Positions 1-45,627 of a stretch of DNA of 45,627 bases are shown in pieces (the first letter of the stretch is position 1; each line of letters begins with the position of its first letter). The position numbers were made by a program, and so were the translations under genes. The DNA is taken from positions 1 to 45,627 of the forward strand of contig JAZSJS010000087.1 of NCBI GenBank assembly GCA_045534435.1, read 5' to 3'. The notes beneath the pieces were generated by a model. It was not told the origin of the DNA, searched no databases, and saw only the letters and a program-made list of their open reading frames with translations. The DNA is from Eubacteriales bacterium. GTDB taxonomy: Bacteria; Bacillota; Clostridia; Oscillospirales; CAG-272.

Positions 1-2
1 AT

Positions 3-179
3 CACATCGAGGTCTCCCTGGAGGGCTTTTTCAAGCAAAGCTATGCCAACGTGCCGATCTTCGATGGGATCGCCGCCGTTCAGCCCGCCTATCTGATCCC
101 TCTCCCCGAAAACGGACGCACCGATTCGCGCACACCGGACGGAGAGCGTTTTTTTGAATCGACCGCGCCCGATCTCTGA
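3..179 (+). CDS. 3' end of an upstream gene cut by the window edge (product unknown)
   Basis: Frame 3 is open from the window start to TGA at 177-179 (HIEVSLEGFFKQSYANVPIFDGIAAVQPAYLIPLPENGRTDSRTPDGERFFESTAPDL). No family recognised. Confidence 0.35.
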   Translation, partial: HIEVSLEGFFKQSYANVPIFDGIAAVQPAYLIPLPENGRTDSRTPDGERFFESTAPDL

Positions 180-213
180 AGCACCTTCAAATCCACAAAG
201 AAAGGAAAACGCC

Positions 214-1611
214 ATGCCGGAGCTTCCCGTGATTCCCGAACGCATTACCGTCCATCTCGGCCCGCCCGATCAGCCTGCCGAGAACGTCACGATCCCCTTT
301 TTGGATTATGTGGCAAACGTCGCCTCCAGCGAGATCTATCCCACCTGGCCGGAAAACGCGATCCGCGCCAATATGTACGCGCAGATCTCGTTTGCGCTCA
401 ACCGCGTTTTTACCGAATACTACCGCACGCGCGGCTACGATTTTGACATCACCAGCACCACGGCGTTCGATCAGTATTTCGTCAACGGACGCGATATCTT
501 CGGCAACATCCGCGAGCTGGCGGGAGAATTGTTTGACAGCTATATCCGCCGTCGAGGAAGCGTCGAGCCGCTCTTCGCACAATATTGCAACGGCACCACC
601 GTGACCTGCAACGGACTTTCTCAATGGCAAACCGTTGAGCTTGCCAATCAAGGATACACGCCATACGAAATTCTGACCTACTTCTACGGCGATGACATTG
701 ATCTGGTGCAAAACGCACCGATCGAAAACGTGACCGCAAGCGCTCCCGAGGCTCCGCTGCGGCTCGGTGCGGCAAACGACGACGTTCGCATCGCGCAAAT
801 ACGACTGAATCGCATTTCCAACAACTTCCCCTCCATTCCGAAGATCGAGGTGACCGACGGGATCTTCGGCACCGATACCGAGGACGCGGTGCGCCGCTTT
901 CAAGAGGTCTTCGGACTGACACCAGACGGTGTGATCGGGAAAACGACGTGGTACACGATCCAAAATATTTATATCGGAGTCAAGCGTCTGAACGATCTCA
1001 ATTCCGAAGGAATCCGACTGGAGGAGGTCACAAAGCAATATCCCGGTGTCCTCTCGCTCGGCTCGAGCGGAAATGCCGTGCTCAATCTGCAATATTTCAT
1101 CGCCTATCTGTCGCAGTATTACGACACCATCCCTCCCGTGACGATCGACGGAAGCTTCGGAGAATCCACGCGCGCCGCGGTCGAGGCAGTGCAACGCACC
1201 TTTGGTCTTCCCGTGGACGGTGTGGTCGGAGAGCGGACGTGGTTTGAGATCCAAAAAGCCTACACGGGGATCGTCAACACCATTCCGATCGAATACGTGG
1301 AGGGCGCAGCGCTTCCCTATGGTGGGGTTCCGCTTCGCATCGGTGCAGATTCCGATCAGGTGCTTCTCTTGCAGCAATATCTCAACTATATTGCCCAAAC
1401 CTACACGCAAATTCCGCAAATCAACCCCACGGGATATTTCGGTCCCCGCACGCAGGAGGCCGTGATCGCATTTCAAAATCTGGCGGGGATCACACCCACG
1501 GGCGTTGTTTCTGCAATAACGTGGAGCGCGATCGCTGAGCTGTTCAACGCACTCTATCAAGGTTCTGTCTCACGGGACGGTCAGTTTCCCGGATTTCCGC
1601 TCGGTGCATAA
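214..1611 (+). CDS. SleC-like spore cortex-lytic enzyme homolog with three PG_binding_1 repeats
   Basis: ATG at 214 follows aaaggaaa. The N-terminal block (ITVHLGPP..IPFLDYVANVASSEIYPTWPENAIRANMYAQISFALNRVFTEYYRTRGYDFDITSTTAFDQ..LFAQYCNG..QGYTPYEILTYFYGDDI) closely resembles the catalytic region of clostridial SleC as I recall it. It is followed by three repeats of the type G..G..V..LQ..LN...P.I..DG.FG..T..AV..FQ..FGL...G.V...TW. Confidence 0.7.
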   Translation: MPELPVIPERITVHLGPPDQPAENVTIPFLDYVANVASSEIYPTWPENAIRANMYAQISFALNRVFTEYYRTRGYDFDITSTTAFDQYFVNGRDIFGNIRELAGELFDSYIRRRGSVEPLFAQYCNGTTVTCNGLSQWQTVELANQGYTPYEILTYFYGDDIDLVQNAPIENVTASAPEAPLRLGAANDDVRIAQIRLNRISNNFPSIPKIEVTDGIFGTDTEDAVRRFQEVFGLTPDGVIGKTTWYTIQNIYIGVKRLNDLNSEGIRLEEVTKQYPGVLSLGSSGNAVLNLQYFIAYLSQYYDTIPPVTIDGSFGESTRAAVEAVQRTFGLPVDGVVGERTWFEIQKAYTGIVNTIPIEYVEGAALPYGGVPLRIGADSDQVLLLQQYLNYIAQTYTQIPQINPTGYFGPRTQEAVIAFQNLAGITPTGVVSAITWSAIAELFNALYQGSVSRDGQFPGFPLGA

Positions 1612-1635
1612 AGCACCGCAAAGGAGGGTTCACAG

Positions 1636-2169
1636 ATGAACAACCAACCGAACAAGGCTGCTGCGACACGGAATTTGCAGCAATATCTGCGACAGCTTTC
1701 CTACGACGAGGAAGGCATCCCCGCGCCTCCCGTGGACGGTATTTTCGAATCCCAAACCACCAACTCACTCAGAGAATTTCAACGCTCGCGCGGACTTCCC
1801 GTCACGGGGCGCGCCGATCTGGAAACCTGGGAGCGACTCTATGCCGATTATCGTGCATCGTTGGCATCCAATTCCCCACCGCGTCAGATCTCTGCCTTTC
1901 CGTCCGATCCGCAGGGATACGTCCTGACGGCGGGGAGCGTCGGGTTTGTCGTCTCGGCTCTGCAGTATATGCTGAGAGAGCTTCATCACAGCTATGCCGC
2001 GCTTTCCGACGTTGTGATGACAGGCATCTACGACGACCAAACGCAATCGGCGGTAAGAAGCTTTCAACGTCTCAATTCGCTCCCCGAGGACGGAAACGTG
2101 GGGCTTTTGACCTGGAACGAGATCGCGGACCAGTACAATCTGCTCTTCTCAGATACGGCGGAAGAGTAG
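1636..2169 (+). CDS. Peptidoglycan-binding (PG_binding_1 x2) domain protein
   Basis: RBS aaaggaggg lies 7 nt before the ATG. Two repeats with the DG.F...T..(L/A)(R/V)..FQ...LP..G......TW signature. Confidence 0.7.
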   Translation: MNNQPNKAAATRNLQQYLRQLSYDEEGIPAPPVDGIFESQTTNSLREFQRSRGLPVTGRADLETWERLYADYRASLASNSPPRQISAFPSDPQGYVLTAGSVGFVVSALQYMLRELHHSYAALSDVVMTGIYDDQTQSAVRSFQRLNSLPEDGNVGLLTWNEIADQYNLLFSDTAEE

Positions 2170-2278
2170 TCATATCAGCCTTGGGGAGGATTGAAAGAGC
2201 GAACGACGGATGAAGAACTACCTTTTCCCTCTTTGCGAAAAAAGTTCCGGGAGTATCTTTCAAAATTTCCTACAAAAA

Positions 2279-2313
2279 GATGCGGGAGAAAGAAATTTTC
2301 TTTCTCCCGCATC
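2279..2313. terminator. Bidirectional rho-independent terminator between convergent genes
   Basis: Perfect hairpin gatgcgggagaaag / ctttctcccgcatc, flanked by an A-run upstream and a T-run downstream. Confidence 0.8.
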
Positions 2314-2333
2314 TTTTTATCATGCTCAAAAAA

Positions 2334-2486
2334 TCACTTTTTTGACAGGAAGCGATTGAGCAGCACGGTCATGCCGGCGATCACGCCGATGACGACGAAA
2401 ATACCGAGCATACCGAGTCCCATGTACTTCAAATTTTCAACGAAAGCCACGGGTCTGAACTGAAGATTTTCAAAAAACGATCCCAT
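2334..2486 (-). CDS. 50-aa single-TM protein, OadG-like (decarboxylase gamma-type small subunit) candidate
   Basis: Absent from the ORF track because it is under 60 aa. RBS ggagga then ATG at 2486. Product: MGSFFENLQFRPVAFVENLKYMGLGMLGIFVVIGVIAGMTVLLNRFLSKK. One hydrophobic helix. Starts 18 nt downstream of the beta-subunit gene stop (stop codon 2505-2507) and is followed by the terminator. Confidence 0.5.
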   Translation of the reverse strand: MGSFFENLQFRPVAFVENLKYMGLGMLGIFVVIGVIAGMTVLLNRFLSKK

Positions 2487-2504
2487 TGATTACATCCTCC
2501 TTTT

Positions 2505-3635
2505 TTAACCGACCATGCCGGAAAAGAATCCGAGAATCAAACCGCCCGCGATAACCGACGCGATCTGTCCCGATACGTTAACACCCATGGAGTGCATGAG
2601 CAGGAAGTTCTGAGGATCCTCCTTCAGACCCATCTTGTGAACGATACGTCCTGCCATGGGGAATGCGGAGATACCTGCCGCACCGATCATGGGGTTGACC
2701 TTCTTCTTGGAGAAGAGGTTCATCAGCTTTGCGATCAGCACACCGCCGGCAGTGTCGAAAATGAATGCGAACAAGCCGAGGAACAGGATCACGAGCGTGT
2801 CGATCTGCAGAAATTTATCTGCCTGCATCTGCGTGGCAACCGTGATTCCAAGGAAGATGGTGACCAGATTTGCAAGCACCTTCTGCGCGGTCTCGGAAAG
2901 CGAGTTCAACACGCCGCACTCACGGAGCAGATTACCGAACATCAAAAATCCGACCAGAGCAACAGACTCCTTTGCAACCAAGCCCGCGATGACGGTGATC
3001 AGGATCGGGAACAGGATCTTGGTTGTCTGCGCAAGCGCCTTGGGCTCATAGGGTATGCGGATCATGCGCTCCTTCTTGGTGGTCAGCGCCTTGATGACAG
3101 GCGGCTGAATGACGGGAACAAGCGCCATGTAGGAATACGCCGCCACCATGATCGCACCGACGTATTTGGATTTGAGGGCATTTGCCACGACGATTGCCGT
3201 GGGACCGTCTGCCGCACCGATGATGGCGATGGACGCGGAGTCAAGGATATTCGGGAAGAAGATCGATGCCAGGCACAGGGTGAAGAAGATACCGAACTGC
3301 GCCGCCGCACCGAAGATCATCAGCTTGGGGTTGGAAAGCAACGGACCAAAGTCGATCATCGCGCCGATACCGATGAACAGGATCAGAGGAAACAGCTCGT
3401 TGGCGATACCCGCGTTATACAGAGTGGTCAAAGGACCGTCCACACCGATCGCACCCGAGAACGGGAGATTGACCAGAATCGCACCGAAGCCCATGGGCAA
3501 CAGGAGCGTGGGCTCCATGTCCTTTTTGATGGCAAGATAGATCAACAGGCCGCCGATGACCCACATCACGATCATCTTCCAGCCGTCACCGGTTACCAAG
3601 GCCACTAAGCTTTCATACAAAAATTCGAGATTCAT
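2505..3635 (-). CDS. Sodium ion-translocating decarboxylase beta subunit (OadB/GcdB/MmdB family)
   Basis: 376-aa polytopic membrane protein with the typical family N-terminus (..WKMIVMWVIGGLLIYLAIKK..EPTLLLPMGFGAILVNLP..) and length. Confidence 0.85.
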   Translation of the reverse strand: MNLEFLYESLVALVTGDGWKMIVMWVIGGLLIYLAIKKDMEPTLLLPMGFGAILVNLPFSGAIGVDGPLTTLYNAGIANELFPLILFIGIGAMIDFGPLLSNPKLMIFGAAAQFGIFFTLCLASIFFPNILDSASIAIIGAADGPTAIVVANALKSKYVGAIMVAAYSYMALVPVIQPPVIKALTTKKERMIRIPYEPKALAQTTKILFPILITVIAGLVAKESVALVGFLMFGNLLRECGVLNSLSETAQKVLANLVTIFLGITVATQMQADKFLQIDTLVILFLGLFAFIFDTAGGVLIAKLMNLFSKKKVNPMIGAAGISAFPMAGRIVHKMGLKEDPQNFLLMHSMGVNVSGQIASVIAGGLILGFFSGMVG

Positions 3636-3652
3636 TGTTTTATTGCCTTTCT

Positions 3653-5062
3653 TTAATTGTATTCAAATTCCATATTGTCTGTGGCAGAAGCACTTTCCTT
3701 CTCCACGGCATCCTTCTCTTCTACGTCAGTCTCGTCGGTCTCCTCGGTCACGGTCTTGACGACCTCGGTCAGCTCAATGCGCTTTTCGGCAACAGACAGC
3801 ACCTTGACCGACAGATTTTCATGATCAAACTCGGGAGTCTCTCCGTCCTGCGGAATGTAGGCAAGATGTGCGATCACAAATCCACCGAAGGTGTCGAAGC
3901 TGTCGTCCTCGCCACGCAGCGTCACACCGATTGCCTCTTCAACATCCTCAATCGGAGTCGAGCCCGCGATCTGCCAGACGTTCTCGCCCGCCTCCACGAT
4001 CTCGGGGGTCTCGGGCGCGTCGGTCTCATCGTAGATATTTCCCACGATCTCCTCCAACAGGTCCTCCAGCGTGACAAGTCCCGCGGTCTGACCGTATTCA
4101 TCGACCACGATCGCCATATGTACCTTGTTGGCGCGCATATCCTGAAACAGCACGTTTGCCGGCAACGTATCGGGAACGAATTTCGGTGTCTGCATCAGAT
4201 CCTTCAGACTGCACTCGGAATTCTCGTGGAGCGCAAACAAAAATTCACGCACCAAGACGATGCCCTTGATGTCGTCGGTATCCTCTCCGCACACGGGAAG
4301 CCGCGAAAATCCGCTTTCCAGCATGGTCTTCACAACATCCTCGGTCGTGTCGGTCTCATACAGCACCGTCATATCCGATCGGCGCGTCATGATCTCGGAC
4401 ACTGCCGTGTTATCAAATTCAAACACGTTTTCGATCATTTCCTTGGTGTCGGTGTCGATCTCTCCCTGCTCCTCAACGGCGTCAACCAGATCCAGAATAT
4501 CCTCCTCGGAAACGTCCTCGGCGGTTTCGTGGGGATTGATGCCAAAGAGACGGAGCAAGCCGTTCGTGCTGGCAGAAAGGAGCCAAACAACGGGACGCAG
4601 CAGCTTGGAGAGCGTGAGGATCACGCCGCAAACACCGCGCGCCAGCTTCTCGGGATTTCGCATCGCGATTCTTTTCGGCACCAATTCTCCCAAGACCAGC
4701 GTGAAGAAGGACAGGATCAGAGTGATCAGAACCACCGAGACCGTATCCAACACGCCTCTGGAAACAAACGTGACCCGACAAGTGTTGATCAGCCAGTCGA
4801 CCAACAGGTCGGAAAAGCTGTCTGCTGCGAATGCAGAGCCCAAAAATCCTGCCAGCGTGATGCCGACCTGAATGGTGGACAAAAATCCGGTTGGCTCCTC
4901 CACCATACGAAGCATTTTTTTCGCCTTGACGTCACCCGATTCCACCTGGCGGCGCAGCTTCACCTCGTTGAGCGAGATCACCGCGATCTCGGATGCGGCA
5001 AAAAATGCGTTGATTGCAATCAATATTAATTGAACCAGTATCTGCCATATGACAGTTTTCAT
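3653..5062 (-). CDS. CNNM/CorC-HlyC family protein (DUF21 membrane domain + CBS pair + CorC_HlyC), putative divalent-cation transport protein
   Basis: Start moved to ATG 5062 (RBS aaaggaga). N-terminal DUF21-like TM region (INAFFAASEIAVISLN), CBS-pair region, C-terminal CorC/HlyC-like region, then an acidic tail. Confidence 0.8.
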   Translation of the reverse strand: MKTVIWQILVQLILIAINAFFAASEIAVISLNEVKLRRQVESGDVKAKKMLRMVEEPTGFLSTIQVGITLAGFLGSAFAADSFSDLLVDWLINTCRVTFVSRGVLDTVSVVLITLILSFFTLVLGELVPKRIAMRNPEKLARGVCGVILTLSKLLRPVVWLLSASTNGLLRLFGINPHETAEDVSEEDILDLVDAVEEQGEIDTDTKEMIENVFEFDNTAVSEIMTRRSDMTVLYETDTTEDVVKTMLESGFSRLPVCGEDTDDIKGIVLVREFLFALHENSECSLKDLMQTPKFVPDTLPANVLFQDMRANKVHMAIVVDEYGQTAGLVTLEDLLEEIVGNIYDETDAPETPEIVEAGENVWQIAGSTPIEDVEEAIGVTLRGEDDSFDTFGGFVIAHLAYIPQDGETPEFDHENLSVKVLSVAEKRIELTEVVKTVTEETDETDVEEKDAVEKESASATDNMEFEYN

Positions 5063-5122
5063 GATAAATTCAAATTCTCCTTTTCCGATTTTCAGATTTT
5101 CATTGATAAAAGACACAAAAAC

Positions 5123-5167
5123 AAGACTTGATAGCTTGTGTCAAACGCAAACAAGTCGCCAAGTCTT
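5123..5167 (-). terminator. Intrinsic terminator-like hairpin inside the 5' leader of the CNNM/CorC operon (attenuator candidate)
   Basis: Minus strand reads AAGACTTG-gcga-CTTGT-ttgcgtttgac-ACAAG-ctat-CAAGTCTT followed by GTTTTTGTGTCTTTT, about 60 nt upstream of the ATG at 5062. No gene upstream on this strand could use it as a normal terminator. Confidence 0.6.
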
Positions 5168-5229
5168 CATCCGATCATCGGCTCCGGGGGCGTGGTTCGA
5201 TCGCCGTCCGCAGGATCTTCCGGTATCAT
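5167..5229 (-). CDS. Candidate 20-aa Pro/acidic-rich leader peptide (MIPEDPADGDRTTPPEPMIG)
   Basis: ATG at 5229 is preceded by gggaaaggaga (12-nt spacing, rather long). The TGA stop (5167-5169) abuts the 5' arm of the leader terminator. Speculative. Confidence 0.3.
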   Translation of the reverse strand: MIPEDPADGDRTTPPEPMIG

Positions 5230-5275
5230 AAAAAAGAGCGTCTCCTTTCCCAAATCATATTTTCGTTTTCTGCTC

Positions 5276-5295
5276 CAATCGATTTCAATCGATTT
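5276..5295. repeat. Tandem 10-bp direct repeat (caatcgattt x2), each copy containing the ATCGAT palindrome
   Basis: Read directly in the divergent intergenic region between the CNNM and DUF1538 genes. Possible operator. Confidence 0.5.
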
Positions 5296-5416
5296 CGAAG
5301 CAAAAAACACAACGCTATCATTATATCGCAAAACGCCTTCAAAATCTATATATAAATTGTTAACAAAAATAATTTTTATCTTTTTTTCAAAAAAAGATGT
5401 TTTTTCATCCTATTTA

Positions 5417-5425
5417 TGATATAAT
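5417..5425 (+). promoter_or_regulatory. Extended -10 promoter element (TGaTATAAT) for the DUF1538 / P-II operon
   Basis: TGaTATAAT at 5417-5425, about 60 nt upstream of the proposed TTG start. The -35 is weak. Confidence 0.45.
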
Positions 5426-5486
5426 GATATATGCAAAAACAACCCGGCGGGAACTCCGCCAAAATGCAAGCAGAAAGGAAGCAATC

Positions 5487-7025
5487 TTGGAAAACTTTGT
5501 CAAACAAAAACTCAGTGAATCGATTCGATCCATTCTTCCGATTGCCGCAGTCGTGCTGTTTTTGGGAATCACGATCGCGCCGATGAGCACGGGCACCTTC
5601 CTGCTCTTCCTGCTCGGTGTGCTTTGTCTGATTGCCGGATTGTCGATCTTCACCATGGGTGCGGAAATGTCGATGCTGCAGCTGGGCGGCAAGATCGGTT
5701 CATATCTCGCAAAATCCAAAAAAATATGGTTGATCGCCTTCATCAGCTTTATCATCGGCATCCTCGTCACGGTATCCGAGCCCGACCTGCAAATTCTTGC
5801 AGAGCAGGTATCCGGCGTGGACAACATGCTGCTGATCCTCACGGTCTCTCTCGGTGTCGGCATCTTCCTTGCCATCGCTCTGATGCGCATCGTGTTCCGT
5901 GTCAGCCTGTCGGTGCTCCTGATGATTTTTTACATATTGGCATTTTCGATGTGCTTCTTCATTCCGCAGAACTTCTGGTCGGTTGCCTTCGACTCGGGCG
6001 GAGTCACCACGGGACCGATGACGGTTCCCTTCATCATGGCGATCGGTGCGGGTGTCGCGGGCGCACGCTCGGGCGACGGAGAGCACAGCGATTCGTTCGG
6101 TCTGGTGGCGCTTTGCAGCATCGGTCCGATCCTCGCGGTTCTGATCCTGGGCATCTGCTTCGGCGTAAACGACGGCAGCTACGTCGCAGACGCGGCGACG
6201 GTGGTGGAAACCACACGTCAAGGAATGGGGCTTTATCTAAACAGCTTTGTCGAGCACACCAAGGACGTTGCCGTCGCGCTTCTTCCCACCATCGTGTTCG
6301 CCCTGCTCTTCCAGCTCATCACACGCGCCTTCGGTACCAAGCAGCTGGTGCGTATCGGTGTGGGTATCGTCTACACCTTCATCGGTCTGGTCATCTTCCT
6401 CACGGGTGCAAACGAGGGCTTTAAGCCCGCAGGCGCAGAGCTTGGACAAACGATTGCCCTGCTCGGAAACGGCTACGCGCTCATTCCCGTCTGCATGCTG
6501 ATCGGTTACTTCATCGTCAATGCCGAGCCCGCAGTCTACGTGCTGAACAAGCAGGTCGAGCAGATCACCGCGGGTGCGATTTCGGCATCCACGATGCGTC
6601 TGGCGCTCTCGATCGGTGTTTCCGCGGCATTGGGTCTTTCGATGCTGCGCATCCTGACAGGTATCTCGATCCTCTGGATCCTGATCCCGGGCTACGTGAT
6701 CGCATTGGGTCTTTCCTTCTTCGTTCCGAAATTCTTTACGGGTATCGCCTTTGACTCAGGTGGAGTTGCCAGCGGCGTCATGATGAGCGCCTTCGTCCTC
6801 CCCCTCTCAATCGGTGCTTGCTCTACACTCGGCGGCAACATCATGACACAGGCATTCGGATGCGTGGCATTCGTTGCAATGACGCCGATCATTTCGATTC
6901 AGATCTGCGGCTTGATTTACAGTCTCAAATCCAAGCGCGCCATCCGTCGCTTCTCGACCGAAACCGAGGTCTTCCTCGATTACAGCGATTCGTTTGAACA
7001 AACGAGCGTGTTGACAAGGAGGTAA
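5487..7025 (+). CDS. Fused double DUF1538-domain integral membrane protein
   Basis: Proposed TTG start at 5487 (RBS aaaggaag, 5-nt spacer), in frame with the tracked ORF. Two homologous halves each carry the FDSGGV(T/A)(T/S)G motif (AFDSGGVTTGPMTVPFIMAIGAG and AFDSGGVASGVMMSAFVLPLSIGA). Many TM helices. Confidence 0.75.
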   Translation: MENFVKQKLSESIRSILPIAAVVLFLGITIAPMSTGTFLLFLLGVLCLIAGLSIFTMGAEMSMLQLGGKIGSYLAKSKKIWLIAFISFIIGILVTVSEPDLQILAEQVSGVDNMLLILTVSLGVGIFLAIALMRIVFRVSLSVLLMIFYILAFSMCFFIPQNFWSVAFDSGGVTTGPMTVPFIMAIGAGVAGARSGDGEHSDSFGLVALCSIGPILAVLILGICFGVNDGSYVADAATVVETTRQGMGLYLNSFVEHTKDVAVALLPTIVFALLFQLITRAFGTKQLVRIGVGIVYTFIGLVIFLTGANEGFKPAGAELGQTIALLGNGYALIPVCMLIGYFIVNAEPAVYVLNKQVEQITAGAISASTMRLALSIGVSAALGLSMLRILTGISILWILIPGYVIALGLSFFVPKFFTGIAFDSGGVASGVMMSAFVLPLSIGACSTLGGNIMTQAFGCVAFVAMTPIISIQICGLIYSLKSKRAIRRFSTETEVFLDYSDSFEQTSVLTRR

Positions 7026-7029
7026 TATC

Positions 7030-7770
7030 ATGGCAAAAAAGAATACCGCCCTTGAAAAGCGCGCCAAGCTGTTGGTCTGCATCATCAAAAAGAAGGACGA
7101 GATCGCGTTGACCGAGGCTTGCGCCTCCTGTTGCGTTTCCCTGCACTTCTCCGGTATTGGCTTCGGCACTGCAAAATCCAACTATATGAGCTATCTCGGC
7201 CTGGACGAGGTCGAAAAAAGGTTGGTCTACGCGCTCATTCCCAATTACAGTGAGTCTCGCGTCCTCAAGGCGATCAACCGCCGTCTCAAGCTTTATCTGA
7301 TGGGCAACGGAATCGCCTTCACCATCCCACTCTCAGGCATTTCCAGCATTGTCAGCAACGCCATTCTCTCCACGCCGTACCGCGAGGATTCCTCGGCGGA
7401 CGCAAACAAAACCTCTCAAGAAAAGGAGCGCACGCAAATGCACGAACTGATCGTAGCCGTCGTCAATCAAAAATTCACCGATAAGGTCATTGACTGCAGC
7501 CGCGCCGCCGGTGCAACGGGAGCCACCATCCTGCACACCAGAAGCGTCAACAACAAGCAGGCCGAGCAGCTGCTCGGGACCTCCTTCACCCAGGAGACCG
7601 ACACCATCGCCTTCCTAACCAGCCACGAATATAAGGCAAAGATCATGGAAGCCATCCAAGAGTATGCCGGTCTCAAGACCGACGGCGGTGCCGTTCTCTT
7701 CTCGCTTCCCGTGGATACGCTGATCGGCATCGGTCGCTTTGACGACGATGATGAAAAGGTAGAAGAATAA
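7030..7770 (+). CDS. Tandem (fused) P-II-like signal-transduction protein
   Basis: RBS aggaggt. Two ~110-aa halves each look like a P-II beta-alpha-beta fold (KLLVCIIKK.. ..GNGIAFTIPL and HELIVAVVNQ.. ..GGAVLFSLPV). Starts 4 nt after the DUF1538 gene. Confidence 0.65.
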   Translation: MAKKNTALEKRAKLLVCIIKKKDEIALTEACASCCVSLHFSGIGFGTAKSNYMSYLGLDEVEKRLVYALIPNYSESRVLKAINRRLKLYLMGNGIAFTIPLSGISSIVSNAILSTPYREDSSADANKTSQEKERTQMHELIVAVVNQKFTDKVIDCSRAAGATGATILHTRSVNNKQAEQLLGTSFTQETDTIAFLTSHEYKAKIMEAIQEYAGLKTDGGAVLFSLPVDTLIGIGRFDDDDEKVEE

Positions 7771-7790
7771 TACAAAAGCATTGTAAAAAG

Positions 7791-7817
7791 GAATCCGCCG
7801 AACTCATCGGCGGATTC
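7791..7817. terminator. Bidirectional rho-independent terminator
   Basis: gaatccgccga-actca-tcggcggattc, with an A-run before and a T-run after. Lies between convergent genes. Confidence 0.85.
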
Positions 7818-7838
7818 TTTTTTGTTGCTGATATTCTT

Positions 7839-8690
7839 TTATTTCATCGGTCGATAGCAGACCGTTGCCGCATCCTCGTCAAGGATCTGAAGCACAGCCG
7901 GCTGTCGCAACGTTCCGCGCCCATCAAAGCTCCAAACCACCTGCTTTTCGCGGTTCACCTCAAAAAAGTGGATCCCCTCATCGGTGTGTCCGTGCCCCAT
8001 CCAGTTGCCAAGCACCAGATTGCCGTTGGAAAGCAGCTGGATACCCAGCAGCCAACGAATACCCATCTCGGGGACGTCGGCATCGGTCAACGACCAGATC
8101 TCGTTTCCGTCGGGATCCAGCTCGTAGGCTCCGCTCATGCAGGTATACACCAGATTTCCGTTTGGACGCATCACAAGTCCGAATGCATCGGGACGGATGG
8201 CATACTCGCGTTCCACGCCGCCGTCTGCCGAAAAGCGACGGATCAGGTTCAACCCCGGCTGAACGGCATAATAGGAATCTCCGATCTTGCGGACCGCACG
8301 AAGGCTCTCGTGAGGATCGCCCTCGTAAGGAACCGGAATTTCCAAAACCACCTCGCCCGTGGGAGAGATCTCTGCGATGCGAGGAGCGCCAAGCTCACCC
8401 ACCAAAACATTACCGTTCGGAAGGGGTTGGCAGCTGAAGACCTCCTTTTCGGTGCAGTAACACATCGAGCAGCTGCCGTCGGGCTCCAGAATGCTGAAAC
8501 CATCGCTCGGCGCGCCCTCTCCGAAATGTGAATATAAAAGTCTGCCGTCGGGAAGCACAAACAGATCAAAGCAGGCAACAGCCCCTCGGATCTCCCGCAT
8601 GATCTCTCCCGACTCATCAATCCAAAAGATCTTGCATCTCGAGGTATCCACACACACAAAGCGGTGCTTTTTCATGCCCGAAATTTTCAT
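7839..8690 (-). CDS. Beta-propeller repeat protein (function unknown)
   Basis: 283 aa. Repeated ..G(N/R)L(L/V)..-type blades (PDGRLLYS, PNGNVLVG, PNGNLVYT, SNGNLVLGN). RBS gaggtg. Lies 26 nt downstream of the ADH gene. Confidence 0.55.
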   Translation of the reverse strand: MKISGMKKHRFVCVDTSRCKIFWIDESGEIMREIRGAVACFDLFVLPDGRLLYSHFGEGAPSDGFSILEPDGSCSMCYCTEKEVFSCQPLPNGNVLVGELGAPRIAEISPTGEVVLEIPVPYEGDPHESLRAVRKIGDSYYAVQPGLNLIRRFSADGGVEREYAIRPDAFGLVMRPNGNLVYTCMSGAYELDPDGNEIWSLTDADVPEMGIRWLLGIQLLSNGNLVLGNWMGHGHTDEGIHFFEVNREKQVVWSFDGRGTLRQPAVLQILDEDAATVCYRPMK

Positions 8691-8716
8691 ACGTCACACC
8701 TCTTTTGGGAATGGTT

Positions 8717-9922
8717 TTATTTCGCCATGTTCAAGATTTCAAGGATTCCATCCTTGCCGATGGGCGGAATGGAGGGCAGATTTCCGTTTGCATCACATCC
8801 GTGAATCAGAATGTCCTGGGCAATCTCGGGAATTTCTCCGTGCGGAATCCTTGCGGCAGTCAGCGTATGAGGTGCACCGACCTCATCCATGAATTTCACA
8901 ATGAGATCCACCGTGGCAATTGCGGCCTCGCGGTTGCTCTTTCCGTCTCTTGACACACCAAAGATCTTCTCACCCAAAAGCGCAAAGCGTGCCTCGCGCT
9001 CGGGATTAAGCGTGCAGGTATAACGGAAATAAGCATCCATAAAGATCGCCAACGTTACACCGTGAGGGGTGTTGTAGCGTGCGGAAAGCACGTGTCCCAT
9101 CTGATGCATCGGTGTGGGTGCGTCCAGACCTGACTGAATGTAGCCATTCCATGCAAGCGTTGCTGCCCACTGCATATTCGCGCGGTGCTCAACGTTGGAG
9201 GGATCCTTCAGAATCGCGCGAAGCTCGTCCATGATCGTCACCAAAAGGCCCTCGTGCAGACGGTCCTGCAGAGGAGATCTCTGGTCACCGTTCAGATATG
9301 CCTCCAGCACGTGTGACATGGCATCCACCGCGCCGATCACGGTCTGGAAGGTCGGCAGCGAACAGGTCAATGCGGGATCCATGATCGAAATCTTCGGATA
9401 AAGCGTGGGACAATAAATGTATGCCTTTTCCTTTGTGACGTCATTCGTTGCGACCGCGATGCAATTCATCTCGCTGCTGGTCGCGGGAAGCGTGGGGATC
9501 ATGACGGTGGGAAGCGTTTGCGTCGGGGGAACGGCGACCTCGCAGTCATGACGGGAAATAAACATTTTCCAAAGGTCGTGCGGATAAGGAACACCCGCAG
9601 CGATCGCCTTTGTGGAGTCCATCACGCTGCCGCCGCCAACGGCGATGCAGAAATCCACCTTCTCCGCGCGGCAGATCTCAACCGCCTCACGGATGTGACA
9701 AAGCAACGGATTTGCTTGCACACGGTAAAAAGAAACCGTTTCGATTCCGTGCGCCGCAAGGGATGCCTGCACGCGCTCTAGGAGCGGATTCAAAAAGTCG
9801 TGCACCTCATAGGAGACGATCATAGCTTTTTTTCCAAGCTCCTTCACATGATTTCCAACGTCATTGGATTCCCCGTTTCCGAAGATCACGCGCACGGGAT
9901 TGTAAAGTACAAAATTTTTCAT
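8717..9922 (-). CDS. Iron-containing (group III) alcohol dehydrogenase
   Basis: Start at ATG 9922 (RBS ggagga). GGGSVMDSTKAIA NAD-binding motif and His-rich metal-site region (..HVLEAY.. ..HQMGHVLS..HG). Confidence 0.85.
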   Translation of the reverse strand: MKNFVLYNPVRVIFGNGESNDVGNHVKELGKKAMIVSYEVHDFLNPLLERVQASLAAHGIETVSFYRVQANPLLCHIREAVEICRAEKVDFCIAVGGGSVMDSTKAIAAGVPYPHDLWKMFISRHDCEVAVPPTQTLPTVMIPTLPATSSEMNCIAVATNDVTKEKAYIYCPTLYPKISIMDPALTCSLPTFQTVIGAVDAMSHVLEAYLNGDQRSPLQDRLHEGLLVTIMDELRAILKDPSNVEHRANMQWAATLAWNGYIQSGLDAPTPMHQMGHVLSARYNTPHGVTLAIFMDAYFRYTCTLNPEREARFALLGEKIFGVSRDGKSNREAAIATVDLIVKFMDEVGAPHTLTAARIPHGEIPEIAQDILIHGCDANGNLPSIPPIGKDGILEILNMAK

Positions 9923-9966
9923 TGTTTCCTCCATACACTTTCATGCGTTTTTTCGATATTGAAATT

Positions 9967-9995
9967 ATTATACATAATAAAACTATGAAAATCAA
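9967..9995 (-). promoter_or_regulatory. Sigma-A type promoter for the ADH / propeller operon
   Basis: Minus strand TTGATT-17 nt-TATAAT (forward aatcaa 9990-9995, attata 9967-9972). Confidence 0.6.
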
Positions 9996-10052
9996 TAGAG
10001 AATCCTATCAAACATATGGAGCATTCTATTTTTGTCTCCCAAAAGACAAAAA

Positions 10053-10083
10053 AAGGATGCCAAATCCGAGTGGAACGGCATCC
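10053..10083 (-). terminator. Rho-independent terminator after trkH
   Basis: aggatgcc / ggcatcct stem with a 15-nt loop. T-run follows on the minus strand. Confidence 0.6.
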
Positions 10084-10109
10084 TCTTGATTGGTTGGCAA
10101 TTTCCCGCC

Positions 10110-11558
10110 TCAACTCCGCTTCCAAAGGCTCTTGGAAAAGAGCGCAAGGATCGGAAAGATTTCAAGTCTGCCCGCGAGCATATTTGCCGCCAGGATCAGC
10201 TTGGAAAGCGGACTGTAGATCGAAAAATTGCAGGAAGGACCGACGGCATCAAAGCCCGGACCGATATTGTTGAAGCAAGAAAGAACTGCGGAAAAGTTTG
10301 TGGTAATCGAAAAACCGTCGAGCGAGATCAGCAAAAAGCTGACGATGACGATGACAACATAGGAGCAAAGATAGGCGTTGGTTCCCGCCACGACCGCCTC
10401 ATCGACCGGCGTTTTGTTGACGCGGATCACCTGCACCTTTTGCGGGCGAAGCACCTGTGCGATGTTGCGGCGAATACCCTTGAGAACCAAAAGCACGCGT
10501 GCGATCTTAAATCCACCGCCCGTGCTTCCCGCACAGGCACCGAACACCATCAATATCAGCAATATTCCCTTGGAAAAGCTCGGCCACAGATCAAAGTCAC
10601 AGGTCGCAAAGCCCGTGGTGGTCATGATGCTCGAAACCTGAAAGGAAGCATGTCTCAAGGCATCCCAGATCGATGCGTAAAGGCCGCGGATGTTGAGCGT
10701 GATCAGCAAAATGCTACCAAGAACGACACCGATATACAGCCTTAGCTCCTCGTCAGCAAATACCTCACGAAAACGGCGTAACAAAAGCAAATAATAAATG
10801 CTGAAATTCACGCCAAACAGAAGCATGAACACGGTGCAAACGTTTTGAACGTAGGGACTATAGCTCGCTATACTGTCGTTTTTGAGACCAAAGCCACCGG
10901 TTCCCGCCGTGCCAAACGTTGTACACAACGCCTCGAAGGCGGGCATATCGACCACCAAAAACAGGAACGTAATCACGGTGAGTCCCAAATAAGTAAGGTA
11001 CAGCACCGCCGCAGTCTGACGCATCTTCGGAACCAGCTTTCCAACGTCCGGTCCGGGGCTTTCCGCGCGAAGCAGGTGCATGGAGTTTCCGTCGCTGGAT
11101 CCCAGTGGAACGATCGCCAGGAGAAAGACCAGCACACCCATGCCGCCCAGCCAATGGCTGAAGCTTCGCCAATAGAGCACTCCTCGAGAAAGTCCTTCTA
11201 TGTTGGAAACCACCGAGGCTCCCGTGGTCGTAAAGCCCGAGACCATCTCAAATAAGGCGTCCACAAAGCTTGGGATCTCTCCCGAAAGACAGAAAGGCAA
11301 GCAGCCGAATATACTCATCAAAACCCAGCTGAAGCCCACACAAAACAAGCCTTCCTTTGCAAAAAAGCTCTTCGGTGCGCCGCGAGAAAACAAAAACAAA
11401 ATTGCGGCAACCGCCAATGCCAACCCGATGCTGATCAGAAACGCACGCGTGGTCTCCTGCGTTCCGTCGGCAAGACTGATTCCCAAGGCGGGGAGCATAA
11501 ACACCGCCTCGATTGCCAAAATCAGGGAAAGAAGCTTCCCTATCATCTTATAATTCAT
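10110..11558 (-). CDS. trkH: TrkH/KtrB-family potassium uptake membrane subunit
   Basis: 482-aa polytopic protein with repeated pore-loop-like segments (GFTTTGAS, TAGTGGFG, MTTTGFAT, GSTGGGFK), typical of TrkH. Confidence 0.85.
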   Translation of the reverse strand: MNYKMIGKLLSLILAIEAVFMLPALGISLADGTQETTRAFLISIGLALAVAAILFLFSRGAPKSFFAKEGLFCVGFSWVLMSIFGCLPFCLSGEIPSFVDALFEMVSGFTTTGASVVSNIEGLSRGVLYWRSFSHWLGGMGVLVFLLAIVPLGSSDGNSMHLLRAESPGPDVGKLVPKMRQTAAVLYLTYLGLTVITFLFLVVDMPAFEALCTTFGTAGTGGFGLKNDSIASYSPYVQNVCTVFMLLFGVNFSIYYLLLLRRFREVFADEELRLYIGVVLGSILLITLNIRGLYASIWDALRHASFQVSSIMTTTGFATCDFDLWPSFSKGILLILMVFGACAGSTGGGFKIARVLLVLKGIRRNIAQVLRPQKVQVIRVNKTPVDEAVVAGTNAYLCSYVVIVIVSFLLISLDGFSITTNFSAVLSCFNNIGPGFDAVGPSCNFSIYSPLSKLILAANMLAGRLEIFPILALFSKSLWKRS

Positions 11559-11580
11559 GAATGATCAACGCCTTTCGTTA

Positions 11581-12939
11581 TCATGCAAAAATATCATTGA
11601 GCTGAAGAACCACACGCTCACCGCCCGCAACCACGATCACCGAATCTCCGGGAGAGAAGACAGAATCACCGTTGGGGATCTCGGTTTTCGTACCGCGGGA
11701 AATGCCAACCAACAGGATGTTTTCCTTGAGCTTCAGCTTCTTCAGAGGCTCTCCGCAGTGCAGCGTGGTTTCATCCACCAAAAATTCCATCGCCTCTGCC
11801 TGTCCGTCGGCAATCGAGTGGATGGTGACGGCAGCACCCGTCTGATTTTGCATCGCACGCACGTAGCGCACGATCTGATTACAGCAAAGCTGACCCGCAC
11901 AGATCATACTGCCGATCGGCATCTCTCCCGTAATCCCCGAGATCTCGGGGTTATCCAGACGCGTGATGATCTGCGGCACCTCTTGTCTGTGTCCGTAGAG
12001 AGAAATGAGCATGTTCAGCTCGTCCAATCCGGTCAGAGTCACAAGGGCATCCACCGAGGCAATATTTTCACTTTCCAAGAGCGAGCGATCTTTGACGTCG
12101 CCGTGGATGATGCTCGCCTTGGGGAATGCGGCGGCAAGCTCCAGACAGCGCTCCTCATCCCGCTCGATCACCGTAACGTCCATGCGGCTCTCACAAAGCG
12201 CTTCCGCAAGATAATATGCCATCGTGCCTCCGCCCGCGATCATCACGCGGCGCACCTTGTGCGTCACGATTCCGAGATTCTTCAAAAGCGTTGCAAGAGT
12301 ATCGGTCGGAGCGGTCACGAAGAGTCTGTCGCCCTCCTTGAGCATGAACTGGCCGTCGGGCATGATCGCCTTTTCTCCGCGCAAGACCGTGCAGACCAGC
12401 ACGCGGCACTTGACGATGCCGTAGAGTCCGCTCAGAGGCACGTTGCAAAGCTTGCTGTCAGCATCGATACGGACCTCGACGATCTGTACCCTTCCCTTTG
12501 CAAAGCTGTCTCTTTTGCGGAAGCCGGGGAATTTGAGAAGACGTCCGATCTCCTCCGCAGCCAGATGCTCGGGATTGAAGGCCATGGAGAGCGCAAAGGC
12601 ATCGCGCATGTGATATGCCTGCTCGGTATATTCGGGATTACGGATACGCGCGATGGTGTGCAGATGCGGATTGACCGCGTGAGCCGTCACGCAGCAAAGC
12701 AGATTCAATTCATCGCTACCGGTACAGGCAATCAGAAGATCGGCATTCTTCACCCCTGCACGGTCCAAAACCTTCATGGAGGCACAGTTTCCCTGCACGG
12801 CAATCACGTCATAGCGATCCATCCCCGCCTTCAACACCGCGGGATCGGCATCCATCAGCGTCAGGTCGTGTCCCTCGGCAGAAAGCTCTCTCGCCAAGGT
12901 CTCTCCGACCTGTCCGCAGCCCGCAATCAGAATTTTCAC
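11581..12939 (-). CDS. trkA: Trk system NAD-binding regulatory subunit TrkA (two RCK modules)
   Basis: Probable GTG start at 12939 giving VKILIAGCGQVG (Rossmann GxGxxG). A second module starts at RVMIAGGGTMAYYLA. The start codon is uncertain (the tracked ORF begins at 12978). Confidence 0.85.
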   Translation of the reverse strand: MKILIAGCGQVGETLARELSAEGHDLTLMDADPAVLKAGMDRYDVIAVQGNCASMKVLDRAGVKNADLLIACTGSDELNLLCCVTAHAVNPHLHTIARIRNPEYTEQAYHMRDAFALSMAFNPEHLAAEEIGRLLKFPGFRKRDSFAKGRVQIVEVRIDADSKLCNVPLSGLYGIVKCRVLVCTVLRGEKAIMPDGQFMLKEGDRLFVTAPTDTLATLLKNLGIVTHKVRRVMIAGGGTMAYYLAEALCESRMDVTVIERDEERCLELAAAFPKASIIHGDVKDRSLLESENIASVDALVTLTGLDELNMLISLYGHRQEVPQIITRLDNPEISGITGEMPIGSMICAGQLCCNQIVRYVRAMQNQTGAAVTIHSIADGQAEAMEFLVDETTLHCGEPLKKLKLKENILLVGISRGTKTEIPNGDSVFSPGDSVIVVAGGERVVLQLNDIFA

Positions 12940-12994
12940 AAAAGATCCACACCTTTCCAAATACATTCTGTTTTTCACATAATTTATCCATTAT

Positions 12995-13023
12995 ATTATA
13001 GCACAAAAGGATTGGCGTTTCAA
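12995..13023 (-). promoter_or_regulatory. Near-consensus extended -10 promoter for trkA-trkH
   Basis: Minus strand TTGAAA-17 nt-(TGc)TATAAT. The leader to the start codon is only about 50 nt. Confidence 0.65.
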
Positions 13024-13098
13024 GTGGATTCTTTCATTTCATTTCGGGAAAATACGATTTATTTCCTCCTCCGCAAGAAAAAAAGATTCAAAAAAGAT

Positions 13099-13136
13099 AC
13101 CGCCGAAAACGACCAATATCGGTCGCCCTCGGCGGT
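13099..13136 (-). terminator. Rho-independent terminator after the sigma-factor gene
   Basis: accgccga..cgacc-aatatc-ggtcg..tcggcggt compound hairpin. T-run follows on the minus strand. Confidence 0.75.
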
Positions 13137-13144
13137 GCTTTTAT

Positions 13145-14764
13145 TTATTTGGGCAATCGGTCGCAAAACATCAAGAGATTTGCGGCGATCCTTTCATTCT
13201 CCTCAAGAGGACGGAGCGTGCCGTTCTCATACAGAATGTCCATGACCATGAGGGCAACTGCCGATCCGACAAATCCACCTGCGTTCCAATTGACGATAAG
13301 CTCCCGCATTTGCGGAGGATAATCCTTGGCGATCAGCGTTGCCTGTTCAAGTGCATAGTCTGCAAAGCTTCTCTTGGTTGCTTCATCCAGCGTCGGCAGC
13401 TTTGCGAAAAACGCATTTTGATCGCCACGCACGACCATAATATTGACCTTGTTATCACCGGTCAAATATCCGCGCTTTCTCAACCGCTGAAACTTCTCCT
13501 TGTTTGCGGGGACGTCCTCGATCGCGCCGATCATAAACTCATACAGATATTCATAATCCGAGGTGCGATTATTTTCCCAATACCCCTCGCGCGAAGAGTA
13601 GCGTGTGTCAATCGACCAGGAATAAACCGACGGATATTTTTCCGACCATCGGTTCATGTTGCCGCAAGCCCAATAGGGCGGATAGCTTCTTGACGGAACG
13701 TAATCGGGATCGCTCTGTGTTGCGGGAATATTAATAAAAGCAATAAAATCACCGCCTGCCAAGGTCTTGATGCGGTATTTTGAAAGATCCGTTTTGAGCT
13801 CGATCCCACATTTGTTGGTTACGGCCCAGAAGATCGCCGCAGCCTCCAACAGCTCGCGGTTTCCGCCCGGGATATAAACATCCTTAACGTCGGCAATCGC
13901 CGCCCTCACCTGCGGTACGTATTCACGAACCAAAATCTCGGCGATCTCCATTTGCTTTTGCAAGCGCTTGTCTTGCAGCTCAAGAGAATAGGTTTCGCTG
14001 TTGAACTTGACGTAGGTCGTATAGCGATTTCCGGATTGTCTTACCAAAAATCCGTTTGCCTCCAGCTCCTTCACAGTGTCCTCAATATAAACCGGAGTCA
14101 CTCCCAGCTCCTCTGCAATCTCCACCATGGTTTTGGGGGCGTGGTAAACACTGTAAACGATATTGAGATTCAATTTGTTGCCCAGATAATATTCGGGACC
14201 GCCGTTTTTCCCGGGATCTCCACTGTGACCAAAGCTATTCGCCTCGATTGGCTTGATGCCAAGCTTTCCAATTTTTCTTTCCATGATAAAACCCTCCTTC
14301 AGATCGTTTCTGGCTTTGTTGAGATGCCATTTGACTGTTCCCTCGGGAATGCCCGTTTCCTTGGTGATTGCAGAAATAGGCTTGTTTTGGTAATAAAATG
14401 AATAAACGATTTGGCGGCGCGTTTGTGTCAAAAACGCGATCTCACGCCGCAACAAAGCAAGCTCCTCCTCGGGATCCTCCTCCCAAACCGGGGTGTTGTC
14501 GGGGATCTCCATGTCGTCGATCGAAATTCCTTCTCTTCTTTTCTTGGAAGAGACAAATTTCGCATAAACGTGCTCGGAAATCCGCCAAATATATCCGTCC
14601 AAATTCAGGATCTCCTTTTCGGAAAGCAGAGACAAATAGACCTGTGTCACAATGTCGGAGCTCAGCTCCTCCGCCTCCTCATAGGAAAACGCTTTTTTCA
14701 TGGCAAAGCCATAAATTTTTGGCAGATATTGAACGATCAACTCATCTGCTTTCTGTTTATTCAT
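13145..14764 (-). CDS. Sigma-70/ECF-type sigma factor fused to a ~370-aa C-terminal extension (second wHTH plus unknown domain)
   Basis: Start at ATG 14764 (RBS gaggtga). Region 2-like (IVQYLPKIYGFAMKK..DIVTQVYLSL) and region 4-like (ISAITKETGIPEGTVKWHLNKARNDLK) segments lie in the first ~170 aa. A second HTH-like segment follows (TMVEIAEELGVTPVYIEDTVKELEANGFLV), then ~270 aa with no recognised motif. Confidence 0.7.
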   Translation of the reverse strand: MNKQKADELIVQYLPKIYGFAMKKAFSYEEAEELSSDIVTQVYLSLLSEKEILNLDGYIWRISEHVYAKFVSSKKRREGISIDDMEIPDNTPVWEEDPEEELALLRREIAFLTQTRRQIVYSFYYQNKPISAITKETGIPEGTVKWHLNKARNDLKEGFIMERKIGKLGIKPIEANSFGHSGDPGKNGGPEYYLGNKLNLNIVYSVYHAPKTMVEIAEELGVTPVYIEDTVKELEANGFLVRQSGNRYTTYVKFNSETYSLELQDKRLQKQMEIAEILVREYVPQVRAAIADVKDVYIPGGNRELLEAAAIFWAVTNKCGIELKTDLSKYRIKTLAGGDFIAFINIPATQSDPDYVPSRSYPPYWACGNMNRWSEKYPSVYSWSIDTRYSSREGYWENNRTSDYEYLYEFMIGAIEDVPANKEKFQRLRKRGYLTGDNKVNIMVVRGDQNAFFAKLPTLDEATKRSFADYALEQATLIAKDYPPQMRELIVNWNAGGFVGSAVALMVMDILYENGTLRPLEENERIAANLLMFCDRLPK

Positions 14765-14899
14765 CTGATCACCTCGGTACCGTTTGCCCATACAGTGGAA
14801 AGAACTGCAAAAAGGTTGGCGTTTCTTTGAAAAAAAGGAAACAAAAATTTTCAGTTCAACAAATGTTTATATAAAACACTTTCACTTTACTTGTGCTTG

Positions 14900-15607
14900 T
14901 CATTTGTTTTTATTTTTGCGATAAACGGTTGGAAGCATACCGTACGCTTCCTTAAATGCAGAGGCAAACCTGCTCTGGCTTTCATAGCCAACAGCAAGCG
15001 CGATTTGAGCGATGCTCATGCTCCTATCCATTAATAACTCCACAGCCTTCTCCATACGGTGTTGCTTCATATGGGCGGCAAGAGAGGTTCCGTATATTTC
15101 TTTGAAAACTTTTTTTAGTGTAGTAGGATTCATTAAAAATCGCTTTGACAAGTCCTCGATCGTCATTCTTTCCGCCAGATGCTCCAATAAATATTCATGT
15201 ATTCTGTGTATTATTTCTTCGTGCGAACCGTTGTAGTCAACCGTTTTTTGGGGACAAGCAATCTCCATTACTTGCTCCATGGTTTGGTGCAACAATTCAC
15301 ATTCGGCGCTGTCAGATACCTTGTAATATACTTCTTTACCGTCACGCCTGCTTGAAATCAAGCCGCTATCATATAAGGAGCGCAGATGATGGGAAACAGC
15401 GGGACTTGACATATCAAGCAAGGCGGCTATATTGATGACGCATTCTTCTTGATGGCATAAAAGCCAAAATATCTGCAACCGTGTCGTATCACTCAGTTGC
15501 TTGAATATTTCTGACGTAACTGCAAAACGTTCTGTCTGCGATAATTCATTTTTGATGTGCCCGATATTTCTTTCACCGTGTTGGTGAGGCAAGTGAAATT
15601 CGATCAT
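14900..15607 (-). CDS. ArsR/SmtB-type metalloregulator domain fused to an AraC-type HTH domain
   Basis: The N-terminal half carries the ArsR signature (FKQLSDTTRLQIFWLLCHQEECVINIAALLDMSSPAVSHHLRSLYDSGLISSRRDGKEVYYK). The C-terminal half carries the AraC signature (TIEDLSKRFLMNPTTLKKVFKE..SIAQIALAVGYESQSRFASAFKEAYGMLP). His-rich N-terminal arm (HLPHQHGERNIGH). Confidence 0.75.
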   Translation of the reverse strand: MIEFHLPHQHGERNIGHIKNELSQTERFAVTSEIFKQLSDTTRLQIFWLLCHQEECVINIAALLDMSSPAVSHHLRSLYDSGLISSRRDGKEVYYKVSDSAECELLHQTMEQVMEIACPQKTVDYNGSHEEIIHRIHEYLLEHLAERMTIEDLSKRFLMNPTTLKKVFKEIYGTSLAAHMKQHRMEKAVELLMDRSMSIAQIALAVGYESQSRFASAFKEAYGMLPTVYRKNKNK

Positions 15608-15674
15608 ATTTTTCTCCCGATTATTCTTTTTAGAAATTTGCTTCGCCCTATTGGTAGTCTGTTGCTCTAATCCA

Positions 15675-15722
15675 TTGACTTTTTGATGATTTTATTATAT
15701 CATAAAAATAACGATTAAGCAA
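15675..15722. promoter_or_regulatory. Overlapping divergent promoters plus AT-rich inverted repeats (candidate operator)
   Basis: Plus strand TTGACT(15675)-17 nt-TATCAT(15698-15703). Minus strand TTGCTT(15717-15722)-17 nt-(TGa)TATAAT(15694-15699). Inverted repeat ATGAT..ATCAT (15686-15690 / 15699-15703) and an ATTTTAT / ATAAAAa pair span both -10 boxes. Confidence 0.55.
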
Positions 15723-15761
15723 CGGTTTAATCAAAAAATTGGAATAGGAAGGTGTTGCATT

Positions 15762-15980
15762 ATGAAGAAAACCTACAAAATTGAAGTTGACTGCGCACAT
15801 TGCGCCAATCTGATGGAGGAGGCAGTCAAGAAGGTTAACGGCGTTGCTTCCGCAGTTGTGAACTTTATGACGCAGAAGATGATCGTTGAGTTTGAGGAGG
15901 GTCAGGATGCAACCGTTGTGATGCAGAGTGTTCTGAAGGCTTGCAAAAAGATTGAACCTGATTGCGAAATCGAGCTGTAA
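15762..15980 (+). CDS. Stand-alone heavy-metal-associated (HMA) domain protein / metallochaperone
   Basis: 72 aa with the ferredoxin-like HMA pattern and a CxxC motif (VDCAHCANLMEEAV). RBS aggaaggtg. Confidence 0.8.
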   Translation: MKKTYKIEVDCAHCANLMEEAVKKVNGVASAVVNFMTQKMIVEFEEGQDATVVMQSVLKACKKIEPDCEIEL

Positions 15981-16050
15981 TGTTACAGAGAAATTGCACC
16001 TCGTTTCGCTACAAGTATAAATGGAGTGTAATGAAAGGGAGAGCCATTCT

Positions 16051-17934
16051 ATGAACAAAAAGCAGAGAAAGATGCTTGTACGCATCATCATCGCTGCGGT
16101 CATGCTGATAGGACTGAATTTTATCCCGGTTACAGGCATTCTGCAGCTTGTATTATATTTGGTAGCTTATCTTGTGATAGGTTACGACATCCTGCGTAAA
16201 GCAGGAAAAGGCGTTCTGAACCGCCAGATATTCGACGAGAACTTCCTGATGACCGTCGCAACACTTGGCGCATTTATCCTGGCAATCATCACCAAAAGCG
16301 GCGATTACGTCGAGGGCATTGCGGTTATGCTCTTCTACCAGATCGGAGAGTTGTTTCAAAGCTATGCGGTTGGTAAAAGCCGCCGTAACATCAGCAAATT
16401 GATGGACATCCGTCCCGATTATGCCAACATTGAAATTGACGGTATTCTTACGCAGATCGATCCGGATGAAGTGCCTGTCGGCAGTGTGATCGTCATTCAG
16501 CCGGGTGAGAAAATACCTCTTGACGGTATCGTGATCGAGGGCAACGGAAGTCTGGACACCGGTGCACTTACAGGTGAAAGTGTTCCCCGTGACGTTTCTG
16601 TTGGCGATGAAATCATCAGCGGCTGCATCAACATTAACAGCGTGCTGAAAATTCAGACCACCAAGGAGTTTGGAGAATCTACGGTTTCCAAGATTCTTGA
16701 TCTTGTAGAAAACGCAAGCTCTCGCAAATCCAAAAGTGAAGCGTTTATTTCGCGCTTTGCAAAGGTATATACGCCCGGTGTTTGTATCGGTGCGGTGTTG
16801 CTTGCAATTTTGCCATCTGTTCTCCATATGATGATGGGAATGCCCGGCGATTGGACTAATTGGCTGTATCGAGCGCTCACTTTCCTTGTTGTCAGCTGTC
16901 CTTGCGCTTTGGTAATCAGTATTCCTCTGAGCTTTTTTGCAGGTATCGGTGGCGCCAGCCGTGAGGGTATTTTGGTAAAGGGCTCCAACTATTTGGAGGC
17001 TCTGGCACAGACCAAATACGTTGTGTTTGATAAAACCGGAACGCTGACTCAGGGTGTCTTTGAAGTAAGCGACATTCAACACAATCAGCTAAGCGATGCC
17101 GAGCTGATCGAATATGCAGCTCTGGCGGAATGTGCATCCTCACATCCGATCAGCAAAAGTTTGCAAAAAGCCTACGGCCAAGATCTTGATCGAAACAGAG
17201 TGACTGATATGGAAGAAATCAGCGGTCACGGCATTACTGCAACGGTAGATGGACATAAGATTGCGGTTGGAAATGATAAGCTGATGAAAAAAATGAACGT
17301 CCGTTATGAGGAATGCAATAGCGTCGGCACAATCATTCACGTTGCTATTGACGGCGAGTATGCAGGGCATATTGTTATTTCCGATGTCATAAAGCCTAAT
17401 TCCAAGAAGGCAATATTCGAGCTAAAAAAAGCAGGGGTCCGCAAGAGCATCATGCTGACCGGTGATATCGAGCGTGTTGCCCGGCAGGTTGCATCAACCC
17501 TTGGTATTGACGAGGTGCATAGCGAACTTCTTCCGGGTGATAAGGTATCCCTGGTTGAAAAGCTACTCTCCGAAAAGGGTGTGCATGAAATGGTCGCATT
17601 TGTTGGGGATGGTATCAATGATGCGCCTGTATTGACCCGTGCTGATATCGGTATCGCAATGGGTGCAATGGGATCGGATGCAGCCATCGAGGCTGCCGAC
17701 GTAGTGCTGATGGATGATGACCCGATGCAGATTTCCAAGGCAATCAAGATTTCCAGAAAATGTATCAATATTGTAAAGCAGAACATCGTTTTTGCTCTGA
17801 TTATTAAATTCGGTTGCCTTGCTCTGACTGCAGTCGGTATTGCAAATATGTGGCTTGCTATTTTTGCCGATGTGGGCGTTATGATCATTGCTGTTCTGAA
17901 CGCCATCCGTGCGCTGAACGTGCATAAGCTCTAA
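16051..17934 (+). CDS. P1B-type heavy-metal translocating ATPase, Cd/Zn/Pb-type signature, lacking an N-terminal HMA domain
   Basis: Start at ATG 16051 (RBS agggagag). Motifs: TGES, CPC (VSCPCALVISIPL), DKTGTLT, GDGINDAP. Late TM helices have N..K (QNIVFALIIKFG) and DxG (FADVGV), which fit the P1B-2 subgroup. Confidence 0.85.
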   Translation: MNKKQRKMLVRIIIAAVMLIGLNFIPVTGILQLVLYLVAYLVIGYDILRKAGKGVLNRQIFDENFLMTVATLGAFILAIITKSGDYVEGIAVMLFYQIGELFQSYAVGKSRRNISKLMDIRPDYANIEIDGILTQIDPDEVPVGSVIVIQPGEKIPLDGIVIEGNGSLDTGALTGESVPRDVSVGDEIISGCININSVLKIQTTKEFGESTVSKILDLVENASSRKSKSEAFISRFAKVYTPGVCIGAVLLAILPSVLHMMMGMPGDWTNWLYRALTFLVVSCPCALVISIPLSFFAGIGGASREGILVKGSNYLEALAQTKYVVFDKTGTLTQGVFEVSDIQHNQLSDAELIEYAALAECASSHPISKSLQKAYGQDLDRNRVTDMEEISGHGITATVDGHKIAVGNDKLMKKMNVRYEECNSVGTIIHVAIDGEYAGHIVISDVIKPNSKKAIFELKKAGVRKSIMLTGDIERVARQVASTLGIDEVHSELLPGDKVSLVEKLLSEKGVHEMVAFVGDGINDAPVLTRADIGIAMGAMGSDAAIEAADVVLMDDDPMQISKAIKISRKCINIVKQNIVFALIIKFGCLALTAVGIANMWLAIFADVGVMIIAVLNAIRALNVHKL

Positions 17935-18040
17935 AGCAACGGCCCCGCACAAAAAAATATAATATGCCAAAGCCTACGGGTCCAAAAATCTCGGCAAGCT
18001 CGCTTCGTAGAACCCCTACTGCGGCTTGGATAAACAAAAA

Positions 18041-18070
18041 CAGAACATTTGTCTACCGACAAATGTTCTG
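18041..18070. terminator. Bidirectional rho-independent terminator (ATPase gene on + / tRNA operon on -)
   Basis: cagaacatttgtc-tacc-gacaaatgttctg perfect 13-bp stem, flanked by A-run and T-run. Confidence 0.85.
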
Positions 18071-18077
18071 TTTTTGT

Positions 18078-18163
18078 TGGTGGGAGATGGTGGATTCGGA
18101 CCACCGAAGCTAAAAAGCAACAGATTTACAGTCTGCCCCCTTTGGCCACTCGGGAAATCTCCC
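18078..18163 (-). tRNA. tRNA-Tyr (anticodon GTA), class II with long variable arm, CCA encoded
   Basis: Hand-folded: acceptor GGGAGAT/ATCTCCC, anticodon arm GCAGA-CTGTAAA-TCTGT, variable arm GCT-TTTT-AGC, T arm GGTGG-TCCGAAT-CCACC, then A-CCA. Confidence 0.85.
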
Positions 18164-18190
18164 ATATGAAGTCCACGGTGTGTGGACTTT

Positions 18191-18265
18191 TGGAGCTGGT
18201 GAACGGAGTCGAACCATCAACCTGCTGATTACAAATCAGCTGCTCTGCCATTGAGCCACACCAGC
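18191..18265 (-). tRNA. tRNA-Thr (anticodon TGT), CCA encoded
   Basis: Hand-folded: acceptor GCTGGTG/CACCAGC, D arm GCTC/GAGC, anticodon arm GCTGA-TTTGTAA-TCAGC, T arm GATGG-TTCGACT-CCGTT, then T-CCA. Confidence 0.9.
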
Positions 18266-18306
18266 GATCGGGTTCTTTTGCGACCTGTCGCCTTCGGAAC
18301 GTTGAT

Positions 18307-18335
18307 ATTATATCACTTTCCGTCTGTTTTGTCAA
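18307..18335 (-). promoter_or_regulatory. Consensus promoter for the tRNA-Thr / tRNA-Tyr operon
   Basis: Minus strand TTGACA-17 nt-(TGa)TATAAT, about 40 nt upstream of the tRNA-Thr 5' end. Confidence 0.75.
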
Positions 18336-18444
18336 GCCTTTTTTCAAAAAAAGATGAAAAAATCTTTCTTTAGTCTCATTCCCCTCTCTTTTTTGCCGCA
18401 AAAAAAGAAAAGAGCGCCGAAAAAGCCTTCGACGCCCTTTTTGA

Positions 18445-19431
18445 TCACACACTCTCCATGATCGCGCGATACAAATTTTGGGTATAAAGTCCAAACCCGA
18501 GATCGTTGGGATGGATGATAAAATCCGAATAGAAGTCCGAAATATGAGGCACAAAATCCCAGCCGCGGATCACACGCAGATTCGGAATATCCACGCAAAG
18601 CTCCTGCATCCATTCATGCACGCGGTAGGCGGGGATTCCGAACGCCGTCTTTTTCTCGGGCTCTCCGTACCACACGGGAGAGATGCCAAAAACCGAAGCC
18701 TCGGGATAGAGTTCATGCAAACGGCGGAAGAATGCCGGACAGTTTTTTCGAAAGGATTCGGGCGAGGTCTTGCGCCAATCGTTGATGCCGTATGCCACGG
18801 TGATGAAATCGGGCGCCTCGGGATCGGCATCCTGCAGCATTTCGGGGCAAAAGACGTCTCCACCGATTCCCTTGTTGGTCACGTCGGCATCCAAGAGCCT
18901 TGCCAATGCAATCGCGTAGGCATGCGAGGGATAAATGGCGTCGTAGCCCTGCGTGATCGAGTCTCCGAACGCAATCATCCTGCGCTTGCGAAAGAGCGGC
19001 TTGACAAAGCCGGCGCCCTCAAGCACGACGTTGCAAAGTCCCACCGTGCGCGACCACGGAAAATAGATTTCCACGGTCTTCTCCCCCTCCACGCGGAGCG
19101 GAAAGCTGACCTTCCCTCCCTGCATCGCGGAGCTTTCGCATCCCATGTGACGGATCATCGCGCCGTTGACGTAGACGTCAAACCAGGCATAGGCGCGGCT
19201 CGAGCCGACGAGCAACGCAAAATCAAAGGAAATTCCGGTCGCGTCGGTGGAAAAAGCCAGGTGAACACCTGCCGTCGCATTGGTTTTGTGGTAAAAGTCG
19301 ATTTGTCCCGCATCGAGATAGTACTGTGCCTGCGCCTCGGTAAAGCGGAAAAAGCGGAAATAGCCGTCCATTTCCTCCACACGGGTCACGCCCTTGGTGA
19401 TTGAGCGGATCTGCTCCAAATTCAGCTTCAT
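18445..19431 (-). CDS. SGNH/GDSL-family hydrolase with an N-terminal beta-sandwich-like domain
   Basis: Block I AFGDSITQG, block III GINDW, block V HPNDLG in the C-terminal half. Confidence 0.75.
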   Translation of the reverse strand: MKLNLEQIRSITKGVTRVEEMDGYFRFFRFTEAQAQYYLDAGQIDFYHKTNATAGVHLAFSTDATGISFDFALLVGSSRAYAWFDVYVNGAMIRHMGCESSAMQGGKVSFPLRVEGEKTVEIYFPWSRTVGLCNVVLEGAGFVKPLFRKRRMIAFGDSITQGYDAIYPSHAYAIALARLLDADVTNKGIGGDVFCPEMLQDADPEAPDFITVAYGINDWRKTSPESFRKNCPAFFRRLHELYPEASVFGISPVWYGEPEKKTAFGIPAYRVHEWMQELCVDIPNLRVIRGWDFVPHISDFYSDFIIHPNDLGFGLYTQNLYRAIMESV

Positions 19432-19452
19432 ATTAAATCCCTGTCCTTTCTT

Positions 19453-20742
19453 TCACGCTTCGCCCAGCATGATGCGAATGATCTCGCGATCTGTTCCGCT
19501 CATGCCGTCGCGTGCAAGTCTGCCAACGTTGCGAATAGTGTTCTCCACACCCTTGGTCACGATGCCGTCGCCGCCGTAGAACTGCCGCCCGGCGCGCATC
19601 ATTTCATATCCCATCACACCTGCCTCGACCGCCATCGCGATCTTTGCCGCACAGGATGCCTTGGCACCGTCGCAGATCGTGCCCGACAGGATGGCAACCG
19701 CATTGACCAGCGTGTGCGCGATCTCATAGTAGCGTCCGCCCTCCAAAAAGCAGATCCCTGTGCCGCATCCGCAGCCCGCACTGATCGCACCGCAATATGC
19801 CGACAGGCATCCGATTCCGGTCTTTTGATGCACGGTGATCAGATTGGAAACGATGAGCGCACGCAAAAGCGTTTCCTCATCGGCACCGATCGCACGTGCG
19901 TAAACGATCACGGGAACAGAGGCGGTAATGCCCTGATTGCCGCTGCCCGAAAGAATGCAGACAGGCTTCTCACATCCGCTCATTCTCGCGTCCGAGCCCG
20001 CCGCCGCATAGGCACGCGCGCGGTCACGCAGACTGCAGCTTCCGTTGGCATAGATCAGCTTTCCGATCGAAGCGCCGTAGTCTCCCGCGATTCCCTCCTC
20101 GGCAATTGCCATATTCATTTCGATCTGACGCAAAAGAAGCGGCTTCAGCTCCTCCAGATCGACCTCCTCCGCAAAGGTGATGATGTCCCTGACGTTGAGC
20201 AGCTCGCGGTCGGCTTGCCCTCCCGCATCGCACTCCTCTCGCACCGCACGGTAACGAGAGGTCAGATCGACACCGTCACGCTCCACACAATTGACGTTGG
20301 TATGGCGGTGCACCAGGTGCACGTACGCGCTATGCGTCTCCCAAATACCGGTCATCTCGATCTCAAACGGGTTGTCGGTCTCCAACTCGCGGATCTCCAG
20401 ATCCATGGTCTGCAGATAGCTTCCGAGCTCCGCGCGGCTTTGGTCGTTCAGAACGGTCAAGACCTCCAGCTTCTTCTCGGGACAGGCGGCGATCACGCCC
20501 GCGGCGATCGCCGCGGGAATCCCGTGCATCCCACCGGTTGCCGGCACAATGACACTCTTGACGTTCTTGATGATATTTCCGCTCAAGGCAACGCGGATGA
20601 TCCCCGGTCTTTCTCCGAGGGCATCCCGCAAAACCGATGCCGCAAAGGCGATCGCGATCGGCTCGGTGCATCCCATCGCGGGAACCAGCTCCTCCTTGAG
20701 GATGTCGCTGTATGTACGAATGACGTGTTGATCCAAGCTCAT
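19453..20742 (-). CDS. UPF0597 / YhaM(CyuA)-like L-cysteine desulfidase family protein (serine dehydratase alpha-like)
   Basis: Start at ATG 20742 (RBS aggaga). Family-typical N-terminus (LKEELVPAMGCTEPIAIAFAA), Cys-rich C-terminal half (CGAISAGCGCG, CDGAKASCAAK), about 430 aa like E. coli YhaM. Confidence 0.75.
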   Translation of the reverse strand: MSLDQHVIRTYSDILKEELVPAMGCTEPIAIAFAASVLRDALGERPGIIRVALSGNIIKNVKSVIVPATGGMHGIPAAIAAGVIAACPEKKLEVLTVLNDQSRAELGSYLQTMDLEIRELETDNPFEIEMTGIWETHSAYVHLVHRHTNVNCVERDGVDLTSRYRAVREECDAGGQADRELLNVRDIITFAEEVDLEELKPLLLRQIEMNMAIAEEGIAGDYGASIGKLIYANGSCSLRDRARAYAAAGSDARMSGCEKPVCILSGSGNQGITASVPVIVYARAIGADEETLLRALIVSNLITVHQKTGIGCLSAYCGAISAGCGCGTGICFLEGGRYYEIAHTLVNAVAILSGTICDGAKASCAAKIAMAVEAGVMGYEMMRAGRQFYGGDGIVTKGVENTIRNVGRLARDGMSGTDREIIRIMLGEA

Positions 20743-20768
20743 CACTCTCCTGCTTTCTGTCAAAAGAC

Positions 20769-21218
20769 TTATCCTTTTTGTTTGCTTCCAAAAAGCTTAC
20801 GCTTCACCCTTACGGCAAGCATCCACACAAGGTGGATCGGCTTTCGCAAGGGATAGATCGCATGCCAGACGGCAGCATAGCGACGATAGCGCCGATCATC
20901 TGCCATCACGTGACGGTCGCCGCGATAAAACTCGGTCACGACACCGAGAATCCACTCGTCCGGGACGGTCTCCTTGGCATAGGTATTGTCCCCTCGGATG
21001 ATATAATATCCGTCTCCGACACCGATGATGCGGTGAAGCACGTATTTTCCGTCGGGGCGCTTGTAAAGCGGCAGATCCCATTTGGAAAGCCGCCCCTCGC
21101 CCACCGGACGAATGATCACACGGTCTCGGCGATTCCGCAGCATCGGCCGCATACTCACACCGACGGTGGTGCTGACGTAAAAGCCCTGCTCGGCAAGTTG
21201 CTTTTCGATCGTATTCAT
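20769..21218 (-). CDS. Small cytoplasmic S24/S26-family serine peptidase (Ser/His, SipW/ER-type-like motifs)
   Basis: The real start is ATG 21218, overlapping the PqqD stop (ATGA). Motifs GVSMRPML (nucleophile Ser), LHRIIG (His where bacterial SPase I / LexA have Lys), YYIIRGDN. No N-terminal TM anchor. The long upstream extension in the tracked ORF is Arg/Gly-rich junk overlapping the PqqD gene. Confidence 0.7.
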   Translation of the reverse strand: MNTIEKQLAEQGFYVSTTVGVSMRPMLRNRRDRVIIRPVGEGRLSKWDLPLYKRPDGKYVLHRIIGVGDGYYIIRGDNTYAKETVPDEWILGVVTEFYRGDRHVMADDRRYRRYAAVWHAIYPLRKPIHLVWMLAVRVKRKLFGSKQKG

Positions 21219-21484
21219 TCCGCAAAAAGTCGGTTCTGTCTCAGCGTTTCCACAACGCCGCGAACGTCTGCGACAGCAACCTCGCGAGAGACCTCGTACT
21301 CGGCAAGCATCGCCTCCACCAGCTCCTCCTCGGTGCAATCCTTCTCTGACAGAAGTCTCCACAAAAACGCACCCGTCTCATTGAGCTGGATCATTCCGCG
21401 AAAGCTTTTGCTGGCTTCTCCGATCGGAACGGCAACGTAAGACGCACCCACCTTCTGAATGGTAAAATCCTGATTGATCTGCAT
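21215..21484 (-). CDS. PqqD-family protein (RiPP recognition element-type peptide chaperone)
   Basis: 89 aa, RBS aggaga. Typical PqqD pattern (LNETGAFLWRLLSEKDCTEEELVEAMLAEYEVSREVAVADVRGVVETLRQNRLF). Confidence 0.8.
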   Translation of the reverse strand: MQINQDFTIQKVGASYVAVPIGEASKSFRGMIQLNETGAFLWRLLSEKDCTEEELVEAMLAEYEVSREVAVADVRGVVETLRQNRLFAE

Positions 21485-21510
21485 AGTCGTTCTCCTGTTC
21501 TGTTTTTATG

Positions 21511-22209
21511 TTAAGATTTTCGCATGGTATTCCACGCCAAAAGCGCCGCCTCGTCGGAAATATTACATTCCAACACGTAATACGGCACGGCGCGCACAAG
21601 CGCATCCATCAAAATGAGCTGCTGCGTCACCGACTGACGGCTTCCGCGCAAATAAAGCTGATGCATCAGTCTGCTGATGACGTCCGACTCTGCAGCCGGT
21701 GTGATGCGATTCTCTGCTCCGCGCTCAATGAAGCAGACCGCCGCCAAGGGAGCGGAAATGTTCTCGCCCCAATTTTCCTTGCCGTTCCAGGGAGTTCCAA
21801 AGACGGTCATCGAGCCGTCCTCCTCCAAGCGGTAAAGCGGCTTGTCCCCGTTCAGAACACGCGCGTTCGGAACGTTTTTGAGCCAAAGCGCGGTATGCGT
21901 GGATTTTCCGACACCGCTTTTTGCGGTGAACGCGTAGGCATACCCATCAACCTCGATCACAGAGGAATGCATCAAAAAGATGTTGTACACGGGCAATTCC
22001 TCGCAAATATGACGGTAGAGGCAAATGCTTTCACAATATCCATCGGAAAACTCTCCGTACTTTTGCTCCTCCAGGATCTCATCGCTTGTAACCGATACCG
22101 TAAACGCGGCATCCGTTCCCTCACAGACAAAGCCGTGGCACTGACGCTCAATAAAGGAATATCGGTTGTCGATTCCGATCCGAATCCCTGCCAGCTTGAT
22201 GACAAACAT
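21511..22209 (-). CDS. HPr-kinase-related P-loop protein (HprK C-terminal-domain-like kinase)
   Basis: 232 aa, RBS agaggtg. Walker A TAKSGVGKSTHT preceded by LMHSSVIEVDGYAYAF, as in HprK-like kinases. No HprK N-terminal domain recognised. Confidence 0.65.
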   Translation of the reverse strand: MFVIKLAGIRIGIDNRYSFIERQCHGFVCEGTDAAFTVSVTSDEILEEQKYGEFSDGYCESICLYRHICEELPVYNIFLMHSSVIEVDGYAYAFTAKSGVGKSTHTALWLKNVPNARVLNGDKPLYRLEEDGSMTVFGTPWNGKENWGENISAPLAAVCFIERGAENRITPAAESDVISRLMHQLYLRGSRQSVTQQLILMDALVRAVPYYVLECNISDEAALLAWNTMRKS

Positions 22210-22232
22210 AGGGCACCTCTTTCTTTTTCTTC

Positions 22233-22261
22233 ATTTTAGCACAAAAGCCCTGCAAAAGCAA
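22233..22261 (-). promoter_or_regulatory. Extended -10 promoter for the HprK-like / PqqD / peptidase cassette
   Basis: Minus strand TTGCTT(22256-22261)-17 nt-(TGc)TAAAAT(22233-22238). Lies just downstream of a bulged hairpin that follows the EEP gene. Confidence 0.6.
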
Positions 22262-22320
22262 GCGCTTCCGTCCGGTCCGACGCACGCTTTCCCTTGTGAG
22301 TGATGCGTGCCGTCTTGATC

Positions 22321-23223
22321 TCAGCCGATCTCGGCTTCGATCAGGAGCGCGTTGTGATCGGAGAGAAATTCTCCGTACGGGCAACGGTTGGTGGCGGTAT
22401 AGATCATTTCATAGGTCAGCGGCTTGACCGTGTCGCTGACGAAAATATAGTCGATCCGCTTTCCCTTGGGATAGGGCTCGTCCGGTGCGAGCAGCGTGTA
22501 ATTCGGCGCCGAGCAATCGGCCGCGGTCAGCTCGGTCTTCTCTGCGATCAAAAGAGAATCACGCAAAAGCGAGGTGAAATTGCGATAGGTTCCCGAATCG
22601 GACTTCGCATTCATATCTCCCACCAAAACCACGGGACAGTCGGCAACGCCGTGCATTCTCTCCATGCGCGCCACGATCTTCGGAATCTCCGATACGATGA
22701 TATCAGACTGATATTCCACAATGGGAGAGGCAGCGTCGGACAGGTGGGTGTCGAAGAACAACAGATGCCGGCCGCTCTCGCGATCGCGCAGCATCACCCA
22801 CGCGCAAACACGGTCAACACCCCCGTTGTTGGGTGTCTCCAGCACCTCAAGCGATGCGTCCTCACAGCCCTCGGCTCGCGCCAGATAAAAATGTCCGCTG
22901 TCAATTTTTTCAAATTTACTTGTCTTATAAAAGATGTAACCGCCCTCACCGTGTGCCTTGGTTTGCGCACCCGTGCAGCCATATTCGGGCAACGCGGCGC
23001 AAAGACGCGTTTTCCATTCAAAATGCGTGATCTTGGTTCTGCCGTGATGGACACATTCCTTTGCCTCCTGCACCCCCACAACGTCGGCCCTCTCTCCCCT
23101 GATCATGTCGGCGATCAGCGGCACGCGGCGTTCCATCGTGGAATCGACGGTCTCACCCTTGGCATTGACGTTGGTATCCGCAACAGAGAAGCGGATGTTG
23201 AAATCCATGAGTCTCGTTTTCAT
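22321..23223 (-). CDS. Endonuclease/exonuclease/phosphatase (EEP) family protein
   Basis: N-terminal ADVVGVQE and C-terminal SDHNALL catalytic motifs, plus internal GDMN. Confidence 0.75.
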   Translation of the reverse strand: MKTRLMDFNIRFSVADTNVNAKGETVDSTMERRVPLIADMIRGERADVVGVQEAKECVHHGRTKITHFEWKTRLCAALPEYGCTGAQTKAHGEGGYIFYKTSKFEKIDSGHFYLARAEGCEDASLEVLETPNNGGVDRVCAWVMLRDRESGRHLLFFDTHLSDAASPIVEYQSDIIVSEIPKIVARMERMHGVADCPVVLVGDMNAKSDSGTYRNFTSLLRDSLLIAEKTELTAADCSAPNYTLLAPDEPYPKGKRIDYIFVSDTVKPLTYEMIYTATNRCPYGEFLSDHNALLIEAEIG

Positions 23224-23269
23224 TTTGGCTTACGCTCCTTTTCAGATCATTTTTGCACCTCTTCTGAAA

Positions 23270-24004
23270 TCACGGTGCCCGAAAATTCACAATAGCATCG
23301 TACATCTGCTTGAATTCCTCATATTTTGCCTCATCGGCGGACGCTCCCCAAACGTAGGAACGCGGCAAAAGGATCAGCGTGTCGGCGGGCAGCACCTTCA
23401 GGGCGTCGTAATACTGATACAGCGCGGTATCTCCAAGTCGGATCGCGCATCCGTGTCGCGCGCCGACAGGCTCCGTCTCAAAAAGCTCACTCAGCGGAAC
23501 CGCCACCTCACGAAGATTGCGCTGCTCAAAGACGTATTCACTCACCAACCAGACGCCTGCTTCACCCGTCATGGTGTAGGTACCGAAGGTTGAAAGATTC
23601 TCGTTGGAAAGATGCTTGGCGCTCTCGAAGGCATAAAGATCGATATTTCCCTGCGCATCGGTATAAAGCGGACGAAGCTCCTCCTCGGGAGTCACCGAAA
23701 AGGTCGTCATGATGACAGAGGTCGGCTGGCGCTTGCCATCCACCGTCTTTTCGGGGGCAACCGCCTCAAAGACCTCGATCACGCGGTTTCTTTCGTCCTC
23801 GTTCATCGTGTAGCTTCCCGCATATGCCAGCGTGACGTCGCCAACCTCCTTGGTGGCACACTGCACAAAGCAGATCAGTCCGACAACAACAAAAAAGGCA
23901 ACGATGATCACAGGCCATTTGTAGTGATACCAAAAATTATCCAACCATTTCAAAAAACGGTTCTCAACGACGATCTCTCTCGCCGTGCTCTTTTCTTGTT
24001 TCAA
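23270..24004 (-). CDS. Membrane-anchored hypothetical protein (one N-terminal TM helix, extracytoplasmic domain)
   Basis: TTG start with RBS aaagga. Hydrophobic helix WPVIIVAFFVVVGLICFV. No recognised motif. Confidence 0.5.
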   Translation of the reverse strand: MKQEKSTAREIVVENRFLKWLDNFWYHYKWPVIIVAFFVVVGLICFVQCATKEVGDVTLAYAGSYTMNEDERNRVIEVFEAVAPEKTVDGKRQPTSVIMTTFSVTPEEELRPLYTDAQGNIDLYAFESAKHLSNENLSTFGTYTMTGEAGVWLVSEYVFEQRNLREVAVPLSELFETEPVGARHGCAIRLGDTALYQYYDALKVLPADTLILLPRSYVWGASADEAKYEEFKQMYDAIVNFRAP

Positions 24005-24026
24005 AATTTGTTCCTTTCCGATACGC

Positions 24027-24638
24027 TTACGGTATCATATATCCCTTTCCTCTGACGGTTCGGATCAGCCTTCCCGGGCAGACCGACTCGAGCTTTTTTC
24101 TCAGATAACAAATATAGACGTCGGTCTTGTTTGCCGAAGATTCTCCGATGCAAACAGAAAGTGCCTGCCTTGAGACGGGAATGCCCCGATTTTTCAAAAG
24201 ACAGCTTACCACCGCATATTCACGCGGTGTGAGTACGATCCTCTGTCCGTCGATCTGCAACAAAGATTGCCCGGCATCCAGCAGCAGCTTGGTCTGCCTC
24301 GAGGACGGCTCCGGAGAAAGCATGGCCTCTCCCGCAAGCGCTCCCATCACCTCGCGACGCAAAAGCCGCATCTCAAACGGACGGTGCAGGATCATCGAGC
24401 AAAGGCGGCGCGTCTCGTCGTCGGCAAGTGCGGCTCCGCGAGTGAATCCGATCATTCGTCCGTAACAGGCGGCGTCGGGTGCCGCGGCACTGTCCAGATC
24501 CAGAAGCGCAACCTCTGAAAAAAGATCGCGATTCGGCTGCTCCAGCGTGATCACGCTCATATTCCTCGTCAAAAATTCCAACTCGAGCATACGCGCAAAA
24601 ACGGCATCGCCCGAATAGATCGCAATCTGACAGTTCAT
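24027..24638 (-). CDS. OmpR/PhoB-type winged-helix regulator with a degenerate receiver domain (orphan)
   Basis: The C-terminus is typical of the family (LTPREYAVVSCLL..G..VSRQAL..........NKTDVYICYLRKKLE......IRTVRGKGY). The N-terminal receiver lacks the DD pair (IAIYSGD) and has RPF in place of the conserved KPF. No histidine kinase gene adjacent. Confidence 0.7.
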   Translation of the reverse strand: MNCQIAIYSGDAVFARMLELEFLTRNMSVITLEQPNRDLFSEVALLDLDSAAAPDAACYGRMIGFTRGAALADDETRRLCSMILHRPFEMRLLRREVMGALAGEAMLSPEPSSRQTKLLLDAGQSLLQIDGQRIVLTPREYAVVSCLLKNRGIPVSRQALSVCIGESSANKTDVYICYLRKKLESVCPGRLIRTVRGKGYMIP

Positions 24639-24803
24639 GCTCCTCCTCCGTCATTCTTGAAAGCCAATCGCCCCTGCTCTGCATCAAAGCCGTTTACCAA
24701 CAATTACAAGCGCTCAAAGCAACGTATATTCATTGGTAATCGGCTTTTGCGGGAAAGAAGGCTTTGTTTCCAAGGCCTTCCCTCCCGTTTTCGGCATCAA
24801 ATG

Positions 24804-27206
24804 TTATTTCACCACAATGTTCACGATCTTGTTGGGAACGCTGATCTCCTTGATCACGGTCTTGCCCGCGATGGCAGCGGCGATCCTTTCATCCGCCTTG
24901 GCAGCGGCGATCGCATCCTCCTTCGAGCAGTTGAACGGAATGGCAACCGTTGCGCGAACCTTGCCGTTGATCTGCACGGCAACCTCAACCGTGCTGTCCA
25001 CGGTCTTGTTCTCATCCCAAACGGGCCAAGCAGCCAGCGAGCAAAGTCCCTCGCCGCCCAGGCTCTCCCACATCTCCTCCGCCAAGTGAGGGGCGAAGGG
25101 ACAGATCAGGCGAACCAACACCATCAGCTCGTCCTTCGTCAGCGTGCCGACTGCGGCAATATCGTTGAGCAGCGTCATCATCGAAGCGATGGCGGTGTTG
25201 AACTTGAGCTCCTCAATGTCCAAAGAGACCTTTTTCACGGTCTTGTGGAAGGCGGTCTCCAGCTTGGGAGTCACGCCCTCACCCTTGACCAGATCGGTCA
25301 GATCGGCAATTCTCTCCAAAAATCTCTTGCAGCCCTTCATCGAGCTTTCGTTCCAGGGTGCGGCACTGCCGTAATCACCCATGAAGAGCACGTAGGTACG
25401 AAGCACGTCGGCACCGTAAAGATCGACCACGTCGTTGGGGTCAACCACGTTGCCCTTGCACTTGGACATCTTCTCACCGTCAGGACCGAGAATGAGTCCC
25501 TGCGCGGTACGCTTGGCATAAGGCTCGGAAACCGGAACGAGTCCGAGATCGTAGAGGAACTTGTGCCAGAAGCGAGAATAGATCATGTGACGCGTCACGT
25601 GCTCCATACCGCCGTTATACCAGTCGATCGGCATCCAATATTTGAGCTTTGCCTCGTCGGCAAAGGCATTTTCGTTGTGGGGGTCAATGTAGCGCAGGAA
25701 GTACCACGATGAGCCTGCCCACTGAGGCATGGTGTCGGTCTCGCGCTTGGCATCCTTTCCGCACTTGGGACACTTGCAGTTGACGAAGGCATCGATCTTC
25801 GCCAGAGGGCTCTCTCCTCCCTCTCCCGGCTCAAAATTCTTGACCTCGGGCAGACGCAACGGCAGCTCCTCATAAGGCACGGGAACGATGCCGCAATGCG
25901 GGCAGTGCACGATCGGGATCGGCTCGCCCCAATATCTCTGACGGTTGAACGCCCAGTCCTTCATCTTGTACTGCACGCCCTTCTCGCCAATGCCCTCTGT
26001 TTCCAGATGTGCGAGCATCCGCTCGATCGAATCCTTCTTGTTGGTGTAGCCGTTGAGGAAATCGGAGTTGATCATCTCGCCGTCACCCGCATAGGCAGCC
26101 TTTTCGATGTCTCCGCCCTTGATGACCTCGATGATATCAATACCAAACTTCTTTGCAAACTCCCAGTCACGCTCGTCGTGTGCGGGAACAGCCATGATCG
26201 CTCCTGTGCCGTAGCCCATCATGACGTAATCGGAAATATAAATCGGGATCTCCTTGCCGCTGACGGGGTTGATCGCGGTCAAGCCCTCGATGCGAACACC
26301 GGTCTTGTCCTTGACCAGCTGAGTTCTCTCAAACTCGGTCTTCTTGGCACACTCCTCGCGGTAGGCATCGAGCGTGTCGATGTTTGCGATCCGGAAGCGG
26401 CTCGCCTCAATGAAGAGATGCTCGGGCGCGATGACCATGAAGGTCACGCCGAAGAGCGTGTCGGGGCGAGTGGTATAAATGCGGAGCTTTTCGTCGATCT
26501 CCTTGAGGGAGAAGTTGACGAACGCACCCGTGGATTTGCCGATCCAGTTGACCTGCTGTTGCTTGACGTTGGGAAGATAATCGACCTCCTCCAGACCCGA
26601 AAGCAGCTTGTCGGCATACTCGGTGATGCGCAGATACCATACCGCCTTGGACTTCTGCACGATGTCGCTCTTGCAGATGTCGCACTTTCCGCCCTGAGAG
26701 TCCTCGTTGGAAAGAACGACCTTGCAGCTCGGGCAATAGTTGACCAGCGCGGTATCACGGAACACCAGGCCCTTCTCGAACATCTTCAAAAAGATCCATT
26801 GCGTCCAACGGTAGTAGCCCTCCTCAGTGGTATCGACCACGCGATCCCAATCAAAGGAAAAGCCGACGCGCTTGAGCTGCGATGTAAACTTTTCGATGTT
26901 GCGGTCGGTGACCACTCTGGGATGGAGGTTGTCCTTGATCGCGGTGTTCTCGGTGGGAAGTCCGTAGGCATCGAAGCCAATGGGAAACAGAACGTTGTAG
27001 CCCTGCATTCTTCTCTTGCGCGAAACCACCTCGAGTCCCGAATATGCCTTGATGTGACCGACGTGCATGCCGTGTCCACTGGGATACGGGAACTCTACAA
27101 GGTTATAATATTTGGGCTTATCGGAAAAGTCCTCGGCACGGAACGCACCGGTCTCCTCCCATTTCTTTTGCCACTTGGGCTCGATCTGCTTAAAATCAAT
27201 TTTCAT
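24804..27206 (-). CDS. leuS: Leucine--tRNA ligase
   Basis: 800 aa. The N-terminus KWQKKWEE..FPYPSGHGMHVGH (HIGH region), the CP1 editing region and a KMSK(C) loop are typical of bacterial LeuS. Confidence 0.95.
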   Translation of the reverse strand: MKIDFKQIEPKWQKKWEETGAFRAEDFSDKPKYYNLVEFPYPSGHGMHVGHIKAYSGLEVVSRKRRMQGYNVLFPIGFDAYGLPTENTAIKDNLHPRVVTDRNIEKFTSQLKRVGFSFDWDRVVDTTEEGYYRWTQWIFLKMFEKGLVFRDTALVNYCPSCKVVLSNEDSQGGKCDICKSDIVQKSKAVWYLRITEYADKLLSGLEEVDYLPNVKQQQVNWIGKSTGAFVNFSLKEIDEKLRIYTTRPDTLFGVTFMVIAPEHLFIEASRFRIANIDTLDAYREECAKKTEFERTQLVKDKTGVRIEGLTAINPVSGKEIPIYISDYVMMGYGTGAIMAVPAHDERDWEFAKKFGIDIIEVIKGGDIEKAAYAGDGEMINSDFLNGYTNKKDSIERMLAHLETEGIGEKGVQYKMKDWAFNRQRYWGEPIPIVHCPHCGIVPVPYEELPLRLPEVKNFEPGEGGESPLAKIDAFVNCKCPKCGKDAKRETDTMPQWAGSSWYFLRYIDPHNENAFADEAKLKYWMPIDWYNGGMEHVTRHMIYSRFWHKFLYDLGLVPVSEPYAKRTAQGLILGPDGEKMSKCKGNVVDPNDVVDLYGADVLRTYVLFMGDYGSAAPWNESSMKGCKRFLERIADLTDLVKGEGVTPKLETAFHKTVKKVSLDIEELKFNTAIASMMTLLNDIAAVGTLTKDELMVLVRLICPFAPHLAEEMWESLGGEGLCSLAAWPVWDENKTVDSTVEVAVQINGKVRATVAIPFNCSKEDAIAAAKADERIAAAIAGKTVIKEISVPNKIVNIVVK

Positions 27207-27616
27207 TGCTCTTCTCCAATCTTATCATCAATTCCAACGAAGGTCACGTCCTCCGCATCACCGTACAGCTTTTCCAGCTGATAAAAGTCGCGATTCTCGC
27301 GGCTGAATATATGAACGATGACCGAGCTGTAATCCAACACGATCCAACCGTTGTTATCTCTTCCTTCAAAATGCAGAGGATCGACCTCACGCAATCCGAG
27401 CTTGTATTCCACCTCTCCCGCAAGAGATTTGACCTGCGTGGAGGAGCCGCCCGTGCAGATCACGAAATAATCGGTGATCACAGTCTGATCCTGCACGCGC
27501 AAGACCTTGATGTTCTTTGCTTTCTTGGCATCCAGCACGTCGAAGATCGCGTGTGCCAGCTCCTCGGGCGTCGCCTCGGCAAGCGAGGGAAGCCGTTCTT
27601 TGATCATTTCTTCCAT
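27203..27616 (-). CDS. rsfS: Ribosome silencing factor RsfS
   Basis: DYFVICTGGSSTQVKSLAGEVE..GWIVLDYSSVIVHIF signature. Stop overlaps the leuS start (ATGA). The start is ambiguous between 27643 and 27616. Confidence 0.85.
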   Translation of the reverse strand: MEEMIKERLPSLAEATPEELAHAIFDVLDAKKAKNIKVLRVQDQTVITDYFVICTGGSSTQVKSLAGEVEYKLGLREVDPLHFEGRDNNGWIVLDYSSVIVHIFSRENRDFYQLEKLYGDAEDVTFVGIDDKIGEEQ

Positions 27617-27642
27617 TCCAAAACATTCCTTTCTTTGATGCA

Positions 27643-28629
27643 TCAGTCCGTCGCGGGATTTTCCTCGGCGGTGTAAATATGATGAAACTCCCGATTCTCT
27701 TTTCTGTCAAAAAGTGCGTCGGGATCAAATTCCAAAACCGAAAGCCTCCTTGCGGGCAACAGATAATCGTTGACCATCTCGCAGGCAAACGCGCGATTGA
27801 GCACATAATACCACGCTCCGCTGCTTCCCTGCACGGCCTCACCCGCAAGCGTCGCCATGGGGATCTGCTCGGTATCGCACTCGCGCAAAATTCCGAGCAC
27901 GCGGATCGCGTCGGGAAGTCCGACGTCGGTCTGTACCCGTGTCAGCGTGTGACACATGATCTGAAGCAGCTGTGCCGCTGAGAGTGATTTGCACCTTTCG
28001 GCAAAAGCGCGAAGAAAGAGCTTTTGCGCGTCAAGACGCCCGAGATCGGCGTTGATATAGCCTGCGCGGTAGCGGATGAACTGCTCCGCGTGTGCCCCGT
28101 CGAGGTGGGCAAGCCCCTCCTTCAGATCGATCTCCAATCCCTGTGCGGGATCGGAATAGACCATATCCTGCGGAAGAATCACGTCGACACCGCCGATATC
28201 GTCAACGATGCGACGGACACAGGAAAGATCCAGGATCACAAAATAATCCAACCGCACGCCCAATGCCCGCGAAAGCAGAGCCTTGAGCTCGGTCGCTCCC
28301 AGCGCGTTCAGCGCGCCGTTGAGCTTTTTATAGTCCTTTTGGGTATAATTCGCATAGGTATCGCGTGGGATCTGCAAAATGGTTGCCTGCTTTGCCGCCT
28401 CATGAAGCGTTACCACGAACATACTGTCGGTCAAGCCACAGGTGCGATCCTTGCCGAGCACCAAAAAGCGTGTGACGCGCGGCTCTTCTCCTCGCCACGT
28501 CTCGGCTTCAGCCGAAAGCGTCTGAGAAAGCGCGCTCTCTTCCGTTTGACGGTGCTCCGCGCGCACGCGCGGCAGAAACAGCACGGCAAACACCGACAGC
28601 ACCGATACCAAGCAAAAAATCCGTTTCAT
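27643..28629 (-). CDS. LytR-CpsA-Psr (LCP) family protein
   Basis: N-terminal signal/anchor. LCP core motifs (FLVLGKDRT..LTDSMFVVTL, ILQIPRDTY, LDGAHAEQFIRYR). Confidence 0.8.
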   Translation of the reverse strand: MKRIFCLVSVLSVFAVLFLPRVRAEHRQTEESALSQTLSAEAETWRGEEPRVTRFLVLGKDRTCGLTDSMFVVTLHEAAKQATILQIPRDTYANYTQKDYKKLNGALNALGATELKALLSRALGVRLDYFVILDLSCVRRIVDDIGGVDVILPQDMVYSDPAQGLEIDLKEGLAHLDGAHAEQFIRYRAGYINADLGRLDAQKLFLRAFAERCKSLSAAQLLQIMCHTLTRVQTDVGLPDAIRVLGILRECDTEQIPMATLAGEAVQGSSGAWYYVLNRAFACEMVNDYLLPARRLSVLEFDPDALFDRKENREFHHIYTAEENPATD

Positions 28630-28673
28630 ATCTCCACCTACAAAATTTGATTGATGATGTAGGCAGAGACGCC

Positions 28674-29324
28674 TTACGCGAAGCGTCCCTCGGCAGCCGC
28701 CCTTTCCAAGAGCAGCTCGTTCCGTGCCATCACGGTCTCCTCGGCAACCGGGATTCCCTCGTCAAGAAGATCGCGCACGGTCATGTCATAGGATAAAATC
28801 AACGTCTCCCGCAGCAGCTCCAGCCGCTCCTCCCCGCTCATCGATTCGGGCTCCGCGCCAAAGAAATAGCGGCGCAGGATCACGCAATTGGAAAAGGTGC
28901 GTGACAGATCGATGTAATCGGCAAGATACAGCAGCTTCTCGGTCAGCGTCATACCCGCGCGTCCCGTGGTATGCCAACGGACCGCGTCGACCACAACGGG
29001 ATCGGAAAATGCGGGAAAATCGATCGGGATCCTTGCCGCCGCGCTCCTTGCGTGAAGCGTTTTGGGCGCCAGCAGATCGGCGTTCGCGAGCGAAATACCC
29101 AATTTGCGGCAAAGTGCGATCTGTGCGTTTGTGTCGAGCTCCTTTGTCACGTCGTGCAAAAGTGCGGCGGCACGCATCCGAAGGCTCTCTTCGGGGCAAA
29201 ATAAATCACAAAGTCGCGCGACCATTTGCTCGACCGCAAGTGTATGCCGAAAGCGCTTTGGTGACATTTCGCGCATGACTGTTTCACGCAAAGCGTCCAA
29301 CGAGCATTCCGTGATCTCTTTCAT
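28674..29324 (-). CDS. yqeK: HD-domain bis(5'-nucleosyl)-tetraphosphatase YqeK
   Basis: RFRHTLAVEQ..AALLHDVTKE HD motif. Conserved position downstream of nadD. Confidence 0.8.
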   Translation of the reverse strand: MKEITECSLDALRETVMREMSPKRFRHTLAVEQMVARLCDLFCPEESLRMRAAALLHDVTKELDTNAQIALCRKLGISLANADLLAPKTLHARSAAARIPIDFPAFSDPVVVDAVRWHTTGRAGMTLTEKLLYLADYIDLSRTFSNCVILRRYFFGAEPESMSGEERLELLRETLILSYDMTVRDLLDEGIPVAEETVMARNELLLERAAAEGRFA

Positions 29325-29345
29325 TATGCAACGCCTCCCTTCGCT

Positions 29346-29948
29346 TCAAACGTACAAATGATTGTCTTCAATGTATTTTTTCACCGCAGGTGAAACCAAA
29401 TCGGAAATATCCTCTCCGCATGCCAGCCTTTTCCGCACGTCGTTGGAGGAAAGCTTCAGGGGCTCTGTGACGATCCGCCTGACGACCTTTCCGTATTTTT
29501 CCCGATACGTCGCGATCTTTTGAATGATCATCTCATCCAAAAAATGATCGTTTTCACGACGGATATAGACGGGATAACAAAGCCGGAAGATCTCCTCGGG
29601 CTCGCGCCACTCGTCGAGCGTGAGCATCATATCGGTTCCGCAGAGCAAAAAGAGTCTGCGATCCTCGCCCCACAGCTCGCGAAGCGTGTCCACCGTGTAG
29701 CTTCTTCCGCCGCGACGGATCTCCATGTCGCTGACGTACACCCCCTCCGTGCCACCGAATGCAAGACGGCACATCTTAAGACGGTCGGATGCCGAAACCT
29801 CGACCTCCATCTCCTTGTGAGGCGGCAGCGCGGTGGGAATGACGTAAAGAATGTCCAGCCACATCTGCTCCATAAAAGCCTTTGCCGCCAAAAGATGTCC
29901 GTTGTGCGGCGGAGAAAAGGTACCGCCGTAAATCCCGATCCGTGTCAT
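29346..29948 (-). CDS. nadD: Nicotinate-nucleotide adenylyltransferase
   Basis: IGIYGGTFSPPHNGHL (T/HxGH nucleotidyltransferase motif), 200 aa, C-terminal ISSNDVR-type motif (LSSNDVRKR). Confidence 0.9.
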   Translation of the reverse strand: MTRIGIYGGTFSPPHNGHLLAAKAFMEQMWLDILYVIPTALPPHKEMEVEVSASDRLKMCRLAFGGTEGVYVSDMEIRRGGRSYTVDTLRELWGEDRRLFLLCGTDMMLTLDEWREPEEIFRLCYPVYIRRENDHFLDEMIIQKIATYREKYGKVVRRIVTEPLKLSSNDVRKRLACGEDISDLVSPAVKKYIEDNHLYV

Positions 29949-30241
29949 GCGCGAGGAAGCTCGATGACCGGCTTCTTTTCCGATGCGCGGTAAAGCACGA
30001 TCTTTCTTCCAACCACCGCGACAGGCTCGGCGCCAAGCGCCTCGGCAAGCGCGTCGATCACCTCGCGGGGTGCTTCTCCGCTGTTTTCCAGCACGTGAAG
30101 CTTGATCAGCTCTCTCGCTTCAAGCGCGTCCGAAAAGGTCTTGAGCATATTTTCATTCAATCCGCCCTTGCCGATCTGCATGATGGCGGGCAGGTCATGG
30201 GCAAGTCCTCGCAGATATGCCCTTTGCTTTGATGTGATCAT
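29945..30241 (-). CDS. yhbY: YhbY-family (CRM domain) RNA-binding ribosome assembly protein
   Basis: SKQRAYLRGLAHDLPAIMQIGKGGL..ELIK signature, 98 aa. 4-nt overlap with nadD. Confidence 0.85.
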   Translation of the reverse strand: MITSKQRAYLRGLAHDLPAIMQIGKGGLNENMLKTFSDALEARELIKLHVLENSGEAPREVIDALAEALGAEPVAVVGRKIVLYRASEKKPVIELPRA

Positions 30242-30265
30242 GATAACCTCTTTCTGCTTCGTGTC

Positions 30266-30754
30266 TCAAGTGTTCACGTTCCAGCCGTTCTCGCGAAGGA
30301 TCTCACAGATCTCTTCGCCAACGCCGGAAATCACGCGAACAAATTGCTTTTCATTCAAAAATACGCTGACCGCCATTCCCGTTTCACAGGAAATGCTGCG
30401 CACGTCCTTGCGCTTCAGCTCCAAGCGGTGATCTCCTCCGTCCAGAGAAAGCAAAATGATGGATTCCTCGGTCAGAATGAAAAATCCTCTCACCGTTCCG
30501 TCCTTGACCGTAAAATATACCCGCTCGTCAATGAGGAAGGGCTGCTTGAGCGTTTGCTTGATCCTTTGATAGGGACGATCCTGAAGGTATGCCGTGATCG
30601 GAATGAGAAAGGAGCAAACGAGTGCCACTCCCGCCCCCACGAGCACACCGATCTTCCAATCAAAGAAGAATGCCGCAAGAGATCCGAGGATCACGCCGTA
30701 CAGAATCGACGATTTGCGCACGCCGTCGGCAAGATAATAATCGGAAAATTTCAT
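30266..30754 (-). CDS. Membrane protein with two TM helices and a PH/GRAM-like C-terminal domain (hypothetical)
   Basis: The real start is ATG 30754, overlapping the rdgB stop (ATGA). The longer tracked ORF overlaps rdgB out of frame. Confidence 0.5.
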   Translation of the reverse strand: MKFSDYYLADGVRKSSILYGVILGSLAAFFFDWKIGVLVGAGVALVCSFLIPITAYLQDRPYQRIKQTLKQPFLIDERVYFTVKDGTVRGFFILTEESIILLSLDGGDHRLELKRKDVRSISCETGMAVSVFLNEKQFVRVISGVGEEICEILRENGWNVNT

Positions 30755-31368
30755 AGCTTCGTTTCGATTCCTTTCAAAGCCTCTGCAAGCAGCTCGATCG
30801 CACGGCCTCTGTGTGAGATTGCGTTCTTTTCCTCGGGAGACAGTTCGGCAAAGGTCTTTCCGAGCGGCTCGTAATAGAACAAGGGATCGTATCCGAATCC
30901 ACCGTTGCCGGCATATTCGTACAAAATACTGCCCTTTGCCTCTCCACGTACGACCAGCTCCCTTCCATCCGGGAAGACGCAAGCAATCGTGCAAACGAAG
31001 GCCGCGGTGCGCTCGGTGGGAGGCACGTCGGCAAGATCCTTGAGCAGCGCCTGATTGTTTCCCTCGTCATCGTGATCGCCCGCGTAATTGCGGCGCGCCG
31101 CGTAGCGCGCGGAATAGATGCCGGGAGCACCGTCGAGGGCATCCACCGTCAGTCCCGAGTCGTCGCCCAAGCCGATATATCCCGAGGTTGCGGCAACACG
31201 CGCCTTGATCAGCGCATTTTCCTCAAAGGTCTCGCCGTCCTCCTCGATCTCCTCGGTGATTCCGACGTCGTCAAGCGATAAAATTTCAACCTCCGCAAAA
31301 TGCTTGGAAAGGAGCGCCTTGAGTTCTCCGATCTTTTTGCGGTTTCTTGATGCCAATACCAATTTCAT
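30751..31368 (-). CDS. rdgB: dITP/XTP pyrophosphatase (RdgB/HAM1 family)
   Basis: Start at ATG 31368. KLVLASRNRKKIGE.., DDSGL.VDAL.G.PG.YSAR, GGFGYDP.F motifs. Confidence 0.9.
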   Translation of the reverse strand: MKLVLASRNRKKIGELKALLSKHFAEVEILSLDDVGITEEIEEDGETFEENALIKARVAATSGYIGLGDDSGLTVDALDGAPGIYSARYAARRNYAGDHDDEGNNQALLKDLADVPPTERTAAFVCTIACVFPDGRELVVRGEAKGSILYEYAGNGGFGYDPLFYYEPLGKTFAELSPEEKNAISHRGRAIELLAEALKGIETKL

Positions 31369-31400
31369 AACCGTTTTTCCTATTTGCGCAGTCTCGCTCT

Positions 31401-32834
31401 TCATTCGAACAGTGCGCGCACAAATTCCTTTTGATCAAATTCCTGCATATCGTCCAGCTTTTCGCCCACACCGATGAATTTGACGGGAATGTTCAATTCC
31501 TGACGGATCGAGATCACAATGCCGCCCTTTGCGGTGCCATCCATCTTGTTCAGGATCAATCCGGTCAGTGCCGCCGCATTCTTGAATTCCTTTGCCTGCA
31601 GAATGGCATTCTGTCCCGTGGTTGCGTCAAGCACCAGGAGATTCTCACGCGCCACACCCGGCAGCTCACGGTCGATCACACGATTGATCTTGGCAAGCTC
31701 GTTCATCAAATTGGTCTTGTTGTGCAAACGTCCCGCCGTATCAATGATCAGAACGTCGGCGTTCTGATTTTTTGCCGCATGGCAAGCGTCAAATACCACT
31801 GCCGCGGGATCACTTCCCTCATTCTGACGGATCAGGTCGACCTTTGCCCGCTCAGACCACACCGCGAGCTGATCGATCGACGCCGGACGGAAGGTATCCG
31901 CAGCTGCAACGATAACCTTCTTCCCCTCCTTGCGAAGCTGATTGGAGATCTTTCCGATCGAGGTCGTCTTTCCGACACCGTTCACACCGATCACCAAAAT
32001 CACACTCGGCTTGGTGGAGAGGTTCAGGGGTGCACCTTCTCCGATCATGCCCTCGAGAATCTTGTGAAGAACCTCAACGACCTGCTCCTTTTCCTTGAGT
32101 CTGCCGTCCTTGATCTGCTCTCTCAGCTCATCAATGATCGCTTCGGAGGCATTGACTCCGACGTCGGCACAGATCAGGATCTCCTCGAGCTCCTCCAAAA
32201 GATCCTCGTCGACCTTCACAAAATTCTTGAGTAGCTCGTCGATCTGTCCGAAAAGTGCGTTTTTCGTCTTGGAAAGACCTTCCTTGACGCGTTTCCAGAA
32301 GGATTTTTTCTCCTTCTTTTTCACATCCTCGCTCGCAGGCTCCTCCGCGACAGGCTCCTTCGCGGATTTCTCTGCTTCAGCCGCCTTTGCTGCCTCCTGC
32401 TCTGCTCTTTCCTGTGCCAAACGGCGCTTTTCCTCTTCCTCGCGGCGAGCCGCTTCCTCCTCTGCGACACGCTTTGCCTTTTCCTCGGCGATTCTGCGTG
32501 CCTCCTCCTCGGCGCGTCTTGCCTCCTCGGCAGCCTTGAGTGCTTCTGCCTCTGCTTGCTTTCTGGCCTCCTCGGCGGCCTTTCGCTCCGCCTCTGCCTT
32601 TGCCTTTTGGAGCGCTTCAGCCTCTGCCTGCTTTTTTGCCTCCTCAGCGGCCTTTCGCTCGGCCTCGGCCTTTGCCTTTTGGAGTGCTTCTGCCTCTGCC
32701 TGCTTTTTTGCCTCCTCAGCGGCCTTTCGCTCGGCCTCTTCTTTGGCTATTTGAAGTGCTTTTTCCTCTGCCTGCTTGGCAGATTCCTCCGCAGCTCTTT
32801 TTTTCTTACCGAACAGCTTATCCAAAAATGCCAT
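31401..32834 (-). CDS. ftsY: Signal recognition particle receptor FtsY with a repetitive Ala/Glu/Lys-rich N-terminal domain
   Basis: Start at ATG 32834 (RBS aggaga). C-terminal NG domain (GVNGVGKTTSIGK, DTAGR, LNKMDG). Confidence 0.9.
   Translation of the reverse strand: MAFLDKLFGKKKRAAEESAKQAEEKALQIAKEEAERKAAEEAKKQAEAEALQKAKAEAERKAAEEAKKQAEAEALQKAKAEAERKAAEEARKQAEAEALKAAEEARRAEEEARRIAEEKAKRVAEEEAARREEEEKRRLAQERAEQEAAKAAEAEKSAKEPVAEEPASEDVKKKEKKSFWKRVKEGLSKTKNALFGQIDELLKNFVKVDEDLLEELEEILICADVGVNASEAIIDELREQIKDGRLKEKEQVVEVLHKILEGMIGEGAPLNLSTKPSVILVIGVNGVGKTTSIGKISNQLRKEGKKVIVAAADTFRPASIDQLAVWSERAKVDLIRQNEGSDPAAVVFDACHAAKNQNADVLIIDTAGRLHNKTNLMNELAKINRVIDRELPGVARENLLVLDATTGQNAILQAKEFKNAAALTGLILNKMDGTAKGGIVISIRQELNIPVKFIGVGEKLDDMQEFDQKEFVRALFE
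32541..32780. repeat. About 3.3 tandem copies of a 72-bp unit inside ftsY (encodes ERKAAEEAKKQAEAEALQKAKAEA repeats)
   Basis: Units at 32541-32612, 32613-32684 and 32685-32756 plus a partial copy. Read directly from the sequence. Confidence 0.85.
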
Positions 32835-35800
32835 TCCAGTCTTCTCCTTCCTTCTTGGAAATATCATTGACATCCAGCATCAGCACCTTGGAAATACCGT
32901 GCTCGGGCATGGTGACACCGTACAAACGGTCTGCCGCCGCCATGGTTCCGCGACGGTGGGTGATCATGATGAACTGGGTGCCGTCCGAATAACGCTTGAT
33001 GTACTGCGCCAGGCGCTCCACGTTGACCTCGTCCAGTGCAGCCTCGATCTCGTCGAGGATACAGAACGGTGTGGGATTGACCTGCAGAATCGCGAAGAAG
33101 AGTGCAACACCGATGAATGCCTGCTCTCCACCCGAAAGCTGCATCAAGCTCTTGATGATCTTTCCGGGAGGTGCCGCCTTGATCTCGATACCGCTTTCCA
33201 GCACGTTCTCGGGATCCGTCAGAGAAAGCTCCGCAGAGCCGCCTCCGAACAGCTCGGCAAACACCTTGCCGAAATTCTCGTTGATCTTGTTGAACGAATC
33301 GACGAAGGCCGTCTTCATTTCGACCTCCAGATCCGCGATGATGCCGTCCAGATCCTTTTTCGCCTTTTCCAGGTCGGTGATCTGTCCGTTCATATAGTCG
33401 TAGCGAACCTTCAGCTCCTCGTATTTGTTGACCGCGTCAAGGTCGACGTGACCGATCACACGAAGCTTGTTCTTGCACTCGGTCTGAAGTGCCATCATTT
33501 CGCTGCGGTTTTCCTTTGTCACGGGAGGATAGCCGAGTGCCGCCGCATCACTGCGCGTCAGCTCGTATTCATCCCAAAGCTTGGTAGCCAGCTTATCCTG
33601 CGTGTCGCGAAGGGCGGCAAGCTTGGATTCACACTTGGTAAATTCGCGGAATACCAGCTCCTTGTGGTTCATTCTGTCACGCAGCTTGGCGTTCAGATCG
33701 CTCAGCTTGCGCTCAAACTCAAAGTTATCCTTCTCGACCTCACCGCGCTTGGCATTGAGCAGATCGAGCTCGGCATTTGCAGCCGCATAGGCGGTACGGT
33801 TCGCCTCCATGGCGATGTTCGTCATGCGGATCTGCTCGTTTTGCGTGTTGATCCTGCCGGAGAAGACCATCAGCTCGCGGTTGAGATTTTCAATTCTCTC
33901 CTCCGCGGTGGCTTTGAGAGTGGTCTCGGTCTCGATATCCTTCTGCGTTTCGCTGATGCGGATATAGAGATCGGTCAACTGTCTGCCAACCTCATCCCGA
34001 CGCAGGATCACCTCGCCGCGCTCGTTGCTCTTTTCCTGACGGAACGCGGTGATCTCCTTGATTCTGTGAAGAATATTCTTCTCCTCGATGCCGAGGCTTT
34101 CGATGTCCTCCTCAAATCTCGCCGTGGACTCCTCATATTGACGCATATCGGTCTTCAGCTTTTCCAGGAGCGTGTTGTTCGCATCCAGCTTGGCGCGCAG
34201 CTGCTCGAGCTGTGCGTTTTCGGTGTTGCGAAGCACCGCGATCAGCTCGCGGCGATCCTCTGCGGCATACTTGCCGTCCTCAACGCTCTCCAGCGTCTTT
34301 TGCGCACGCTCAAGCGTTTCCTGCAGCTTTTTCACCGATGCCTCCAGCGTGGCAAGCTCGCCCTCCAGGCGCTTGATCTCGCCCGCGCGCGAGAGGATTC
34401 CGTTGCCTGTGCGCACCGAGCCTCCGGTGAAGGAGCCGCCCACGTTGATCTGCTGACCGTCCAGCGTCACCGCACGAACACGGTAATGCAGAGCCTTTGC
34501 CATCACGTTGGCGTGATCGATGGTATCAAACACCACGGTCTTGCCGAGCAAGGAGGAAAGCACGTCGGCAAAGCGTCTGTCGGTGGTGACGAGCGTGTCG
34601 GCAATTCCGATGAATCCGGGATAGCCCGCCGCCTCGGTCAGCTCCTTCGAGGGAGCAGACGGACGCATCGACGTCAACGGGAAGAAGGTTGCGCGTCCGG
34701 CCTCTCCCTTTTTCAGGGCGAACATCGCCGCCTTTGCGGTGGCTTCGTCCTCGACCACGATGTTTTGAAGATTTGCACCCAATGCAATCTCGATGGCGGT
34801 GATGAATTTATCCTCGACCGAGATCACCTTCGAAAGAGGACCGTAAATCGTACCGCAAGGCGCTCCGTGCGCGTCGGTGATTCTGCCCTCCTCATATGCC
34901 TTCATGACGTAACGCACCGCATTGGAGTAGCCCTCAAAATGCTCATCCATCGCCTTGAAGGTCGCGATACGCTGTGCGATCGAATCGCGGCGGAAGGTTT
35001 CTGCATTCAGTCTGCCGCTCGCGCTCTTCAATTCGCCGCTTGCCTTCTCCAGACGCTGCTCCGCCTCGGAGATCTCCGCGTCGATGCTTGCGATCTCGGC
35101 GTCGTAGCCTGCCACCGTGCGTTCCTTGGACTCGCACTGTGCGCCCAGCTCGCTCGAGATGCGCTGATATTCTGCCAGCTCGTTGAGTGCCGAGCTGTTT
35201 TTGTCTGTGTTGGTATTTTTCGCGTTTTCCAGAACCGAGATGCGAACCTTGACGTCCACCGCCTCGCCCTCAAGCGTGCGGATCTCCTCAAGCGCCTGTG
35301 CGATCTTGCCATCCAGCTCGCGCTCCTCGTCCTGCAAGCGCTTTTGCTCCTCGGTCAGCTCGTTCTGCTTGTCCGTCAAAGCGCTCTCCAGAGTCTGCAG
35401 CTCGCCGATCTTGGTGGCATGCGCGGTTGCGGTCTCGATCTCCGCCTGAAGCGATTTCTCGGTGCTGCTCACAGAGCCCTGCGTTGCGGCGATCAGATCC
35501 TTGGCATGTGCGATCGTATTCTCGGATACGCGGTATTCGCTCTCCAGGCGATGGCAAAGCTCGGTCTGCTCATGGATCTTGGTCAAAAGAACCTCGGACT
35601 CCATTTTGCTTCCCTGAGATGCCTCAAACAGCTTGGCATTTTGCGTCTCCAGCGATTGGATGGCATCCTCTGCCGCGTCCAGATCGTAAGTCGCGTGCTG
35701 CAATGCCTCCTCTGCCGCGGTCAGCTCAACGCGCAGCTTTTCTGTGTCGTAAAGCCAAAGGCTGACGTCAGCCTTTTTCTTGTTTTCCATCAGCTCGATC

Positions 35801-36501
35801 GCGCGCTTTGCCTTCTCGGCCTCCTTTTGCAAGGGTCCGATGCGCCCCGAAATCTCCAGGAAGATGTCGTTGACGCGCGCCATATTGTCCTCGGTATCCT
35901 TGAGTTTTCGCTCCGCCTCGTTCTTCTTGTAGCGGTATTTTGCAATTCCCGACGCATCTTCAAAGGTGCTGCGTCTTTCCTCACTCTTTCTCGATACCAT
36001 CTCGGCAATTCGTCCCTGTCCGATGATCGAATAGCCGTCGCGTCCGATACCGGTGTTCATAAAGAGCTCGTAAATATCCTTCAGACGCACACCCTTGCGG
36101 TTAATGAAATATTCACTGTCTCCCGAGCGGTAATAGCGACGGGTCACGGTGACCTCGTCGTAGGGACAGTCCAGCTTCGCAAATTCTCCGCGATTATCAA
36201 AGGTGACCGACACCTCGGCATAACCCATCGGGCGGCGGCTGTCCGCACCGCCGAAGATCACGTCCTCCATTTTCGATCCGCGCAGAGATTTGGATGAGAT
36301 CTCACCCAAAACCCAACGCATCGCGTCGGCAATATTGGATTTTCCCGAGCCGTTCGGACCCACGATGACCGTCACGCCCTGTGCCGAGCCCTCGGCAGAA
36401 TCCATTCCCATCACCTGTATGTCGGGATGATTCTCGAAAACGAGCTTGGTTTTGTCGGGAAAGGACTTAAAGCCCTGCATTTCCAACGATTTCAGATACA
36501 C
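32818..36501 (-). CDS. smc: Chromosome segregation protein SMC
   Basis: Probable GTG start at 36501 (RBS ggagga) giving VYLKSLEMQGFKSF. Walker A GPNGSGKSN, long coiled coils, hinge, C-terminal LSGGE signature and Walker B (FCILDEIEAALD). Confidence 0.95.
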   Translation of the reverse strand: MYLKSLEMQGFKSFPDKTKLVFENHPDIQVMGMDSAEGSAQGVTVIVGPNGSGKSNIADAMRWVLGEISSKSLRGSKMEDVIFGGADSRRPMGYAEVSVTFDNRGEFAKLDCPYDEVTVTRRYYRSGDSEYFINRKGVRLKDIYELFMNTGIGRDGYSIIGQGRIAEMVSRKSEERRSTFEDASGIAKYRYKKNEAERKLKDTEDNMARVNDIFLEISGRIGPLQKEAEKAKRAIELMENKKKADVSLWLYDTEKLRVELTAAEEALQHATYDLDAAEDAIQSLETQNAKLFEASQGSKMESEVLLTKIHEQTELCHRLESEYRVSENTIAHAKDLIAATQGSVSSTEKSLQAEIETATAHATKIGELQTLESALTDKQNELTEEQKRLQDEERELDGKIAQALEEIRTLEGEAVDVKVRISVLENAKNTNTDKNSSALNELAEYQRISSELGAQCESKERTVAGYDAEIASIDAEISEAEQRLEKASGELKSASGRLNAETFRRDSIAQRIATFKAMDEHFEGYSNAVRYVMKAYEEGRITDAHGAPCGTIYGPLSKVISVEDKFITAIEIALGANLQNIVVEDEATAKAAMFALKKGEAGRATFFPLTSMRPSAPSKELTEAAGYPGFIGIADTLVTTDRRFADVLSSLLGKTVVFDTIDHANVMAKALHYRVRAVTLDGQQINVGGSFTGGSVRTGNGILSRAGEIKRLEGELATLEASVKKLQETLERAQKTLESVEDGKYAAEDRRELIAVLRNTENAQLEQLRAKLDANNTLLEKLKTDMRQYEESTARFEEDIESLGIEEKNILHRIKEITAFRQEKSNERGEVILRRDEVGRQLTDLYIRISETQKDIETETTLKATAEERIENLNRELMVFSGRINTQNEQIRMTNIAMEANRTAYAAANAELDLLNAKRGEVEKDNFEFERKLSDLNAKLRDRMNHKELVFREFTKCESKLAALRDTQDKLATKLWDEYELTRSDAAALGYPPVTKENRSEMMALQTECKNKLRVIGHVDLDAVNKYEELKVRYDYMNGQITDLEKAKKDLDGIIADLEVEMKTAFVDSFNKINENFGKVFAELFGGGSAELSLTDPENVLESGIEIKAAPPGKIIKSLMQLSGGEQAFIGVALFFAILQVNPTPFCILDEIEAALDEVNVERLAQYIKRYSDGTQFIMITHRRGTMAAADRLYGVTMPEHGISKVLMLDVNDISKKEGEDWNGIFG

Positions 36502-37532
36502 GGTTGTTCCTCCTCTCGGCGAGCCTCCTGCCATGCTGCGGCAACGATCCCTCGCCCCTCTTTCTCACCGACGATTTTACGAATACGGGTGTCGGTCTCC
36601 CGCAACAGTCTTTTGATATTTGTCCTGTGCTGCCCCACGATCTTGGAGATCTCTTTTTGAGGCACGTACAGCACGATCTCTCTTCCGCGCAGATCCGTGC
36701 GGTCAAGAGCAGTCAGGATTTCCTGATAATAATATGCATTCCAGACCATCTCTCCGAGCGCCGGATGATTCGGTCCCGCCATCACGCTTGCCTCGGAGGT
36801 CAAGCCCTCCCCGGCGCAAAGACCGATCCGGATACAGGGAATGCCTGCCGATGAAAAGATCCGAAGAACCTTTTCCGAGCGACAAACGGCCTCCTCTGCG
36901 GAAAGCGGTGTATAGTCACCGTTTTTCACCATCTCACACAGCTCGGTATCCCAAAAGACCACGGTGGGATAGATCCTTGCCGCGTCCGCGCCGAGCGCGA
37001 CGATCTCTCGCGCCGTTGCCGCCTCACTCTCCGGTGTCGCATCGGGAAGGCCGATCATCATCTGCCCCACGAGCGAAAATCCGGCGCGCTTGATCGCAAC
37101 ACAAGCCTTGCGCGCATCATGGGAGGTATGTCCTCTTTTGGTCCTTTGCAGAACGGTGTCGTCCATGCTTTGCAATCCGAGCTCGATGACGCGCACCGAG
37201 TAATGCGAAAGAATCTCCAGGATCTCGTCGTTGATATAGTCCGGACGGGTGGAGAGGCGAATCGAAGCCACTGTTCCCGTGCGAACGTATCTCTCTGCCG
37301 TATCCAGCAGTCGGCACATCAGTCCACGGTCGATTCCCGTGAAGGATCCGCCAAAAAACGCGATCTCGGTCTCGGTGCCCGTCGGAATCGTCCGGAGCGC
37401 GCGGTCGATCTGTCGCGCAACGTCCTCCTCACAAAACTCCGAGCAGCCCGAAATCGAACGCTGATTGCAAAACACGCATTGGTTCGGACACCCAAGGTGT
37501 GGAATAAAAATCGGAATATTGCGATGCGCCAT
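36492..37532 (-). CDS. ELP3-like radical SAM protein
   Basis: The real start is ATG 37532 (MAHRNIPIFIPHLGCPNQCVFCNQ, a CxxxCxxC cluster). Starts 1 nt after the rnc stop and overlaps the smc start by 10 nt. The tracked N-terminal extension overlaps rnc. Confidence 0.8.
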   Translation of the reverse strand: MAHRNIPIFIPHLGCPNQCVFCNQRSISGCSEFCEEDVARQIDRALRTIPTGTETEIAFFGGSFTGIDRGLMCRLLDTAERYVRTGTVASIRLSTRPDYINDEILEILSHYSVRVIELGLQSMDDTVLQRTKRGHTSHDARKACVAIKRAGFSLVGQMMIGLPDATPESEAATAREIVALGADAARIYPTVVFWDTELCEMVKNGDYTPLSAEEAVCRSEKVLRIFSSAGIPCIRIGLCAGEGLTSEASVMAGPNHPALGEMVWNAYYYQEILTALDRTDLRGREIVLYVPQKEISKIVGQHRTNIKRLLRETDTRIRKIVGEKEGRGIVAAAWQEARREEEQPCI

Positions 37533-37533
37533 G

Positions 37534-38250
37534 TCAGCTCTCAATGCCGAACAGCATGAGTGCATCACGGGCGGCTGCCTGCTCCGCGCTCTTCTTGGAG
37601 TGTCCCTTGCCGCTGCCGATGCGGTTGGAATCGAGATAAACCTCCACCGCAAAGGTCTTGTCATGATCGGGACCGCTCTCTCCCACCTGTCGGTACTCGA
37701 GCTTTCCCTGATCCTTCTGCACAAATTCCTGCAATCTCGATTTGCAGTCGGCATGATAGCCTCCCGCATCGGGAAGATTCTTCACCGCTTCTGCGATGAA
37801 GGGTAACAGAAATTCCGCCACTTGAGCAATTCCCTGCATCGCACCCGCATCGAGATAGATCGCCGCAAGCGTTGCCTCAAAGGCATCCGCGATCACCGCG
37901 GGCTTGTCGGCACCTCCCGTATTCCGCTCGCCCTTTCCGAGAAGCAGAAATTCACCCAAACCGATCCGTCTCGCATAGGATGCCAGCGCCTCCTCGCAAA
38001 CGACGGCGGCACGCATCCGCGTCAGGTCTCCCTCGGGCAGGTTGGGAAAGGTTTGATAAAGATAATCACTCGTAATGATCGAAAGCACCGAATCACCCAA
38101 AAACTCAAGCCGCTCGTTACAAAGCAGATGATGATTGTGTGCCCCGGTTTCGTTGGCATACGACGAGTGTGTCATCGCCTGCTTCAAAAGCGCAGAATCC
38201 CGGAAGCGGTAACCGATGCGTTTTTGCAATTCTTCCAACGGCTGTGTCAT
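37534..38250 (-). CDS. rnc: Ribonuclease III
   Basis: Start at ATG 38250 (RBS aaaggag). ERLEFLGDSVL signature and a C-terminal dsRBD (GPDHDKTF..GSGKGHSKKSAEQAAA). Confidence 0.9.
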   Translation of the reverse strand: MTQPLEELQKRIGYRFRDSALLKQAMTHSSYANETGAHNHHLLCNERLEFLGDSVLSIITSDYLYQTFPNLPEGDLTRMRAAVVCEEALASYARRIGLGEFLLLGKGERNTGGADKPAVIADAFEATLAAIYLDAGAMQGIAQVAEFLLPFIAEAVKNLPDAGGYHADCKSRLQEFVQKDQGKLEYRQVGESGPDHDKTFAVEVYLDSNRIGSGKGHSKKSAEQAAARDALMLFGIES

Positions 38251-38283
38251 TTTTGCACTCCTTTCCAAAAAGTCAAACGGCAA

Positions 38284-39324
38284 TCAAAGCTCTGTCGCCT
38301 GCTTGGCTGCCTCGCGCTCGGCCTTTTTGCGTGCGGCAAACGCCTCGGTTGCCGCCTCCAGCTCTGCCATCGCACCCGATCCGGCAAATTCCACCGCCTG
38401 TCGAATGGCATTCTTGAATGCCTTGGCGTCGGAAGAGCCATGCGCCTTGATCACGGGCTTGGCAAGTCCGAGGATCGGCGCGCCGCCGTATTCGGAGGAA
38501 TCCAGCGTTTTTTTCATGGATCTCAGCTGCTTTTTGAGCATCAAATACGAAAGCTTCGTCGCGAGCGATGTCGTGAAGACCTCCTTGAGCATGCCCAGCA
38601 TCAGCTTGCCGACGCCTTCCACGCTCTTGAGCAGAATATTGCCCGTAAAGCCATCGGTCACCAGCACGTCGCAAGCACCGAACGGCAGAATGTTGCCCTC
38701 AATGTTTCCGACAAAATTGACGTCGGGATTGGCAGACAGGCGCTTGTAAGCCGCGCGCTGCAGATCGGTTCCCTTGCACTCCTCGGCACCGTTGTTGAGA
38801 AGTCCCACGCGAGGACGCTCGATGCCGTACATCTTGTGCATATATGCCGATCCCATCACGGCAAACTGCTCAAGGTTTTCCTCGGTCACCACCACGTTCG
38901 CTCCCGTATCCAGCAGCAAAAAGGGATTCTTTCCGGGAAGGACCGCACCGATGCCGGCACGCTGTACCCCCTTTGCTTTGCGCACGATCAGAGTCGCGGC
39001 GGTGAAAAGCGCGCCGGTGTTTCCCGTGCTGACGAAGGCGTCTCCCCGCCCCTCGGCGAGCAGCCTCAGTCCCGTCACCATCGAGGAGTCGGGCTTGCTG
39101 CGTGTCACCGTGATGGGATCGTCCTCCATACTGACGACGTCATTGGTGTGAACGATCTCAACACCCTGCAGATCGAAGCCGTTTTCCTTTGCGATCCGCT
39201 CAATGTCGTTCCGATCGCCGACCAAAACAAATTCCGCCTCCAGCTCTGCGGCGGCTTGGATAAATCCCTTTACGGTTTCCTCGGGAGCATTGTCGCCTCC
39301 CATAACGTCAACGATAATTTTCAT
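38284..39324 (-). CDS. plsX: Phosphate acyltransferase PlsX, with a short Ala/Glu/Lys-rich C-terminal tail
   Basis: MKIIVDVMGGDNAPEE.. N-terminus and a length typical of PlsX. Confidence 0.9.
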   Translation of the reverse strand: MKIIVDVMGGDNAPEETVKGFIQAAAELEAEFVLVGDRNDIERIAKENGFDLQGVEIVHTNDVVSMEDDPITVTRSKPDSSMVTGLRLLAEGRGDAFVSTGNTGALFTAATLIVRKAKGVQRAGIGAVLPGKNPFLLLDTGANVVVTEENLEQFAVMGSAYMHKMYGIERPRVGLLNNGAEECKGTDLQRAAYKRLSANPDVNFVGNIEGNILPFGACDVLVTDGFTGNILLKSVEGVGKLMLGMLKEVFTTSLATKLSYLMLKKQLRSMKKTLDSSEYGGAPILGLAKPVIKAHGSSDAKAFKNAIRQAVEFAGSGAMAELEAATEAFAARKKAEREAAKQATEL

Positions 39325-39345
39325 ATATGTCCTCCATGGAGAAGA

Positions 39346-40674
39346 TCAGATCTCTTCTTCACAAAACGGCTGCAAGCACTCGAGTGCGCGCGCCGCGATT
39401 TTCTCGTTTTTCGCGACCTTTCCGCCCTTGACACGGTAACCGAGCGGCGGAACCAAGCCGAAATTGGCATTCATCGGGGTAAAGGCTCCCACACCGCCGC
39501 GGCTGACGTAATTCGCCATCGCGCCCAGCATCGTTTCCTCGGGAAGGCAGAGTGCCTCACGCGCAAGTGCACGTCTTGCCGCATTCTTTCCGGCGAGCAA
39601 TCCGCTTCCCGCCGATTCAACGTAGCCCTCCACGCCGGTCATCTGTCCGGCAAAGAAGACGTCGGGGCGCTCGCGCATCGCATAGGTCGGAGAAAGCAGG
39701 TCGGGAGAATTGAGGTAGGTATTGCGGTGCATGACACCAAAACGCAGAAACTCGGCGTTCTCCAAGCCGGGAATCATGCGAAAAACACGCTTCTGCTCAC
39801 CAAAGGTCAGATGTGTCTGAAAGCCGACCAGATTGAACATCGTTCCCTCGCGGTTTTCCTTGCGTAGCTGCACCACGGCATACGCCTCCTTCCCCACGCG
39901 GGGATCGATCAAGCCCACCGGCTTCAGCGGACCGTAGCGCAGCGTATCGTATCCGCGTCTTGCCATGACCTCCACGGGCATACAGCCCTCAAAGACCTTG
40001 GGTGCGGATTGGCTCTTGCGGTCAAACTCCTTCAGCTCGGCCTCCTCCGCACTGATCAACGCCTTGTAAAACGCATCATACTGCTCCTCATTCATCGGGC
40101 AATTGATATAATCGGCATCGCCCTTGTCGTAACGCGAAGCAAAATAAGCAATATCCATATTGACCGTCGAAAAATCCACGATCGGTGTAGCCGCATCAAA
40201 GAAATGCAGGCTTCCGCATCCCAGCTGATTCGAGATATAGTCCGACATTGCCTCAGAGGTCAGAGGCCCCGTCGCGATGACCGTCACTCTCCCCTCCTCC
40301 ACGTGATCCATCTCGCGAGAGATCACCTCGATGTTGGGGCATGCCGCGATGCGATCGGTGATATATTGTGAAAACAGCACGCGGTCCACCGCCAAGGCAG
40401 ATCCTGCAGGCACGCGCGTCGCGTCTGCCGCTTCCATGATCAGCGAGCCCATGCGCCGCATTTCCTCCTTGAGAAGTCCGACTGCGTTGGAAACGCTGTC
40501 CGAGCGCAAGGAGTTCGAGCATACCAGCTCGGCAAACGCGGGGCTGTGGTGCGCGGGCGTGTATTTCTCGGGCTTCATTTCGAAAAGTCGAACCTGAACG
40601 CCCTCCCGCGCCGCCTGCCATGCCGCCTCGCAGCCGGCAAGCCCCGCTCCGTAAATATCAATCGTTGCAGACAT
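39346..40674 (-). CDS. trmFO: Methylenetetrahydrofolate--tRNA-(uracil-5-)-methyltransferase TrmFO
   Basis: IYGAGLAGCEAAWQ..TPAHHS..FAELVCSNSLRS N-terminus. Conserved topA-trmFO synteny. Confidence 0.9.
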   Translation of the reverse strand: MSATIDIYGAGLAGCEAAWQAAREGVQVRLFEMKPEKYTPAHHSPAFAELVCSNSLRSDSVSNAVGLLKEEMRRMGSLIMEAADATRVPAGSALAVDRVLFSQYITDRIAACPNIEVISREMDHVEEGRVTVIATGPLTSEAMSDYISNQLGCGSLHFFDAATPIVDFSTVNMDIAYFASRYDKGDADYINCPMNEEQYDAFYKALISAEEAELKEFDRKSQSAPKVFEGCMPVEVMARRGYDTLRYGPLKPVGLIDPRVGKEAYAVVQLRKENREGTMFNLVGFQTHLTFGEQKRVFRMIPGLENAEFLRFGVMHRNTYLNSPDLLSPTYAMRERPDVFFAGQMTGVEGYVESAGSGLLAGKNAARRALAREALCLPEETMLGAMANYVSRGGVGAFTPMNANFGLVPPLGYRVKGGKVAKNEKIAARALECLQPFCEEEI

Positions 40675-40680
40675 CGCGTC

Positions 40681-42990
40681 TCACTGCTCCTCTGCGGTCG
40701 GGGTAGCATCTTGATATTCGCGAGAATATCCGCATCCGTCCTCGTGACAGATCAAAAGATTCTTTCCCTTTTTGCGGAACAGCATCTTGCCGCAATTGGG
40801 GCAATTTTCTGCCACGGGCATATCCCAGGACGAGAAGTCACACTCGGGATATTTTTCGCAGCTGTAAAACACGGTATGATTGCGTCCGAATTTCGTGATG
40901 ACCTTTGCTCCGCATTTGGGACAGTCCACACCGGTCTCTCTGACGCGCGCCTTGGTAAAGCGACACTTGGGATACTGACTGCAAGCATAGAAGCTTCCGA
41001 ATTTTCCGGTGCGAAGCACCATGTCCGATCCGCACTTCTCACACTTGAAATCGGCAATCACCACAGGCTTCTTCTCCTCTGCCTCCTCGGATTCGCTCTC
41101 GTTTTCGGTTGCGGGAGCCGTCAGGGGCTTGGTGTTGCGGCAGGTGGGATAGTTGGGGCAAGCGGCAAATTTGCCGAAGCGTCCGTTGCGCACCACCATG
41201 CGGCTACCACACTTGTCGCAAATAATATCGGTCTCCTCGGGCGGAATCTCGATGGTGTTTTCTCCGATGGTCTTTTCCGCCTTCTCCAGCTGAACCGAGA
41301 AATCCTTCCAGAACGCGTCGAGGACGGCATTCATGGTGGCACTTCCTTCCTCGATCTTGTCGAGGTCATTCTCCATCTCGGCGGTGAAGCCGTAGTCCAC
41401 GATCGACGAGAAGTTTTCGAGCATCAGTCGGTTGGTCACCTCACCCAGAGGGGTCGGAACGAACGCCTTGCCCTCGAGCTTGACGTAATTGCGCGAGCGA
41501 ATGGTGGAAATGATGGCAACGTAGGTGCTCGGACGTCCGATGCCAAGATCCTTGAGCATCTGAACCAGCGACGCGTCGTTGTATCTGACGGGAGGCTCGG
41601 TGAAATGCTGCGTCAGGTTGGCATCATCCGCCTTCAGTGCCTGACCCTGAGAAAGCTCGGGCAGACGGATGTCCTTGACCTCGGTGAGATCGTCCGCGTT
41701 GCGGTTGGACTCCTCCTCACTCTGCTCATAGACCGCCATATAACCCGGGAAATGAACCGAATATCCGCTGGTACGGAAGATATATCCCGCACAACCGAAA
41801 TCGATCGTAATGGTATCGAGCACGGCAGACTCCATCTGGCTGGCGATGAAGCACTCCCAGATCAGCTTATAAAGCTTATACTGATCCGAGGTCAGCTGCT
41901 TGCGGATGCGCAGAGGCTCAAGCTCCACGCGAGAGGGACGGATCGCCTCGTGCGCGTCCTGCGCGCCTGCCTTCGTCTTGAACTGACGCGGCTGCTCGGG
42001 GCAATAATCGTCACCGTATTTTTGCTTGATAAATTCTCTTGCACTTTCCTGTGCATCGGCGGAAATGCGGACCGAATCGGTACGCATATAGGTGATCAAA
42101 CCCTGTACGCCGCCAAACTCGGAGCCAAGGTTGATTCCTTCGTAAAGCTCCTGCGCGACCTTCATAGTGCGCTGCGATTGGAAGCCCAGCTTGCGGAACG
42201 CCTCCTGCTGCAGAGTCGAGGTGATGAAGGGAGCGGCGGGCATCTTGTGTCTTTCTGCCTTCTTGACGGTTTCCACGACGTATTCACGTCCGTTGACCGC
42301 GTCGGCAACCGCACGCGCCTCGCTCTCGTTGTTCAGACGGATCTTGCCGTCCTTGTTTCCCCAGAAGCGAACGTTGAATTTCTTGCCTTCGGGATCGTAA
42401 AGCATCGTATCGATCGACCAATACTCCACGGGAACGAAGGAACGGATCTCCTCCTCACGCTCCACGATGATGCGCGTCGCGACCGACTGCACGCGACCGG
42501 CACTCAGTCCGCTCTTGACGTTCTTCCAAAGAAGAGGGCTGAGCTTGTAGCCAAGCACGCGGTCGAGAATGCGGCGTGTCTGCTGAGAGTTGACCAGATT
42601 CATGTCAATCTGACGGGGATTCTTGATCGCTGCCTTGACCGCGGATTTGGTGACCTCGTTGAAGCAGATTCTCTGCGTCTTTTCCAACGGGATTCCGAGT
42701 GCCACCGAAAGATGCCAGGCAATTGCCTCTCCCTCGCGGTCAGGGTCGGTTGCGAGAAAGATCTTGCTCGCAGCCTTTGCTTCCTTGCGAATATCCTTAA
42801 TGAGGTCGCCCTTGCCTCGAATATTGATATAGTGCGCCTCAAAATTGTTTTCAATGTCAACACCAAGCGAGCTCTTGGGGAGGTCTCTTACGTGACCGAA
42901 CGAAGCGATCACCTTGTAGTTGGTTCCGAGATAGCCCTTCACGGTCAATGCCTTGGAGGGAGACTCCATGATCACCAGATTATGTGCCAT
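40681..42990 (-). CDS. topA: DNA topoisomerase I with four C-terminal zinc-ribbon motifs
   Basis: TOPRIM N-terminus (LVIMESPSKA..ATDPDREGEAIAWH), active-site region (GLITYMRTDS), and four CxxC...CxxC ribbons. Confidence 0.95.
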   Translation of the reverse strand: MAHNLVIMESPSKALTVKGYLGTNYKVIASFGHVRDLPKSSLGVDIENNFEAHYINIRGKGDLIKDIRKEAKAASKIFLATDPDREGEAIAWHLSVALGIPLEKTQRICFNEVTKSAVKAAIKNPRQIDMNLVNSQQTRRILDRVLGYKLSPLLWKNVKSGLSAGRVQSVATRIIVEREEEIRSFVPVEYWSIDTMLYDPEGKKFNVRFWGNKDGKIRLNNESEARAVADAVNGREYVVETVKKAERHKMPAAPFITSTLQQEAFRKLGFQSQRTMKVAQELYEGINLGSEFGGVQGLITYMRTDSVRISADAQESAREFIKQKYGDDYCPEQPRQFKTKAGAQDAHEAIRPSRVELEPLRIRKQLTSDQYKLYKLIWECFIASQMESAVLDTITIDFGCAGYIFRTSGYSVHFPGYMAVYEQSEEESNRNADDLTEVKDIRLPELSQGQALKADDANLTQHFTEPPVRYNDASLVQMLKDLGIGRPSTYVAIISTIRSRNYVKLEGKAFVPTPLGEVTNRLMLENFSSIVDYGFTAEMENDLDKIEEGSATMNAVLDAFWKDFSVQLEKAEKTIGENTIEIPPEETDIICDKCGSRMVVRNGRFGKFAACPNYPTCRNTKPLTAPATENESESEEAEEKKPVVIADFKCEKCGSDMVLRTGKFGSFYACSQYPKCRFTKARVRETGVDCPKCGAKVITKFGRNHTVFYSCEKYPECDFSSWDMPVAENCPNCGKMLFRKKGKNLLICHEDGCGYSREYQDATPTAEEQ

Positions 42991-43023
42991 TTGCAGTTCC
43001 TTTCTTCTGTTGCGTTTGTTGCG

Positions 43024-44364
43024 TTAAGTTTTCGTATATAATGCTCCCGGCAGCTTTTGGATCAGCCCCAGGATCTCAAGCATCGTCAATGCGGAGATCA
43101 GATCTCCATATGGAAATCCCATCCCGCTCAGCGCGTCCACCGTGACCGCACGATCGTCGGGGATCGCCTTGAGGATCGCGACCTGAATCGCCGGCAGTGA
43201 CTTCAAAACCTCGTCCGGCGTCTGTCTCCCGACTTCCTCGGGGGGATCTGCCGCGGTTTTGCCCGCAGCCTCTCGCTCAACGGCCGTCTTTTTCTCTTTG
43301 ACGGCACTTTTTTTCGAAGCAGTCCGCTTCGGCTTCTCCTGCGTCACGGCAGGCGTCTTTTCCGTCTCCGCTTTCCCTGCTCCGGGATCCTTCCATTCGA
43401 TCACACCAAGCTCTGCCAGATACCGCAGATCCGGAATGGATGCGCGCGTGTTGTCCCCGAACGTGTTCCGCTTCAATACGTCACCGTAGAGTCCGCGGTA
43501 GCGTCGCAAAATATCCTCCGTCTCGATCACCGGATGCGCGCCGTCACGCAAAAGTCCGTTGGTGCCCTCCGCACCCGGAGAATCGATGTTCGCGGGAACG
43601 GTAAACACGTCCTTTCCCTGCAGGATCGCGTTTCTCGCCGTGATCAGCGATCCGCTTCCGATCCCCGCCTCAACGACGACGGTTCCCTGAGAAAGTCCGC
43701 TGATGATGCGGTTGCGCACGGGAAATTGATAATGATTGGGGGGTGTCCCCGGAGGATACTCTGAAAGGATCATGCCCTGCTTGGCGATCGCGCCCATCAG
43801 CCTTCTGTGATGCTTCGGATAGACGACGTCAAGTCCGCATCCCAGCACGGCAACGGTCTTGCCGCCTGCCGCAAGGGCTGCCGCGGCGCACACACCGTCG
43901 ATCCCCGCCGCCATTCCGCTCACGACCACACTGCCTGCCGTTGCAAGCTCGTAAGATAGTTTATACGCGCGCCTCAGTCCATATTCACTCATGCGGCGCG
44001 TTCCCACCATACCGATGCAAAGCAGATCGGAAAATTCCAACGGCTCACCGACGTAATACAGCACGATCGGAGGATCGCGCAATTCCCGAAGCGCCATCGG
44101 ATAGCACCTGTCACCGTAAGGCAGGATTCCGATCCCCAATCTCTCGCAGGTATCCAGGATCTTCGTTGCGGCATCCAGGCTCTTGTTCGAAAGAAGCGCA
44201 AGCGTGCGCGGGTGGATGCCTTCCAAGCGTTCCAGCTCTCCATCCTCTGCATGAAACAATTCATAGGGGTTGCCATACAACGCAATCAGCTTTGTAAAAT
44301 CCCGGTTTGCCGCGCCCAAGCGCTCTGCAAGCCACACCCAGAACAGCATTCCCTTTTGTCCCAT
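43024..44364 (-). CDS. dprA: DNA-processing protein DprA (Smf) with a Lys-rich linker and C-terminal winged-helix
   Basis: Rossmann-like core (VVSGMAAGIDGVCAAAAL..VAVLGCGLDVVYPKHH..FPVRNRIISGLS). Conserved dprA-topA synteny. Confidence 0.9.
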   Translation of the reverse strand: MGQKGMLFWVWLAERLGAANRDFTKLIALYGNPYELFHAEDGELERLEGIHPRTLALLSNKSLDAATKILDTCERLGIGILPYGDRCYPMALRELRDPPIVLYYVGEPLEFSDLLCIGMVGTRRMSEYGLRRAYKLSYELATAGSVVVSGMAAGIDGVCAAAALAAGGKTVAVLGCGLDVVYPKHHRRLMGAIAKQGMILSEYPPGTPPNHYQFPVRNRIISGLSQGTVVVEAGIGSGSLITARNAILQGKDVFTVPANIDSPGAEGTNGLLRDGAHPVIETEDILRRYRGLYGDVLKRNTFGDNTRASIPDLRYLAELGVIEWKDPGAGKAETEKTPAVTQEKPKRTASKKSAVKEKKTAVEREAAGKTAADPPEEVGRQTPDEVLKSLPAIQVAILKAIPDDRAVTVDALSGMGFPYGDLISALTMLEILGLIQKLPGALYTKT

Positions 44365-44391
44365 CGTTTTGCTCCTTTCTCGTTTTCTTTT

Positions 44392-45237
44392 TTATCCTCT
44401 CGGTTGTCCGATAAACTCCCACATCAAAATCGACGCCGCCACTGCCGCGTTGAAGGATTCCGCGCGGGAGGTCATGGGAATGATCACACTGCCGTCACAG
44501 GCAGAAACCGTCTCGTCGGAAAGCCCATGTCCCTCGTTGCCGATGACCACGCAGTCACCGTCACGCAAGGCAAAGCTCCCCAAGCGCACCGCGTTCTCAT
44601 TCAATGCCGCCGCAAAGACGCGACGACCGCTCTCGCGCAAGCCGCGAATGACGTCGGGAAGATTCTCCACACGGTCGATCGGCTGATCGAACAGTGTTCC
44701 CATTGAGGCGCGGATCGCACGCGGATTGTAAACATCCGCACAGTCCGCACTCACGATCAGGCGGTCTGCTCCGATCGCCGCAGCGCTGCGAATGATGGCT
44801 CCGATGTTGGAGGGATCACGCACCGATTCCAAGAGGACCAGGCGCTCGTTTTTCATGTTGAAAAAATCGGCGCTATTATATATTGTAACATTTTTTTGGA
44901 ATTTGTCAATATATTTTGCAATACTGATGATGCCCTCGGGCGATTTTTCTTCCGAAATTTTATCAAAAAGATCGTCGCAAAGCACCAAAACACGACCAAC
45001 GCCCTCAAAAGACGCGCCAACCGATTGACGAAGTCGCTCACACACCGAGTCGACGCTGGACTCGCGCAAGGCGACCAGCGTGATCTCCAGCCCCTTTTTG
45101 ACGGCCTCCTCGAAGAGCTTGATCCCGTCAAAGCGGAAGGTTTTGGTTGCTTCCCGCCCCTTTTTGTCCGCAAGCTTGCAGATCTCAACCACCGTTCGGT
45201 TCTGTCTGGAACGAATGACTTCCTCACCGAAAAACAT
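44392..45237 (-). CDS. TrmH/SpoU-family RNA 2'-O-methyltransferase
   Basis: ATG at 45237 (RBS aaggaggg; the tracked ORF begins at an in-frame TTG one codon earlier). SpoU motifs (DPSNIGAIIRSAAAIGAD, GNEGHGLS, IPM..RAESFNAAVAASI). Confidence 0.8.
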   Translation of the reverse strand: MFFGEEVIRSRQNRTVVEICKLADKKGREATKTFRFDGIKLFEEAVKKGLEITLVALRESSVDSVCERLRQSVGASFEGVGRVLVLCDDLFDKISEEKSPEGIISIAKYIDKFQKNVTIYNSADFFNMKNERLVLLESVRDPSNIGAIIRSAAAIGADRLIVSADCADVYNPRAIRASMGTLFDQPIDRVENLPDVIRGLRESGRRVFAAALNENAVRLGSFALRDGDCVVIGNEGHGLSDETVSACDGSVIIPMTSRAESFNAAVAASILMWEFIGQPRG

Positions 45238-45307
45238 CAAAAAGCCCTCCTTTTTGTCATTTTTTCAGCATTTCCTGTCAAATTGAAAGATCTCTATCAA
45301 TGACAAA

Positions 45308-45329
45308 AACCCGATGAATTCATCGGGTT
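45308..45329 (-). terminator. Rho-independent terminator after rplT
   Basis: aacccgatgaattcatcgggtt palindrome. T-run follows on the minus strand. Confidence 0.8.
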
Positions 45330-45343
45330 TTCGATTGTTTGAC

Positions 45344-45627
45344 TCAGAGAGCCGCCTTTGCCTGTGCGCAGAGTGCTGCGAATGCTTCCTTGTCGGAAAC
45401 AGCCAGCTCAGCGAGCATCTTGCGGTTGAGGTTGATGCCTGCCTTCTTCAGACCGTGCATGAAGGTAGAATAGTTCATGCCGTTTACCTTTGCCTGTGCA
45501 GAGATACGTGCGATCCAAAGACGTCTGAAGTCTCTCTTCTTCTGCTTACGGCCTATGAATGCATAGTTGCCGCTCTTCATTACAGCCTGCTTAGCCATCT
45601 TGAAGTGCTTGCTCTTTGCTCCCCAGT
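45344..45627 (-). CDS. rplT: 50S ribosomal protein L20, 5' end cut by the window edge
   Basis: ..[70 protein letters not shown] matches L20. The frame stays open to the window end. Confidence 0.9.

What the first reader, a model, noticed from the sequence alone, without database searches (positions are those of the whole stretch)
20769..22261. Orphan HprK-like kinase / PqqD (RRE) / cytoplasmic S24-S26 peptidase cassette with no precursor peptide or core RiPP enzyme nearby
**Seen in the sequence**
- Three tightly packed minus-strand genes sit behind their own extended -10 promoter (TTGCTT-17-TGcTAAAAT, 22233-22261), just after the hairpin that follows the EEP gene.
- Gene 1 is a 232-aa protein with an HPr-kinase-type P-loop (TAKSGVGKST).
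- Gene 2 begins 26 nt later and is an 89-aa PqqD-like protein.
- Gene 3 begins with ATGA overlap to the PqqD stop (21215-21218), which suggests translational coupling. It is a 149-aa S24/S26 peptidase with GVSMRPML and LHRIIG (His in the position where bacterial signal peptidase I and LexA have the general-base Lys, as in SipW/ER-type S26B enzymes) and no N-terminal membrane anchor.

**Established knowledge**
- PqqD-like domains are the leader-peptide recognition elements of RiPP pathways.
- HprK-like kinases phosphorylate lasso-peptide precursors (paeninodin type).
- As I recall, TIGRFAM defines an uncharacterised 'HprK-related kinase A + PqqD' pairing.

**Inference**
- I see no Asn-synthetase-like lasso cyclase, transglutaminase-like B2 protease, radical SAM/SPASM enzyme or ABC exporter.
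- I see no short RBS-preceded ORF in the 110-bp upstream region or between the genes.
- The cassette could be a trans-acting recognise/phosphorylate/cleave module for an unlinked peptide, or something not yet described.
- It runs on, with no visible terminator, into a UPF0597 cysteine-desulfidase-like gene and an SGNH hydrolase.
Basis: partly seen in the sequence, partly recalled or inferred. Interest (0 to 1): 0.75.

Follow-up and report, generated by a model that had tools for sequence, protein, structure and literature searches.

The report
Orphan peptide-processing three-gene module
Three tightly packed genes (an ATP-binding kinase-like protein, a peptide-binding PqqD protein and a soluble signal-peptidase-like protease) form an uncharacterised module found across gut Clostridia; in some genomes it sits inside complete modified-peptide gene clusters, but here it stands alone with no peptide to act on within 45 kb.

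Summary
On the minus strand lie g1 (21511-22209, 232 aa), a PqqD gene (21215-21484, 89 aa) and g3 (20769-21218, 149 aa), with a 26-nt gap and an ATGA overlap.

- **g1:** it has a PEPCK/HprK-type P-loop fold and belongs to the ScmC-like family, not to HprK proper.
- **g3:** it is a soluble S26 peptidase. Its Ser22/His62/Asp77 align with the Sec11 catalytic residues.
- **Conservation:** the three genes co-occur in 61 of 76 untruncated species-level loci across Clostridia.
- **Full clusters:** in one clade the trio sits inside radical-SAM/SPASM clusters with an ABC exporter, sometimes an NTP_transf_5 gene, and an unnamed precursor family (leader YEKAxAEVxxFDNSDVITTSG, Cys-containing cores). Every such precursor I could check lies beside a trio.
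- **This window:** its clade is trio-only. I found no precursor, SPASM enzyme or exporter in 45 kb, yet dN/dS is 0.05-0.15.

Most likely this is a functional module that recognises, ATP-dependently modifies and cleaves a peptide encoded elsewhere. The substrate and g1's chemistry are unknown. I rate it a new variant of a known kind, of moderate to high interest.

The parts
21511..22209 (-). g1: 232-aa P-loop protein of the ScmC-like family, with a PEPCK/HprK kinase fold. It is the most conserved member of the module.
   Evidence: ORF and P-loop SGVGKST. Precomputed Pfam assignment PF27840 ScmC. AlphaFold2 pLDDT 96.5. Foldseek top hits are ATP-PEPCK and HprK/P, E about 2e-6, probability 1.0. 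Invariant residues are E60, H81, S98, G99, G101, K102, T104, N120, D122, K123 and G143. dN/dS is 0.05-0.08.
21215..21484 (-). PqqD-family peptide-binding protein (RRE), 89 aa.
   Evidence: PF05402 at 67.7 bits against a cut-off of 23.4. Its best NCBIfam matches are lasso-type PqqD chaperones, below their cut-offs. It lies between g1 and g3 in 57 of 76 loci.
20769..21218 (-). g3: 149-aa soluble S26-type (Sec11/SipW-like) Ser/His peptidase with a basic C-terminal helix.
   Evidence: Invariant residues are G20, S22, M23, P25, H62, R63, G76, D77, N78, E83 and Y114. A family profile aligns S22/H62/D77 with the Ser-His-Asp of human SEC11A/C, and H62 with Lys77 of SpsB. Weak hit to TIGR02228. Foldseek finds LexA, SpsB, SEC11C and SipA. 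No transmembrane segment; the 109-143 helix has 10 K/R and 0 D/E.
22233..22261 (-). Candidate extended -10 promoter (TTGCTT-17-TGcTAAAAT) upstream of g1.
   Evidence: Read directly from the sequence. It was not listed by the consensus scan because the -35 matches only 3 of 6. Unverified.
19453..20763 (-). UPF0597/SDH_alpha-family gene about 26 nt downstream of g3 (likely ATG at 20742). It is probably co-transcribed but is not part of the conserved module.
   Evidence: PF03313, E = 4e-58. It follows the trio in the window, L088 and L089 only.
18445..19431 (-). SGNH/GDSL hydrolase gene, the last gene of the probable transcription unit. It is not part of the conserved module.
   Evidence: PF13472, E = 1e-19. 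It lies next to the trio only in L001 and L088.
18408..18441 (-). Intrinsic-terminator-like hairpin (15-bp stem plus T run) that ends the probable g1-to-SGNH unit.

Best explanation
The three genes are a functional, self-contained peptide recognition and processing module of the kind used in ribosomal peptide (RiPP) maturation.

- **PqqD** binds the N-terminal leader of a substrate peptide. This is inferred from the family, and from the YxxP/A-E-hydrophobic leaders found next to homologous trios.
- **g1** is a PEPCK/HprK-fold P-loop enzyme that uses ATP on the bound peptide. Most likely it phosphorylates a Ser/Thr, as lasso-precursor kinases do. Alternatively it supplies the ATP dependence of cleavage. 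This step is inferred.
- **g3** is a cytoplasmic Ser/His S26 peptidase that removes the leader at a junction of small residues such as TTSG. This is inferred from its catalytic residues and from its being replaced by a CPBP protease in L070.

In this genome's lineage the module has no linked precursor, radical-SAM enzyme or exporter, so it must act on a substrate encoded elsewhere.

**Shown here:** gene identities, folds, catalytic residues, conservation, context and purifying selection.
**Inferred:** substrate, chemistry and action in trans.
For: **Identities.** PqqD. g1 fold. g3 catalytic alignment.

**Functional linkage**
- The trio is adjacent in 61 of 76 loci, down to 40% g1 identity.
- Fusion proteins exist: g1+Peptidase_S24, g1+NTP_transf_5 and radical SAM+g1.
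- In L070 a CPBP protease takes the place of g3.

**RiPP role in relatives**
- In one clade the trio is flanked by radical-SAM/SPASM maturases, a type-1 ABC exporter, an NTP_transf_5 gene in some loci, and 50-60-aa precursors with a conserved leader and Cys-containing cores.
- The precursor family has 387 clusters, all unnamed.
- Every precursor locus with enough flank carries the trio.

**The orphan copy is functional**
- dN/dS is 0.05-0.15 for all three genes against L088, L089 and L001.
- All family-invariant residues are present.
- The whole window clade is trio-only, with varied flanks.

**Precedent from the literature.** HprK-like kinases phosphorylate lasso precursors using an essential His-Lys-Asp-Asp motif, and they pair with a nucleotidyltransferase (PMC9266682; PMC7533575).
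Against: - No candidate substrate was found in the 45-kb window, or within 10 kb of any of the roughly 60 trio-only or trio+ABC loci.
- Every recognisable precursor of the associated family is linked in cis to its own trio, so action in trans has no observed precedent.
- Six loci keep g1 and g3 without PqqD, and six have g1 alone, so leader binding by PqqD is not universal.
- g1 conserves His, Lys and one Asp, but the position of the second Asp of the lasso-kinase motif is N120 or G121. This rests on spacing only; no structural superposition was done.
- Some acidic cores (L033, L073) have no Ser/Thr/Tyr after the SG junction. A kinase there would have to act on the junction Ser or do something else.
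- Many trios sit in conserved housekeeping synteny, which is unusual for secondary metabolism.
Confidence: 0.55

Rival explanations
1. Housekeeping protein-processing or regulatory module rather than peptide natural-product biosynthesis. g3 would cleave a pro-sequence or a regulator of an ordinary cellular protein, as SodX does for NiSOD or as LexA-type cleavage works. g1 would gate this by ATP or phosphorylation, and PqqD would act as an adaptor.
For: - The module is widespread and looks vertically inherited: at least 595 species-level loci, often in conserved housekeeping synteny (GroES/EL, adenylosuccinate lyase, dCMP deaminase, Lgt, FolD).
- No linked small ORF appears in about 60 loci.
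- PqqD-less g1+g3 variants and g1-g3 fusions exist.
- g3 weakly matches the NiSOD maturation protease model.
- Purifying selection is strong.
Against: - Wherever a substrate can be identified, it is a short leader-core peptide with radical-SAM maturases.
- All characterised PqqD-family domains bind RiPP leaders.
- A single ABC exporter follows the trio in many of the loci with housekeeping synteny (33 loci carry one overall).
- No candidate target protein co-varies with the trio.
Confidence: 0.25
2. g1 is not a peptide kinase. It would be the ATP-dependent partner of the protease, so that g1+PqqD+g3 together are the functional analogue of the ATP-dependent lasso leader peptidase B1/B2. The only job of the module would then be leader removal and hand-over to export.
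For: - g1 always pairs with a protease: g3, a g1-S24 fusion, or a CPBP protease.
- Lasso leader removal is described as ATP-dependent (abstract of PMC9266682).
- The acidic cores of L033 and L073 have no hydroxyl residue after the junction.
- The second Asp of the kinase motif is not conserved.
Against: - The fold and the conserved His, P-loop Lys and Asp are those of phosphotransferases.
- g1 is also fused to NTP_transf_5 and to radical-SAM enzymes. The kinase plus nucleotidyltransferase pairing matches PsmK/PsmN, in which the kinase product is the transferase's substrate.
Confidence: 0.15
3. Decaying remnant of a radical-SAM peptide cluster that lost its precursor, maturase and exporter, so the three genes no longer have a function.
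For: Full clusters exist in a sister clade, and nothing for the trio to act on is visible in 45 kb.
Against: - dN/dS is 0.05-0.15 at dS of 0.6-2.
- All catalytic and invariant residues are intact.
- The reading frames are intact and tightly coupled.
- The trio-only state is shared by a whole clade (L001, L005-L017, L088, L089) and by several other clades.
Confidence: 0.04

Closest known systems
Lasso-peptide leader handling and tailoring: B1 (PqqD) with the B2 protease, the HprK-like kinases PadeK/ThcoK/PsmK, and the nucleotidyltransferase PsmN
   Same: - A discrete PqqD chaperone; the window protein's best NCBIfam matches are lasso PqqD models.
- Leaders beginning Y-x-x-P/A-x-hydrophobic.
- An HprK-fold P-loop enzyme with conserved His, Lys and Asp.
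- The same pairing with PF14907 nucleotidyltransferases, here even as fusions.
- A precursor, not the mature product, is the kinase substrate in lasso systems.
   Different: - No B2 transglutaminase-like protease and no Asn-synthetase-like cyclase turned up in the window or in the loci examined.
- The protease here is a Ser/His S26 enzyme.
- g1 does not reach the Hpr_kinase_C or HprK thresholds.
- A C-terminal Ser, the lasso kinase target, is present in only some of the associated precursors.
SynChlorMet cassette (ScmC, ScmD PqqD-like, ScmE/ScmF radical SAM/SPASM; TIGR04248-04251) and Pfam PF27840 ScmC
   Same: g1 homologues carry the precomputed Pfam ScmC assignment. The pairing of a ScmC-like protein with a PqqD protein, and in one clade with two radical-SAM/SPASM enzymes, is the same.
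   Different: - TIGR04249 scores 13 bits against a cut-off of 125.
- The SCM cassette has no S26 peptidase (my recollection of the TIGRFAM description).
- The window copy has no SPASM enzymes.
- ScmC itself has no known function.
HprK-related kinase A / PqqD 'HPr-rel-A' system (TIGR04352-04355)
   Same: An uncharacterised pairing of an HprK-like P-loop protein with a PqqD-family protein and a nucleotidyltransferase. This is from recollection of the TIGRFAM descriptions; the only match here is a weak P-loop-region hit.
   Different: TIGR04352 scores 14.6 bits against a cut-off of 200, so g1 is not a member. No second kinase or amphi-Trp protein is present, and that system has no S26 peptidase.
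ER/archaeal-type signal peptidases (Sec11/SPC18, SipW; S26B) and the soluble S26 NiSOD maturation protease SodX
   Same: - The GxSMxP, HR and GDN boxes align with the SEC11A/C Ser-His-Asp.
- The best family model is TIGR02228, and there is a weak hit to TIGR02754, the SodX model.
- Like SodX, g3 has no membrane anchor and would cut a short N-terminal pro-sequence in the cytoplasm.
   Different: - Scores are far below the family cut-offs (21.8 against 51.85).
- There is no transmembrane segment.
- g3 has a basic C-terminal helix.
- It is encoded with, and sometimes fused to, a P-loop protein.
- I found no report of an S24/S26 enzyme as a RiPP leader peptidase.
HPr kinase/phosphorylase and ATP-dependent PEP carboxykinase
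   Same: The fold (Foldseek probability 1.0, TM about 0.5), the P-loop with an upstream His, and a downstream acidic motif at similar spacing.
   Different: Only 11-15% identity, no HprK N-terminal domain, no sequence-level family membership, and a different gene context.
Streptosactin-type radical-SAM RiPPs with a discrete PqqD (StsA/StsB/StsC)
   Same: The logic of a discrete RRE with a SPASM maturase. The non-Cys precursors of L033 and L073 weakly match the StsA leader model (E = 0.06-0.19).
   Different: The match is not significant, and Sts clusters are not described with a ScmC-like protein or an S26 peptidase.

Membership tests
PqqD / RRE (PF05402) | Pfam HMM score above the gathering threshold | tested here: met
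   67.7 bits against 23.4, residues 16-86.
Lasso B1 PqqD chaperone (NF033530 / NF033536) | NCBIfam score above the curated cut-off | tested here: not met
   35.7 against 70, and 26 against 80. These are the best-matching subfamilies, but the protein is not a member.
HPr kinase/phosphorylase (PF07475, TIGR00679) | Sequence-family HMM above the cut-off | tested here: not met
   g1 has no hit. The fused homologue P0190 scores 18.9 against 33.3, over the P-loop only.
HPr kinase/phosphorylase (PF07475, TIGR00679) | PEPCK/HprK P-loop kinase fold | tested here: met
   AlphaFold2 pLDDT 96.5. Foldseek hits 1kkm, 1jb1, 1ko7, 1knx and ATP-PEPCK at probability 1.0, E 2e-6 to 1e-4.
Lasso-precursor kinases (PadeK/ThcoK) | Conserved catalytic His-Lys-Asp-Asp motif (PMC9266682) | tested here: inconclusive
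   H81, K102 and D122 are invariant in 44 sequences. The neighbouring positions are N120 and G121 rather than a second Asp. Correspondence was judged from spacing and from the HprK alignment starting at residue 79-81, with no structural superposition.
Lasso-precursor kinases (PadeK/ThcoK) | Encoded in a cluster with a lasso cyclase (C) and a B2 protease | tested here: not met
   No Asn-synthase-like or transglutaminase-like gene was found in the window or among the recurrent neighbours in 80 loci.
ScmC (PF27840 / TIGR04249) | Family HMM match | tested here: inconclusive
   Precomputed PF27840 hits are unmarked for L088 and L089 and 'weak' for the others. The model is absent from the local Pfam copy. 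TIGR04249 scores 13.1 against 125.
ScmC (PF27840 / TIGR04249) | Cassette context with a PqqD homologue and two radical-SAM/SPASM proteins | tested here: not met
   The window has PqqD but no SPASM enzyme. Its only radical-SAM gene (36492-37769) carries Radical_SAM_C and is 14 kb away. The context is met in relatives such as L052, L084 and L105.
HprK-related kinase A system (TIGR04352-04355) | Equivalog HMM above the cut-off | tested here: not met
   14.6 bits against 200, over the P-loop region only.
Peptidase family S26, Sec11/SipW (S26B) type | Catalytic Ser, His in place of the general-base Lys, and the box-E Asp, in register with solved enzymes | tested here: met
   S22/H62/D77 align with GSMEP, HRV and GDN of SEC11A/C. 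H62 aligns with the Lys of KRVIG in SpsB. These residues are invariant in 33-69 homologues.
Peptidase family S26, Sec11/SipW (S26B) type | Family HMM above the cut-off | tested here: not met
   TIGR02228 scores 21.8 against 51.85. There is no Pfam hit for g3 itself. The fused homologue P0190 reaches Peptidase_S24 at 29.2 against 23.3.
Peptidase family S26, Sec11/SipW (S26B) type | N-terminal membrane anchor, with the active site outside the membrane | tested here: not met
   The Ser nucleophile is at residue 22. The maximum Kyte-Doolittle 19-residue score is 0.89.
Peptidase family S26, Sec11/SipW (S26B) type | Clan SF beta-barrel fold | tested here: inconclusive
   The model has pLDDT 84.7. 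Foldseek's best hits are LexA, SpsB, SEC11C, lambda cI and SipA, but at E about 1e-2 and mixed with SH3/Tudor barrels.
Radical-SAM RiPP clusters that contain the trio (the YEKAxAEV...DVITTSG precursor family) | Precursor ORF with the leader motif within the locus | tested here: not met
   A leader HMM run with --max at E <= 50 finds no hit in the window, while it recovers all known precursors at 1e-9 to 1e-16. A regex search is also negative.
Radical-SAM RiPP clusters that contain the trio (the YEKAxAEV...DVITTSG precursor family) | Adjacent SPASM maturase and ABC exporter | tested here: not met
   Neither was found in the window genes scanned against Pfam. The g1 tree places the window in a trio-only clade.

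The most novel reading that the evidence does not exclude
The g1/PqqD/S26 trio is a new, self-sufficient class of ATP-dependent peptide-maturation machine that is part of the core physiology of many gut Clostridia. It would act in trans on unlinked, still unrecognised substrates. Its S26 enzyme would be the first cytoplasmic signal-peptidase-type RiPP leader peptidase. Its ScmC-like P-loop protein would perform a chemistry not yet described for this fold, for example phosphorylating the invariant junction Ser to license cleavage, or energising cleavage directly. This would also assign a function to the large ScmC/HprK-related superfamily that co-occurs with PqqD proteins.
Probability: 0.3. Interest if true: 0.8.

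Novelty: new variant of a known kind. Interest (0 to 1): 0.62.

Why it matters
**Scale of the unknown.** The ScmC/HprK-like plus PqqD pairing has long been noted in genome annotation, but it has no assigned function outside lasso tailoring. Here it is tied to a specific protease, a specific exporter type, radical-SAM maturases and a concrete family of hundreds of unnamed precursor peptides. These occur in prominent gut genera, including Faecalibacterium, Blautia, Pseudoflavonifractor, Lachnospira and Eubacterium.

**What becomes testable.** The function can now be tested in cultured isolates. It also points to a protease class, soluble S26, that I could not find reported as a RiPP leader peptidase.

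**The orphan copy.** The copy in this window raises a sharper question: what does a strongly conserved recognise/modify/cleave module do when no substrate is encoded beside it?
- If it acts in trans, genome-mining rules that require co-localisation would miss its products.
- If it acts on a cellular protein, it is a new kind of regulated processing.

Tried and rejected
**Sequence and structure searches that gave little**
- Local Pfam and NCBIfam gave nothing for g1, and only sub-threshold hits for g3.
- Sequence search of PDB chains with single proteins gave only noise.
- A g1 profile against PDB sequences hit mainly ABC-transporter P-loops, with PEPCK and HprK only at E = 0.007-0.14.

**Searches for a substrate**
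- Conserved small ORFs around the trio: all-against-all clustering of 3,646 small ORFs yielded only out-of-frame artefacts, apart from the true precursor family.
- RBS-preceded ORFs flanking the trio in the window clade showed nothing conserved. A 57-aa ORF in L011 and L013 is an unrelated small protein.
- The 300-bp gaps in L001 and L089 contain hairpin repeats, not ORFs.

**Ideas rejected**
- SGNH, UPF0597 and the EEP gene as module members: they do not co-vary beyond the nearest relatives.
- A lasso cluster split across the genome: no B2 or C gene appeared in any of the loci examined.
- The SCIFF peptide as the trans substrate: considered from memory only and set aside, because its leader lacks the Y-x-x-P motif and its maturase carries its own RRE. 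This was not tested.

**Literature and tool failures**
- Searches for ScmC, SynChlorMet, HprK-related, the leader motif, and S24/S26 together with RiPP found no description of this system.
- The first metagenome scan, using the 14-sequence precursor alignment, was rejected as too divergent and was repeated with 8 sequences.
Full report
**1. Observation**

The three minus-strand ORFs are exactly as described.
- g1 is 21511-22209, 232 aa, with the P-loop AKSGVGKST.
- A 26-nt spacer containing GGAG follows.
- The PqqD gene is 21215-21484, 89 aa.
- g3 starts at the ATG of an ATGA overlap (21215-21218) and ends at 20769. It is 149 aa and contains GVSMRPML and LHRIIG.

The proposed extended -10 promoter (22261-22233) is present in the sequence. 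Its -35 matches only 3 of 6, and the consensus scan did not list it. No convincing terminator occurs until a 15-bp-stem hairpin at 18441-18408, after the SGNH gene. The probable transcription unit is therefore g1, PqqD, g3, UPF0597, SGNH. None of the three proteins has a hydrophobic segment near the transmembrane threshold.

**2. What the three proteins are**

*PqqD.* The 89-aa protein is a clear PqqD/RRE (PF05402, 67.7 bits). Its closest sub-threshold subfamilies are the lasso-type chaperones.

*g1.* It has no hit in the local Pfam or NCBIfam libraries. Its homologues carry a precomputed assignment to a newer Pfam family, PF27840 'ScmC'.
- With a 44-sequence alignment, AlphaFold2 gave a model of pLDDT 96.5.
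- Foldseek matched it to ATP-dependent PEP carboxykinase and to HPr kinase/phosphorylase at probability 1.0, E about 2e-6 and TM about 0.5.
- The invariant residues are E60, H81, the P-loop S98-G-x-G-K102-x-T104, N120-G-D122-K123 and G143.
- The arrangement of a His upstream of the P-loop and an acidic motif about 20 residues after the Lys parallels HprK/P and the essential His-Lys-Asp-Asp motif of lasso-precursor kinases (PMC9266682). The second Asp position, however, is not Asp.
- g1 does not reach the thresholds of Hpr_kinase_C, TIGR04352 (14.6 against 200 bits) or TIGR04249 (13.1 against 125).
- It is therefore a distinct family within the HprK/PEPCK/ScmC superfamily.

*g3.* It is named 'S24/S26 family peptidase' by NCBI in relatives.
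- In 33-69 homologues the invariant residues are G20, S22, M23, P25, H62, R63, G76, D77, N78, E83 and Y114.
- A family profile searched against PDB sequences returns mainly signal peptidases among its top hits. It aligns S22/H62/D77 with the GSMEP, HRV and GDN residues of human SEC11A/C, and H62 with the general-base Lys of S. aureus SpsB.
- The structure model (pLDDT 84.7) is a beta-barrel core followed by a long basic helix at 109-143, with 10 K/R and no D/E.
- Foldseek's best hits are LexA, SpsB, SEC11C, lambda cI and SipA, at weak E-values.

**3. Comparative genomics**

g1 belongs to a large family.
- It has 1,309 clusters at 90% identity by the word-indexed search.
- Among 50%-identity representatives, 7,335 match at E <= 1e-3 and 583 at <= 1e-30.
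- In the species-level genome collection, 595 of the first 600 candidate stretches were confirmed, all Clostridia among the 80 kept: Oscillospiraceae, Faecalibacterium, Blautia, Lachnospira, Eubacterium barkeri, 'Scatosoma' and others.

Gene content among the 76 loci not truncated by contig ends:

| Arrangement | Loci |
|---|---|
| g1-PqqD-g3, adjacent and in this order | 57 |
| All three genes, other order | 4 |
| g1 + g3, no PqqD | 6 |
| g1 + PqqD only | 3 |
| g1 alone | 6 |

Further evidence of linkage:
- Fusion proteins link g1 to Peptidase_S24, to NTP_transf_5 (PF14907) and to a radical-SAM/SPASM maturase.
- In L070 the third position is taken by a CPBP/Rce1-like intramembrane protease, giving g1-PqqD-CPBP with the same ATGA coupling. 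In five loci g1 is followed directly by a CPBP gene. This swapping of proteases argues that the third gene supplies the proteolytic step.

Recurrent neighbours are as follows:

| Neighbour | Loci |
|---|---|
| Single type-1 ABC exporter (~555 aa, no C39 domain), right after g3 | 33 |
| SPASM radical-SAM maturases | 8 |
| PF14907 nucleotidyltransferases | 7 |

The EEP gene never co-varies with the trio. Outside the near-syntenic L088, SGNH recurs only in L001. UPF0597 follows the trio only in the closest relatives, L088 and L089.

**4. The complete clusters and a new precursor family**

In the radical-SAM loci a 50-60-aa ORF follows g3 or precedes a maturase. It has the leader M..YEKAxAEVxxF(D/T)N(S/R)DVITTSG, a variable poly-Gly linker, and one of several core types:
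- CxTWSNQNGxxC(H/Y)(Y/F)GLT
- CRxPGWDRGNGCxxxSGxCPGxxWK
- ...GGDLNPPLS
- GKDEWNWGEIDDEFGC

A profile of these peptides finds 387 clusters, all 'hypothetical' or unnamed and with no Pfam or NCBIfam family.

Variants with Y-x-x-P-E-(I/M) leaders and acidic cores lacking Cys occur in loci that have no radical-SAM gene; L073 and L034 also carry NTP_transf_5:
- E. barkeri L073: MEKQKYEKPEMEIQEFEIEDIMSSGNNEGEGDFDFN
- L033: ...EDIIAASGPDFDEGDVGFGW
- L034

Every precursor locus with adequate flank has the trio beside it. This covers the genome loci, L084-L087 and 12 metagenome loci. The features common to all precursors are Y, (P/A)E, F, D(V/I) and an invariant Ser before the junction. These are therefore what the common trio must read.

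**5. The window's copy**

A neighbour-joining tree of g1 sorts the loci by context type. The window falls in a clade (L001, L005-L017, L088, L089) that is trio-only and has varied flanks.

The 45.6-kb window is housekeeping. It encodes LeuRS, FtsY, SMC, PlsX, TrmFO, TopA, TrkAH and an LCP protein, among others. Its only radical-SAM gene is of the Radical_SAM_C type. The leader HMM and motif searches find nothing in it.

All three genes are nevertheless under strong purifying selection. dN/dS is 0.045-0.08 for g1, 0.10-0.15 for PqqD and 0.07-0.15 for g3, at dS of 0.6-2. The orphan state is therefore stable and the genes are functional.

**6. Mechanism**

*Shown here:* the folds, catalytic residues, linkage, and the association with leader-core peptides, SPASM maturases and exporters in relatives.

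*Inferred:*
- PqqD binds the leader.
- g1 uses ATP on the bound peptide. Phosphorylation of a Ser/Thr is the most economical reading, given the fold, the His/Lys/Asp residues and the PsmK/PsmN-like link to PF14907.
- g3 removes the leader at the small-residue junction. T-T-S-G fits the preference of S26 enzymes for small residues at -1 and -3; that preference is established knowledge, not something tested here.
- The basic helix of g3 may dock the complex at the membrane or on the exporter. This is speculation.

A variant reading is that g1 energises or licenses cleavage rather than leaving a stable modification. For the window the substrate must be unlinked, which has no precedent among the recognisable precursors. 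The alternative of a cellular-protein substrate therefore keeps real weight.

**7. Comparison with known systems**

The module works like the lasso B1/B2 leader-handling pair combined with the PadeK/PsmK-type tailoring kinase. It is not a lasso system, because it lacks B2 and C genes and the kinase and PqqD models are below their cut-offs. It shares the ScmC-PqqD(-SPASM) logic of the SynChlorMet cassette and of the HPr-rel-A system, but fails both equivalog models. The peptidase is catalytically Sec11/SipW-like but soluble, as SodX is.

Literature searches found no description of the trio, of an S24/S26 RiPP leader peptidase, or of the leader motif.

**8. Verdict**

The window holds an orphan but functional member of a widespread, uncharacterised module for peptide recognition, ATP-dependent action and cleavage. 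I rate it a new variant of a known kind, with interest 0.62.

The main unknowns are the substrate of the trio-only form and the chemistry of g1. Both are now testable in cultured isolates that carry the full cluster.

Noticed in passing
L021:11469-11654, L029:8164 and 11561, L044, L047, L052:11508-11678 and 13363, L058, L072; L084-L107: An unnamed precursor-peptide family of 387 clusters. It has the leader YEKAxAEVxxFDNSDVITTSG, a poly-Gly linker and several Cys-containing core classes. It is always next to SPASM radical-SAM genes and the trio, in Faecalibacterium, Blautia, Pseudoflavonifractor and others. It looks like an undescribed radical-SAM RiPP family.
   Followed up: partly
L073:8965-9080 (Eubacterium barkeri VPI 5359); L033:9344-9460: Precursors in loci without a radical-SAM gene have acidic cores with no Cys and no hydroxyl residues (GNNEGEGDFDFN and GPDFDEGDVGFGW). 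If the core starts at the Gly of the SG junction, both have Asp at position 8, the spacing of a lasso-type Gly1-Asp8 macrolactam, yet no lasso cyclase is evident. With only two related sequences, this may be shared ancestry and nothing more.
   Followed up: no
L070:10001-11997; also L018, L040, L059, L062: A CPBP/Rce1-like intramembrane protease replaces the S26 peptidase, giving g1-PqqD-CPBP in L070 and g1-CPBP without PqqD in the other four loci.
   Followed up: partly
Proteins P0125, P0231, P0227, P0190, P0210 (not in the window): Natural fusions of the g1 domain with NTP_transf_5 (PF14907), with a radical-SAM/SPASM maturase, and with a Peptidase_S24 domain.
   Followed up: partly
window 18078-18265 (-), promoter 18335-18307 (-): A tRNA-Thr(TGT) and tRNA-Tyr(GTA) pair lies just downstream of the SGNH terminator. 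It is preceded by a perfect 12-of-12 sigma-70 consensus promoter with an extended TG.
   Followed up: no
L001:10696-10994; L089:7455-7772: Gaps of about 300 bp within or after the trio in close relatives contain G+C-rich palindromic repeats (for example ccccTTTGAGGGGaag and ccCTCAAGGGGaag) and no convincing ORF. These look like small inserted repeat elements.
   Followed up: no
window 19453-20763 (-); L088:6055-7344; L089:7772-9061: A UPF0597/SDH_alpha-family (cysteine-desulfidase-like) gene follows the trio in three close relatives, although their outer flanks differ. It is absent in L001 and in all more distant loci. This is a lineage-specific association of unknown meaning.
   Followed up: partly
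window 24027-24638 (-) and 23270-24004 (-): A 203-aa protein has an OmpR-type Trans_reg_C DNA-binding domain but no recognisable receiver domain. Next to it is a 244-aa protein with no family hit. The pair is syntenic in L088.
   Followed up: no
window 13145-14791 (-): A 548-aa protein has sigma-70 region 4 and HTH hits only in its N-terminal third. The remaining ~380 aa has no family match.
   Followed up: no
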